Shown: piece after piece, positions 1 to 64,000 of the stretch
Layout of the letters: each line of letters opens with the position of its first letter
How positions within the stretch are numbered: position 1 is the stretch's first letter
DNA from: Adineta vaga
Taxonomy: Eukaryota; Animalia; Rotifera
Length of the DNA stretch: 64,000 nucleotides
Assembly: GCA_021613535.1 (NCBI GenBank)
Contig: CP075493.1
Coordinates: forward strand, 16,306,001-16,370,000
Direction of reading: 5' to 3'
The notes under the pieces: model-generated
Told to the model about the DNA's origin: nothing
Databases searched by the model: none
The model's input: the letters and a program-made list of their open reading frames with translations, nothing else
Translations under genes and position numbers: made by a program

Positions 1-1109
1 TTTCTGTATATGATATTTCATTACTATGGAATTTCGTGTCACCAACAATATATTTATCAAGCATAAATAAAAGATTTGTATTAAGAGCAGAAATTAAGAC
101 ATTTGCTTGAATTGTAGTTCGAAGATAATTTAGAAATAGAGTTATTTGAGAAGATGCATTATTTTTAAAGAATTCAACAGTTGCATTTACTTTTTGTTGA
201 ACTTGTGTTTCAAGAAGAAGATCATTGTAGATAAATTCATCATGATATAAATCTTCTAATCTTTGAGAGATAACATCTTGAGATATTAAACAAAAAGTGG
301 ATAAAAGTTGAAACTAAATCAATGATAAAAGTTGATTTAAATTTAAAGATTTATTTCAACTAAATTTACTTGAGAACTAGCTGTTGATCGAAAATCACCT
401 GTTCCATATTTACTTGCATCTTCGAAATATAATTCTTCAATCCATTGTTGACTAATGAAATGACTTGAACAAACAGGATGATAGTTGATCGTACTGGAAA
501 CAAAATTTTTCAAAGGTATTGATATTGTTGAACATGGGCACGAGAGAGTGTCACTATATTTATGATAAAGTTCAGCGAAACTATCGACAGATATTTTGTC
601 AGTATGAATTATTCGAGAATTTGATGTCATCAGAGTAGCCAAGGAAAGAATATAAAGAGATCCTAGAAAGTAATACATAAATTTATTATGACATAAAAAT
701 GTTATTTTAGTAGTTTTCTAAAAAAAACTCTGTATCAGAGATGAATGAGTCGCGGTGTAACAGCGCCCCATCTGTACCTCTTTTATTATCCCATCGATCT
801 TTGATTTATATAATTTTCAAGATATTTTTTACTATTGATCAAAATTTTTGATATAATTTGCCTCTTTCAATATTTATGTATAATGACTTATTAATAAATT
901 TATATTTTAAATATGATCAACGATATTCTTTGTGACTTACCAATGAGAAGTAGTACATATAACCAAGTTGCATATTTTTGTTGCTTGAGAATAATTGCTG
1001 GATCATTTTGTTCATCATTGTCATCATTATATTCATTTTCTTCACGCATAAAAATATTGTAATTACATATTTTTTCATAAAATCTATGAGCCAGTTTTTT
1101 AAGATTCAT
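1..1109 (-). CDS. Uncharacterised membrane-protein family member with 'TLSCPC...HPVCSS.FI...W' motif; spliced, runs off the window start
   Basis: Exons about 1109-941, 662-370 and 313-<1, bounded by GT-AG introns. A TM segment (TWLYVLLLI/SLYILSLATL) is followed by YSDTLSCPCSTISIP...HPVCSSHFISQQWI. The same motif occurs in the gene at 42090. Confidence 0.75.
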
Positions 1110-1863
1110 TCTTTCAATAAAGAGTTTCTATTAAAAATTAATCTATTATAAAAAGTCCAGAAGTAATTTTTGTATCCTTGCATTCCTTCTCTTGAAATGA
1201 AGATAATACAAAAAGTTATACCTCATTGTCTCATCAGACCATATGACCATTCAGGTATTGAGGATGATAAAATTGAGTAGTAAACTTGCAGAAAGGGAAG
1301 GCTTCGGAGGGGCTAGCCGTGAGTGGCGTCTTACAGGGGTACCGACAAACGAACTAACTGCTCCGAATAGCACTTCTTAATATGCCAATGAAATAAATGC
1401 GGCAGGTTTGGGTTTAGCACTCATACACTGTCCTATTTTGCTATTCAAGACAGTTATCCTTTTGTTTATAAAAGACAAATATGATTAGGTATACTAAGGT
1501 GGCGAAAGCCGTTCAGTGGATTAGTGTTCTATTGGGATAGTGATTTTTACTTTTGAACATTTAACAAATAGTAAGCATAGTAATAACCCGTCAATTTTAA
1601 TTGTATAAGACTTTGAGATAAATGAAAACAAATTTAAGAAGGCATTTCAGTGGGTATCTTTCTCCTTTTCTGTAAAAAGCATGGTGATGAAGATTATTTA
1701 ACTTCAGCTAATAATTCAGCTGCGGGTCAAGCGAGTCACTCTCGACGAACATTATCTTGTATTTTAGAGAAAAAGTTTGTTCTGATCAGGAAACCATTTC
1801 AAATGAAGTTTCAAGTCTGGATTTATATTTTGTAGATAGATAGAACTAACAAAATACATAGAG

Positions 1864-2465
1864 ATTCTGAAGGAGGAGTTCATTTTCAAACTTTTTTGTT
1901 GTAGAAATACCTTACTACTGTAGTTTCCAGTGTCTTAACAAGGAGAGGGGGTCAGCTACCCCTAGAAAGATTTTGAAAATCCGGTTTTCTATGGACCGAT
2001 CAACACTAAAGGGGGTACAAAGGCTTTTTTCTCTCTTCATTTTTGATTTTTTGGGAGATCGTATGGGCGCATCATTTTGCTCTTTAAATAGAAATCACAA
2101 CTTTGGTCGGCTGAAATTTTTTTCAAAATAGATTAAAGCGATCGGGAAGACTGAGCCTCCCCAGCCCAAAATCCTGGTTCTGCCACTGATAGTTTTGTTC
2201 AAGAAAGTCTGAAAAACTCATTTTCGAATTAAAATTTAAACACAATAATAATATTAAATGACATTAGCCTATCTTAGACGTATTCTTCGATATAAATAAA
2301 GAACAGGTCTGAAAATTTTACAATGAACTATTCTTATTGAGACTTCTTTCCAGACAAAGTTTCGAATTTTAATTCAAAATGAGTTTTCCGATGTTTCAGA
2401 AAAAACTACAATAGTGAGATATCTCAACAATAATATGGTTTGAAAATGAACGCCTCTTTTAGAAC
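1864..2465. mobile_element. Decayed MITE with long imperfect terminal inverted repeats, interrupted by a second MITE
   Basis: 1864-1927 is the inverse of ~2400-2465 (TTCATTTTCAAAC / GTTTGAAAATGAA). 2190-2236 is the inverse of ~2360-2400. Confidence 0.55.
1928..2188. mobile_element. hAT-like MITE (CAGTG...CACTG)
   Basis: Termini are CAGTG and CACTG. The 8-bp flanks GTAGTTTC / ATAGTTTT match at 6 of 8 positions, consistent with a decayed 8-bp TSD. Confidence 0.55.
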
Positions 2466-3278
2466 TAAATCTAAAATTATGGGTTATAACATTTATCTGT
2501 CGTTATGTGAACCATACTGATAAGAGATATTTCTATAATATAAAAAGGTAAAAAGAAAGAGATCATCATTAATGATAAATAAGTTTACATATGATATCAT
2601 TCTATATACATAAAAGATAGAGACTCTAACAAGAGAATTGAGAATATTTTTGTTAATCGACAAAGTTAGCGGATTCATCATTGCTAAACTCAGAGTAATG
2701 AACTTTCTAAAAATGTTCTCATAATGATGAAAACTCACAAAAAAAAGGTTTGTAATCATATTCTAATATACCTTCAAGTGACTAAGTAAAAAAAAGATTT
2801 ATGCTAAAAAACTTTGTATTTATTCCATATGTTACTTAGATTTGAAAAAAATATGAGAAAGGAAAATCATTTATTTAGATATAAAGCCGTGCCTACGTAG
2901 TGTATGCATTTTCTTTTAAAGTGCTTTATGATTTTTTTCTCTCTTTTGAACATATGTTAAAACGGATATGTGGAAAAAAAGAATGAGAATAGAAAATAGA
3001 TTATTTTTTTCTCTTTTAACGTATGACATAATAATTAAATAATAATAACAAAATGAATGAATTTCATTTATTTCTCATGAATTAAAAAATAATATTAATT
3101 AGATCTGAGGTAATTTATAAAAAATCTTAATCTTCGCTTTTTTATTTGTCAAATTAAAGCTAAAGATTGATAGTATCTAAGTTGAACAAAAGATCAATAT
3201 CATTCGATAATAGATTCTTGAAGAAGATATAAATCAATATTATAGTGTTGTAATAGGATATATATATATATATATGTA

Positions 3279-3920
3279 TATACTGCTAATTTAGCATAAG
3301 ATTTGACAATAATGAAGTCGAAAGGTATCATTGATGGAATTGATGATCTTAGAAATAGAAAAATTCCATTTAATCGTAGTGGTATTCGTATAGGTACAGC
3401 TGTTCAAGAGTATTATTTACGAGAAATCTCTGGGGGAATTCGAAATTTCTATCCAATAAAGTTTTGTCAACATTTATATGACAGTTTATTATCAGGTGTT
3501 ATTGATGCTGATGGTCTCACGGATATTGGTAGTGGAGAATATATTGTCAATAATGTTTACTGTAATTTAACATTGGGTGGTAAAGGTTTCGATAAAAATG
3601 TATTTGATATTGTTACACCTAAACAATGGTTATATGTTACAGATTTAGCTGTCAATATTTTAGTATTAAGAGAATCAGGTGTGTTGGAAAGTTTAAAATT
3701 AAAATGATTTCAATCAAAGACTTGCCCGGAAACAGAAAAAGCGTCAAGTGCAATAAGAATGGATTCAATGAGTGGAATATTTCTTACATTTGGAATTATT
3801 TATGTTGTATCAATATTTGTATTTATATGGAAACGATTCATTTCATACAGTGGTCTATTGTATCTCAATCTGAATTTAGAAAAAGAAAATTGACCTTATT
3901 TCGAACTGAAACTAAGGGGA
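3279..3920 (+). pseudogene. Ionotropic glutamate receptor-like fragment (M3-S2-M4)
   Basis: YTANLA*DLTIMKSK is the M3 SYTANLA motif with an in-frame stop. An S2-like ORF follows (3303-3707), ending ..LRESGVLESLKLK*FQSKTC, then M4-like MSGIFLTFGIIYVVSIFVFIW. There are two stops and no N-terminal half. Confidence 0.75.
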
Positions 3921-4180
3921 CTAAGGGATCTAAGGAGACTTACAAAATGACGTTTTTGTTATTCTATGATAATTCGTAATTAGTATAGATTTTCCCTTCA
4001 TAATTTAGTTCCCTTGAGAGTGTTCGAAGGGTGATGAGGGCGACATCTCGCTGAGGGTGTTCGGAGGATGATGAAGATGAGATCTCACTGAGGGTGATTT
4101 CATTGGTTTTTATTCAGATACACTAGTTGTAGGAAATGTAATGTTTTATTGTATTCATTGTGAAAGCTGTCCTTTTCTTA

Positions 4181-4800
4181 CGAGGGAACCACCCGAGGTG
4201 TCAAAAAGCTTTTCGGCCGAGATTATGATGGTTAGATAGGCCATAGCTAGGAGTGATCTGCCCTAAGTTAGTTCGTGCCCAAGTTGAGATCCATCTGAGA
4301 TATAGACTTTTTACTAGAATTTGCCTATGGGACCCCAAATTCCCCATAAAATCAAAGTTTTGAATTTTGAGGTGAGATTTTGTCCATATCAAGGCCTCAG
4401 CCAGAGTAGTTCATTCACAAAATTTCAGGATTTTTTGACTAAGCATTCTCGAGATATAATGTTTTCAAATATCTATGAATACAACGATATTTGTAAAAAA
4501 CTATGTTTATGTTAACATACTGAGATCTCGAGAATGCCTAGTCAAAAAATCCTGAAATTTTGTGAATGAACTACTCTGGCTGAGGCCTTGATATGGACAA
4601 AATCTCACCTCAAAATTCAAAACTTTGATTTTATGGGGAATTTGGGGTCCCATAGGCAAATTCTAGTAAAAAGTCTATATCTCAGATGGATCTCAACTTG
4701 GGCACGAACTAACTTAGGGCAGATCACTCCTAGCTATGGCCTATCTAACCATCATAATCTCGACCGAAAAACCTTTTTGACACCTCGGGTGGTTCCCTCG
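4181..4800. mobile_element. Foldback MITE, ~275-bp near-perfect inverted arms around a ~70-bp spacer
   Basis: Arms are 4181-4455 and 4525-4800, with termini CGAGGGAACCACCCGAGG / CCTCGGGTGGTTCCCTCG and TTA on both sides. The same spurious peptide appears on opposite strands in the ORF track. Confidence 0.9.
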
Positions 4801-5523
4801 TTAGTTCCTTTAGTTCATCCTTCAAATAGATATATGAGGGTCGATTTTTTTCTAAAATTCAATTTGAAATATAAAAGACCATAGACTCTTGGACCCTTAG
4901 ACCCTTGGACCCTGAGGCCCGTAGACCCACAGATCTTTAGTATCAGAGTCTTCAAAATTCATTTAGATAAAAATATCCGATTGAGTATATACATTTCTTA
5001 TCATTAATCATCAATTACGGTGATTCAATGGAGATAGTACTGGAATTATATCTGATCATGATGGAATGAAATGATTAAGATCGTGAAAAATAATTTAAAG
5101 ATTGGTGAATCGTGCCACCTATTCATATAGCAGTCACTGTCGTTTATTGAATATGATCAATTGGTTTTTTTACCCGTGTACCCAGGGTTGTGTGAAAAAA
5201 ATGATTGTTCTCTGTCATATAGATCTAATTCAAAATGCATCGCAAATCAGATTTTAGAATTGACATACCTAAAGATATGTGTAGAGTCAAAGTCTCAGCA
5301 ACACATATACTCTTCTCTATATAATCAGACGAATGTGGTACAATCATCTCAGAAAATGCCAACCAACGTCACAGTATCACAAGCCATTGCAATAAATATA
5401 CCATGTTATTAATAATTCCAAACCAATACCACAGAGTTCCACTCAATGAAGTTTTCACCCAGAAACGTTCACCTTTCTTCTTCTCATTAGTCATACTTTC
5501 AAGTGTACACCACTATGTTAACT

Positions 5524-5938
5524 TCAGTATGAAAAACGATCGTTAGTATTTGAGTAGTTGAGCACTGCGAAGAGTCAGAAGACAGACACACACCGGTCAT
5601 GGTAGTTCATGTCTGCATATCACATCATTTCTCACGGATGGTTATTGTTATAAATAGACATTCAGCATTTGAAGTCGTGATGCGACGCTATGCAGACATA
5701 ATCCATCTGGTGAGACCCTTGGACAAGGTCGAAACCGGTAGATTATTTTAAAATCGAAATTGCAAAAGAGGAAACGATAGTAAGATTAAGAGGGGCACAA
5801 ACAACAGATAACTGCATTTCCGAGAACGTTAACTCTATTGATAGCTACGAATCAACAGAAACAGATAGTACAACGACGACTTTAGAACAACAATGCGACA
5901 GGAACAACTATTACGAAAAGCAGAGTCTCAGAGGAGCA
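5524..5938 (+). repeat. ~415-bp hammerhead-containing pLTR-like segment, copy 1
   Basis: Near-identical direct copy at 53723-54136. This copy lies immediately upstream of Athena RT copy A. Confidence 0.9.
5698..5746 (+). ncRNA. Hammerhead ribozyme motif with mutated core (CTGGTGA)
   Basis: ATAATC-cat-CTGGTGA-GACC..GGTC-GAAAC-CGGT-A-GATTAT. The paralogue at 53896 has an intact CTGATGA. Confidence 0.6.
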
Positions 5939-7565
5939 AGCATATCAATGTCTTGGTTCAATTGATCCTTTACCTGATCTCGTTCAACGGACAAATCAAT
6001 ATTTATTAGATCTTCGATTAACTAAATGGATTACACAAAAACAATATGAAGAATTATGTGTTAAATCAGATGAAGTTGAATTAGCTCATCTCTATTATCT
6101 TCCAAAAACACAAACTTAATACACCTTTACGTCCAATCATTTCTGGTCTTAAACATCCAACATTAAAGATATCAAAGTTTCTCGATAGTTTATTACGACC
6201 ACTATTTGATCAAATGGCTTCAAAAACAACAGTTACATCTGGTTTTGAATTAATTAAACATTTACAAAAATGGTCAATAACCAAATTAAACAAAGAAACT
6301 TTATTATCAACAATTGATGTTACAGATCTTTATACAATGATTCCACAAATAGAAGGTGTATTAACATTAAAACAAATGTTAGATTATCATCAATTAAAAC
6401 GAGTTAAAAATTTAAAAGTAGAAGCAATTATTCGTCTAGCAAGATTTGTGATGAGAAATAATTATTTTTCTTACAATAATCAATATTATCATCAAATCCG
6501 AGGTGGAGCGATGGGTTCTCCATTAACTCTCACTATTGCTAATTGTTACATGTTCTTTTTTGAACAAAATATTATCAGACAAATTACAAATAGTGGTGGT
6601 CTCTACTTCCGATATATTGATGATATATTTATTATAATTAATTGGCCTTTACAACATTTTCAAAAACAAATCAATCGATGGAATACATTCGATGAAAATA
6701 TCAATTTAATTCCCACTATTGGTCATCAAATTAATTTTCTCGATTTATCTATTGAAAATCAAAATGATCAATTATTTACACAAGTCTATCATAAACCATC
6801 CTATGAACCATATTATTTACCGTTCAATAGTATACATCCATTACATATGAAAAAGAATATTCCTTTCGCTATGTTAATACGTGCGATCCGATATTCTTCA
6901 ACATATGACGCTTATTCGAAAGAAAGAAGTCGTTTACGTATGGATCTACTTATAAATAAATATCCTATCAAATTCATTGACGAACAATTCCAAAATGTAT
7001 TCAATAAATTCAATATCAATGAATTATTTAATACTACGAAAATTTTCCAAAATTACGTCAACAAGTTATCAATCATTCGTTTGAACCTAAGATACCGATC
7101 GATTATAATCAAACAATGTTCATCCATTTTACTTATTGTTCCAATATGAGAACATTTCCTAAGAAATTTCATCATTTATGGAATGAGTATTTTGATAAAT
7201 CACCGATCAACGATATCGTTCCTATTCTTGGTACTCGTAATTCTGAAAATCTCCAACAACAATTGGTTCATACTCATCAATTATAAATAGGTATGGTTTT
7301 CATAAAATAATCTTTTCGTTGTATATTTTCTCGTTCTCATATCTACATATATATATATTTTACATTTATTATTTCATTTTCCATCACTTGTTTACAAAAA
7401 GTTTTTTATAATATGCAGAGCCCTGATGAGTGTTCTTTATTTTTAAATAAATACATGAAACGCGTCGGCAAAACTAAACTCTGCATTTATTATATTATAT
7501 ATCATTTTTCAAACATCTATCTATTAATTTATCAAGTTAATTTTTGACTTTGAATTGATTGCTGG
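5937..7565 (+). mobile_element. Athena (endonuclease-less Penelope-like) retroelement copy A, 5'-truncated and frameshifted
   Basis: PLE RT motifs LYYLPK..TPLRPII, DVTDLYT, GGAMGSPL, YFRYIDD, FLDL. Frameshifts near 6113 and 7040. Coding ends ~7287 with no GIY-YIG domain. The 3' UTR carries a hammerhead. Confidence 0.9.
7420..7469 (+). ncRNA. Minimal type I hammerhead ribozyme
   Basis: GCC-CTGATGA-GTGT..ACAT-GAAAC-GCGT-C-GGC, with the short palindromic stem III typical of PLE hammerheads. Confidence 0.85.
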
Positions 7566-7570
7566 ATGCA

Positions 7571-7709
7571 TAAATTTGATGAAAATATTATCCTCAAAGT
7601 TAATATTAGTAATCAAGTCAATTTTCTGGATTTACAAATTAATAATCAAGATGGTAATTTAATAACATATGTTTACCACAAGCCATCATATGAACCATAT
7701 TATTTACCA
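7571..7709 (+). repeat. 139-bp exact duplicate of an internal part of Athena copy B (~8502-8641)
   Basis: ATAAATTTGATGAAAATATT...CCATATTATTTACCA is identical in both places. Confidence 0.9.
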
Positions 7710-9610
7710 CCGAACATTATGAAAAAGAATCCAATGCTTATATGGACCGAACAAAAGCTTATCAATGTTTAGGTATAAAAGATCCATTACCAAACCTTAT
7801 TATTCAAACAAATAAATATTTATTTGATTTACGTCTGGCTAAATGGATTACACAAAAACAATATGAGCAATTGTGTATTAAATCAGATGAAGTTGAATTA
7901 GCTCATCTATATTATTTACCAAAAGCTCATAAACCGGGAACACCTCTTCGACCCATTGTATCTGGATTAAAACATCCCACAATAAAGATCTCAAAATATT
8001 TGGATAATCTCTTACGACCCTTATTTGATCAAATGGCCATCAAAACAACAATTACTTCTGGTTTTGATTTGGTTCAACATTTAAGAAAATGGTCAATCAT
8101 CAATTTAAGAAAAGATTCTTTATTGTGTACAATCGATGTTTCAGATCTTTATACTATGATACCACAAGTCGAAGGTGTATTATCCTTAAAGAAAATGTTA
8201 GATTATCTTCAATTAAAAGAAATTAAAGGTCTCAAGATTGAAGCTATTATACGTTTAGCCAGATATGTTATGAAGAATAATTATTTTTCTTATAACGGTC
8301 AATATTATCATCAAATAAGAGGTGGAGCAATGGGTTCCCCTCTTACATTAACAATTGCCAACTGTTATATGTTCTTCTATGAACAAAATATTATTAATCA
8401 AATTAAGAACAGTTTTGGTTTATATTTTCGTTATATTGATGATATCTTCATTATTATTAATTGGCCACAACGTCATTTACTTCAACAAATTGATCGATGG
8501 AATAAATTTGATGAAAATATTATCCTCAAAGTTAATATTAGTAATCAAGTCAATTTTCTGGATTTACAAATTAATAATCAAGATGGTAATTTAATAACAT
8601 ATGTTTACCACAAGCCATCATATGAACCATATTATTTACCATTTAACAGCATTCATCCATGGCATATGAAACAAAATATACCTTTTGCTATGTTACTTCG
8701 AGCAATTAGGTATTGTTCAACATTTCAAAGTTACTTAGATGAACGTGGTAAATTAAGAATGGATCTATTACTTAATAAATATCCAATCAAATTCATCGAT
8801 CAACAATTCAATCGTGTCTTTGAAAAATTCAATATTAATCAACCATTAAACATCTACAATTATGATACATTACGACAAAAAGTCATCGATACTCCCTATC
8901 AAGAAAAAGTTCCAATTGATTATAGGAAAACTTTATTTGTTCATTTTACTTATTGTTCAAATATGACAACATTTCCAAGAAAATTTCATTCACTTTGGAA
9001 CAAGTATTTTGAACAATCTCCAATCAATGAAGTCACTCCAATTCTTGGTACTCGTAATGTCAATAGTTTACAAAGACAATTAGTACATACTCGTCATTCT
9101 TAAATCACTATTATATCCCAACCTATATTACAAGTTTATATTAATTTATTTCAACAATTACTTATTAAAACTTAGATAATACAATCAAATATTGTGGCTT
9201 AGATTAAAAATCAAAATTCAAGTTTATTATCGATTTATTGGTCTTCAACATTCCAAAAAACTCGATTTATATAAACTATATTGAGTCTTTAGATTTTTAT
9301 TCTATATATATATATATTCTTTTTCCACTTATTTGCCTTGTCCACATACATATTTCCTCATTTAGGTTTAACATTACATTTCGTTTTTTCTATTTCTTAT
9401 TCTTCTTAAAAAGTTTTCTATATATATGCAGAGCCCTAATGAGTGTTTCATTATTTTAATAAATCACACGAAACGCGTCGGCGAATCAAACATTTGCATA
9501 TATTTATTCTTATATAACAATAGCAATTTGTTAATTAGTATATTTGGCTATTTTTGATTGATTAGATCGATTGCTGAAAAGCAAAGGTTGAGATCAGCAA
9601 ATTAGTTTAT
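7710..9610 (+). mobile_element. Athena retroelement copy B, 5'-truncated, uninterrupted RT frame (ORF 7742-9103)
   Basis: 453-aa open frame with all PLE RT motifs (YFRYIDD), ending LGTRNVNSLQRQLVHTRHS with no endonuclease. The 3' UTR has a hammerhead and a GCTGA..TCAGC hairpin. Confidence 0.92.
9433..9482 (+). ncRNA. Hammerhead ribozyme motif, core variant CTAATGA (probably inactive)
   Basis: GCC-CTAATGA-GTGT..ACAC-GAAAC-GCGT-C-GGC; homologous to 7420-7469. Confidence 0.7.
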
Positions 9611-10267
9611 ATTTTATTTATATAGATTAATTTGTTTTCAATTGATTTACACCCACTACCCACAAACCCACCCATTTGAATCAATTTTTGACCTTTATTT
9701 ATTCATAAATTCTAAAATAACATTGACAAAAATATTTTCTCATATTTAATTTTCATTTTTATTTTTAAAAATTTATTTTGTTGTCTTAATTACCGATTAT
9801 CCATTATAAAATAAAATGACCTTCACTGTTCGTTTATTGAATAATCTTGAAAATTTATCTAAATATCCACTCACACCCACATCTGATTTATTATCCTAAA
9901 CAAGATTTTGCCAGTAATGAAAAAATTTAGACTGAAAATGATCTTCTCGAAATGATGTCAGTAAATACATAATATATGCAATCTAAACTAAATACTGTAC
10001 TTATTTGTGTAATGTATATAAAAGAAAATATGATTGGTGATTATATCTTTATTTCGTTTATTCCACTAACTCAAAGTCTAAATCAGACGGATTTTCAGAC
10101 CATTCCAAAAATGTTTTCGAAAAATATGCCAGATATTATGGCGTAATTTGCTCAATGATTATTTCATATAAATCGCCATAGAATTCGTTTTGTCAGCAAT
10201 CGAAGGTAGAGGAGAGGGTATAGAACCAGGCTCTGATACCTCCTGCACAATATATTTATATATATTT

Positions 10268-11494
10268 CATGAAAACGGCCACGTTTACGGTATGTAAACG
10301 TTCCGTAAACATTTTAAAAACGGCATATTTACGGTATCAATGCGGACCGTTTTGGGTCCTTATCGAACCGTATTCTCGGGCACAGAATTACGGATCGTAA
10401 TGTATCCGTTCAGTAAACGTTCCGTATTTGGTGGTTTTCTGGGAATCTTGAGGGTGTGGGTGTTGGTACTACATCTATCTAATACCCACACCCACACCCA
10501 CACCCACACCCTCAACAAAATTCAGTCATCTAACTAGACTAATCAGCGTCACTTACTTAATTCATCCTTATCAATAATCTAAGTTTTTAAAAAATTTATT
10601 TTAAAAAATCTTACTTTTTTTCAATTAATGATTATATTCTAAAAGTAAACAATAAAATTCATTCGAAAAACTCTTACTGTTCAGTTGATTATTGTAAATA
10701 ATCTAAAAAAGAAAAGAAAATTTATCTAAATAAAATTCTTACTCACTGTTCAATCTGATTTATTTCATCTAAAATTCCATAACCAAAATAACTTTTGCCA
10801 GTAAGGTAATCCACCAATATACTCAGTCGTAATTTAGACTAGAAAATAGATCTTTCGAAATTATATGTGAACGAGAAAAACGAACTGACATAATAAAGAT
10901 GCTTCCTAAAAACATCGAAAGCTGATTATACTGAATGTCTATAGCATATATCTTTTATTTCGTTAGGTATATCTGCCTAGACGGTTGCGGATGTACAAAA
11001 ATATAAAAATCGAAAAATCAAAAAACCAGACGGTTTACTAATATGTATCAAAATTTTATTAATTATTTATTATTTATATATGTATATTCGAATGTTAAGT
11101 CGTGTGTTTAACTATTTATATTTAAATTTTTGTATAGATGGCGCCATAATTTGCACAATATATTAATTACATTTCTGTTTTACTTATCAATCTCTATCTA
11201 TCTAGAAAATTATTTTCATTTTATAAAAAAATAATAATATTGTACAGAAAGTCATATACCGGGATCTGTACCCTTTAAGTAGGTTTTCAGAAAAACGGTC
11301 TAAAAACAGGGCGTAATCTGAGGTCCGTTTTCGGATAGAATTCGGTGCTCCGTAATACGGTCCGTAAACGGTGCGAAAAATATTCGTATTTACACCGTTA
11401 ACTGCTCTCGATATACGAAAAAAGTCGGAGATCCGTTTAGATGCCGGTTTCTATTCGTATACTGTCGTTTTCGGTCCGACTCGTTCTACCTGGG
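10268..11494 (-). mobile_element. Internally deleted, non-autonomous CACTA/EnSpm copy
   Basis: 10268-10444 matches 11510-11695. Parts of ~10515-11494 match ~16975-17674, ending CTACCTGGG. Both genes are missing. Confidence 0.8.
10445..10515. repeat. Telomere-repeat hairpin, copy 1
   Basis: ATCTTGAGGGTGTGGGTGTTGG-TACTACATCTAT-CTAATA-(CCCACA)4-CCCTCAA. Confidence 0.9.
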
Positions 11495-12097
11495 CATGGA
11501 CCCAGGTGAATGAAAACGGCCACGTTTACGGTATGAAAACGTACCGTAAACGTTTTAAAAACGGTGTAGTTACGGTATGATACGGTATCTATTCGGACCG
11601 TTTTTGGCCCGTATCGAACCGTATTATCGGGCACAGAATTACGATCCGTAATATGCCCGTTCAGTAAACTTTCCGTATTTGGTGGTTTTCTGGGAGCTAT
11701 CGGATATGATGAAACAGTGTGTTTTATTCGGTATTGAGACCGTTTTTTGGCTGAAAACAAACCGATTTATAATCGTTTGCACGAGTCAAAATATATTATT
11801 TCGATAATTCTTTGATCCTACATCATTTATTTGATTTAGAAATAGCTCTATGAGTTCACTTTCATCTATAGTTAGATTTTTTATCAAGTTTCTATATAAA
11901 AAGATAACAAAAAAACAATATGTAACAATAAATATGTTTCATAAACATAGAGATAAAGCTTGAGGAAATAAATGGTTTTTGTTCATCGCAAATTGTATTC
12001 ATAAATTCATGTCTTCATAAAGGTTTATATACATTACTTGTTTACTTCAATATTTAAACCATTTGATTTAAAAATATTTGTTTTCAATCTTCTATAA

Positions 12098-13764
12098 CTA
12101 TAATTGACTATTACTTGGAGAGGGTAATGGAATATCATGAGATTGTTGTTGCATTGCTTTCTTTCGTGGTTTTCTTGTACCTTCATTGTACAAACATCCT
12201 GCTAATGATTCTTGTATTCGTTCTTTATAAAAGATATTATAATGATGTTTTCCTATTCGATAACGATGACGAATAGCTTCTGAAACACGGTAAAAAGAAA
12301 TCCAATCTTAATAAATTTCTTTACATATAATGGATATGTGCATTTAAAATAAGATAAAATTTCTTACTATTCAATAGATTAAATCGTTCATGATCTGATG
12401 CAGGTTTTGAGTATCGTTGAGTTTGTTGAGATGGTAACAATGACGTTTCTAATTCATGTTCAGTAAATAATTTTCTTAATAAATTTCTACCATATTCAGC
12501 AGCATTACTTGCTGCAGCTTCAAGTAAGTTTTCACCTTGATACAACTAAATATAAAAAGATGAAAAATATTCTATAAAAATATCAGTATTAAAAATAATT
12601 TTACGATTTCTGTTTTAAATTCTTCATTAACAACGCTATCACGATAACGATCGAGAATGTGTTCATTATTCTAAGAAAATAATAACAACATAGTTCTTTT
12701 TAGAAAAGTAAGATGTATTACCGATGACATCAGTGAACGAAAATGTGACATCTTTTTTGATATACTTGATAATTGTTGTTGAGTATCACGACTATCAGTA
12801 CGAACCTCACGTACATATGCTTGAACATTTTTTAGTTCTTCAAGTATATGTTTCATTGAAACATCATGATCAGCATCTGCTTCATCATCTGATGAAGATA
12901 ATACCGGATAAGCAACTATTGAACGAAATAAACAATATAAAGTCTAATGAAAGTTTCATCATGAATAACTATTACCACCAGCACGTGAATCAGTATGATT
13001 TGTAGCATGTGAATTATGTGAACGTTGATTGGTTGAACGATTTGAACGATTATTTGGTGCAAATCGTTTTGATGAAACAACTAAAAATTATAGTATCAAG
13101 AGAATATATTCATATAAATTACACGCTACAAATGATTACATACTAACAGATGTCAAATCAGAAGAACTAGGTCGACGTACCAAAGTTTTTTGACGTCGAT
13201 ATGGTGCAGCTATAATATTATTTATTTGTATGCAATCATACATATTTGGAATATAATACATACGTGTTGAAAACGAATTTGTTGGTATTTGTAATGTTTG
13301 TTCCATTAAATCAGCTGATGCATTCTCCTCCTCATCATCATCTTCGTCGTCATTAGGTATTTGCCCGGTATTACTATTATCTTAAATATATAAAATAATA
13401 TTTAAAACTATGAGGTATAATGGAACTTTACCTTTTGACGAATGTGTCTGTTTGTTCCAGTGATTGATACATATATCTTTTGTTCCTAAATTATTAAACT
13501 TTCGAGTTTTATAATCAGTTATACATTGCTCGTACTAGAAAATTTACCTGATGTTATTAATTTTGCTGTTCGACCACCGTTCATTAACACCGATCCATCA
13601 TTTTCAAATCTCTTTACACTGGAATTACCAACAATCATCATAAGTCCATTATCATCATAAACAATTAAATGATATTTTGTTGTACCAGGTGGATTCGAAG
13701 GTGAAAATTGTTCTTTTGGTTTTGCCAATCTCTTAGTAACTTGTTGTGTGATATTACTTGCCAT
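12098..13764 (-). CDS. CACTA accessory gene, multi-exon, coiled coil plus BEN-like C-terminal domain
   Basis: Spliced exons from MASNITQQ.. through a coiled coil (LEELKNVQAYVREV..) to YGRNLLRKLFTEHELETSLLP..AIRHRYRI..IQESLAGCLYNE. The BEN assignment is by motif resemblance only. Confidence 0.7.
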
Positions 13765-13984
13765 TTGTTAAGTTGAAGTATAGTCAGAATCTGAAGAAAA
13801 TACAAAAAATTTCAAATTAATAGTCAACAATACGTTAAATGAACAATATACGATAATACTAAACAAATATCAATAACACCATAGATACATTATTTTATCT
13901 TTAACAAGAGTTGTTTTTAAACAAAAACAAAATTTCGATCATAGGAAAATAAGAGCTAAAATAAGGAGATCTAAAGTTTATCGC

Positions 13985-16946
13985 TTAGTCATGTTCATTA
14001 TACGATAAAACGTTTGTTACAAACAAATAATCATTTTTATCGACGACAATACAGTGATTTAATATTTGACAAACAGGAATAATATCGAATTGAGAATAAA
14101 AATATTCTAGAACGAAATATAATTTATCAACTGGTTTTTTAAGTAAATAATAATAACTAGACATTTTGAAAGTTTCACTGAATAAGCATTTGACAGGATG
14201 ATGTTTAAGAACAACATAACTTTTTTTATCACATGTGAAAAATATATCTATAATACCAAAGCGATATTTCTTACCATTGTCATCAAAAATATATTGAACA
14301 AAATAATTAACAGAATTACCACGTTTATTATAAATCAAAGAGTGAAACATTTTGTTTTTCACAATAAATCGACGATAAATTTTACAGCATAAATCTAAAT
14401 CATTACAAGTACATGTTAATGTATGAAATTCTTTTAAGTAATGATAGTTATTTGCTGGTACAGATAGCATATCATATGGTCCATTAACAATTGATTCTTT
14501 TTCTTTTTTGTTTTGAATTGCAAAGTCAATATTGTAAAAATGGACAATGGAATCGCCATGATATTGAGTACCATGATGATTAGCACTGACAAAACCAATC
14601 AAAGATTCTTGACCAAAACATCCTAAATTGCATAGGGAGCCGTGGGTATCATATAAAGAAGATAAATGTATATGTAAATGCAATTTAAAATGTTGTAAAT
14701 GTGCGTAAAACAACTCGTGATCTTTGTAAAATTCAATGAATAGTTGATGTGCAATTGTACTTGTTTTATCACCAAAAATATGGCCACTATGTAAAAGACG
14801 TAATGCACATACATACAACGTAAAATGTGAATATTGCTCAATATGCATAATTGAATTAAAATGTGGCAGTAGACCATAGAATAACATATTTCGAATTTCA
14901 GTTGCTTTAACAAAAGCAAAATTGTCAAATGATCGTAACTTTCTATTAAAGAAATCTAAATATAAAAATAAAATACAATAATGAAGCAAATATTGCAAAA
15001 ATAAACACTCTAATATTTAAAATTAAATGAAAACCACTTACTTGGAAAGTGTTGATTGTTGATCTGAATATTCAAGTCTTCACGTTGTTTTGGTTTTAAT
15101 CGATCATAAATTGATGAAATGATCAATTTACCATGACCCAATAAGGATATGTGTAGATAATCTAATACAATTGCATGAGGTAGTTCAACATCTAATATTT
15201 TAATAAGAATACTTTCACCACGATGTCCATAAATATCTGAATTAGTTTTTTCAGATTTATTTGATAATTTTGAATATGCTTCAACAGAACGTAAATGAAT
15301 TAATTCATAATGAAATTGCATTTTTCTTTCCATATGTTGTCCTTCTATAAAACAAAACCAACAACTGAAATATCCATTGTGATTAATAAAATTTGTAATC
15401 AAACTTAAAGCAGGACAATCACCAGTTATTCCAAAGATTAACAATTTATAATATTTGTCTGAAATACGAATACCTAAAGATAATTTAAAAATATAAAATG
15501 TTATTTATGAATGAATGTAAATAAGTGAAAAAAAAAGTGAAGAAACTTATTGTTATATCTAAAGTTTTAGTTTTCATCTTTACGTCTTCGTAATTGATGC
15601 AAATAAATTAATAAAGCATGCTTCGAGACAATTAGCTATTTTATGAGTAAAAAGATGTACTGCGAAAAGTCACATACACGGATATGTTTTATTGAGTATA
15701 TTGTTCTAAAGCAATGTGTCGAATAATACAAATTATTACCTTTTATTTTTATTGCATCTAGATTATCAATGCAATGACTTAACCATAGTTTTGGTGGTGG
15801 TTGAACATAAGCTATCCAAATGGAGATAATCACCATGTTGGATCGTTGAGAACGAAGTTTTGGCGGTAACTCGACGACTGAACCACTAAACATCCACATT
15901 TTCAATTTAGTTGAACTTGTAATACCTATACCATCAACGTGTAATAATAAACTTATAAGATTTCGATAATCATTTTTTTTCAAGAGATTTTGATAAACAT
16001 TTCCAAATGGTATATCTTTTGTTTGTTCATGATCATCGTTGTTATTAATGTACTGTTTGTATTCATCAATATCGAATGATAATCTATTGACAATTTGTTT
16101 GAGTATTAGTTCAACATTGCTATCATATCTAAAAGATAGAGATTTTAATGAAACTAGCCGTTTATCAAGTAAATAATTTAATAATGTTAAAGCAAGTACT
16201 TACATGAAAGCAATTGATCGCTTATCAGTTGAACAACATAATGGACAGAACTTTTCTCTATTGGCAAACTCTTCTTTACATAATAAGCAGATTGTTCGTT
16301 TGGTAAACAAGTTGATTACATTCAATAGTGTTAAAAGTTCTTCTTCAGCAACAGGTAAATTGTTTGGAACAGGAAGAACGGATTTAATTAAAGACAAAAA
16401 GTTATTTGTACTTAATTTCGATAAATTTGCTTGACGTGCTGCTCTAACAAATGCTTCACAGTAATCTAGAGTTGAATGAATCGTATATTTGTGCAAAGGT
16501 ATCTTAAGTGAAGTGATACATCCATCATCATCATGTTCATCATCATCAAGTTCAACTGATATTACTTGTTCGTCATCAGTATAAGTATCAACTTCAGTTG
16601 TTGTAATTTGTTGATCATCAGTATAATCATCATCATTGTGGATTACTTCATCAATACAATCTTCATGTAATTTTATTGACATCGATTCTATTGAAAAACA
16701 TTTATCACGATCATCATAATTTGATGGATTGGCATCACAAAAAGAAAAGTTATCATTTTGCGGAAATGTCTGCAGATCTTGTTGAAAAACAGCTGGATCC
16801 TGTTGGACTGATATCCGTTGATTAACATAGCATAATTTCTTTGTAATCAATCTTTTTCTTCTACGAGAAATATTATGTTTATTATACCTTTGTTTCCTTT
16901 GTTGTTGACCAAATTTCTGTTCAAATCCAATATCAATCGAGTACAT
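13985..16946 (-). CDS. EnSpm/CACTA transposase, 4 exons
   Basis: CxxC..CPLC, LLLHVDGIG, GDCPA..NHNGYFSCWFC, DYLH, KATEIRNMLFY, LHLHIHL..HGSL, with GT-AG introns. Confidence 0.88.
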
Positions 16947-18647
16947 TTATTTCCTCTAAAAATACACAAACGAGACAAATTTTGTCAGCTAACTAATCAA
17001 TTAATATAATCAGTGATAAGGCAGATTAAATAGTAGATCTCGAAACATACATGAACGAGAAAATGAGGGAACATAATACAGCTTCTTCCTAAAAACAACG
17101 AATGCTAATTACATTGCATTTCTATAGATACTCTTTTATACCTTTAGTTCTATCGGTCTAGTCGGATGTGAGTGTATATAGATATGAAGATCGTCCGTGG
17201 AAATTGAAAGGGACTTTAATATATATAACATTTATTAAAATTCCTATTATTAATTTACATATATGTATTCGAATGTTAGATCATGTGATTCATTGTATGT
17301 ATCTAAATTTTTATATAGATGGCGCCACAATATGCATAATCTAGTATATCTACTTTTGTTACATTTTTCAATTTCTTTTTATAAAATTGTTTACCTTTTC
17401 ATAAAAAATTATAATAATTATACAGACAGTCATATACTGGGATCTGCAGCCTTAACTAATGGGTTTAAAAAAAAACGTCTAAAAACGGGGCGTAATCTGT
17501 GTACAGTTATCGGATAGAATTCGGTGCTCCGTAATACGGGCCGTTAATGTTCCGAAAAGTATCCGTATATATACCGTTAAACTGATGCCAGTATACGAAA
17601 AAAGTTGGATATCGGTATAGATACCGTCTTTTATCCGTGTGCGGCCGTTTACGGTCCGATACTTTCGACATGGGGAATCACTCTACGCAATCGCTGTTCA
17701 TTCTATTAATACATTTCATATTGCGATAAATAAAATATTTTTTCGAGATTTTTTTTACCAATAATGTGAAAAGGCCAGGAAAGGGGGTCCTTTCTCAAGA
17801 GCAACTGTCAACAATCAAATGTTTACTTTGTGCGTAGAACGTATGTGTGTTTGGATTTCTCTTCCTATGTTAACGTTGGAAATTTCGTTGCGTTCTCTTA
17901 TATTACTTAATGCCACTACAATCTTCAATTGAAAGAATTTGAATGTTGAAGTACACACAGTAAACAAGTCGGCCTTGTGTGAAGGAGAATATTTCAGTGA
18001 AAATGGTAAGAAAATGATTTTTGTATGTGATAGATGAAGTGAAAGAACGAGTTGTTCAACATCGAGTTTGATCATTTTAAAAACAAAAGACACCGGACTT
18101 CTAATGTTCAGAACAATTATCAATTAGAGTGGTATATGCCATTTCAGAACAATAATTGACTTTGGGCAACAATATTATTAAGTTCTCTCTAATATTAAAA
18201 GTTTACTCATTCCGTTTGTGAGCAGTTCAAAATGTATCAGTTATTGGATATGAGGCTGTGTGCTGGGGATAGGCATCGTTTCCAACACCCTCTCCCCCAC
18301 CCTCTTCACCCATGTCTATACGTTTCACCCACGAAACTCTTTTAAGTTCTAGAGAGCAAAGAAAAAGGATTTCATGGTTACTGTTTCTCACCTTGGCATA
18401 CCGTAAGAATCTTTAAAGGTTTCGTCGATTCTAGTAATCGTTTGTTTTAGTATTTCAACGTATTTCGAAGCTGTCTGACATCTACGAAACCTTACTGGGA
18501 GTTCTGCGAGAAAACGAGTGTTTTTTCAAGAGTGTGTTTAGTTATGAGAGCCTGTTGAATAGAGTACTATACATTCTTCCATTATCTAATACGTAGTTCT
18601 GAGTCTTTGGAAATTGTTTCTTTAACCACTATCATCCCAACTATTAG

Positions 18648-21007
18648 GTTAAAGAAGGATTGCTATTATGGCTTGTGGTGCTTACAAGTTGGTGTATTGC
18701 GAATGGTTTACCAACAAAAGGAGGTTTGTTTTCATGTGGTTAGGCATTCTGTGAACCTTTTTGTATTACTGATTTATAGCAGATATTTCGCTTGCGAAGG
18801 ATTTGTTCGATGAACTTCATGGACGCTACAGGCGTCAGATAGCATGTGACAGTTCATGTCAATGCCTTTGTCCAACAACAACCACGACGATCACAACATT
18901 AACAACATCCACCACAACGACTTCGGTAACCACAACAATTACGACAACATCGACCTCAACATCGACAGTGACGACCACTTCGAGTAAGCCAACTAAACGA
19001 GAAGTGTAAAGCATACCCTTGCCTAAAATGTTTCCTAAGACGAGTATAGTACCTCTGCGTAGATTGTTAGTTTCCTTGATTTCTTTTCTTAGCATTCGAA
19101 CAACAATAAGCCTGATGATGTTAGAAAATATAAACTGATCTTTCGAGTTTTGCAGTCATCAGACTGGACAGTATCAGTGTCGAATCTCTCTTAAACGGGC
19201 ATTGATTGGATTTTTCCAAAGTCTCACTTAAATGAGATGTGCTCTTTTGAGAGACTCACTTCATATGCGTTAGAAGTCCGTCTTGCACGTAAGGCTACAT
19301 AAAGATTAGTAAAAATCTACCATAAACACGGAATGCATGACACCCTAACTCCCCTCGCCGATCACAACAGTTGATGATGAAAAAAAGTCTTATACTAATT
19401 GATATTTTTGTTAAAACGATCCTTTTGTCTTCGACTATGGATAATATTTGTCTCTATTCTCGTAATTATAGCCACCAGTACATCATCAACTTCGACATCA
19501 ATGAGGACGACTAGCACAAGTACTAGTAGTAGCACAAGTACTTCATCTAGTAGCACATCCAGTACAACAACAAGAACAACCGCAACTACTTCAACAAGCA
19601 GCACTACTGTTACAATGACAACCACATCGACCAGCACTACTAGTACTACATCGATAACAAGTACTTCCACAAGCAGTACCACTGCAACGACGACAAGTAC
19701 TTCGACGACTAGTACTAGTACCACATCCACGACAAGTACTTCGACGACTAGTACTAGTACCACATCCACGACAAGTACTTCGACGACTAGTACTAGTACC
19801 ACATCCACGACAAGTACTTCGACGACTAGTACTAGTACCACATCCACGACAAGTACTTCGACGACTAGTACTAGTACCACATCCACGACAAGTACTTCGA
19901 CGACTAGTACTAGTACCACATCCACGACAAGTACTTCGACGACTAGTACTAGTACCACATCCACGACAAGTACTTCGACGACTAGTACTAGTACATCGAC
20001 CAGTAGCACTTCAGCAACTAGCACGAGCACGTCTACGACTAGTACCTCTACGAGCAGTACTAGCACATCCACAACAAGTACTACGAGCACATCTACAACA
20101 AGCACCTCAACAAGTACAACTACTACAACCACAACCACATCAAGTAATATAGAAAAAGATAGTTTGCTTTTGTGGTCGGGAGATCGAATGAAAGTATTTA
20201 TATTTTTTTCACCAACAACAAAATGTTTATAAATGAGCGTGCTTAGTAGAGATGTAGACATATTTGAAACTTTGAATAGACAGTTACGCAATATTTAGAG
20301 ATGGTCGACCTTAATGCTGTCCATGTTCAGGTCGGTTATTGATCTTAACATTGCTACCATGGTTTTAGACACAATCGGAAAAAGAACAATTCATTAGTCG
20401 ATAAAAAGATTTTATGTAAACAAGTTTTAATACGATTCAGGACTTCTCCTGACCCTTCGCATTTTCGTTTGAAACTTTGATACGTTCTCAACATTCTCAT
20501 GCTTGTTCATTTTGAGAGTGATACAAATGTTTGTCTTACAAAAAATGTCTCTTTCATGTACAGTGTGTAAAAGTATGTTTTTCTCCTAGCTACAACAACA
20601 ACAACAGCGACTACACGTTGTTTGGATGTGTGTAGTAAGTGGGATTGCGTGGAAAATGTTACCACTAACATTAATTGTTCTGATCCGTCTCTGACCATGA
20701 CATCGTGTCCAACGGCAACAACAATAACAATCGATTTATATTTAACAAATCATATTAAAGAACTTGAAGATGAACTTTTGCGAGTAAAATTAGGTTTAGG
20801 AATAGGATTAGGTGTTGGATTATTGATCGCCATTTTAATAATACTGGCAACTTGCTGCTACTTTTTAAGACGGTAGGAATCTTGCTTGCCACGAATGATC
20901 CTCTTTCGAGCTATTCTGCTTTCATTTTAGTGAGAAACAAATGATAAAAAAAGCCAATCAAAAAATTGATACTCGGTTTTAAGATGATATTTAACGCGTG
21001 TATGTAA
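18648..21007 (+). CDS. Type I transmembrane mucin-like protein (Thr/Ser-rich), multi-exon; start exon not located
   Basis: Signal-like LLLWLVVLTSWCIANG, an RYRR basic site, Cys clusters, a Thr/Ser exon at 19471-20142 and TM LGLGIGLGVGLLIAILIILATCCYF. GT-AG boundaries. Confidence 0.75.
19690..19994 (+). repeat. 39-bp perfect coding tandem repeat, about 7.8 copies (TTSTSTTSTSTTS)
   Basis: Unit ACGACAAGTACTTCGACGACTAGTACTAGTACCACATCC starts at 19690, 19729, ... 19963. Confidence 0.95.
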
Positions 21008-21353
21008 TCCCTACCTGAGTTCTGTTTTAAATGTATTATTTTTTTCTACAATGTGATTTTATTCAAAATAAAATTATTTTTTTGCTTTCATTTGATAATT
21101 TTCTTTCTTTTCATATAATCAGTATAAATTTACAGAAGTCCTCTTTTTCCTCCTTGGAAAATATTCTACCACAGGGAAGGAAGTCTTCAATGGGATAATA
21201 TTTTTGTTTTTTTCTAAACGTAGAAGAAAAAATGAGAAACTGCCTCGTATTCTAATTGTTATGATTCACAACTTGTTCGCTATAACCAAAAGATTTTTAA
21301 AATAGTATTTTACACGCTTAAAAAAGAGCATGTACATTTTGATCTTTTGACAG

Positions 21354-21678
21354 TGTGTGGGTGAGGGTGTGGGTGTGGGGTGGAATGGGTGGGTGGGTGA
21401 GTGTGTGCAGAGAGCGTTGTTGGGGAGATCACCGATTATTGAAGATGTACGGAGAGTGCTGTGGGAAGATCAGTGATCATTGAGGTTGTGCTAACGATGC
21501 AATGGAACAGTCCCTATGTTCCTGCTTGACGGGAACGTTTACGATCTTGGGATGCTCAAGTGTAGCAGCATACACTCCGAAAGGGCGTATGAAGGCATTG
21601 TGAACACACTGCAAATTCTACATGGACGATTAGTGCGTCTTGAGGGTGAGGGTGAAGGTGGGTGTGGGTGAGGTGTAG
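21354..21678 (+). repeat. Two degenerate G-rich telomere-like tracts (TGTGGG/TGAGGG) flanking ~230 bp of unassigned DNA
   Basis: Tracts at 21354-21407 and 21637-21678; the second begins GTCTTGAGGG. Confidence 0.7.
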
Positions 21679-21972
21679 GTCCTTAGGATATATTACTTCC
21701 TCTTTGTATTTTCTTCTTTCGAAAATCATAGTAACACACAGTCAGTGATTTTTGAGTAGCGAGACGCGAGTCGATCCATAAATATTTAGAAACAGTGCCA
21801 GTTTTTGCTCAAATCTTTCCATTAATGAGTTATAGATACTATGCAATTGATAAAAAAAGTCAGGCTAGATTAAAAGGAAAGTTTTCTGCATACAGTTGGC
21901 ATGAAGCCGGATGTCGATCGATTGAGGACTCCTTGAGCGCCGCCACCAATCACGCTTATAATTCTTTGACGC

Positions 21973-22150
21973 TGTGGGTGGGTGTGGGTGTGGGTGTGGG
22001 TGTGGGTGTGGGTGTGGGTGTGGGTATTGGATAGATGTAGTACCAACACCCACACCCACACACCCACACCCACACCCACACCCACACCCACACCCACACC
22101 CACACCCACACCCACACCCACACCCACACCCACACCCACACCCTCAAGAT
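21973..22150. repeat. Telomere-repeat hairpin, copy 2 (expanded arms)
   Basis: ~(TGTGGG)8-TATTGG-ATAGATGTAGTA-CCAACA-~(CCCACA)16-CCCTCAAGAT. Confidence 0.95.
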
Positions 22151-22959
22151 GGTTTTGTAAGCAGAAGTGATATATCGCGATAGATGGTCGATCATTTTTC
22201 GATCAATAATAAATCGGAATTTCATAATAAAAGCTGGTCAGTTAATCTCGATTGAGCGACGATTTTTAATATTTTCACTGAACACCAATAGATCGATGAT
22301 ACATTTAGTTAATTATTTTTTACGTGAAGAAAATCAAACTGGAAATATAAAGTAGACTCTGGGTCGGGAAACGAACCTCTGAACGTACTAACAGCACATA
22401 ATCTCTTCATGAATCCGTTCGTATTATTTACTGGTTGATCATTTTTAGCTAATAGACAAAGAGAGATAATTCTGAAAGTCTTCGTGTTATGATCGATGAA
22501 CTTCCAGATAACGAATATAATGAGCAACCAGATGATAACGATGAGCAAAGCAAGTAATTTAATTGATTTTTAAATTGACTTCTGCGGTTCATTTTTCTAC
22601 TTAAACTCTTGTTGCTCGCTTATTCATTTTTCGTTATTAAGTAATTATATGTATACTTCTATAAGCACTTCGATGTTTTGACGTTTATTTCCATCCCTTT
22701 TATTTGGTTTTTAATGGTGTGTCAAAAAGAATAATCGTTCTACAGGGAAGAAACATGTTTTTCAAGTGCTCAAAATGACTTCTACGAATTTACAATAATT
22801 GAGAACTAACAAGAAAGTAGCTTGAATAAGTTACTCGAAATAATAAGCGAAAAATCGCTATTTTGGGCGATTTTACACGCGATAGATCTCACAAGCTATC
22901 GGCATGAAAAATCGCGCTAAATCATCGATATTGAGCCGATTCAGGTGACATGGGATATA

Positions 22960-24165
22960 TCATCATATGGTTTAGCTGAAGAACAAACAAAAATTATTGT
23001 TAATAGTCAATATTTTAATAATCTTCATACATTAAAAATCAAATAAGATGAAAAATTTTTAAATAAGTGTATTTATAAATATAATTTCTTCGAAAAACTT
23101 TTTAATTCTACAAATCAATTACAATTTACATTCCTTAACATTAAAATTAAATTTATTTTTCCGATCTATTTCGATTGATTTCATATACACCAAATCTAAA
23201 ATATTTAAACATTAACTCCCAACCACCAAATACCTATGAAAAGTCAATAATTATCAAATTAAATCTATTATCATTGACATTGAATAGCAAATTTTCTCAA
23301 ATGAATTTTGATATATTTATAAACTATATGAAACATTTTTCATCATCATTAACTTATTTAGCAATTAATTCCGTATCTCTATCTATTCCTGGAACATTTA
23401 ATAATATAAAACTTAAAGAATTCTTAGAATTAATGAGCGAATTAAAACATTTTCATTTCTACAGTCAACTATATACAGATGAAAATGCCAAAATTATTCT
23501 ATATAAAATTTGGTCCATATTATTCTATTCATTCCAATAAAATTGATGATAAACAAAAGAATATTGCTCAAATATTACATGATGTTAAAACAATTGAATT
23601 TACAGTAGGTTCTATAGAAAATAAATATTTAATTTATGCTTTACCAAATGTAAAACATTTAATTTTATCTCATACAGAATTATCTTCAAGAGATAGTCAA
23701 ATATTTGAAACATTGAATAAAAAAATTCAACGATTAGATATAAATGTTTATTCAAGACTTGAAAAATTAATCAAATTATCTAATAATATTTATTTTTTCA
23801 ATATTCAATATATAAATTTTAATTTAAATAGAAATTGGAAAAAACCTGAATGGTATGGAAATATTATTATGAAAATATTAACAAATTTCAAAAATTTAAA
23901 GATCTTATTAAGATATATGAGTATAGAAAAACATATTTGTGGATATGATCGTAAAATAAATGATTTAAATCAACTTCAGGAACATCTAAATATGAATGAT
24001 ATTAGAAAAAGTTATCAAGTGAAAAGTTTTCGGGAATGTTTATTATTTATTAAACGAAAATATGATGATGATCCGATTGAACAAGATATATCAATGTCTA
24101 TTCCAAAAAAACCATTGTCGTTTTTTAAGAACTTACAAATGTTTTTCTCCAAGAAAAATAAATAA
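22960..24165 (+). pseudogene. Fragmented LRR/F-box-associated-like gene remnant
   Basis: Overlapping, frameshifted ORFs with LRR-like segments (TPNLKYLNI, LPNVKHLIL, FKNLKILL). No intact start. Confidence 0.4.
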
Positions 24166-24192
24166 AAATATATATTTTCTGTAGAATTTTTT

Positions 24193-24474
24193 ATCTTGAG
24201 GGTGTGAGTGTTAGATAGATGTAGTACCCACACCCACCCAACCCACATCTGTAACGATAAAGATATCACCCACTGTGGTGATATCAATATATGATCATCT
24301 CTCCCAATCATGCGTATCATCTTGTTCTTCTCTCTCTTCCTCTCTCTATATAAGCGTGCATTGTATTGTAGAGTGGCTACACTCTGGGTATGTGAGATAG
24401 CCGAATAAACATCTATACCGTGAGAAGCGGTCAGCTACTCATCCAGTTTGTCGCTACAACACCCACACCCACCC
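24193..24474. repeat. Telomere-repeat hairpin, copy 3, with a solo LTR inserted in its C-rich arm
   Basis: ATCTTGAGGGTGTGAGTGTTAG-ATAGATGTAGTA-CCCACACCC...[LTR]...ACACCCACACCCACCC. Confidence 0.85.
24250..24458 (+). mobile_element. Solo LTR (209 bp)
   Basis: TGTAACGA...TCGCTACA inverted ends, internal TATATAA and AATAAA, and 5-bp flanks ACATC / ACACC. Confidence 0.8.
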
Positions 24475-25583
24475 TTTTCCCTCCCGATGACATCCACCGA
24501 GAATAACTTCTTTCGATAGAGAATTAAATTCTACATCCAGCACAACCTTTCCGAAAGCCAACACAAGTTTACAGACGAATCCGGATAAGAAATACTCGAA
24601 CATGTTGCTAACTTTATCTATATCCTTCAGACATTGAAATAATGATTGACATATAAGGCAATGTTTATATGAAATTCTAATTATAAAAAGTCATACAATG
24701 CTTTTATCAAAAGACGCAAAAGCCAGAGGTAAACTTTGCTCTAAGGATAATAATAAAAATTTGACATAAAATGGAAAGTACATAAAACTCTTACTGTCAG
24801 AAATTCAACACACTTCAAAATTTTAATAATTAGTTTGAGAAATTCGATGTCATATCGTGTGATTTATCTTATAAATATCTCTTAATAAAAATTCAAAAAA
24901 AGTTCTCTCATGTATAATAATGAAGATTCAATATAGACCAAGATCTGTTCTACTTTATGATTTCTTTTTATTTAGTTGATATATATATATATTTGATTAA
25001 TAACAAATAGAATTAAACAAGAAAGTTCACATTTGGATTCTTCATAGAAACATTTTTTATTTTTCCTATTATTTAATTCTCATAACATTATTTAAAGTAT
25101 CATCACAAATGTTTCTTTCATCATTCTGATAATCGTTTTTCTATGAAGACAATTTTATTTCCATGAGGTACTTTGTCAGACAATCTTTAATAATATGTAA
25201 AAGAATAGATACAGCTGTGACCACGATATTTTATTAATTGATTAAAAGCAAAAAATTTTACAGACACAAAAATAGAAGATGTGATTACACACACATAATC
25301 ACTGAATAATTTTGTTAGAAGTAAAACAGATTTTCATAATGATCACCAAACGTGGATGACTGACATCTCATCAGAAGAAATTCTTTTAGATAACTTGAAA
25401 ATTAAATATTTGAAACATTACCGAAAGCAACATAAAAATATTTGTTATTTGAGTTGACTGACAAAAATTTTCTTTGTTAATGATGGGGTAACAACAACAA
25501 TGATTAATAATATATGTATATATATATATATAAATAAACAAGAGTTTTGTTTCATATGTCTATAATCTAAATACGGCATTGGT

Positions 25584-26693
25584 TCAGTTCTGTTGTCGAC
25601 TAGTATCACCGGTATTTCCCTGTCTTTGTCTGTCTGCAAACTGAGTGTTAATAACACCTATTTGATTCCAGTTGACTATTGCTCGTTCAGCTAATACAGG
25701 CAGATATCGTGTCAAGCCCAGTGCTCTCAAAGAAAAAGTCAATCCATATTGGGCACAACGTTTCATCTCGACACGAAATTTTGGCCCGGATAGAGTAAAA
25801 AGATAAAATCCAAGTACAGGATTTGTATAGTGAAGTATTCGAGATAGATCAAATGCAAAAATAAAAATAACTCGTTCAGACGCTGAAAGTGTATATTTAA
25901 GGATCGTTAACGCAATCATATTGAAAATATTGAAAGAAGCATACGGAGCTGAGAATAGAGTAGTAATCAACACTTGAAAAAGAAGCATGGAAGATAGTTG
26001 ACGATCATTTGAACTTAAACGTTCATTTTGTGCGTTACCAACTCTCGGACCTACACGATTGCGAATACTTCGAACGTTGAAAATCATCAGAATACCAAAG
26101 ATGCTCATTAGTATTATTGGTATAGCACAAGAAATGAATGAGAAAAATAGGTAGAAGAAAATAGTATATTCATATGTATATATACGACAAGTGTTAACTA
26201 CGCCATACAACTCAGACTTAAAGAAAAAAAGTATATGAACATAAATTAAAAACATGAATATAGTAGTAAATGCAATAATCTTTCGAGCAATTGATAAATT
26301 ACTCAATCGACGCAGTCGCACATTTGGTGAGCTTGAGAGAAAACGATCGATAGTGGCAAGTGCAACAAACCATAACACAAGAGAAAAAGAAGAATATACG
26401 AAAATATTACGTAACTTACACAATGCACTGCTCCCTTGTGATGGATCAATACCCCAACCATCTGCGAGATAACGCGTGAATAAGGCCATATAAAGAACAA
26501 AAGAGTTGTTGATGGAACCAGCCAGAAAATACATTGAACATGGATTCGTACGTAAAGAACGAAGAGTAAATATAATGATGTTAAATAAATTTCCAAATGT
26601 TCCAAAAACAATTTGGAAAGGTGGACATATGCGATTGAGCCAAAACATGACAGTATTTAAATTTGCAGTTAAAATGGCTACTGAATTCGACAT
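25584..26693 (-). CDS. Rhodopsin-family (class A) GPCR, single exon, 369 aa
   Basis: Seven hydrophobic segments with TM1 GTFGNLFN, TM3 LCKLR..LATIDRF, and TM7 FYLFTLSGPKFR. Confidence 0.9.
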   Translation of the reverse strand: MSNSVAILTANLNTVMFWLNRICPPFQIVFGTFGNLFNIIIFTLRSLRTNPCSMYFLAGSINNSFVLYMALFTRYLADGWGIDPSQGSSALCKLRNIFVYSSFSLVLWFVALATIDRFLSSSPNVRLRRLSNLSIARKIIAFTTIFMFLIYVHILFFFKSELYGVVNTCRIYTYEYTIFFYLFFSFISCAIPIILMSIFGILMIFNVRSIRNRVGPRVGNAQNERLSSNDRQLSSMLLFQVLITTLFSAPYASFNIFNMIALTILKYTLSASERVIFIFAFDLSRILHYTNPVLGFYLFTLSGPKFRVEMKRCAQYGLTFSLRALGLTRYLPVLAERAIVNWNQIGVINTQFADRQRQGNTGDTSRQQN

Positions 26694-27922
26694 GTTTGAA
26701 ACGTGAAATAATCTGAGACAAAAAAATATAAGATGTAATTAAGATTCAAGTAGCAGCTAAAATAAACGAGCAAGAAGTAATGTGAATATAAATATAGTAT
26801 TAAATGGTTCGTATCTATCTTTTTATGAAATTAAATCACAACAAAAGCTATAGTTATTAATATTTATCCCTGAAAACCAAATAGCTTTCAGTCATTTCGT
26901 GTTCAGTATATCATTATTATACTTAGGAGATACCAAAAGACATGATGTCGTTATTATAAAATCTTACAAAAGGTTCGAGACAATTTTCCTTCTATGTATA
27001 TATTTTGACAGATGAAATTGTAGTCTATAATTCTACAATATTTCAATTGAAATCATAAGCTGACATCCCACCGACAAGCTGTAAGAAAAGAGGAATAAAG
27101 AAGATTTTCATTTGTAAAAAAAAGAGAAATGTAGTTTTGACTTATTGTCACGTCGTCAGATTCCGTAGAATGAACGAATATATGTGGCAGTCGATTAGGG
27201 AATTTAGTTGAGATTGGAATTTATGTAAATTTCAAATAAATTCTATATTTCTATTATTTCATTAATGTAATAGAAAGTAGATTTTAGAAATTTCTATCAA
27301 ATTACATTGTGAAATGAAAGATTTTTGTTTAAATCAACAATGTAATAAAAGTTAGAATAATTTATTATGTATTTTTTGACAGAAAAATTGTGGAAAAAGT
27401 TATGATAAATTTATGTGAATTATGTATATTCGTTTCGTTATGTAGCTATATTAACGTTAATGTCAGGATGAAAGATTTTGAAGTTTGCTTTGAAATTATA
27501 GATTTTTATTTTTAATATACAAGTGCTTTTCATTATCGGGACATACGAGACATTGAATTTTGTATTAAATAAGAGGAAAGTGAATTTCGTTCGGTTTTAA
27601 ATACATTATTGTTCTTGCTGGTGTGAATATGCGTGCAGGGAGGGACGTATGAAACATTGTTTTTTTAGTTATGTGATTTGAATGTATATTAAAATTTAAG
27701 AGTTAATTACGTTTTTATAGGAATTATCCACCTCAAAGAGTTCAATTTTCATTAAAAAACGAAATTCTACTTGTAGAAAATAGTTATTTATATACATAAA
27801 TACTTTTATTAAGGAGAAGGGTTTTCAATTTTTAATGGATTTACATTATATTTTGAAGATATTTTCATTCATTTATTATCAATTAAAACTAAAGAAAATG
27901 AAAATAATTATTTTTATTTTTA

Positions 27923-29165
27923 TTAGGTTGTCAACAAAGTTTTGGCGTTTTTTTCAAAAATTTTATTTTTGTTTTTTCACTTCAAAAGTACAACTAGTTT
28001 TCAGATATATATTTACCATTACTATCTACCACTTGTTGCCAACGCTCTGGCAGAGACATGATCCCGCGCTCGTAGAAGTCCTGGGATTTTTCATCAAAGA
28101 ACTTGACAAGCTCCGTTTTGACATCGCTTTCGTCGTCGAACTTTTTATCACGTAAATCATTCGAAAGAGATCGAAACAAATGGTAGTCTGTTGGAGCCAA
28201 GTCAGGGGAATAAGGTGGATGAGGAATGGTAATCCAGCCGAGCTTCAATAATTTTTCACGGGTCGACTTTGCTACATGTGGTCTAGCGTTGTCATGTAAA
28301 AAATAAACTCGATCCTGCTTTCCCTTGAGCTTTTCTGCAACCCGATCCAATTGTTGACAGTACAGATCAGCAGTGATGGTGTAACCATTTGGTAGAACTT
28401 CCCAGTGGATAACTCCTTTGATACCCCACCAGACGCTCAGCATCAATTTCTTGGGATGGAGATCAGCCTTCGGTGTTGCTACGCCGGTTTGACCAGCGCT
28501 CAGCCACTGACGTCGACGCGGGTAGTTAACATACAACACCCACTTCTCATCACCAGTAATCAGATTGGATAACCATTGGTAGTTGCGGTGAGATGTGATT
28601 AAATCCATACATGCATCAACTCTCTGTTGCAGCTGATGTGCCGATAATTCATGAGGTATCCATACCCCATATTTCCAGGTCTTGCCTAATTCGTTCAGAT
28701 GTTTTTCCACCGTAGTATGAGAGCACCCGAGCTGCTCTGCTAAACACCGTAAAGTCAGTCGAGGATCTTCTTCGATAAGCTGCTTTAAAAAGTCCACATC
28801 CACTTCCATTGGTCTACCAGATCGAGGTAAGTCGTCGAGTTCTAAATCGCCATTCTTGAAATGATTGAACCAACGTTGCGCGGTACGAGTGGAGACTAGA
28901 CCCTGACCCATCGTGCCGCATATGTTGCTGGCTGCTTCCGTTGCTTTGTGCCCCAAACGAAATTCATGAAGTAAAAGCACTCGAACCTCTCTATGAGAAA
29001 GATTTATCTTTGACTCGACATCAACGTCCATATCAACGATTTTTTTTATCATTCAAAAGACATTCATGTCCTATATATATACCCTTAGTATGGAAACTTC
29101 TAGAACTTTCTTGGTTGTTCTACAAGATTTTAGAAAAAAACGACAGAACTTTGTTGACAACCTAA
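27923..29165 (-). mobile_element. Intact mariner transposon (1243 bp)
   Basis: TIRs TTAGGTTGTCAACAAAGTT / AACTTTGTTGACAACCTAA with a TA duplication on both sides. Confidence 0.97.
27994..29052 (-). CDS. Mariner DD34D transposase, 352 aa
   Basis: HTH N-terminus, WIPHEL, TGDEKW, HDNARPH, HPPYSPDLAPTDYHLF; no stops. Confidence 0.97.
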   Translation of the reverse strand: MIKKIVDMDVDVESKINLSHREVRVLLLHEFRLGHKATEAASNICGTMGQGLVSTRTAQRWFNHFKNGDLELDDLPRSGRPMEVDVDFLKQLIEEDPRLTLRCLAEQLGCSHTTVEKHLNELGKTWKYGVWIPHELSAHQLQQRVDACMDLITSHRNYQWLSNLITGDEKWVLYVNYPRRRQWLSAGQTGVATPKADLHPKKLMLSVWWGIKGVIHWEVLPNGYTITADLYCQQLDRVAEKLKGKQDRVYFLHDNARPHVAKSTREKLLKLGWITIPHPPYSPDLAPTDYHLFRSLSNDLRDKKFDDESDVKTELVKFFDEKSQDFYERGIMSLPERWQQVVDSNGKYISEN

Positions 29166-29370
29166 TACTTCATATAAGATTTATATTTGAAATTAATATT
29201 GAGAGATTATTTCTTTTTTAGAAATAGTCAATTTAATTTAATTTTGAATTTAATTTTAATTATGTAGATTTCTTATACCATCTGATGATCGACCTATGAA
29301 AATAAGTTGAAACTGGTTATGGTATTTATTTGTTCAAACACACCCACACCCTCAAGATTTAAGCTATTAA

Positions 29371-29413
29371 GCCATCTGATGAGAACTTTAAACAGTTCGA
29401 AACGCGTCATGGC
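29371..29413 (+). ncRNA. Type I hammerhead ribozyme, not linked to an RT ORF
   Basis: GCCAT-CTGATGA-GAACT..AGTTC-GAAAC-GCGT-C-ATGGC; all stems pair. Confidence 0.9.
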
Positions 29414-29429
29414 GACTTGTACTCACCCT

Positions 29430-30580
29430 TATGATAGGAAGATCAAAGTTCTCGAAACTGCTCAGTCGCATAAAGGTCAAGAATATATATGATGATATGA
29501 GATACAGTCATATGACAATGAAATAAAAGAAAAAATTCCTTCTACGCAGTTATCAGACTACAAAAAAAAGACGAAATATTTGTTGTAGTAACAATCAAAA
29601 TCTAGTTCAAATTTAAATCAAACTAGTAAATATTCAAACTTTAATAAAATTTTGATCTATACTATTAACAACGGCCTAGTCGATATTGAAATTTTGATCT
29701 CAATTAGTTCAAATTTAAATATCTTGATCCCAACTAGGACAAGTTAAAACGTTTTATAGTAAAATCTTTGTAGATGATTAAATTAGAGAACTAACTTTGA
29801 GATATGTGAATCTTTGTTTTGACACAACAACATTACTTACAACTTATGTTTAATGCAAAGAAATATTTTCAATCAGTCAAAATCGATGAGTAAGATATAT
29901 TGTACTCAATAAAACCAAAGTTATTTGTGGTTGCTCATTAAGATTTGTATAACATAACTAGAGAATTTCAAAGGATTAAGAATGTTTAAATATGAACTAG
30001 TTGTGATCAAAATTTCAATGTCAACTAGTTCGATTTAATGCTAAACCGAATTTGGACTATTAGTAAGAACAATTTCATCAAAATAAGCTATATGATGGTA
30101 AGAATGAAGCAAAAAGATACGGCAACACTGGTGATAACCGAATGAGAAAAGAAACAACATCATTATGAAATCATAAAAAGAAAACAAAAAACAATATTTC
30201 AAACCGTAGATAAGCGAATCATAAGATAGACAAAGAGGTTTTCACGAGAGAAAAAGAATGACATGATAGGAAGATGAAAGTTCTCGAAATTGCTCAGTTA
30301 CAAACAGCTGAGAATAAGATTGACGAAATAAGATAAAGTCATATGACAAGGTAATAAAAGAAAGAATTGTTTCTATGTAGTTATCAAACTAACATTAAAA
30401 GACGAAATATTTCTCCAAGATAAGTCAGATGATGGTAAGAATGAAGCAAAAAACAAGGTAATACTGATGATAACCGAATGAGAGAAGATGCAATATCATT
30501 ATGAAATTATAAAAAGAAAACAAAAAACATTATTTCAAACAATAGATAAGCTAATAATAAGAGAGAGAGAGAGACAAAGA
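29430..30580 (+). repeat. Two interleaved ~150-bp imperfect direct duplications
   Basis: 29430-29582 resembles 30263-30412 (ATGATAGGAAGAT.AAAGTTCTCGAAA.TGCTCAGT). 30091-30235 resembles 30429-30580 (ATGATGGTAAGAATGAAGCAAAA). Confidence 0.75.
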
Positions 30581-30841
30581 TGAAATAGGTCAGAGTATGA
30601 TATAAATATGCGTGTATATCTACCGTTAAAATTAAATTATTACTAAAGATTTTCCAAGGTAAGCGGGAATAATTTTAACCATCTTAACTTATTTTTAAAG
30701 ATGTTTTATCAATGTTCCGATTAAATTACCATATTCCAATTCTTTACTTTTTTTCTTTTAAGTAGATGTATTGCATGATTTATTCTTATAATATATATTT
30801 CAGATATTTCACATAGTACAGTTATAAAACCAGAAGACAAC

Positions 30842-33800
30842 ATGGAATATAATGAAACCCCTGCTAGCGAAGAGCAAGCAGATTTCATTTCGAAACAAAT
30901 TAAAAGCGAAAATCGACCAAACAAAAAGTAAATACACTATCCAGATATTTCCACAATAATTGGAAATATTTTCATGATTTAGATCAGTATGGTCGACCAT
31001 ATTTTCACATAATAAAATCAAAGTTATCATCACCGGCTTGCTGTTGATGTTTATTGTGGCTGGCGCACTAATGTTTTTTGCTTCTTCACAATCACAACGG
31101 ACTACACAAACATCATCTGAAAATGATCAAGGTAAGATTAAAAAGGTTTTTTATCGTCATAAGTGATGACCATATTCAACGAAATAAATATTAACCTCTT
31201 CATTGATATATTTTGTAGATGATGCACTTCCTCAACTACGATCATATTCAAGACATGAAGTAAACAATTCATATATTCATTATTTATTATCTTACAATCA
31301 TTATTTTATATAGAGACATCGATCACCAGATACTCTTGGCCATATGAATGTTTACATTAACAAACACAAGCATCGTTCAAATCAACGAGTTCGCTTTCCT
31401 GTAGCTCGATATAATGATCGTCATCACTTTCGTTTGTTTTATTTTCACTCTTTTTTTCTTTCCTATACGTAGCTTTTACTTTGTAGCATTACGAGGTCCA
31501 TTTCTTAATTTTATGCCATGGGTTCCAATATTTGCTGATCGATTAACAAAACAAACAATTATTTATTCACCAACAGGAGGTATATAATTGTTGATCGTTA
31601 TTGTTGAAATTAATTAATAATTCATTTATTTTGTTTAGTTTATATTCTTCCACCATTGATCAACTCATATGGTCAATTATTTTCAGTTGCACAACTTATT
31701 GCTTCTGGTTATGCTAGTTTGGTTAGTAGTGGATCATCACTCAATGGAAATATTGATATGCTTCGTTATTTTCAACCACAACCTTGTATGTTTTCTTTTT
31801 CTCTTTTTGTCCATTGATTGATATATTGTTTATGATAGTGTTGGGTCCAGGTATTCCAGTGATAAATCCTTTGATGGGTGGCTTTACTGGTGGCATTTAT
31901 AGTAATTTTGGTTCATTTCCAAATGCTAGACGGTATGAAGGACGATCAAAGATGGATTATTCAGGTGAAAACGAAGATGATGATGATGATGATGATTATC
32001 ATGGTAATGAACAAAAAGAAAGCGAAGAATATAAGTATCGACCTGAATACAATTCATATCGAAACAATAGAAAACCATACAAGACAAACAAATATACAAG
32101 TAATATATACATATTTCCTATTTATTTATTTATTCTCAGTTATTTCACGTATCTATTCTTTCGATTCATACTGATTGATTTTACTTTGTGATAGGAAAAA
32201 CAACACCATTAACAACCAAATCATCCACAACACTGCCACCACCTCAATCGTATTTAACCAAATGTGAACCAGAAAAGAAATCTTGTAAGTCAATTTGTTT
32301 CTTTACATATGAGATATCACAATTCTCACCATTCGTAAAATTGATCGAAATAGTTCATTTACTTTTTCCATTAATCATGATGACGATAAAACTGATTCTT
32401 TTTGGATATGATATGGATAAACTTGTATACCTCTATTTTTGTTTCCCTTTTTAGCAACAAATGGTCATAAAGGACGAGCATTTAAAAAACACTATCTCCG
32501 TAGAAAAATAAGAATGTTATCGAAGTTAAAGAAATCTGATACTCCTCGTATTCTGAAGGGTGCTTATGTCATTCAATATCCAACTAACACTCCTGTCAAA
32601 CAATGTTTTCAGTCAGTAACTAATTCTTTAGCAAAAACACATCAAATCAGTAGATCATCAGTTAAAAAGCGACTTGAAATCGAATCATCATTATTTACTG
32701 GCATTTCTATTCAAGTAGACCATAAAGATGCTATTGATGCATTGGAAATGATTGAAGATGCTGTTGACGTTTTTCCTGTTACCGTTATTAAACGTCCAAG
32801 TCCTATAAAGAATCCAAAATTTGCTGATATATTAACAGAAGAACAACGTAAAACATTGATTCCTCATTATTTAAGTGGTGTTGATGAGATTCACAAACGA
32901 TTCAAGAATTTTGGTGCGGGTGTTAAAGTAAGTATTGCTATATCAATATTTTGCTTCGTTTCCTGGCATTCTACTGAACTATACAAAATCATTTATTCTG
33001 TTTTATTCTAGATCGGTATCCTTGATACTGGTATTGATTATACACATCCAGCGCTTGGAGGTTGTTTTGGTGCAGATTGCAAAGTGGCATATGGATATGG
33101 TAAGTGATTGAATTTGATTATTTATCGACATACTTATCAAAGAGTAATGATTGTATAGATCTCGTTGGTGATGCTTATGATGGTTTTAACATACCAGTAG
33201 AAGATGATGATCCTTTGGACAATTGTTCTGATAGTGCTCATGGTATATTTTCTCTTACATATTTTTGTTATGTAGTCTCATGATATATAGGAACACATGT
33301 TGCTGGTATTATTGGTGCAAATACGACTGGAATCGATCAACCACTTTATACTCCAGTTGAACATTTTATAGGTGTTGCTCCTCGAGCAATACTTGGAGCA
33401 TGTAAGTAATATTTTTTCTATCTAATACAATATTTATATTTATTATATTTGTTTGAAAGATCGCGTATTTGGATGTGCAGGTTATGTAACAACTGGTAAG
33501 TATGAATAGTGATATATTATTACTATTGATTCTGTTTATGTAATATATTTTACAAATATATTTATTTCTAGATGTGGAGGCTAAAGCAATCTTTCGTGCT
33601 CAAGCTGATGGTATGGATATAAGTGAGTATTTTTGATTATGTCTTTTCTTTATCTCCTTCAAATCTTAATATTAGAAACAAGGCTGTCGAGGTAATATCT
33701 TTAAGACAGTGACATTTATTAACATATAGTGGAAATCTGTAAATAAACTGATTCGTTTCTTTGAGTTTATGAATTTTTTATTCAAGATGTCGTCATAGCA

Positions 33801-36800
33801 TAACTTAGAGGACCAGTATTATATTCAATTCCACGAAATGAGTTATATAAATGATAAGCTAATCTAGAAGTTTTTCTTTCTACTCAGAAATTGTGATGAC
33901 TTTTTAGTTCAGGATCGAAAGTCTGAAGAAAATGTTGATTCAAATATAAGCTAAATAAAATAAATGAATTTTTAGCTGATTTAATCAAAGTAGTATTTAA
34001 ACAAAAGTTCTGACTTCTCTATGAAATCGCTCAATTCTCTGTACAATTCGATACTGATTAATTTTTAACATAATTATTATGTATTTAGTAACAATGTCTC
34101 TCGGAGGTACCGAAGCTTATCCAGTTGGTATTCATATAATAGCTGCTCAATTAGTATCCGAAGCAGGAGGTGAGTTTTCCTTCTGTTATTCAATTATATA
34201 ATCTAACATTTCTCGTAGTTTATATCACAATCGCGGCTGGAAACGAAGGAAATGAGGGTTTGTACAGTACTGCAGGTCCGGCAATTGCACCAGGTGCTAT
34301 GGCTATTGGTTCTATCGATAATAAATATCTACCAGCATCTGTGATTATCACACCGGATGGTGAACAAATTGGTTATTTACATGGAGCATTTGGTGGATGG
34401 ACATCGAATGTTATCTCAAAAATTGTTGTCAATGGTCAGCTACAAGAATGTACCTTATTTATATTCTAACGTTGAGTTTTTCTTTAGATCCAAATCGAGG
34501 ACCAAATGATGGTTGTAATGGTATAAATAATCCAACTGCAGTCATAGGTACTGTGGTTCTATTTTCGTTCACTAATCAAGATACATGTGGCTCTGCTTTT
34601 CGATGTAATGCGGCAGCAGCAGCTAAGGCAATAGGCTGTCTGGTTTATAATGTTGGTCCTATTACAGGTCTTATTTCATCCATCCTTTTCTTTTGTTAAT
34701 TAAGTTTTTTTTATTGTAGGTTCCAGTTTGATTCCAAGTGGAAGTATCAGTTTAGCCGATGGTTTAAGCATTGTTGCAACTGTAGCTGAGGATCCTGATG
34801 CTCTTTATACTTTCACGGGCATGCCTACTGTGATTTCGGTGGTAAGAATATTGAATGAAAAGTTATAGAAAATGTTTTTCTTTCATAATAGATCCATATG
34901 AGAAACAATAAGTAGCGTAGACATATCGAAAAACGATAAAGTGCATTAAAGATTGTTTCGAGATTTAGACTTAAGTTTGAGTTGTGCCAAAAGAGATAGA
35001 CACATGACATCAACTGTAATACTAACTCATTAGACATTTTTGATCTTGTATATTGAATTCAAGATCAAATGTCGATGATTTAATTGCCTAAATTAGGAAT
35101 AAATATAGTTCTTAAACTTATATATATAAAATCGAATCGTTTGTATTTGATGCACATCTAAGTACACAACTGTAGATGAGAAAGAGAGACTAATTAGAAA
35201 ATAGGTGTCCAATTACATAATCACCAAAATGTTAAGTCTTCCTTACTTCTCTTTTGTAGTTAAATTCACTCAAATGAGACTAAAACAATCATCTGACGTT
35301 AGATAGTTTACTTGTATGTTAAAGCCATTAGCAACTTTTAATCTTTGAATAAATCTGTCAGCTATTAATTATAAACATTCTCCAGTGAAGGAAATTCTGA
35401 TAATGTGAACTTGCAAACATTTGGTTCTCTGTATGTTTAGGACACAGCTTTAACACCTTCTTTTTTTACTTCACTTGGTCCTACTGGTGACTTAAATTTC
35501 TATCCAGCAATAAGTGCCATCGGTGGATATGTGTACTCAACAGTTTCTCCCTATGCTGCTTCAATAAGCGGATTGTCAGCGGCATATGATACATATTCTG
35601 GTACAAGTATGGCTACTCCTTATATGGCTGGGTAAGTTTCATTATGCATGAGAACAGGATACTTCTGTCAAATGATCAATCAGATTAGAAAACAACTATT
35701 TTCATTTCTGATACATTTATACTTTGACAATTAATACAACTTTTTTTTTTGTTTCTATTTGAAGAGTATTAGCATTATTCCTATCCAGCATTGATAATCC
35801 TCCTCCATCCACAGTTAATGGTGCTGCATCAAATGGAAAATGTCGTCCTAAATTCTCTCTTGTCAAAGATATATTTCAATCAAATGCTCAAATGGTCAAC
35901 ATCTACAATTCTTCACTTCTTGCTAGTGCTATTCAACAAGGAGCTGGACTAGTGCAAGCTGATAAAGGTATCACTACTACAACTCTCGTCTTCCCAAGTA
36001 CACTCTCACTAAATGATACAGTGAGAAAACATTCTTCATACAAAGTTACCATAACAAATATTGGAAATAAAAAAGCTGTTTATAAAGTGAATCATATTGG
36101 AGCAGCGCTTGCTACTGGAGCAACATCAACCAGCGAATTACTTCTTGTTGAACCCATCTATTCTGAAGATTACGCTGTAAGTTTTAAATTAAAAATTCGT
36201 CTAAATTACCGAGAGAATCTAAAAAATAATAGCTAAAGTCGAATTTTGGCCAGTAGAAGAAAGAAGAACATATTTGTTTGTTTCCTTATCTAAAAGACGC
36301 CTTTATTTCTTTTTCATTCTTATGAAATCTTTTTGTTTTCATAACATATTCCAGAAAGTAACTATTCAACCATCTAAATTTGAACTTCAACCTGGTGATA
36401 CACAAAAAATAACACTGCGATTCCAAGAACCTTCGAAAGCTGATCCAACTCTTCTTCCGATATATTCTGGTTATATTAAAGTTCAAAATACAATCAATAA
36501 TGAAATCACTCATGTCTCATGTAAATCCTTTAGTTTGATCATTTGATTCCAATAGTATTTTGTCTTCGTTTGATTTGTATTGAATAGATGCTGGTATTGT
36601 AGGTGATTATAGTAAAGCACAGATTATTATTCGAAATCCGGATTTGGGAATTATTACGGGAATTGCGGATATGAATGCAAACTTTGTGACTAATGGACAA
36701 ATTCCAACATTAAATTGTACTGAACTGTGTTATGTTGTTGTGTTATTAGCATATCCAACACGACTTCTTAAAATAGAAGCTATTTCAACAACAGATAATA

Positions 36801-37673
36801 CAAAGTAACAATCATTTAGATATTAACTCTTTTAGTTATCCCAGAGAGAGAAAGTTTTCTTTAATACTCTTTTATTCTTTAAAAAGTAATTATCATTCTG
36901 TTCTTCATTACTTCTAAGTTTTTCGACTTCTTATTCTTATGAGAAAGAATACAGTTATAAACTTTCAAGAGTTCTATGAGTAGTTGTTAAACTCCTAAAT
37001 TAACAAATAACAAGTTAGATGCGTTTTCTAAAGGACGAATAAACTTAATTACTTGTAAATTTGATTAATTAAATATGGACTATCGATGATCAGTTGAGTT
37101 AATTTAGTAAGAATATTGCCACTATTGATTGATACTCTTTCCGATATCTTTCGAATAACTATAATAGAGAGACATCCTTGTAAGAGAAAAAATCATATTT
37201 TTCATCATTCAAATAGCTCCAAATTATCAAGAGTAGTTTAGAACGAATGACAATGCTCGCAGAAGGTTTTCTTTTCTTATTTTCTGTACCTCTAATTTCT
37301 TTTTAATATGTATACAAACTTGTATGTTTATAAATGGATGTAGTTTTACAAGATTATTTTTTTATTTTGTAGTCATGGGATATTGTATAGTGTGAACGCT
37401 CCTACCGATTTTACTGAGAAAGCCCTTGAGGGTTATTTCTATTTTGAAAACTTACCAAGAAATTTACCAGTTACCTTTCCTTATTATTCTGTCATCTGGT
37501 ATGGTGAAACTGGTAAAATATCGATGACTGAAGAACAACCAGATGGTCCGATTAGTAAACTTCCTGATGATCAATACAAAATTCAGTTTTCAGTTCTTCG
37601 CCATTTTGGTAATCCAACAAATCCAAGTGACTATGAAGTTTATCAATCACCACCGTTCAATTTTGTTCACTAA
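30842..37673 (+). CDS. S8 subtilisin-like serine protease (Vpr/pyrolysin-like, PA insert and C-terminal Fn3-like region) with predicted N-terminal membrane anchor; ~20 introns
   Basis: Catalytic triad motifs IGILDTGIDYTHPALGGCFG, AHGTHVAGII and SGTSMATPYMAG, plus MSLGG, AAGNEG and QQGAGLV. Upstream exons splice in frame from the ATG at 30842 by eye. Confidence 0.88.
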
Positions 37674-37810
37674 TTTAATACAAACATTAATCATTACTTC
37701 GTTTCTTTCGTGATTTCTTTTCGTATCGATTCTTTCATCTTTCTTCTTTTTCTATTTATTATTGATATATCTATAGAATTCAATTAATCTTGAGGGTGTG
37801 AGTCAAAGCA

Positions 37811-37858
37811 AACCAAGACGCGTTTCGACTGTAGCTAAAGCAGTCTCATCAGTTGATT
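37811..37858 (-). ncRNA. Type I hammerhead ribozyme
   Basis: Minus strand AATCAA-CTGATGA-GACTG..CAGTC-GAAAC-GCGT-C-TTGGTT. Confidence 0.9.
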
Positions 37859-38164
37859 TTCAGACTTTCATATCATTCATATATGTTTCGAATGATACAT
37901 TCAGTAATGGTCAGCGATGCCTTATATAATGAAATGTAGCAGTGAGAAATAAGTCGTTGAATGGCTTGTGACACCGCTAGCTGCCGACATCTTTCACATT
38001 TGTCATACAATCATATGAGATGCCGGTCTTTGTCGAATAATTTACATCGGGAAGGTTTTTTTTTATTGGTTCGTTTGAGATACAGATTGAATGTATTATC
38101 GAGAAGTTGTTTCATTTTTGAATTTATAATTAAATAACAAATTGATTTATCTTTGCTTAAGAAA

Positions 38165-39923
38165 AATAAACTCAATTTGCTGGATTTCAACTCTTACTTT
38201 TCAGTAATCGACAATGTCGAATAAATAGAATAAATTTAATTTGAAAATAATTAATATACTTTTCAATAAGATATGTAGAGTTTAACTTTGCCGACGCGTT
38301 TCGCGTTCTTTTATTTATTTAGGAAAAAAAGAAGAAAAATATATATAAGTAAAAGAACACTCATCAGGGCTCTGCATAACTTGAAAAAGCATAGAAAAGA
38401 ACAATGAGATATATGATAATAATAAGGAAGAGAAAGGAGAAGAAACAATAATGGAGTAACAAGATAAATGAATGAATAAATAAATATAGATGTATCTGTA
38501 ATACAAAGTGAACGTCATAAGATAATTAAATGGACCAGTTGTAATAAACTAAATTAAAATCAATGAATGTTCACGTATTACGAGTTTGAACAAGTCGTTG
38601 TTGAAGGTTAGTAACATTACGTGTACCTAGAACCGGATTAATATCATTGATTGGTGATTCTTGAGAGAATTTTTGCCAAAGTTTATGGAATTTAGTTGGA
38701 AATGATTTCATATTGACACAATATGTAAAATGAACGAACATTGTGTGACCGAAATCAACTGGACCTTTGGCTTGTACTGGACTATTGATAATTTGGTTAC
38801 GTATGGTAATATAATTATAGAAGGTTAATGGCTCTTCTATATGGTATTTGACAAATAGATTATTGAATTGTTTATTAATAAAACTATTTGGATATTTATT
38901 AATAAGTAAAGCCATACGTAATTTTTCACGTTCATCCAGATATGATTGAAATGTTGAACAATACCGAATTGCACGTAATAACATGGTAAATGGAATGTTC
39001 TTTTTCATATGTATTGGATGAACACTACGAAATGGTAAGTAATAAGGTTCATAGCTTGGTTTATGATAAACTTTAGTGAGAAGAACACCAGCTTGATTTT
39101 CTATATAGAGATCGAGGAAATTAATTTGAAGACTAATATTTGCAGATAACTGAATATTTTCATCAAAAGTATTCCAACGAACAAGTTCTTTAAGGAAATG
39201 TCGTTGTGGCCAGTTAATAATTATAAAAATATCATCGATATAACGAAAATAGAGGCCATAACTATTATGAATTTGTCGGATAATTCTTTGTTCGAAGAAA
39301 AACATATAACAATTGGCAATAGTCAATGTTAGAGGGGAGCCCATAGCTCCACCTCGAATTTGACGATAATAATTATTATTATATTTAAAATAATTATTTT
39401 CTATAACAAATCTTGCTAATCGTATAATTATTTCTATATTTAAACCGTTGATTTGTTTAATTTTGAGATAATCGAACATTTTCCTTAATGCTAAAACTCC
39501 TTCAACTTGTGGTATCATTGTATAAAGGTCGATCACATCAATTGTACATAGAATTGTTTCTTGATGTAAATTATTTGTTGACCATTGTTGAAGATGTTTA
39601 ATTAATTCGTAACCAGATGTAACTGTTGTAGATAAAGCCATCTGATTGAATAGTGGTCGTAATAAATCATCCAAATATTTTGAAATTTTAATTGTTGGAT
39701 GTTTTAATCCAGATATAATTGGACGAAGTGGAGTACCAGGTTTATGTGATTTAGGTAACTAATATAGATGGGCTAATTCAATATCATCGGTTTGTTTAAG
39801 ACATAATTGTTCATATTTTTTTTGTGTTAGCCATTTCATAAGACGTAAATCAAGTAGATATTTATTGGTACGTTTGATTAAGTCAACTAATGGATCATTT
39901 GGACCAAAGCATTGATAGGCTTG
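38165..39923 (-). mobile_element. Athena retroelement copy D, 5'-truncated
   Basis: Starts at AYQCFGPNDPL, with a frameshift near 39795. ORF 39674-38571 has GGAMGSPL and YFRYIDD. The 3' UTR has a hammerhead and a terminal motif shared with copy B. Confidence 0.92.
38290..38370 (-). ncRNA. Type I hammerhead ribozyme with long stem II
   Basis: GCC-CTGATGA-GTGTTCTTTTA..TAAAAGAACGC-GAAAC-GCGT-C-GGC. Confidence 0.88.
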
Positions 39924-40975
39924 TATTAAATGGTTTAATGATATTAAACTTATCTAATACACATTGAAATTGTTCGTCAATAAATTGAACAGGATATTTA
40001 TTTAATAATAGATCCATTCGTAATTTGCTTCGTTCTTTTGAATAAGCTTCATATGTTGAACAATATCGAATTGCACGAATTAACATTGCAAATGGGATGT
40101 TTTTCTTCATATGTAATGGATGGATACTATTGAAAGGTAAATAATAAGGTTCATAACTTGGTTTATGAAAAACTTCTGTAAATAATTGACCATTTTGATT
40201 TTTTATAGAAAGATCGAGGAAACTAACTTGATGATTAATATTTGGAATTAAATTAATATTTTCATCGAATGTATTCCATCGATCAATTTGTTTTTGAAAA
40301 TGACGTAATGGCCAATTGACTATAATAAATATATCATCAATATAACGAAGATAAAGACCACCACTATTTGTTATTTGCCGAAGAATATTTTGTTGAAAGA
40401 AAAACATATAACAGTTAGCAATGGTCAATGTTAACGGAGAGCCCATAGTACCTCTTCGAATTTGATGATAATATTGTTTGTTATAGGAGAAGTAATTGTT
40501 TTGAATAACGAATCGAGCCAAACGAATAATCGCTTCAATTTTCAGATCTTTAATTGATTTTAATCGATGATGATCTAATAATTGTTTTAATGACAGAACA
40601 CCTTCAATTTGTGGAATCATTGTATAAAGGTCGGTAACATCGATTGTTGCTAATAAAGTTTCTTTCTTGAGATTATTTGAAGACCATTTTTGAACTTGTT
40701 GAAGTAATTCAAAACCATCTGTAACAGTGGTATTTGAAGCCATCTGATCAAATAATGGACGTAATAAATCATCGAGAAATTTCGAAATCTTTATAGTTGG
40801 ATGTTTAAGACCAGATATGATTGGACGTAAAGGTGTACCAGGTTTATGTGCTTTTGGAAGATAATAGAGATGAGCTAATTCAACTTCATCTGCTTTAACA
40901 CATAATTGTTCATATTGTTTTTGAGTTATCCATTTGCTTATTCGTAAATCAAATAGATATTTATTTGTTCGTTGC
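39924..40975 (-). mobile_element. Athena retroelement copy C, truncated at both ends and fused to copy D
   Basis: RT frame from QRTNKYLFDLR through YLRYIDD. GGAMG is mutated to RGTMG. Most similar to copy A. Confidence 0.9.
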
Positions 40976-42089
40976 TTGATCATAAGATCAGGTTTTTTGA
41001 ATGCATAAAGGATTATGTGTACCAATTATGACATTGATCTATACCAGTTGACTACTATTACAAAACTGGGATGTTAAAAAGGATCCAGCATATTTTGAAT
41101 ATAAACATTTATATTCATTATATTTGAATCTCGAAAAAATATTTTCAAGAATTTTCAAGAACCGAAAAATAGTGGCTTTTGCATATTTCGTCCAAAGACC
41201 TGGTTTTGGGGAGAACTCGAGGTTTTTACAAGGATTTTGCGATTTTTGCCTACAAAATAGCTTCTAAAAAGGATAAAAAGTAGTGCATCGTGATCAGCAG
41301 CTCACGCTCTATAAAACCATGTGCAAAAAAAATAAAAATAAATTTCACTTGATTTTTGCATTGCGTGCACCTTATATATACATCACATTTTAATGTGTCA
41401 TTAAAAATATAATCTTTCTTATCTCTATTATGATCCAAACTCAATTTCAAATTTTAATCGTTTTTGATAATTATATTCCACATGGTCATGTTCAATTAGA
41501 TATTGTTCGTTTCAATCAAAAACACTAATAAAATACCTCATCATCTTGATGAAAAACTTGTTCTTAATGCTTACCAATTAAATATAGAAGAAATCATATA
41601 TAAAACATTATTACTTCCATTTAAAATCAGTACCAAATCTAATTCATTAATTATCGACATTAAACAAATTCCAAAGGACATGATTTCTATTTCTATTTTA
41701 ATTTATTATTCAACATCATCTAATCGATCAAAAGCATTACAATAAACCTACAATGAATGAGAATGTTCATAAATTTGCTATTCGAACTTTTTCTCAAGAT
41801 GTCCCGTTACAATCAAGAATAATTCGAATGAAGGCACAAACTGTCTGAATTCGTTCTTAAACAATAATAGCTGTCTACACATTTTATTAACCAACAGTTT
41901 TTCTTTAATCATAATTTCTTGCTTTTTTTTCACTGATGAATAAAATATAAAAACAGATGTTAGTTACTTTTTGCTGTCAACACCTACAGAATCGTTTTCT
42001 TCTTTGCTTTTTTTTGAATGCATTATTTATTCCATATGTTTCAATATAAAAAAATGATAGATAATAATGGTAAATGAAATATTTTAGTA

Positions 42090-43855
42090 ATGATTAATTT
42101 TCAGAAAATTCGAAATTTACCAAGTCAGTTAATCAAATTCATAAAAAATTATAATCTATTTCAATCAATTCCACCATCAACAGATGAACATGATCTACAA
42201 AATGAACGGATTTCAACAAGATTATTTCTCATCCTTTTAACTTTTTCATTGATTATTCTTCTTATCTACAATGCATTGATTACTATTACAAAAACCGATA
42301 TTAAAAGAAATCCAACATATACTGAATATCGACGTTTACATTCATTGTATTCAAATACATTAACATGTCCATGTAAACATATTTCCATCGATTATAAAGA
42401 AATTCTTCAAGTTAATTACACATTACATGAAATATGTTCATCAGATTTTATAACACAAAAATGGTTTCAATATCTTATTGATTCTTATTATTTACAAAAA
42501 ACGGATCGCGATTTTTTAAAAGTTGTTTTATCACCATTCAAAACAATGCATTCTCTATGTGAGTTAATAAATGAAACAATTCTAAATAATTATGCTCAGT
42601 TTCAATCAATTCAATACATTAGCACATTAGTAACATCAAGAGACACATTTGAAACACAATTACAAATCTTTATAAATGAATTTCGATCGGCAACGACAAC
42701 TAATTTTAATCGTTCATTAAATCTTATGAAAAGTATAACTGATATAAATGTTTTATATTCTATACAAAGTGAGGCATACTATTTGACGAAGTCATTTGCC
42801 GATGATAAAATCAGTTCGGGACCAATGGTTTTTTACCCTTCTTATTCGTGTGCTAAATCATCAAAATATGTCAAACCAATAAGTTTTAGACATGATGGAT
42901 TAATTCCCATTCCTGGTTTATATCAAGGATGCGATGTAATCGAAGCATTATTGAAATCTACTCTTGAATGTTTGTATAATCAAACATGTTCTCATCAATT
43001 TTTCTTTCGACATGGAAATAAAAATTCATTAAAAATAAGAATTCTTAATTCAACAATAAAAGAACTTATCGATGATTTAATGATTGAAACATGGACATCA
43101 ACTATAAAACATGAAAATTATTATAATTATTGTCAACCGATCAGATATGCATTTATAGTTATCAAAGTAAAAATGAGAAACTTTATGTTGTTACAGCATC
43201 ATTTGGACTTATCGGTGGTTTAATAACTGTATTTAAATTTGTTATACCAATTGTAGTTCGATTTCTTCGAAAAAAACTACGAAAACAAATTGAAACTACT
43301 GGTAAGAAGAAAATTATATATTATATTTTACTTATTTATATTTCAGAAACCAATACAATTCAATCAAAATCTTCATTATTACAAAGATTATTTCATTTTC
43401 TCATAACTCTCAATTTATTTCCATCATTTCCACCATCTACCAATCAAATTCATCTCGAAGATTAACGAACTTCAACAAGATTATTTCTCTTTATAATTAT
43501 TCTTTCTATATACAATGTTTTAATCATAACTGGTAAGCCTGTTTCAATCAAAACACCAACATATACTGAATATCAACGTTTATATTCATTATATTCAAAT
43601 GCATTAACATGTCCATGTAAACATATTTCAATTGATTATAAAGAAATTCTTCAAATTGATTATACATTACATCAACTATGTTCATCACATTTTATTAAAC
43701 AACGTTGGATTGATCATCTTTCACACACAGCTTTATTGATATTAACAGATATACGAGATTTTCGCATGTCAGCTAACAAATTTTTCCATGCTTTAAGTAT
43801 AATATGTGAATCAATAAATAAAACAATTACTGATAATTATTCACAATTTTACTGA
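42090..43855 (+). pseudogene. 'CPC...CSS' membrane-protein family member with tandem domain repeat; disrupted and truncated
   Basis: TM plus YSNTLTCPCKHISI..HEICSSDFITQKW. The domain repeats after 43400 (YSNALTCPCKHISI). Frameshift near 43130 and a stop at 43463. Confidence 0.7.
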
Positions 43856-43913
43856 ACATTTTCGAACAAAGATAACAAATAATTTTGTTTATATCATTCA
43901 AATGGTTGAATAT

Positions 43914-46900
43914 CGGCACGGCCAAGCGTTACGGAATTTCATTTTTTCAACTTGTGAGACTTATATCTCTTCGATAACAAGAGAGATGCTTCTGAAATTT
44001 TGGGCATATATGAAGGTCTACTAGCTCTATCAACGCTGAAAATTTCACTGAGTTATCGCAAGCCGTAGCGAAGTTATTTGAAAATCATCGTTCGTTACGG
44101 AATTTCAAAAAATGGACAAACTTTTGACGGGTGACTTAGATTTTAGCATTTTTCTACGAAACTAATCTTTTCATAAACGGACGTTCTACACAAAAGTTGT
44201 TCAGTTTTTCACAAGCTCTTAGAATACCATGTCGTTTTCTGTGTTGGACAATCCCTTTAAATAGAGTACCTTAAAAGATTGAACGTTACGGAATTTCAAA
44301 TGTTACGGAATTTCACCTATTTTTTACGACTTGAATGCAGAAGGTTTAATACATTAAATTTTAAATAAATTGTTTCACAAAGTTATTAATTTTTGTTCAA
44401 GATTGTTGAAAAAGATTATTTTTTTTAATTCGACTAATTTTATTTTTGTTACCATAAAGAAAATTCTACAAACATAGCTAATAGTTTATCATATAAATAC
44501 AAAATCAACAAGAATCAATATATATCTATTAAAAATTTACTATTGTTCTTTTATCACTGTAAAAATAACCTTTACATTCGATTTTATCAGTATCTAAAAC
44601 TGTCATTGAATGTACTTTTTGAATATTTGGTACTGCTTTCACTTGATTAAAAATTAATTGAAGACCATCACGATCGTCTTCAATTTCTTCTGGTGATAAT
44701 TCATCAATTAAAAATGAAGTTTTTTTTTGTTCAATTAAATGTAAAAAATCATTTGCATTTCTACATCGTTTACCAGCCATGACATCTTGATACACCATTC
44801 TTTTCACCGATCCACCAATGCCATCCACTACCAATATTAATCATGAAAGAATGACCTTTTCGTATCTATTATGCTTCATCAATATCCTTCTTAGTCAAAA
44901 TCCGATACCGTTTCCATACATTCATTTTACCCTGAAAACTTTTTTCATACATTTTGTTCTGTCTTACCTACCTTTACCATGATGACTTGCGAAGAAGTTC
45001 CATGATAACTTTAGAGAAAATTGACCAGCCAAATATGTCAAATTCTTGAACAGAAATCTTTGTTTGAACTGTGAAGCACTACCATCACTGAAAACTATTA
45101 ATTCTTTCATTGAAGGTAATAACATTTGTAAACGATTGAATAAAATTTCGAGGCATTTCGCAACGGTGTATTTGTCGTGACAGCAGTTACCGGATATTAT
45201 TACCAATGGATATGTATTTGATTTAGACCAGACGTGTGCAGTAAAAAGTGATAATTGTTTACGACTCCAATGAGCACTTTGTATTTCGTTCTGTTCGATG
45301 ATAGAGTAATTTTCAGAATAGTCAACTTGTAATAAACACTTTTCTTCTGTGACAGTTTTCTTCAACATCTCAAAAGCATTTGATTGTTGTCGTTTAATGA
45401 AGACATGAAGCAAAAAAGAATTGATTTTGGTTCGTAAAATATTAACACAATTTTGAACAGTTCCTTCGTAATCAATTTTAACTGTTCGACCTTCTTTTGT
45501 TGTTGACCATAACGACCATTTAATGGTTGCAAATGGATTAGTGATTTGATCTTCAATTTTCGTTTTGAAATAATTCGAACATTGACTACAATTGCTAAAC
45601 ATACAAAGTTCTTTGCTATCATCACATACTAGTAATTTGATTAATGAATTTAAATCAATCGATTTAATACCATGAACATGTTCATTAATTGCTTGTAAAA
45701 GAAGAGATATATTCTCATGATAAATACATAAACAAAGATTGTGTTGTGTTTCTGATTTGTATAAAACATTGCATGGTCGTAAACTTTTAAAACTTGAGCA
45801 ACTAATCACAACTTGTGGATTTTCTTCAATGAATAATTGATAAATTTCATTCAATGTATATAATAAATAACGTTTTTGCAACTTTTTCTTTTCGCCATTT
45901 TCTCTAATTGTAATTGAATCTTTTTTACCAGGTGCTTGATAACTTATATCATCACGAAAATAAAAATCATACACTTGTCTTTTCACATCTGTTGATAAAG
46001 CTTGTTGTTTCCGTTCAATTTTTTTTCTAATTGAACTATATTCAAATTTACAGCAATTTCTTTGATTAAGTCATACTGTTTGTCTTTATTTGCAGGTAAA
46101 GCATTTAGAACTCTTTTCAAAGCTTTGGCTTTCGATTGTTTTGTTCGAAATGATGAATCTGGTGCTGATGGCAGAGTTGGATTTAATTTTGATTTTGTAC
46201 GAAATTTACGAAGATTAACTTGTTGACGTAAACGTAATTTTTTCAATTTAGATAATGACATTTTTGAACGAGCAAGTCGTTTACGTTTACAATCTTGTCG
46301 TTTTATTAATTCGTGTAAACCTGCTGCTTTCTTTTTTTGTCGACAACGTCGAGCTCTCTCAGCACCGCAGAGAGCCATTAGAGAAGAAAGAGCTGATGAT
46401 TTATCTAAAATATAAAAAATCAGGAAAGGTGATGAATAATTATGTGACTAAGTCACCAAAATATATTGAAAAACAATGAATAGATCATGTATTAATTATA
46501 CAATATACATATGAAAATAATACAAATCTAAGTTTGAATGTATGATAAAAAAAGCTGTGTTCATTTAAAAGAAGACATATGTATTCGGTATAATTGTATG
46601 AAATTCCGTAACGAAGTATTTCGAATATAATTACACAACAATAGAATTTAGAATCAATGAAAAGTAGTCCGTTCGATAGCTCTAAAAAAGATCTATCCAA
46701 TGATATCATTTTCAAAAAATGAATCGATATCCACCAAGAAGGAAACACATTAGTACCTTTTTTCGTTACGGAATTTCATGAAAAACTCAGTCGTTTTGTG
46801 AAGAACAGATAAATCTATGCAACAATTGGATTCTCTTCCAAAGCTACTTCTCTGACAGAACACGTCTTCTTCTATATATCTATGCAATTTTTGATTCGAT

Positions 46901-47139
46901 TTGCTTTAAATATGAACATTTTTTAACCAATATTTTGTCATGATCTAAAGATGTCACTCTGTGACAAGTTCATTGGAGAACAGAACAATGCCACTGTTAT
47001 TTAACAAATATGTATTACTTAACTAGTGACACTTTTTTTCAACACTATCAAATGTACTCTATTCCAAAATATACTCATTTTCCTTCAATCTTAAATTCGA
47101 ACCTTCCCCAACGAAGGGGACCGATGGCTGGCCGTGCCG
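43914..47139 (-). mobile_element. Sola-like (probably Sola2) DNA transposon
   Basis: TIR CGGCACGGCCA / TGGCCGTGCCG, flanked by TAT on both sides. Repeated subterminal motif CGTTACGGAATTTCA. Confidence 0.8.
44529..46378 (-). pseudogene. DDD transposase of the Sola-like element, frameshifted
   Basis: QVDYSENY, EIQSAHW, FSDGSASQFK, WNFFASHHGKG|VVDGIGGSVKR. Frameshift in a homopolymer near 46020; the last splice acceptor lacks AG. Confidence 0.75.
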
Positions 47140-47307
47140 TATCCTAATTCTTGTTAATTTTCTTTTCATTTTCACTTGTTTTATGACTTTTCTTTATTAA
47201 ATATCAAAGCATTTTACATATTGAAATGATTCTCATTTTGATATTATTTGTTTGTCCTTGTAGATTAACCTTCGATTGTCCTAGTCAAAGTTTTTGAAAG
47301 AACATAA

Positions 47308-48279
47308 TGTATTCAACAAATGTTGCAAAATCATTGTCACGTGTTCTTTATGAAAAGGTATGGTATAATAGTAGAAGTAGAAGAGGAATGTCGTTATTCA
47401 TTATTATCATCATCTTTGTTTCGTTTGCTATTGTAGAAGTGGGGTGTTTATACAGATGACCATGGGAGATTTTTGTCATGGATCGTAAGGGTCAGGTAGG
47501 AATAACAAGAGTACTGATGGTTGATTCTAGTTGAATCATTCATTTTGTTAGGCTGTATTTCCATTTTCACGTCGGCCAGTTCCTGTCAATCTTTTTCAAG
47601 CTCTAAGAGCTAAGATGGCTGCTCAAATAGCCAAAGAAAAAGATTATCTTCATATCGATGAAAAAGAGTATGTTTACATAGATTCTTGTAATGCATTTTC
47701 CTACTGTTATGTGTTCATTTTGTCTCTAGGCTTGATCTCGATTTCAATCGATTACCAACAGAACATGGTTTTCGTCGATGTTCAACACCAAAATCTAACA
47801 TCGATGGAAATTTTAGTAGTCATGGATCATCTGGAAGCAAGTCATTATCATCATCAGGTGAATTTTCAGTTCATGAAAATAATGATGACAAACCTATGTT
47901 GGAAGAAATAGAGTACGTCCATTTTTCATTTGTGTTCATATATCTATATAAAAGTTGTATTTATTTTCCTAGAGAATCGGTGGACATAGCTGCTGAACCA
48001 TGGTCAATTGCGACGACATTCGAAGAAATTGATCTTAGTCATAACGTGTCAACAAATTCTACTATTCCTCATTTTCTACCTGATCGATACGATAAGGACG
48101 ATGATGAAGAGGAGAGCTGGGACAGTAATGATCTTTCTGACTATATACGTTATGAATATGATTATTATGGTTATCTTCGTGAAATGGAGGAAGAATATGG
48201 CCAATACGATGATTATCTCGACGGATCATTTTGGGCAGGTCTACCAGATCCTTTTGAATCGTATGATTGGGAATGCTGA
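47308..48279 (+). pseudogene. Small multi-exon ORF with acidic C-terminus, co-oriented upstream of the Athena CC ORF
   Basis: Short exons with GT-AG introns and an Asp/Glu/Tyr-rich last exon. Apparent in-frame stop near 47604. Confidence 0.45.
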
Positions 48280-48928
48280 TGAAAACAATTGTGGCATTGT
48301 TGAGACATTTTTTCCTGTGTTTCTTTTTGTTTTTACGTTGCGTATTATCATCTTTTCGTAGTCTATTGTTATGTGAAAATAAACTTTTTTCCTAGTCCGA
48401 TCTTTGTTGTTGCTTTTCGTGTACAAATTCTTCACTGAGAGTCCTATACAAATGAGTAGAAGCAGTAGAACTAAGCGGTTGGAATCAGAAGTAAATGAAT
48501 TATCAAGTTGAAACTCATTGTCTACATTTTCTATTGAACAGAAGAAGTATAATCGACAGCATATGTATTATACACGTCATTTGTTCAATAAAAATGATAT
48601 TCTTTCAAAAGATAACTTGATAACTCATTGACTTTTGATTTCAATCGCTTCTTTTTTTATCAAAAACTATTTGTGTGTTTTCTATGATAAATAGTGGACA
48701 TAACTATTTGTCATATATATATATATATACTTTTTTTGTCCGACAAAATCCAACCCTTTACTTCCACGTAGTGTCGGATGGAAACGTTAACATATACAGT
48801 TTGTTAACGGCTAAAAAGGGCTATGGTGTTACTATATCGGTCATAACGATTGATATTGTTGTTGTTGATGAAACAGATGATACTTATTTGTGTTTGTATA
48901 TTGTAGATTAAATCTTCTATTGATCATT

Positions 48929-50563
48929 ATGGAATCTGCTGAAGATAATCAAACAGATAAGAAAGCACAGAAGAGGAATCATCGTGGAACTAGACGACAA
49001 CAACGCTACAGAGCAAAAGCGAAGCTTCTGCAACTATGTGAACTTGCTAGTGCACAAGCTGCAGAACTTATGGAAGTAGAAGAAGAAGAAGATAAACAGA
49101 TGAACAATAGCTTGCAAATGAATTTCTCATTGGTATGTATGTCTATGTTTGAAAGATGTTGTATTTCGAAGATAAAAACATAAAGAACATCATTTTGTAT
49201 TACAGGATGAGCAAAATAATGAAATGGAGAGACAAACAAGAAGAAGAAGAGGAAGATCGAACAAACGACGAATTGAATCGATCATGACGCCGACGATAAT
49301 GACAGAGAATGATGTGATTCAATCATTTAGTCAATTATCGATTATTCCACACGCGGCGGAGAATGTTGCGGTGAAGCGAAGAAGAAGAGCAGCTAAACAT
49401 CGATCATCAAAAAAACATCATCTTGTTCCAAAGCAACAAAGTGATGTATATCTACCGGATTATTTGAATGTTCCAGATCGAATATTCAAGAAAATGTTCA
49501 TATCGGCATCCAAAAGTCTGCATGCTTCTGTTCCATACAATATGATTTGTCGATGGTTAGACAATAGTTCTAATATGCGACATATTCGTGAACATGCTCG
49601 TCTATTAGATAAACTATTGTTTCTACAATTACAACAAGCAATATGGACAGAATATTTTAACATTGGCAGTCTATCAGATGGTGTATGGGCATCTGAAGTA
49701 CAAGAGAAAATCAATCGGCGAATGAAAGATGAATCTATTACTAATATAGATCCATTAACTTTTGTTACTCAATATCGACAAAATATTGAAGAACAATTGC
49801 ATGCAACAGAAAATGATTTAAATATACATTTAAATCATGTGAACTACATTGTTGGAGAAAAATCACAAATGCAGCCGATTGATTTTTCTGTAATATTGAA
49901 GGCATTTGTTCGACGTGGACAACATAAATTAAATGGTGAATTCGAATGTAAAAAACGGCTATTACATTTCGATTATCAAGATCATCTCTTGACGAAAGTT
50001 TTCTTTGATTTGAAACCGACGAAAAGACAGGTATAGTTGCAGACACATTCGAGAGAGACTTCTGTTGAGTATATATTTTCTTACAGATTCGATCGGCTAC
50101 AAAGATTTGGTCTGCTACATTTAAACAACAGATTGCTGAAGAACAAATAATGATACTTAAACATCGTATATCTTCAAGAATATTACCGAAGATATTCGAT
50201 GTATTAGATCATTCATTAGTTGATCTCAATAGAAATCTACAAGATCGCGTGATCGATAATGATATACGTGCGACCATAACAAGTCGCCGTAATAAAGTTA
50301 TTGGTCAATTGAAAGCCGATATGATATCAATGGAGATTTCAATAGCCGAAGCAACAGCACGTGGTCATGCACAAAAAGTTAAACGAGAAAAAGAAGTATT
50401 GCTATCAAATCAATGCTCGCATGATGGAGATGAAGCAATGATTAATAATATGATTAATACTATTCAGGCTCGTCAAGATAATATTATTAAACGAGCACAA
50501 TATGTTACTGCCTGTAAAGTGTCTTTTTTCGACGAAACTCCGGCGATGCTGCTTATGGATTAG
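48929..50563 (+). CDS. Athena/Terminon coiled-coil ORF1 (3 exons)
   Basis: ATG at 48929; introns 49133-49205 and 50031-50086 keep frame. KR-rich motif KRNHRGTRRQQRYRAK, a PDYL motif and a coiled-coil C-terminus ending ..KVSFFDETP.. Confidence 0.8.
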
Positions 50564-50589
50564 AAGGATGGCAACAGCATCGTCGGAGT
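50524..50589 (+). promoter_or_regulatory. Programmed -1 ribosomal frameshift signal
   Basis: Slippery T TTT TTC (50524-50530) in the ORF1 frame, a 6-nt spacer, then a 15-bp stem 50537-50551 / 50575-50589 with one G:U. The -1 frame is closed by TAA at 50515 and open after it into RGPKYVP. Confidence 0.9.
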
Positions 50590-52592
50590 ATAAACATAAA
50601 TCGACTTCCATCATCAGCTATTGTAGAAGTGGCCACGCCACTACAACAAGCACATTTGTTACTTTTGGCACGAGGTCCAAAATATGTTCCAACATGTCAA
50701 AGTTACTTTGCACTTCGTTCCATTAATGATATTATCCATCGTGAATATGAACGAATGTCAAAAGTAATTACGGGATGTTTAACGGACAATTGTATATCTG
50801 CATCAGATGAACGTGCAAAATGATTTCTTATTTCCTTAAAAAATCTCCTGACAGATTTGTGTACAACGAAAGATATTCAACAGAAATTATATCGAACACG
50901 TCAACAAATTGTTCTACGACGAACGGACAAGAGTAAGGTGTTTCACTTGGGTTCATTCAATGATTATGAACAGAAAGCAACACATTATATGATGAAGACA
51001 TGTGCTTATGAAGAAGTCCACAATGGGAAGTGTCCATTAGCTGCTAATTTATCATCGGTGATGGACTTACTCGATAGATTATTGAAAAATAATGCTATTA
51101 ATATAAAACAATGGTCTGCAATGAAACCAAATAGAGATAAAGTGGAACTAGGTCATCTCTATTTCTTGCCTAAGCCTCATAAAGTAAGATGATGTGTGAA
51201 TGTATCTATTTTCGTATTGTTGATGTTTTTTTTTCAATGGTCATATTCTTAGATTGGTACACCATTGCGACCTATTATTTCTTCGATGAATGGGCCGACG
51301 AATAAAATATCCCATTTCTTAGATCATCTTCTTCGACCACTCTTTGATCATGTGGCGAAACAGACGACATTCATCAATGGTATTGATCTTGTCCGACAAT
51401 TAGAAGAATACCAACGAGATGGTCGTCTTTCGATATCAACTCAATTTATTACATTTGATGTCACTGATCTATATACGATGATACCAAGAAATGGGTCATT
51501 GGAAGCATTAGGACGATTCTTAATTAAAACGTCGACAAAAGGCAAAATTGGTAATTTATCTATTGATACGATCTTAAAACTAGCTCGTCTAGTATTAGAT
51601 ACAAATTATTTTGTCTATAATAATAAATATTATCGACAAATTAAAGGTGGTGCAATGGGTTCGGCATTTACGATGACATTGGCCAATGTCTACATGTTAG
51701 AGTGGGAACAACCATTAGTCGAATTGCAAGCACAACAAGGAGAGTTGTATGGAAGGAAGTGTATATTCATGGAGTATTCTATGTCTTCTTTATAGATATA
51801 TCGATGATGTATTCATGACATCGAATATGTCTATTGATAAAATTCGTGCAAAGCTCGATTGGATGAATGAGAAGGATGGTGATCATATACGAATCACTTA
51901 TTCAGTTGGTTTCAAAGTCGAATTTCTCGATGTTCAAATTGAAAATCATCATGGTTCATTGAAGACATCCGTTTATCGTAAACCAGCTATTACCATATTC
52001 ATCTGATCATCCTCGTCATATACATATCAACATACCGTATGAAGCATTGTTACATGCTGCTCGATTATGTTCAGATGTGTATGCATTCGACAAAGAACGA
52101 TTAGACATCGAAATGAAACTTCTATTAAATGGATATCTGCCGAGATTTCTTAATTATAATTTCGATCGATTCTTTCGATTGAATCAGGTGATAGAAGTTC
52201 ATACTCAGTTAGATGTGCAGCAATATCAAACTTTACATCGAAAATTATTATATTTGCCTACACGACGTGAGAAGAAACATCAACGACAGTTAACAGATCA
52301 ACTTAGTGAAAAGTTAGTTGCAAATAATGATGTGGTAACAAAGAAGAAATGGAATAGGAAGATCTTAATGTTACCACATACATTCGAAAGTGGTCCATCG
52401 AAGGATTTCAATCGACAGTTTCGGAAATTATGGACGAAATATTATGGTTACAAAGGATCAGTTGTCAAAGATGTACGTGTCATGATAACAGCATTGACGA
52501 ATCCATCTTTGGATGATCTGTTTGTTCGAAAGAAACCTTCGGCATCACTATTGACCAGAATGGAAGCAACAGACGTTGAACAGTTGATCTGA
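50524..52592 (+). pseudogene. Intron-containing Athena reverse transcriptase, decayed
   Basis: RGPKYVP, RRTDKS, LYFLPKPHK|IGTPLRPII (intron 51184-51252), DVTDLYT, GGAMGS, YGR|YIDD (intron 51756-51795 with damaged donor), FLDV. Stop at 50821 and frameshift near 51988. No GIY-YIG domain. Confidence 0.9.
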
Positions 52593-52830
52593 AGTATTGT
52601 TTTTTTCTTTCTATTGTTGTATGTGTTCGTTTTTGCATGATCATTTGTTAGTTGTCAGATTCAAATAAAGTTGCATGACGTACTCTTGTATTGATGTAGA
52701 GCATAGAGATATATTGTATTTTTATTTTATACTTTAGATTTAAGTATAAATATTTACTCGTCAGATATGCTTAGCCGCAAGAAGTCAGTCGAGCAGAAGT
52801 CGTTGGTAAAAAAGACTCCTCGATGGTCTT

Positions 52831-53430
52831 ATGCCAACGAAAGCAAAAAGACGGCCTATCGTCAGAAGACTGTCTGATGATACTACTCAGTCATCATCAG
52901 ATGAAGCCGTCACTCGGTCTTCTTCTGGTTTAAAACGCCATGAAGAAGTACCACAGAAGGTATCAACATCACCTGAACCAAGCCTTGTTTCAGGTCACAG
53001 GCCATCAAGCAGTAGACCTGATGGTGTAGAACAAGAAGGATCAGTGGTAAGGACAGCTTTGAATAAACATGAATTTCGTAATCGAACTTGTTTGATACTA
53101 CTTTTATTCTATAGGCAACTCCATTGGTGTCGGCTAATAGTCAATTTTTTTATTCACCAATGTATCGGCGATACTATGGATTAACACCTCCAAATCCGAG
53201 GTTAAATGATCCTCGGTTATTGGAGGATTACATTGATTGGTACATCAATGTGTACATGGAAGAAGAACTTCCATGGCAGTGGGTAAGATGTGTAGAAAAG
53301 AATTCTTATGAGAAATATTAAATAGATCGATGTTGGTAATCCAGCAGAACGTAGACAACGAGATGAAGATGAAGCAAAAGAAGAATCCAAAAGGCTCAGT
53401 GTTACTTCATCAACATCGACAAACAAATAG
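52831..53430 (+). CDS. Small 3-exon hypothetical ORF downstream of the RT (Terminon accessory ORF candidate)
   Basis: Introns 53047-53114 and 53283-53325 give one open frame of about 160 aa, followed by AATAAA signals. Confidence 0.6.
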
Positions 53431-53722
53431 TATTATGTCGATTTAACACCACAGACAAATAATACTTCGTCGAAAAAGTAACTTTTTCTGTTATCGATGA
53501 GTTTTATTTCATTTAATAAAAAGAAAGCTAAGAATAAAGTCGATGACTATTTTTCATTATCTTATATCAAAGGTGAAGATGAGACTTTCCATGGCTATGC
53601 GTAGCCGACCGGTTTCGATGAGAAGTTACTATTTTGCTTTTCCATGTACTTGTCTATTGATCCTTTGAATATTCTTCTCTTATTTTGTGTCGAGGATGAG
53701 AACGTTATTTTTGAATATCTTA

Positions 53723-54136
53723 TCAGTATGAAAAACGATCGTTAGTATTTGAGTAGTTGAGCATTGCGAAGAGTGAGAAGACAGACACACACCGGTCATG
53801 GTAGTTCATGTCTGCATATCACATCATTTCTCTCGAATTCTTTCGTTATAAATAGACATTCAGCATTTGAAGTCGTGATGCGAGGCTATGCAGACATAAT
53901 CCATCTGATGAGACCCTTGGACAAGGTCGAAACCGGTAGATTATTTTAAAATGGAAATTGCAAAAGACGAAACGATAGTAAGATTGAGAGGGGCACAAAC
54001 AACAGATAACTGCATTTCCGAGAACGTGAACTGTATTTACAGCTACGAATCAACAGAAATAGATAGTACAACGATGACTTTAGAACAACAACGCGAGAGG
54101 AACCACTATTACGAAAAGCAGAGTCTCAGCGAAGCA
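53723..54136 (+). repeat. ~415-bp hammerhead-containing pLTR-like segment, copy 2
   Basis: Direct repeat of 5524-5938. Confidence 0.9.
53896..53944 (+). ncRNA. Hammerhead ribozyme motif (GUA cleavage triplet)
   Basis: ATAATC-cat-CTGATGA-GACC..GGTC-GAAAC-CGGT-A-GATTAT. A 3-nt insert separates stem I from the core. Confidence 0.7.
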
Positions 54137-54157
54137 TCAGCTATTCTAATATAACGT

Positions 54158-54251
54158 GATCATGAAAACCAGAACGGTATTCAGCCAATATCCTCAGACC
54201 GGTTATCGGAAGATGTGGGTTCGAGTCCTGCTCTGATTTCATGATCTTTTT
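54158..54251 (+). ncRNA. tRNA-like cloverleaf RNA with extended acceptor stem and T5 terminator
   Basis: Acceptor AACCAGA/TCTGATT, D-like stem GGTATT/AATATC, anticodon-like TCAGA-CCGGTTA-TCGGA and T-arm GTGGG-TTCGAGT-CCTGC. Outer stem GATCATGA/TCATGATC is followed by TTTTT. Confidence 0.65.
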
Positions 54252-54374
54252 AGATAAGTTTTTCGTACTTATTCAAGCATATCTATGTGGATACTTCAAA
54301 TGAATTAGATCGGAATGTATCGTGGACAAATGAAAGGATTTCTAATTAAAGTTTCTTTACAATCCTATTTTCAA

Positions 54375-54440
54375 ACACACCCACCCACACCCACACCCTG
54401 GTACTCGTGACACGTTTACACCCACCCTCATTCTCACCCA
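54375..54440 (+). repeat. C-rich telomere-type repeats after the Terminon-like unit
   Basis: ACACACCCACCCACACCCACACCC..ACACCCACCCTCATTCTCACCC. Confidence 0.75.
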
Positions 54441-54723
54441 AAGTTACCATCATTTTGGCTTGAGCAATCCAAATTACCTCAGGGTACTCTATATCTATTT
54501 GTTATTATTATTTATAATGATTTTTTTCCAATGATAAAATAATTAATATAAAAAACAAATGTGTTTATTAATTTTGTTCTCGCGTATTTACAATAGTTTT
54601 CATATACAATGTCTTAATACCAACATGTCGTACTGCCAAAGGAAAAATTACAGGTTAGGTATCATTAACATCTCAGCATTTAGTCAACATCTGTCCGATA
54701 CCTACACTTTTCCCTTTAATTTT

Positions 54724-57700
54724 CTACAAATAAGTATATATAACTTCATTACAATCAATATCAGTCGTCATCTCTTTGTCTTCAACTAAACGAATAAAGA
54801 TTTGTTCAAGTGTTGGTTGTGTTATTGTAAAAGTTTGAATTAATTTTTCTTCCTTTTTCTTATTAAACCATTGAAATATAAATGATAAATTGGAACGATA
54901 TTCATTTGTTGTATGTTTTGATCTATTTCTTGTTACAAATGGTATAGTACACAATAACATTCCATTACATTGTTCTATGAATAAAAGATTTTTATATTTA
55001 TAACTAAGAATTTCTTAAATTGATTATACTTTGAATTTCTGTTCCAGAAAAAGTAACTAATAATTCTTTTATAAGTTGTTCAATTGATTCAAATGATGAT
55101 TTAACTTGTATACAATATCCATTTCCAAAACGATGTTTTAATCTTTGTAAATTCCCAAGACATATCAGTTGTCCTGATTTCATAATTCCAATTTCTAAAA
55201 TTTAATCATTATTATCTATTTATTAATTTTATGGAAAAAAAACAAAAAGCGAACTTGTACACAATGCTTCACATTCTTCCATACTATATAGATAAAGTTT
55301 AATAAAGAAAAAACAAAAAATTGATTTCTAAACTAAATAGATTTTTTACCTATGACTTGTTAAAATAATTGTTCTATCAAAATGACGCGCTGTTCGAATA
55401 ATATTCCATAATTTTCGTTTCGCAAGTGGATCCAAACCCTATGAGATAAAAAAAAACAAAAATAATTTATTAAAATTCCTAATAAATTTATAATTTCTTA
55501 CTGTTGTTGGTTCATCTAAAAGTACAATCATTGGTTTACCGATGAATGCTAATAATGCACTTATTTTTCGTTTATTTCCACCACTATAAACATGATTACA
55601 AAATCTCTTAATATATCTTTAAGAAAAACTACCTTAGTTCCTCTATTTGTTTATTTTTATATAAATCAAGATCAAATATATTCAACATATGATTACATAA
55701 TTGAGATAATTTTGTCCATTTAAATCCTTTTAATCTAAATAAATAGAAAAATGTGATATAATAAATATATAAAGATTTGATATATTAATAAACCTTGCAA
55801 ATAAAGTTATTGTTTCAATAACAGTTAAATTATTTATAAGCCAATCAAATTGTGGACAATAACCAATATTAATATCTCGTTTCTAAAATAATAAAATTTA
55901 AAAATTTTTAAAATGAAAGATTTATTTGAAAAATATTTAACCATTAAATTAATATTTCTTCTATTAATAAATATATCACCTGATGTTGATTTCAATTCAC
56001 CAGTTAACATTCGAAATATTGTTGTTTTACCAGCACCATTTGCTCCTTTATAGAAAATAAATTATTAACAAACGAAAATAAAATTTTTTTTTATATAAAA
56101 AACCTAATAAACCAAAACATGATTGTTTTGGAACATAAAAATTTAAATGATCAATAACTTTATAAATTTGTCGATGTATTGATTTTTGTTTTCGTTTTTT
56201 AAATTCTTGTAGAAGATCACGAACATAAATAATTGATGAATTTAATACAATATTTTCATTTAATATTAAATCACGTTCATTTCGTACATCTTCATCTAAA
56301 TGCTGTAGAACAAAAATATTGAAAATTAAATCAAATTCTAAATTCAATTTAATAGATGTTAACAACTGAAATTTTGTCTATGAAATATAAATATCCATTA
56401 TACTTTTCGAAAGCTACTGTTTCATTCTAAATATCTTTATTCTTGTTACGAGATTTTTTACATACCGTATCATTCCATTGATTTAATGTTGTTATTTTTA
56501 TTTTCTTATTATTTGAATATTGTTGATAAATTCGTTTAAATAAAATTTGATTTTCAATTAAAATCAAAATAAACCACCAAAATAAAATTTGACCAAAAAA
56601 AATAATAAATAAAATTCCAATTCCTGGTTCATGAATTGACATCCATGAATCATTTAAAGAATAATCAGTAAACATAACTTCATTGATTATAGAAAGACAA
56701 TTTCTATCAGATTTTAAACGAATATTATATAAAGAACGTTTGAAATTTACACATGGAAAAAGTATTGCAATAATCCATGTAATTTTATTCATAATATTTG
56801 ATAAATATATTATATTTGTTGTATTTCTTACTTCTGTTTGTTTAACTACTGAAATAAAATGAAATGTCATATCAATAAAACAAGCAAAAATATTTAGAAT
56901 AAAAAATGTTGTAAAACCAATAAATTGAGATTTTTGAATAAATGAATAAACATATATCATTGGTATTGAAGCTAATGAATACATAAAAATCATTAGAAAA
57001 TAATATCCAATTTGTTCAGTATTTCTATAAATATGAATTTCCGATTGAGAATTTGAATTTATTATTGAACCAATCTAATAAAAAAAAGAAATAATAATAT
57101 TAATCTGAATTATTTGATTTTTTTTACTTTAAGAATAATTGTTAAAATACTTGAAAGTATAAGACATAAACATACATCAAATATAAGATTAGAAAACCAA
57201 TAAAGTTTTTTAGTTAAATTTGTTAATAATTGTAAATCTTTTGAATGATTTAAACGTTCTTCAGTTATTGATATAATAAGAATTCCAATAAACATAATAC
57301 CAATAATACTATCAATAAAATTAAATAATGATAATGGTAATACATCAAAACAATATAAAATATCAAATAAATCTTCAATAAATGTCGTATTCTCTTTTGA
57401 TGTAATTATTGGTTGATTTATTGTTTGAATTTGTTTTTTTGTTGAATTAGAATAATATTGAAATAAATTTGATGTGATTAGATTTAAACTTGTTGGTATT
57501 ATATGAAAATTAACTGTTGAAAAATAAATATTATATATAAAAGAATTTTCTATTGATGTTTTATTGAAATTTATTGAAAATGCCATTTGATATTTATTAA
57601 TAAAAATATCTTCATTAATTAAATACCTATTATGAATATAATCAAGTATATTATCAGTATATATTTCATCAATAATTGTACCAGATTTTGCAATTGAATT

Positions 57701-60700
57701 AATTAAATTTTTATAAATATTACTTTGATAATTATTAGAATAAAGAACAACAGTATGAGGATTATAATTTGATAAATTGAATTTGATTTGAACATCTTTT
57801 TTATGAATATTTTGTGCAAATGTTGATCGAATATCTTCAGATGATGGTAAAAAAATAACAATAAGAATGTGAAATAAAACTGGAAAAATAAAAAATCCAA
57901 GAAGAAAATTATATTGTCGATATAAAATATGCCATCGTTTGATTAAGAGTGCAAATATACGAAAGATAATTAAACGAAGACTTTTTTCATATTCATAATT
58001 ATTATTAAAAACTAAAAAATAAATAATCTTTTTCGAGACGATTCATGCTAATTATTTTTATCTCGAGTTCGAGTCCAAAAAAGTAAATATCAACTTTCTA
58101 CTACCGAAGACTATCAGTATGGCGCAACTAGGTGTAAGGCAAATCAAACATGTATAACTCGAAACTTGAATTCAAGTATTTAAGTATCTGTTCAACTATA
58201 ATTTCATACTCATAAAATTTCTCGCAATGGATATTTTACCCGTGAAATCCAAATGATATGGGATATACAGAGTTTAGCTACTCTGTCAATGGTGTCGGAA
58301 TCGAACGGGTGGATTGAAAGTTTTGCCACAAAATGTTCGTTTACTTTCAACAACAGGATTTTTGACTGTATAGAATTAAAGACGAGAGTTGTCTCTACAG
58401 AATGATAGATAAGAACCAAGAGTTTTAGAATAATCATTCAAGAAAAGTTGAGTTCACTTTGTAAATCGATTTTCCAAAGAAATCGGTACGTGTCACCTAG
58501 TAAAATAATCACTATTAACAGATAATTTGCAGCAGACCAATTCTTAGTAGAGCATTTCACAGAGTAATACCCGCTCTTTCATTCGCTGTATTTAAAATCT
58601 TTTTTAGTACACTGAAGTTTGTTCAAACTTGATTTTAGAGCTTCTAAAAGATTGTCTCATAGCTCTCAAAGCAAAAGTACTATAAATGTTTTGAGCCCAT
58701 ATTCAGAAAGAGAATAAAATTCTGATTTTAACACAACGTTTTAAAATTTGTACAGGCTCTTTTAAGAGACTAAAAAGCAAACGAACATTTTGTGGCAAAA
58801 CTTTCGATCCACCCGTTATATTTTGTCTCTGAAAACTGTCATACTTTGATTAATTTTAAGCTGATTGCATAGAATTGGATTTTCTTGATTTTCACAAATT
58901 AATCTATTTTGAACATAAGAAAAGATTTAATTTTAATTAAAAATTTTCTTTTTTTATACTTTACTTTAGAAAAACATCTTCAATTGTAATCGTTGATAAA
59001 CCATAATTTTCAATTCCAATATTTAATTTTCTCTTATCTAATTCCGATATTAAACGATGAATTTGTTTTGAATTATTTCTTTTTATAGCAAAAATCATTT
59101 CTGCTGATGATTCTCTTTCTAATGTAATATCTGGAATATGTTGCTGAATAAATCTTGTTATAAATTCATTTTTATATTTTTCATTTTTTTCAATGAAAAA
59201 TCGATATTCGAATTCTAAATATTAAAATATATTTGAAGAAACGAAAAAAAAACAAAACAAAACCTATTTGATTTTTGAGAAAACTGGGTGTACCATATGC
59301 TTGAAGATGTCCATTTGTTATAAAAGCAATTCGATCAGATAAAATATCAGCTTCTTCAAGAAAATGTGTTGTTAAAATAATACATTTACCTTCTTCTTTC
59401 ATTTTCTGTATAATATTCCAAATTAAATGACGATTATACGGATCTTTAGAAAAAGAAAATATAATTTTATTATTCCTAAATTTACATTTACCAATTCCCG
59501 TTGTTGGTTCATCAAAAATAAGAATCTATTTACAATATCAAATAAATTTATTAAAAATAAAATTAAAATTAAAAAAAGAAGAATATACTTTTGGATCACC
59601 AATTAATGATATACCAAGAGATAAACGTCTTTTCATACCACCAGACAAATTTTTTGATAATGTATGTCGATCATCATTTAAATTAATCAAATGAAGAATT
59701 TTTTCAATTGATTCTTTCAATATTATTGAATTCATAGAACGCATCTATTATTATATAAAAATTTTAAAAAATAATTTCTATTCTCAATATTTTAACTCAA
59801 ATAATTATTTAAAAGAAAAAAACAAAACATTTTTCTATATATCTCGACCGATTCTTATTACTTAAGCACAACCGAACATTATTATAGCTGTAGTAAATTT
59901 ATAACATACTTTTCCAATTAATTTCAAATGTTCTTCAATGGATAATTCATTATAAAGAATATCTAAAAATAAAATTAACAATATTTGAAAAACAAAACTA
60001 AAATTTCCATATAAATTTTATTTTCAAACCATATTGTGAACAAAATCCTAAGATTTTTCGAATCTTTTCATTAGATATGAAATTATCTAATCCATCAATT
60101 GTAATAGAACCAGATGTTGATTGTAACATTCCTAAAATTTAAAAAAAAAATAAAAATTTTTCTATTTTAAAATCTATTCTTACCAACAAGTAAAAATGTT
60201 ATTGTCGTTTTTCCTGCTCCATTATGTCCTAATAATGAACATACTTCACCTTGATAAAAATTTAATGATAAATTTGATATTGCTATAAAATCTTTATATT
60301 TCTAAAAACAAAACTTTTTTAAAAAAACTTTTCGTTTTTCTTTCCAACAAACTTTTGTTAAATTTGATATTTTTATTAATGGATTGTTCATTTGATTTAT
60401 TGAATTTAATTCAATCCATTGATTATTATTATTATTATTTTCATAAAATTCTTCATTTTTTGATTTAATTGATAAACATTTAAATAAATAATTCCATTTT
60501 TTTGGAATACCAAATTTACCTGGATTAATTCTTTCAATATAAATTGCTAATAAGAAATAAAATCCCGAATAAATTATCATAAAAAGAAGACATAAACCAA
60601 CATATAATTCATATGAAAATAAATTTGAATATAAATGTTTATATGTCATTAATTCAGCTAAAGAATAAAAAAGTCATTTCAAATTATTAAATCAATAATC

Positions 60701-62528
60701 TTACTTCCTTTTCGTTCATATTGTAAAATAACTTGTAAAGAAAATAATAAACCTAAATTTGGAAATAAACATAAAAAATATCGAATACCAACTGAAACAT
60801 CTCGATAAAAATCAATTAAAGTTATTATCCATATAATAAAACTTATTAATTTTGCTAATAATACTAAAAAACAAATAAAAACTTTAAAAAGAAAGAATCA
60901 AATGATTTCTTTTCTAATCGAACCACGTTTAAATAATTGTGCAAAACAAACACTAAATGCTGAAAGTTCAATTGAATAAATAAATAAAATAGTCCAAATT
61001 AATGTCCAATGTGTATTATTAAATATAGCTCGATCAACACTTATCTCTTCTCGTTTAGAACTTGATATTTTCATTAAACTAAAAGCAGTTGTAATTGAAA
61101 TTAATATTAAATAGATTAACATTGATCGACTCATCCATACAAGATTATTTATCCAAGTTTGAAGACCATAAATACGTAAATATTCCTATATTAAATAAAT
61201 AAATAAATAAAATTTTTTTCTGCAAAAATTCAAAATTATTTTTACTTTAGTTTTATTTTCACGTTCTTCAACAATATAACCAATATTTATTATAAATGTT
61301 ATTAAAAATATAATTGATAAATAAATTGGAACAAATGATTCATAAATTGTATTTAATTGATCAGTATAAACTTGTGGACAACCAAAATGATTTAAAAAAA
61401 TCTATTTTTATTTTAAAAAAAAATATAAATAAATATTAATTCAAAATATAATTATACATTTTTTGAAAATAGATTTGTTTGATTTGTAACATATTCTATA
61501 ATTGATATATCAATAGCATATTGAATACCAACAAATCGATTTGTATAATTAACAAAACTATTATTTCCTTTAAATATATATATAATTTGTTATTTTATCG
61601 GATTGATGATGAGTGTTTTTCTTTTACCTTGACAAAAATCTTCGGGTGCTCGTTTCCATAAATATTCATCTTTTGGAATTTTTATCGTTTGTGCACGATA
61701 ATAGAATGGACCATTTCTATATATATATTCGAAAAAAAGATAATAATAATAATACAATTATACATTTCTTACTCTTGCATACGTAAAATATATTGAATTT
61801 CATCAGGTATTATTGATGAATGATTACAAGTATTGAGATTAGTAAAATAAATAAAAGAAAATATTGAAAGTAATGAAAAATTTGATGTTGATGAAAGTGT
61901 TGGATCGGATATATATTGTACTAAAACAAAACAATTTTAAACACTTCTATTTCAGTAAATGAATACTTCATTTGTAAATCTACGATAAATTAATTATCTT
62001 TTTAAGAAAAACTTTCATATATAATGAACTATAACATTATCTACTGTCTCGAAAAATTATATTGATAAATTGGACTAGTTACACGTCTTCTTTTGTATGG
62101 AAAATGAATGTATTTAGTGAATTATATAAATGACATACTTTTATTAGGAAAATCAGATTTAATTCGTCGAAGATTATTCACTGCATTATAAATAATAGTT
62201 TTTGTACATATATTATCTTTAATAAATAATAAGATTTTTATATAAATAAATAAATAAACAAACCTGGATAATAATAAATTGTATCACCTGTTCCATTTGA
62301 TAGTAATGAATCTATTGGATAAAAGCGAGGTATTTGAAAATCAGAATGATATCGACGTTCAAGAATAAAACGCATAGCTGGTAAAAGTCCAATGAATATG
62401 CTTGCTAAGAAAATTTCCATTATTGTACGACCAGGATTTCGTATTGTTAAAAGAAATGTTTTGATAAATAATGATCGAAAATTATTTAAAAACATTGTAC
62501 AATAATTAGATTGATCACGATATTCCAT
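54724..62528 (-). CDS. ABCA-subfamily full ABC transporter, many exons
   Basis: Two TMD-NBD halves. NBD1 has [44 protein letters not shown]2 has [14 protein letters not shown] and GGNKRK. The C-terminus has TQPTLEQIF. Confidence 0.93.
58304..58817. mobile_element. MITE with ~39-bp TIRs inside an ABCA intron
   Basis: AACGGGTGGATTGAAAGTTTTGCCACAAAATGTTCGTTT is the inverse of AAACGAACATTTTGTGGCAAAACTTTCGATCCACCCGTT. Confidence 0.8.
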
Positions 62529-64000
62529 TTTTCACCCTACTTATTAATAAGGACGCAAAATAAATCAGTCATTACCTGACTTTTTTCTTTCTATACTATA
62601 ATATATAAAGCAAATTATACGAACGAAAAAAAAAAATTTTTTCGTGTGTATTCAACCGATAAAATGATACAAACAAACGTATTTTATCTATCGATTTTAT
62701 TTAGTAATAACACATAGATAGAATGAACTTATATATTAAAAACATTATATGAGAATAATATATCATATTGTTTATACTATAGAATCAATCGATGTGTTCG
62801 TTCATCCGTTCTTTTAAACGATAAATTCTGAAAAGCTAATCTAATTATGATGAAATTTTCTACCGAGTATTGTCACTTGAATATTTCTGTAAAATTCGAA
62901 GATGAGCCTGATTGGACGAGCTATTATTGAGTTATTGAAAAAATACTGGTATTTCTCTATATCCTCTATCTCATACGCTTTATGCAGTACACATAACTTT
63001 CGAATAAAATCCGAAATTTCCGCATTTATTCACTATATAGACTGCAACACAATCGATCTTATATTTCCATATTTCTACAATATTAAATTTATGTATTCAA
63101 AAAATCTTGCGAAAACTTACAAAAGGAAAGCCAAGGATACAAAGAAAGAATACAACAACTCGAAAATACATTGATAAAGGTGCATAAACATTATTATATA
63201 TAGGTATTTATATTGATGTTATTGTTAACATTCTTTAGGTCAAATGTATTTTCAATTCAGGTACGTTTTCTTCAATAAACGATAGGATAAATATGAAAAT
63301 GGGAAGAAAAAGAAAGCAAATATTTTTTTTTTTTTCTTCTCATTAAAAAGGTAACTGCAAAGATACAAAATATCGAAACATAATGTTTTGGTTTATGATA
63401 TTTTTCCTATTCATAATTCTTTCTTATATAATTTATAAGAAAAGAAAAATCTCTTTGGAATGTTATATGATTTTGAAATCAATAAAAATGTCTAGTCCAA
63501 TAATTTCATATAATCGCGCATTTGATTATAGAAAATGTGTACATTTGATCCACAATTTGGTCAAGGTATAACTCATATTTGTCGATAAGCAAGAGAATTA
63601 AATAATATTTTTGAAGAAAATTCTTATGAATTAAAAGATATTTTTTATATTCATAAATAATCGTGCATCAAAAATTAGTGGTGAATGTTGGATTTCTTCA
63701 ACTGCAAGTAATTGGAAAACATCAACATTAAAAGTAATTCAAACAAATCGATATGGAAAAAGAAAAATCTTTGTACGAAATGAACAGTTTCCAAATAAAA
63801 AAGAATAGCAATTAAAAACCCCTTTTTTATTCAATTTATGCAATGGTATAATTATTGGCTTTTATATTGTGCATCAAAACCAGGAAAATTAACGACGGAA
63901 TTTTTATATGTTATTAATCAACATAAAAATCCTTTGATTTTATTTAAACCATTAACATTCTTTTCAGTTTGTTTCAATGCTTTCATTCATTATTTTAACT

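Follow-up and report, generated by a model that had tools for sequence, protein, structure and literature searches.

A tRNA-derived module at the 3' end of a bdelloid Penelope-like element shares a loop palindrome with the element's hammerhead ribozyme

Athena and Terminon elements are Penelope-like elements (PLEs) whose reverse transcriptase (RT) gene contains introns and encodes no endonuclease, and the available portions of the published accounts place a hammerhead ribozyme at their 3' end, immediately before an (ACACCC)n or (TCACCC)n tail (PMC6431247, PMC8557442). According to similarly partial texts, PLEs carry minimal type I hammerheads, which work as dimers joined by their palindromic helix III (PMC4209133), PLEs generate inverted copies (PMC3846280), and the role of the hammerhead in PLEs and Terminons is "still a mystery" (PMC7761336). 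The main text of PMC6431247 and the available part of PMC8557442 make no mention of a tRNA, and the available part of PMC4209133 describes no tRNA loop bearing a palindrome. More broadly, no description of a tRNA-like module in PLEs or Terminons was found in the available portions of these sources and of PMC11722881, PMC5072296, bioRxiv 10.1101/2020.09.15.297952 and 10.64898/2026.07.22.740005.

We analyzed a 64,000-nucleotide stretch of Adineta vaga contig CP075493.1 (the window) and found a tRNA-derived module near the 3' end of a PLE (Table 1). The host fits a bdelloid, endonuclease-less element of the Athena/Terminon type: it has a PLE-type RT with introns, no endonuclease domain was seen behind the RT, and its 3' end carries a hammerhead and telomere-complementary repeats in the RT sense, so that RT type, hammerhead and telomere-type tail are the same as in the available descriptions. 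It differs from them in that the hammerhead does not directly precede the repeats, ~440 nt with the tRNA-derived module and hairpins lying between the two. The three best of 207 RT matches were proteins named from Adineta, while a Pfam scan of the RT pieces gave no match. The RT copy is broken: it has a stop codon in frame near 50821, and its reading frame changes near 51990. A T6C run at 50518-50530 (+), where the RT frame overlaps the upstream ORF, is a possible site of programmed frameshifting. The HDV-like ribozyme motif lies 100 nt 5' of the first ATG in the same unit and is likely the unit's 5' boundary; in the portions of the literature searched, we found no description of such a ribozyme paired with a Penelope-like unit in rotifers. 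At the other end, the summed contig depth of two DNA runs (247 and 193 contigs on 1.3 kb; contig depth is not copy number) drops more than 10-fold after position 54411, just past the telomere-complementary repeats, which marks the 3' end of the element.

The window contains further traces of telomere-type sequence and PLEs, including TGTGGG-type repeats and several Penelope-like RT fragments. Near 54400, the element's telomere-repeat end is connected in one contig to the start of a hammerhead across 28 intervening letters, as in a head-to-tail chain. Inverted telomere-repeat arrays at 21973-22147 and 10449-10514 face each other with a short shared spacer and may be scars of fusion or healing, and a long inverted repeat at 4177-4804 has 253-nt arms that are 98% complementary. 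The minus strand of 54700-62500 holds an intron-split host gene, putatively ABC transporter-like by its Walker-type motifs.

Table 1. Coordinates of the element, its ribozymes and the tRNA-derived module in the window
Feature	Position	Strand	Evidence or remark
HDV-like ribozyme motif	48738..48826	+	Rfam drz-agam-1, 37.1 bits (cut-off 37)
Upstream ORF exons of the element, intron-split	49176..50560	+	tblastn with bdelloid proteins P0005, P0007
Penelope-like reverse transcriptase, intron-split	50587..52592	+	best matches 83-89% identical, named from Adineta
Probable decayed second module copy	53576..53667	+	model R1, 13.8 bits
415-bp cassette	53723..54136	+	94% identity to window 5524-5938
Type III hammerhead (predicted)	53791..53937	+	unconstrained minimum free energy (MFE) fold is the active fold
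5' arm of rod, degraded inverted copy of 54206-54246	54158..54198	+	30/42 identical, 0/5000 shuffles
tRNA-derived module	54167..54239	+	Rfam, ARAGORN on relatives, alignment, folding
Anticodon loop and 3' strand carrying ACCGGU	54198..54209	+	complementary to hammerhead core, 11 bp, one bulge
T arm / B box	54215..54231	+	GGTTCGAGTCC
T5 run	54247..54251	+	T4 in L001 and L002
Tail of conserved length	54252..54374	+	comparison with L001 and L002
Telomere-complementary (CACACC-type) stretch, element 3' end	54375..54397	+	repeat pattern match

The first-pass annotation had drawn the module as a cloverleaf of unusual make-up, and its description of the parts was largely accurate. The B-box sequence GGTTCGAGTCC is present in the T arm and is the sole match to the pattern used within the 64 kb. 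The claimed 6-bp D-like stem pairs 54176-81 with 54187-92 with one G.U, the D-loop GG is absent, and position 33 is C as stated; the supposed 8-bp extension of the acceptor arm consists of seven pairs, a bulge and one further pair, and is followed by the T5 run. The reported distances of ~215 nt from the hammerhead and ~125 nt to the telomeric repeats are matched by ~217 nt from the end of the core and ~124 nt to the start of the telomere-complementary repeats. What was not confirmed is that this copy folds as a cloverleaf: the predicted MFE structure is a rod at −32.3 kcal/mol, compared with −18.0 kcal/mol for the drawn cloverleaf. Forcing the T arm to form gave −24.1 kcal/mol at best, and the predicted probability (P) of the T stem is 0.00. 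ARAGORN found no tRNA in the window copy, and its Rfam tRNA score was 15.1 bits (cut-off 29). The anticodon loop CCGGUUA both caps the rod and sits in the Rfam cloverleaf alignment. With a folding z-score of −3.59 for the 94-nt stretch (1 of 200 shuffles equally good) and close relatives elsewhere, the feature is real and beyond chance.

The earlier conclusion that the RNA is not a translational tRNA is supported. Where a translational tRNA has U33 and a purine at 37, the window copy and both relatives described below have C33 and U37; C33 alone is also present in viral tRNA-Ile. The window copy lacks G18 G19 in the D arm and falls below the Rfam cut-off, whereas the relatives have the GG and exceed the cut-off. 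The suggestion of a vault-like RNA found no support, vault being absent among the 10 Rfam matches up to E 10. A scan of the window with model R1 revealed no further clear copy, and the probable decayed second copy in Table 1 has E 0.009 in a 741-nt search and E 1.1 in an 84-kb search; it contains a 13-nt exact match to relative L002, the sole match of that length outside the module.

Relatives were sought with a 28-nt pattern that includes the anticodon loop, which retrieved two metagenome contigs, L001 and L002. Both have a full cloverleaf, are called Thr-GGT by ARAGORN and score 53.2 and 38.9 bits with the Rfam tRNA model; the predicted T-arm probabilities are 0.92 and 1.00, though in their MFE folds the anticodon arm adopts an alternative short hairpin. 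They share GATC, the T run and a similar tail with the window, and the tail of all three has a CGTGGA..ATGAA motif and a hairpin (54253-54271 in the window) that varies in step. Their telomere repeat is TCACCC, unlike that of the window, which suggests another bdelloid lineage. In the 3' 43 nt of the module, 40-41 positions are identical to the relatives, 28 of these being fixed by the search pattern; outside it, 12 of 15 and 14 of 15 positions agree (acceptor 3' strand and T arm), compared with 36-43 of ~60 (~60%) in the downstream flank. Scans of viral and prokaryote sequences for the module gave no match, and no relatives of the RT were found in viral or prokaryote contigs.

Copies of the module are linked to the 415-bp cassette, as the earlier reading had anticipated: contigs bridge the two (X16 record 4; X2 record 15; X3 record 23), these coming from runs that bear the window's own species label. 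Three contigs join a hammerhead end to the 3' half of the module with other sequence between, and from loose contig ends it can be seen that a canonical D arm is present in part of the copies, while the rest have other rod-like 5' halves. The window type of module, at 9 differences in 144 nt, also occurs in a run labeled as another species; that run further contains, as judged from two pieces of equal length and depth, a contig in which a hammerhead is followed after ~46 nt by the anticodon arm. Contigs X16-X20 also cover the module, from runs only guessed to be RNA, which therefore say nothing on expression. The second cassette in the window, at 5524-5938 (+), has a full hammerhead with one core change (CTGGTGA), stops 22 nt before the hairpin without a module and continues into an RT fragment. 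The close relatives elsewhere support the view that the window copy is not a lone decayed tRNA, and the module is very probably a conserved, element-borne tRNA derivative. The copies fall into two structural classes, a cloverleaf and a rod with an inverted-copy-like D-arm side.

The 5' arm of the rod resembles its own 3' half in inverted orientation. With the acceptor and anticodon stems excluded, the interior of the inverted copy is still identical at 12 of 21 positions (40 of 5000 shuffles as good). Applied to the controls, this test was not significant (2626 and 2169 of 5000 shuffles for L001 and L002); the D region of the window copy is also unlike those of the relatives. Since the 5' arm is a degraded inverted copy of the 3' half and the controls are negative, the extra stem and the lost GG most likely stem from a fold-back duplication that replaced the D-arm side. 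The 6-bp D-like stem of this copy may thus be incidental.

The origin of the tRNA is less clear. Blastn matched the module to tRNA-Ile genes of phages (E 0.7) and to a tRNA-Gly on a plasmid (E 3e-4), the latter similar in the D and T arms but not in the anticodon arm. The two annotated phage tRNA-Ile genes are identical to the module at 47 of 75 and 49 of 73 positions, and both carry C33. A follow-up pattern retrieved 14 viral stretches, eight of which are tRNA-Ile(GAU) genes, a match partly built in by the pattern; the viral matches to short Thr-type patterns included no tRNA gene (0 of 21; 5 of 5 and 16 of 16 were other sequence). Viral tRNA-Ile(GAU) genes (L008-L011, L013, L014, L017, L021-L023) have C33 and the anticodon stem of the module, often with the same start of the variable region, but differ at loop positions 35 and 37, have unrelated acceptor stems and lack CCA. 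Among the viral and plasmid tRNA genes compared, they appear to be the nearest natural match. As both phage genes have C33, this base may be inherited and the changes at 35 and 37 new. We give viral or bacterial tRNA-Ile ancestry an even chance, with a host tRNA as another possible source.

The hammerhead of the element differs from the one assumed earlier. Unconstrained folding of 53780-53945 gave the active type III conformation at −42.6 kcal/mol (z = −2.20; 6 of 200 shuffles as good), with helix III formed by 53791-96 and 53932-37 (6 bp, palindrome ACCGGU), helix I by 53798-801 and 53901-04 and continued by a long hairpin (100-nt extension), and helix II by 53912-15 and 53925-28; the probabilities of helices III, I and II were 0.98, 0.71 and 0.86. 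The type III assignment agrees with the core CUGAnGA and GAAA, the NUH triplet, an open helix III and a full substrate strand upstream of the core at 53791-53801; Rfam recovered only the 3' part (Hammerhead_1, 17.5 bits, below the cut-off). A type I hammerhead cutting at 53938, the end named in the first-pass annotation, would have a poor helix I and three unpaired bases before the core. The type III fold predicts cleavage after C53797 (GUC), 140 nt further upstream, so neither the 53938 end nor the discrete RNA of 220-310 nt that had been proposed follows; the spacing between hammerhead and tRNA moreover varies, and the joints between them among relatives skip 74-258 nt. Our literature search found no description of a type III hammerhead in Penelope elements of rotifers. 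The long helix I loop contains TATAAATA at 53847-53854 (+), a possible promoter. Elsewhere in the window, ordinary type I hammerheads with ACGCGT in helix III are found at 29364-29430 (+) and 37864-37790 (−), each with a short telomere-type motif within ~30 nt after it.

The helix III palindrome recurs in the loop of the module. ACCGGT has seven sites in the 64 kb, four of them in 53608-54203, two in the cassette copy and one elsewhere; in 20,000 simulated first-order Markov sequences, each of 1001 nt, it never occurred more than twice, compared with four times in ~600 nt in the window. Helix III of the hammerhead itself accounts for two of these four, which leaves only two additional sites: the anticodon loop and the decayed upstream copy. 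The predicted duplex between the anticodon arm and the hammerhead core reaches −14.5 kcal/mol over 11 bp (73 of 5000 shuffles as good) and −18.0 kcal/mol in L001 with its same-type hammerhead, while the arm gives −9.8 and −8.6 kcal/mol with the two ACGCGU-type hammerheads, and viral tRNA-Ile arms give −6.9 to −9.8 kcal/mol with the window hammerhead. Among 189 two-change loop variants, the window loop ranks 4 (tied with 3) for this duplex. Segment 53608-53618 of the decayed copy is an exact 11-nt complement of core positions 53927-53937, and in a 700-nt fold the upstream copy is predicted to pair with the core at a probability of 0.68, in a structure more stable than the active fold by 1.3 kcal/mol. 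All three listed hammerhead-to-tRNA joints begin at 53937/8, beyond the palindrome, and none of them lies at 53933, the exit point of the ACGCGU-type relatives.

We propose that RNA-RNA pairing by the module loop gates cleavage by the hammerhead, a modeled reading to which we assign a probability of roughly 0.4. In this reading, a captured tRNA gene was kept at a set place in the 3' end of a telomere-attaching PLE, and its ACCGGU loop, being exposed, would base-pair with the identical palindrome in the hammerhead core, or with a second copy of the module, and so control self-cleavage. In a long transcript, the upstream decayed copy is predicted to sequester the core. With the core paired, the full-length template would be kept; with the core free, the RNA would be cut and a 3' RNA of ~600 nt released. 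As the hammerhead lies upstream of the telomere-annealing tail, the cut would part the RT-coding body from the priming end, which makes control of cleavage plausible. In its most ambitious form, the proposal holds that a phage-type tRNA-Ile gene was domesticated within one clade of telomeric retroelements in rotifers, that two anticodon-loop changes made it antisense to the hammerhead of the same element, so that it switches the RNA between full-length template and cut product, and that it perhaps also serves RNA dimerization into head-to-tail chains. As a whole this is rather unlikely.

Several observations speak against the pairing, an idea formed after the sequences had been seen and tested post hoc. 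Of 12,794 window segments, 0.38% bind the arm at −14 kcal/mol or better, several of them more strongly than the hammerhead does. In nested-only folding, arm-to-core pairing costs 16 kcal/mol and has a probability near 0, a kissing pseudoknot being outside that model. Some palindrome arises in 20 of 189 two-change variants of the viral Ile loop. A second element end in L001 (2139-2040, −), ~570 nt downstream of the module, has an ACCGGT hammerhead directly before TCACCC repeats and no tRNA. Among 31 contigs from four runs aligned to L001, no difference at loop positions 33-38 reached a share of at least 2% and a single contig differed at position 32; this invariance is not a free test, since the search pattern includes the loop and the alignment favors similar copies. 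Covariation on the three sequences was not significant (165 of 500 shuffles), with the window row misaligned in the acceptor 5' strand. The pairing also leaves the retention of the T arm and acceptor 3' strand unexplained.

Retention of the T-loop sequence, even in the rod form, would be explained by a unit of RNA polymerase III (Pol III), in which the internal A and B boxes of the cloverleaf form would drive transcription of a ~90-nt RNA ending at the T4-5 run, or the B box would bind TFIIIC as a chromatin barrier in subtelomeric chains. An A-box-like match is present in both relatives, the B box is intact, and the T run lies 8 nt behind the acceptor end; the window copy has no A-box match, and the retained anticodon arm is left without a reason. 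The Pol III SINE head suggested earlier agrees with the A box, B box and T4 seen in the cloverleaf relatives and disagrees with the window copy, which has no A box. Copies of a tRNA-derived SINE start at the tRNA head, whereas contig cover here is continuous into the cassette, and the relatives share upstream sequence and so do not begin at the tRNA 5' end, which refutes a SINE-like start of L001 and L002 there. A Pol III transcript ending at the T run would also lack the telomere-complementary tail and hence provide no SINE-like template. A Pol III unit is unlikely as the main role, though it is compatible with gating by the loop, the two not being exclusive.

RNase P and RNase Z read the T arm and the 3' strand of the acceptor, which outside the search pattern are the most strongly retained parts (12-14 of 15 positions), and the first-pass annotation had proposed a processing signal for these enzymes, as in mascRNA, by which one end of the element RNA would be set. 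The T arm is predicted to form in L001 and L002 but to be buried in the rod in the window copy, which weakens the proposal for that copy. In each of the three copies the leader is predicted to pair with the trailer, an arrangement that is unusual for a substrate; an RNase Z cut would take off the priming tail, the spacing to the hammerhead varies, and the retained anticodon loop has no place in it; overall, we consider a processing signal quite improbable. The odds are similarly poor for a cis-recognition fold that is bound by the element's RT, an ORF1 protein or a host tRNA-binding protein and positions the tail for telomere priming. In its favor, sequence is retained rather than fold, and the distance from position 73 to the telomere repeat is 134-136 nt in all three copies compared (134 and 136 nt in L001 and L002, 136 nt in the window); on the other hand, contig joints show the tail to be 32-99 nt shorter in other subfamilies, cloverleaf and rod differ greatly in shape, and the window has hammerhead ends without the module. 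Least probable is a functionless passenger that was acquired in a single event and then passed from one element end to another by gene conversion or template switching: the window element is broken, one in-window cassette lacks the module, and the inverted copies made by PLEs (PMC3846280, available part) could give palindrome clusters mechanically, but a 28-nt exact match survives where the adjoining 60 nt are only ~60% alike, and the 5' rod arm differs from its source strand at 12 of 42 positions, compared with 2-3 of 43 for the 3' half against distant relatives.

The conserved tRNA-derived module, as a putative partner, and a naturally occurring hammerhead of predicted type III, whose core has an exact complement further upstream, offer a small system for testing the role of PLE hammerheads in vitro. 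Penelope-like RTs are sister to telomerase, so what the RNA ends of PLEs need for attachment bears on the origins of telomerase RNA. Should the viral or bacterial ancestry be true, the module would be a horizontally acquired noncoding RNA given a new use in an animal.

Among described RNAs, the module and its hammerhead have partial counterparts in several further systems. Its hammerhead shares the core and the palindromic helix III with the minimal type I ribozymes of PLEs, as described in the available part of the source cited above, and is predicted to differ from those dimers as a type III monomer with its substrate strand upstream. The mascRNA and menRNA are tRNA mimics near the end of a longer RNA, with shrunken D and anticodon arms and a retained acceptor/T fold; the module, too, is a tRNA mimic near an RNA end, but it keeps the anticodon arm and has the T arm predicted buried in one class. 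The heads of tRNA-derived SINEs have A and B boxes, as in the cloverleaf class, and a tail shared with an autonomous element, whereas the module is embedded in the 3' end of an element that encodes an RT, shares upstream sequence with its relatives and is directly followed by a T run. In the dimer initiation loops of retroviruses and the antisense kissing RNAs of plasmids, a 6-nt palindrome in a hairpin loop makes a short loop contact. The loop of the module likewise has a 6-nt palindrome, and a short contact could be extended to a duplex; it differs in its tRNA scaffold and in having, as proposed partner, a ribozyme.
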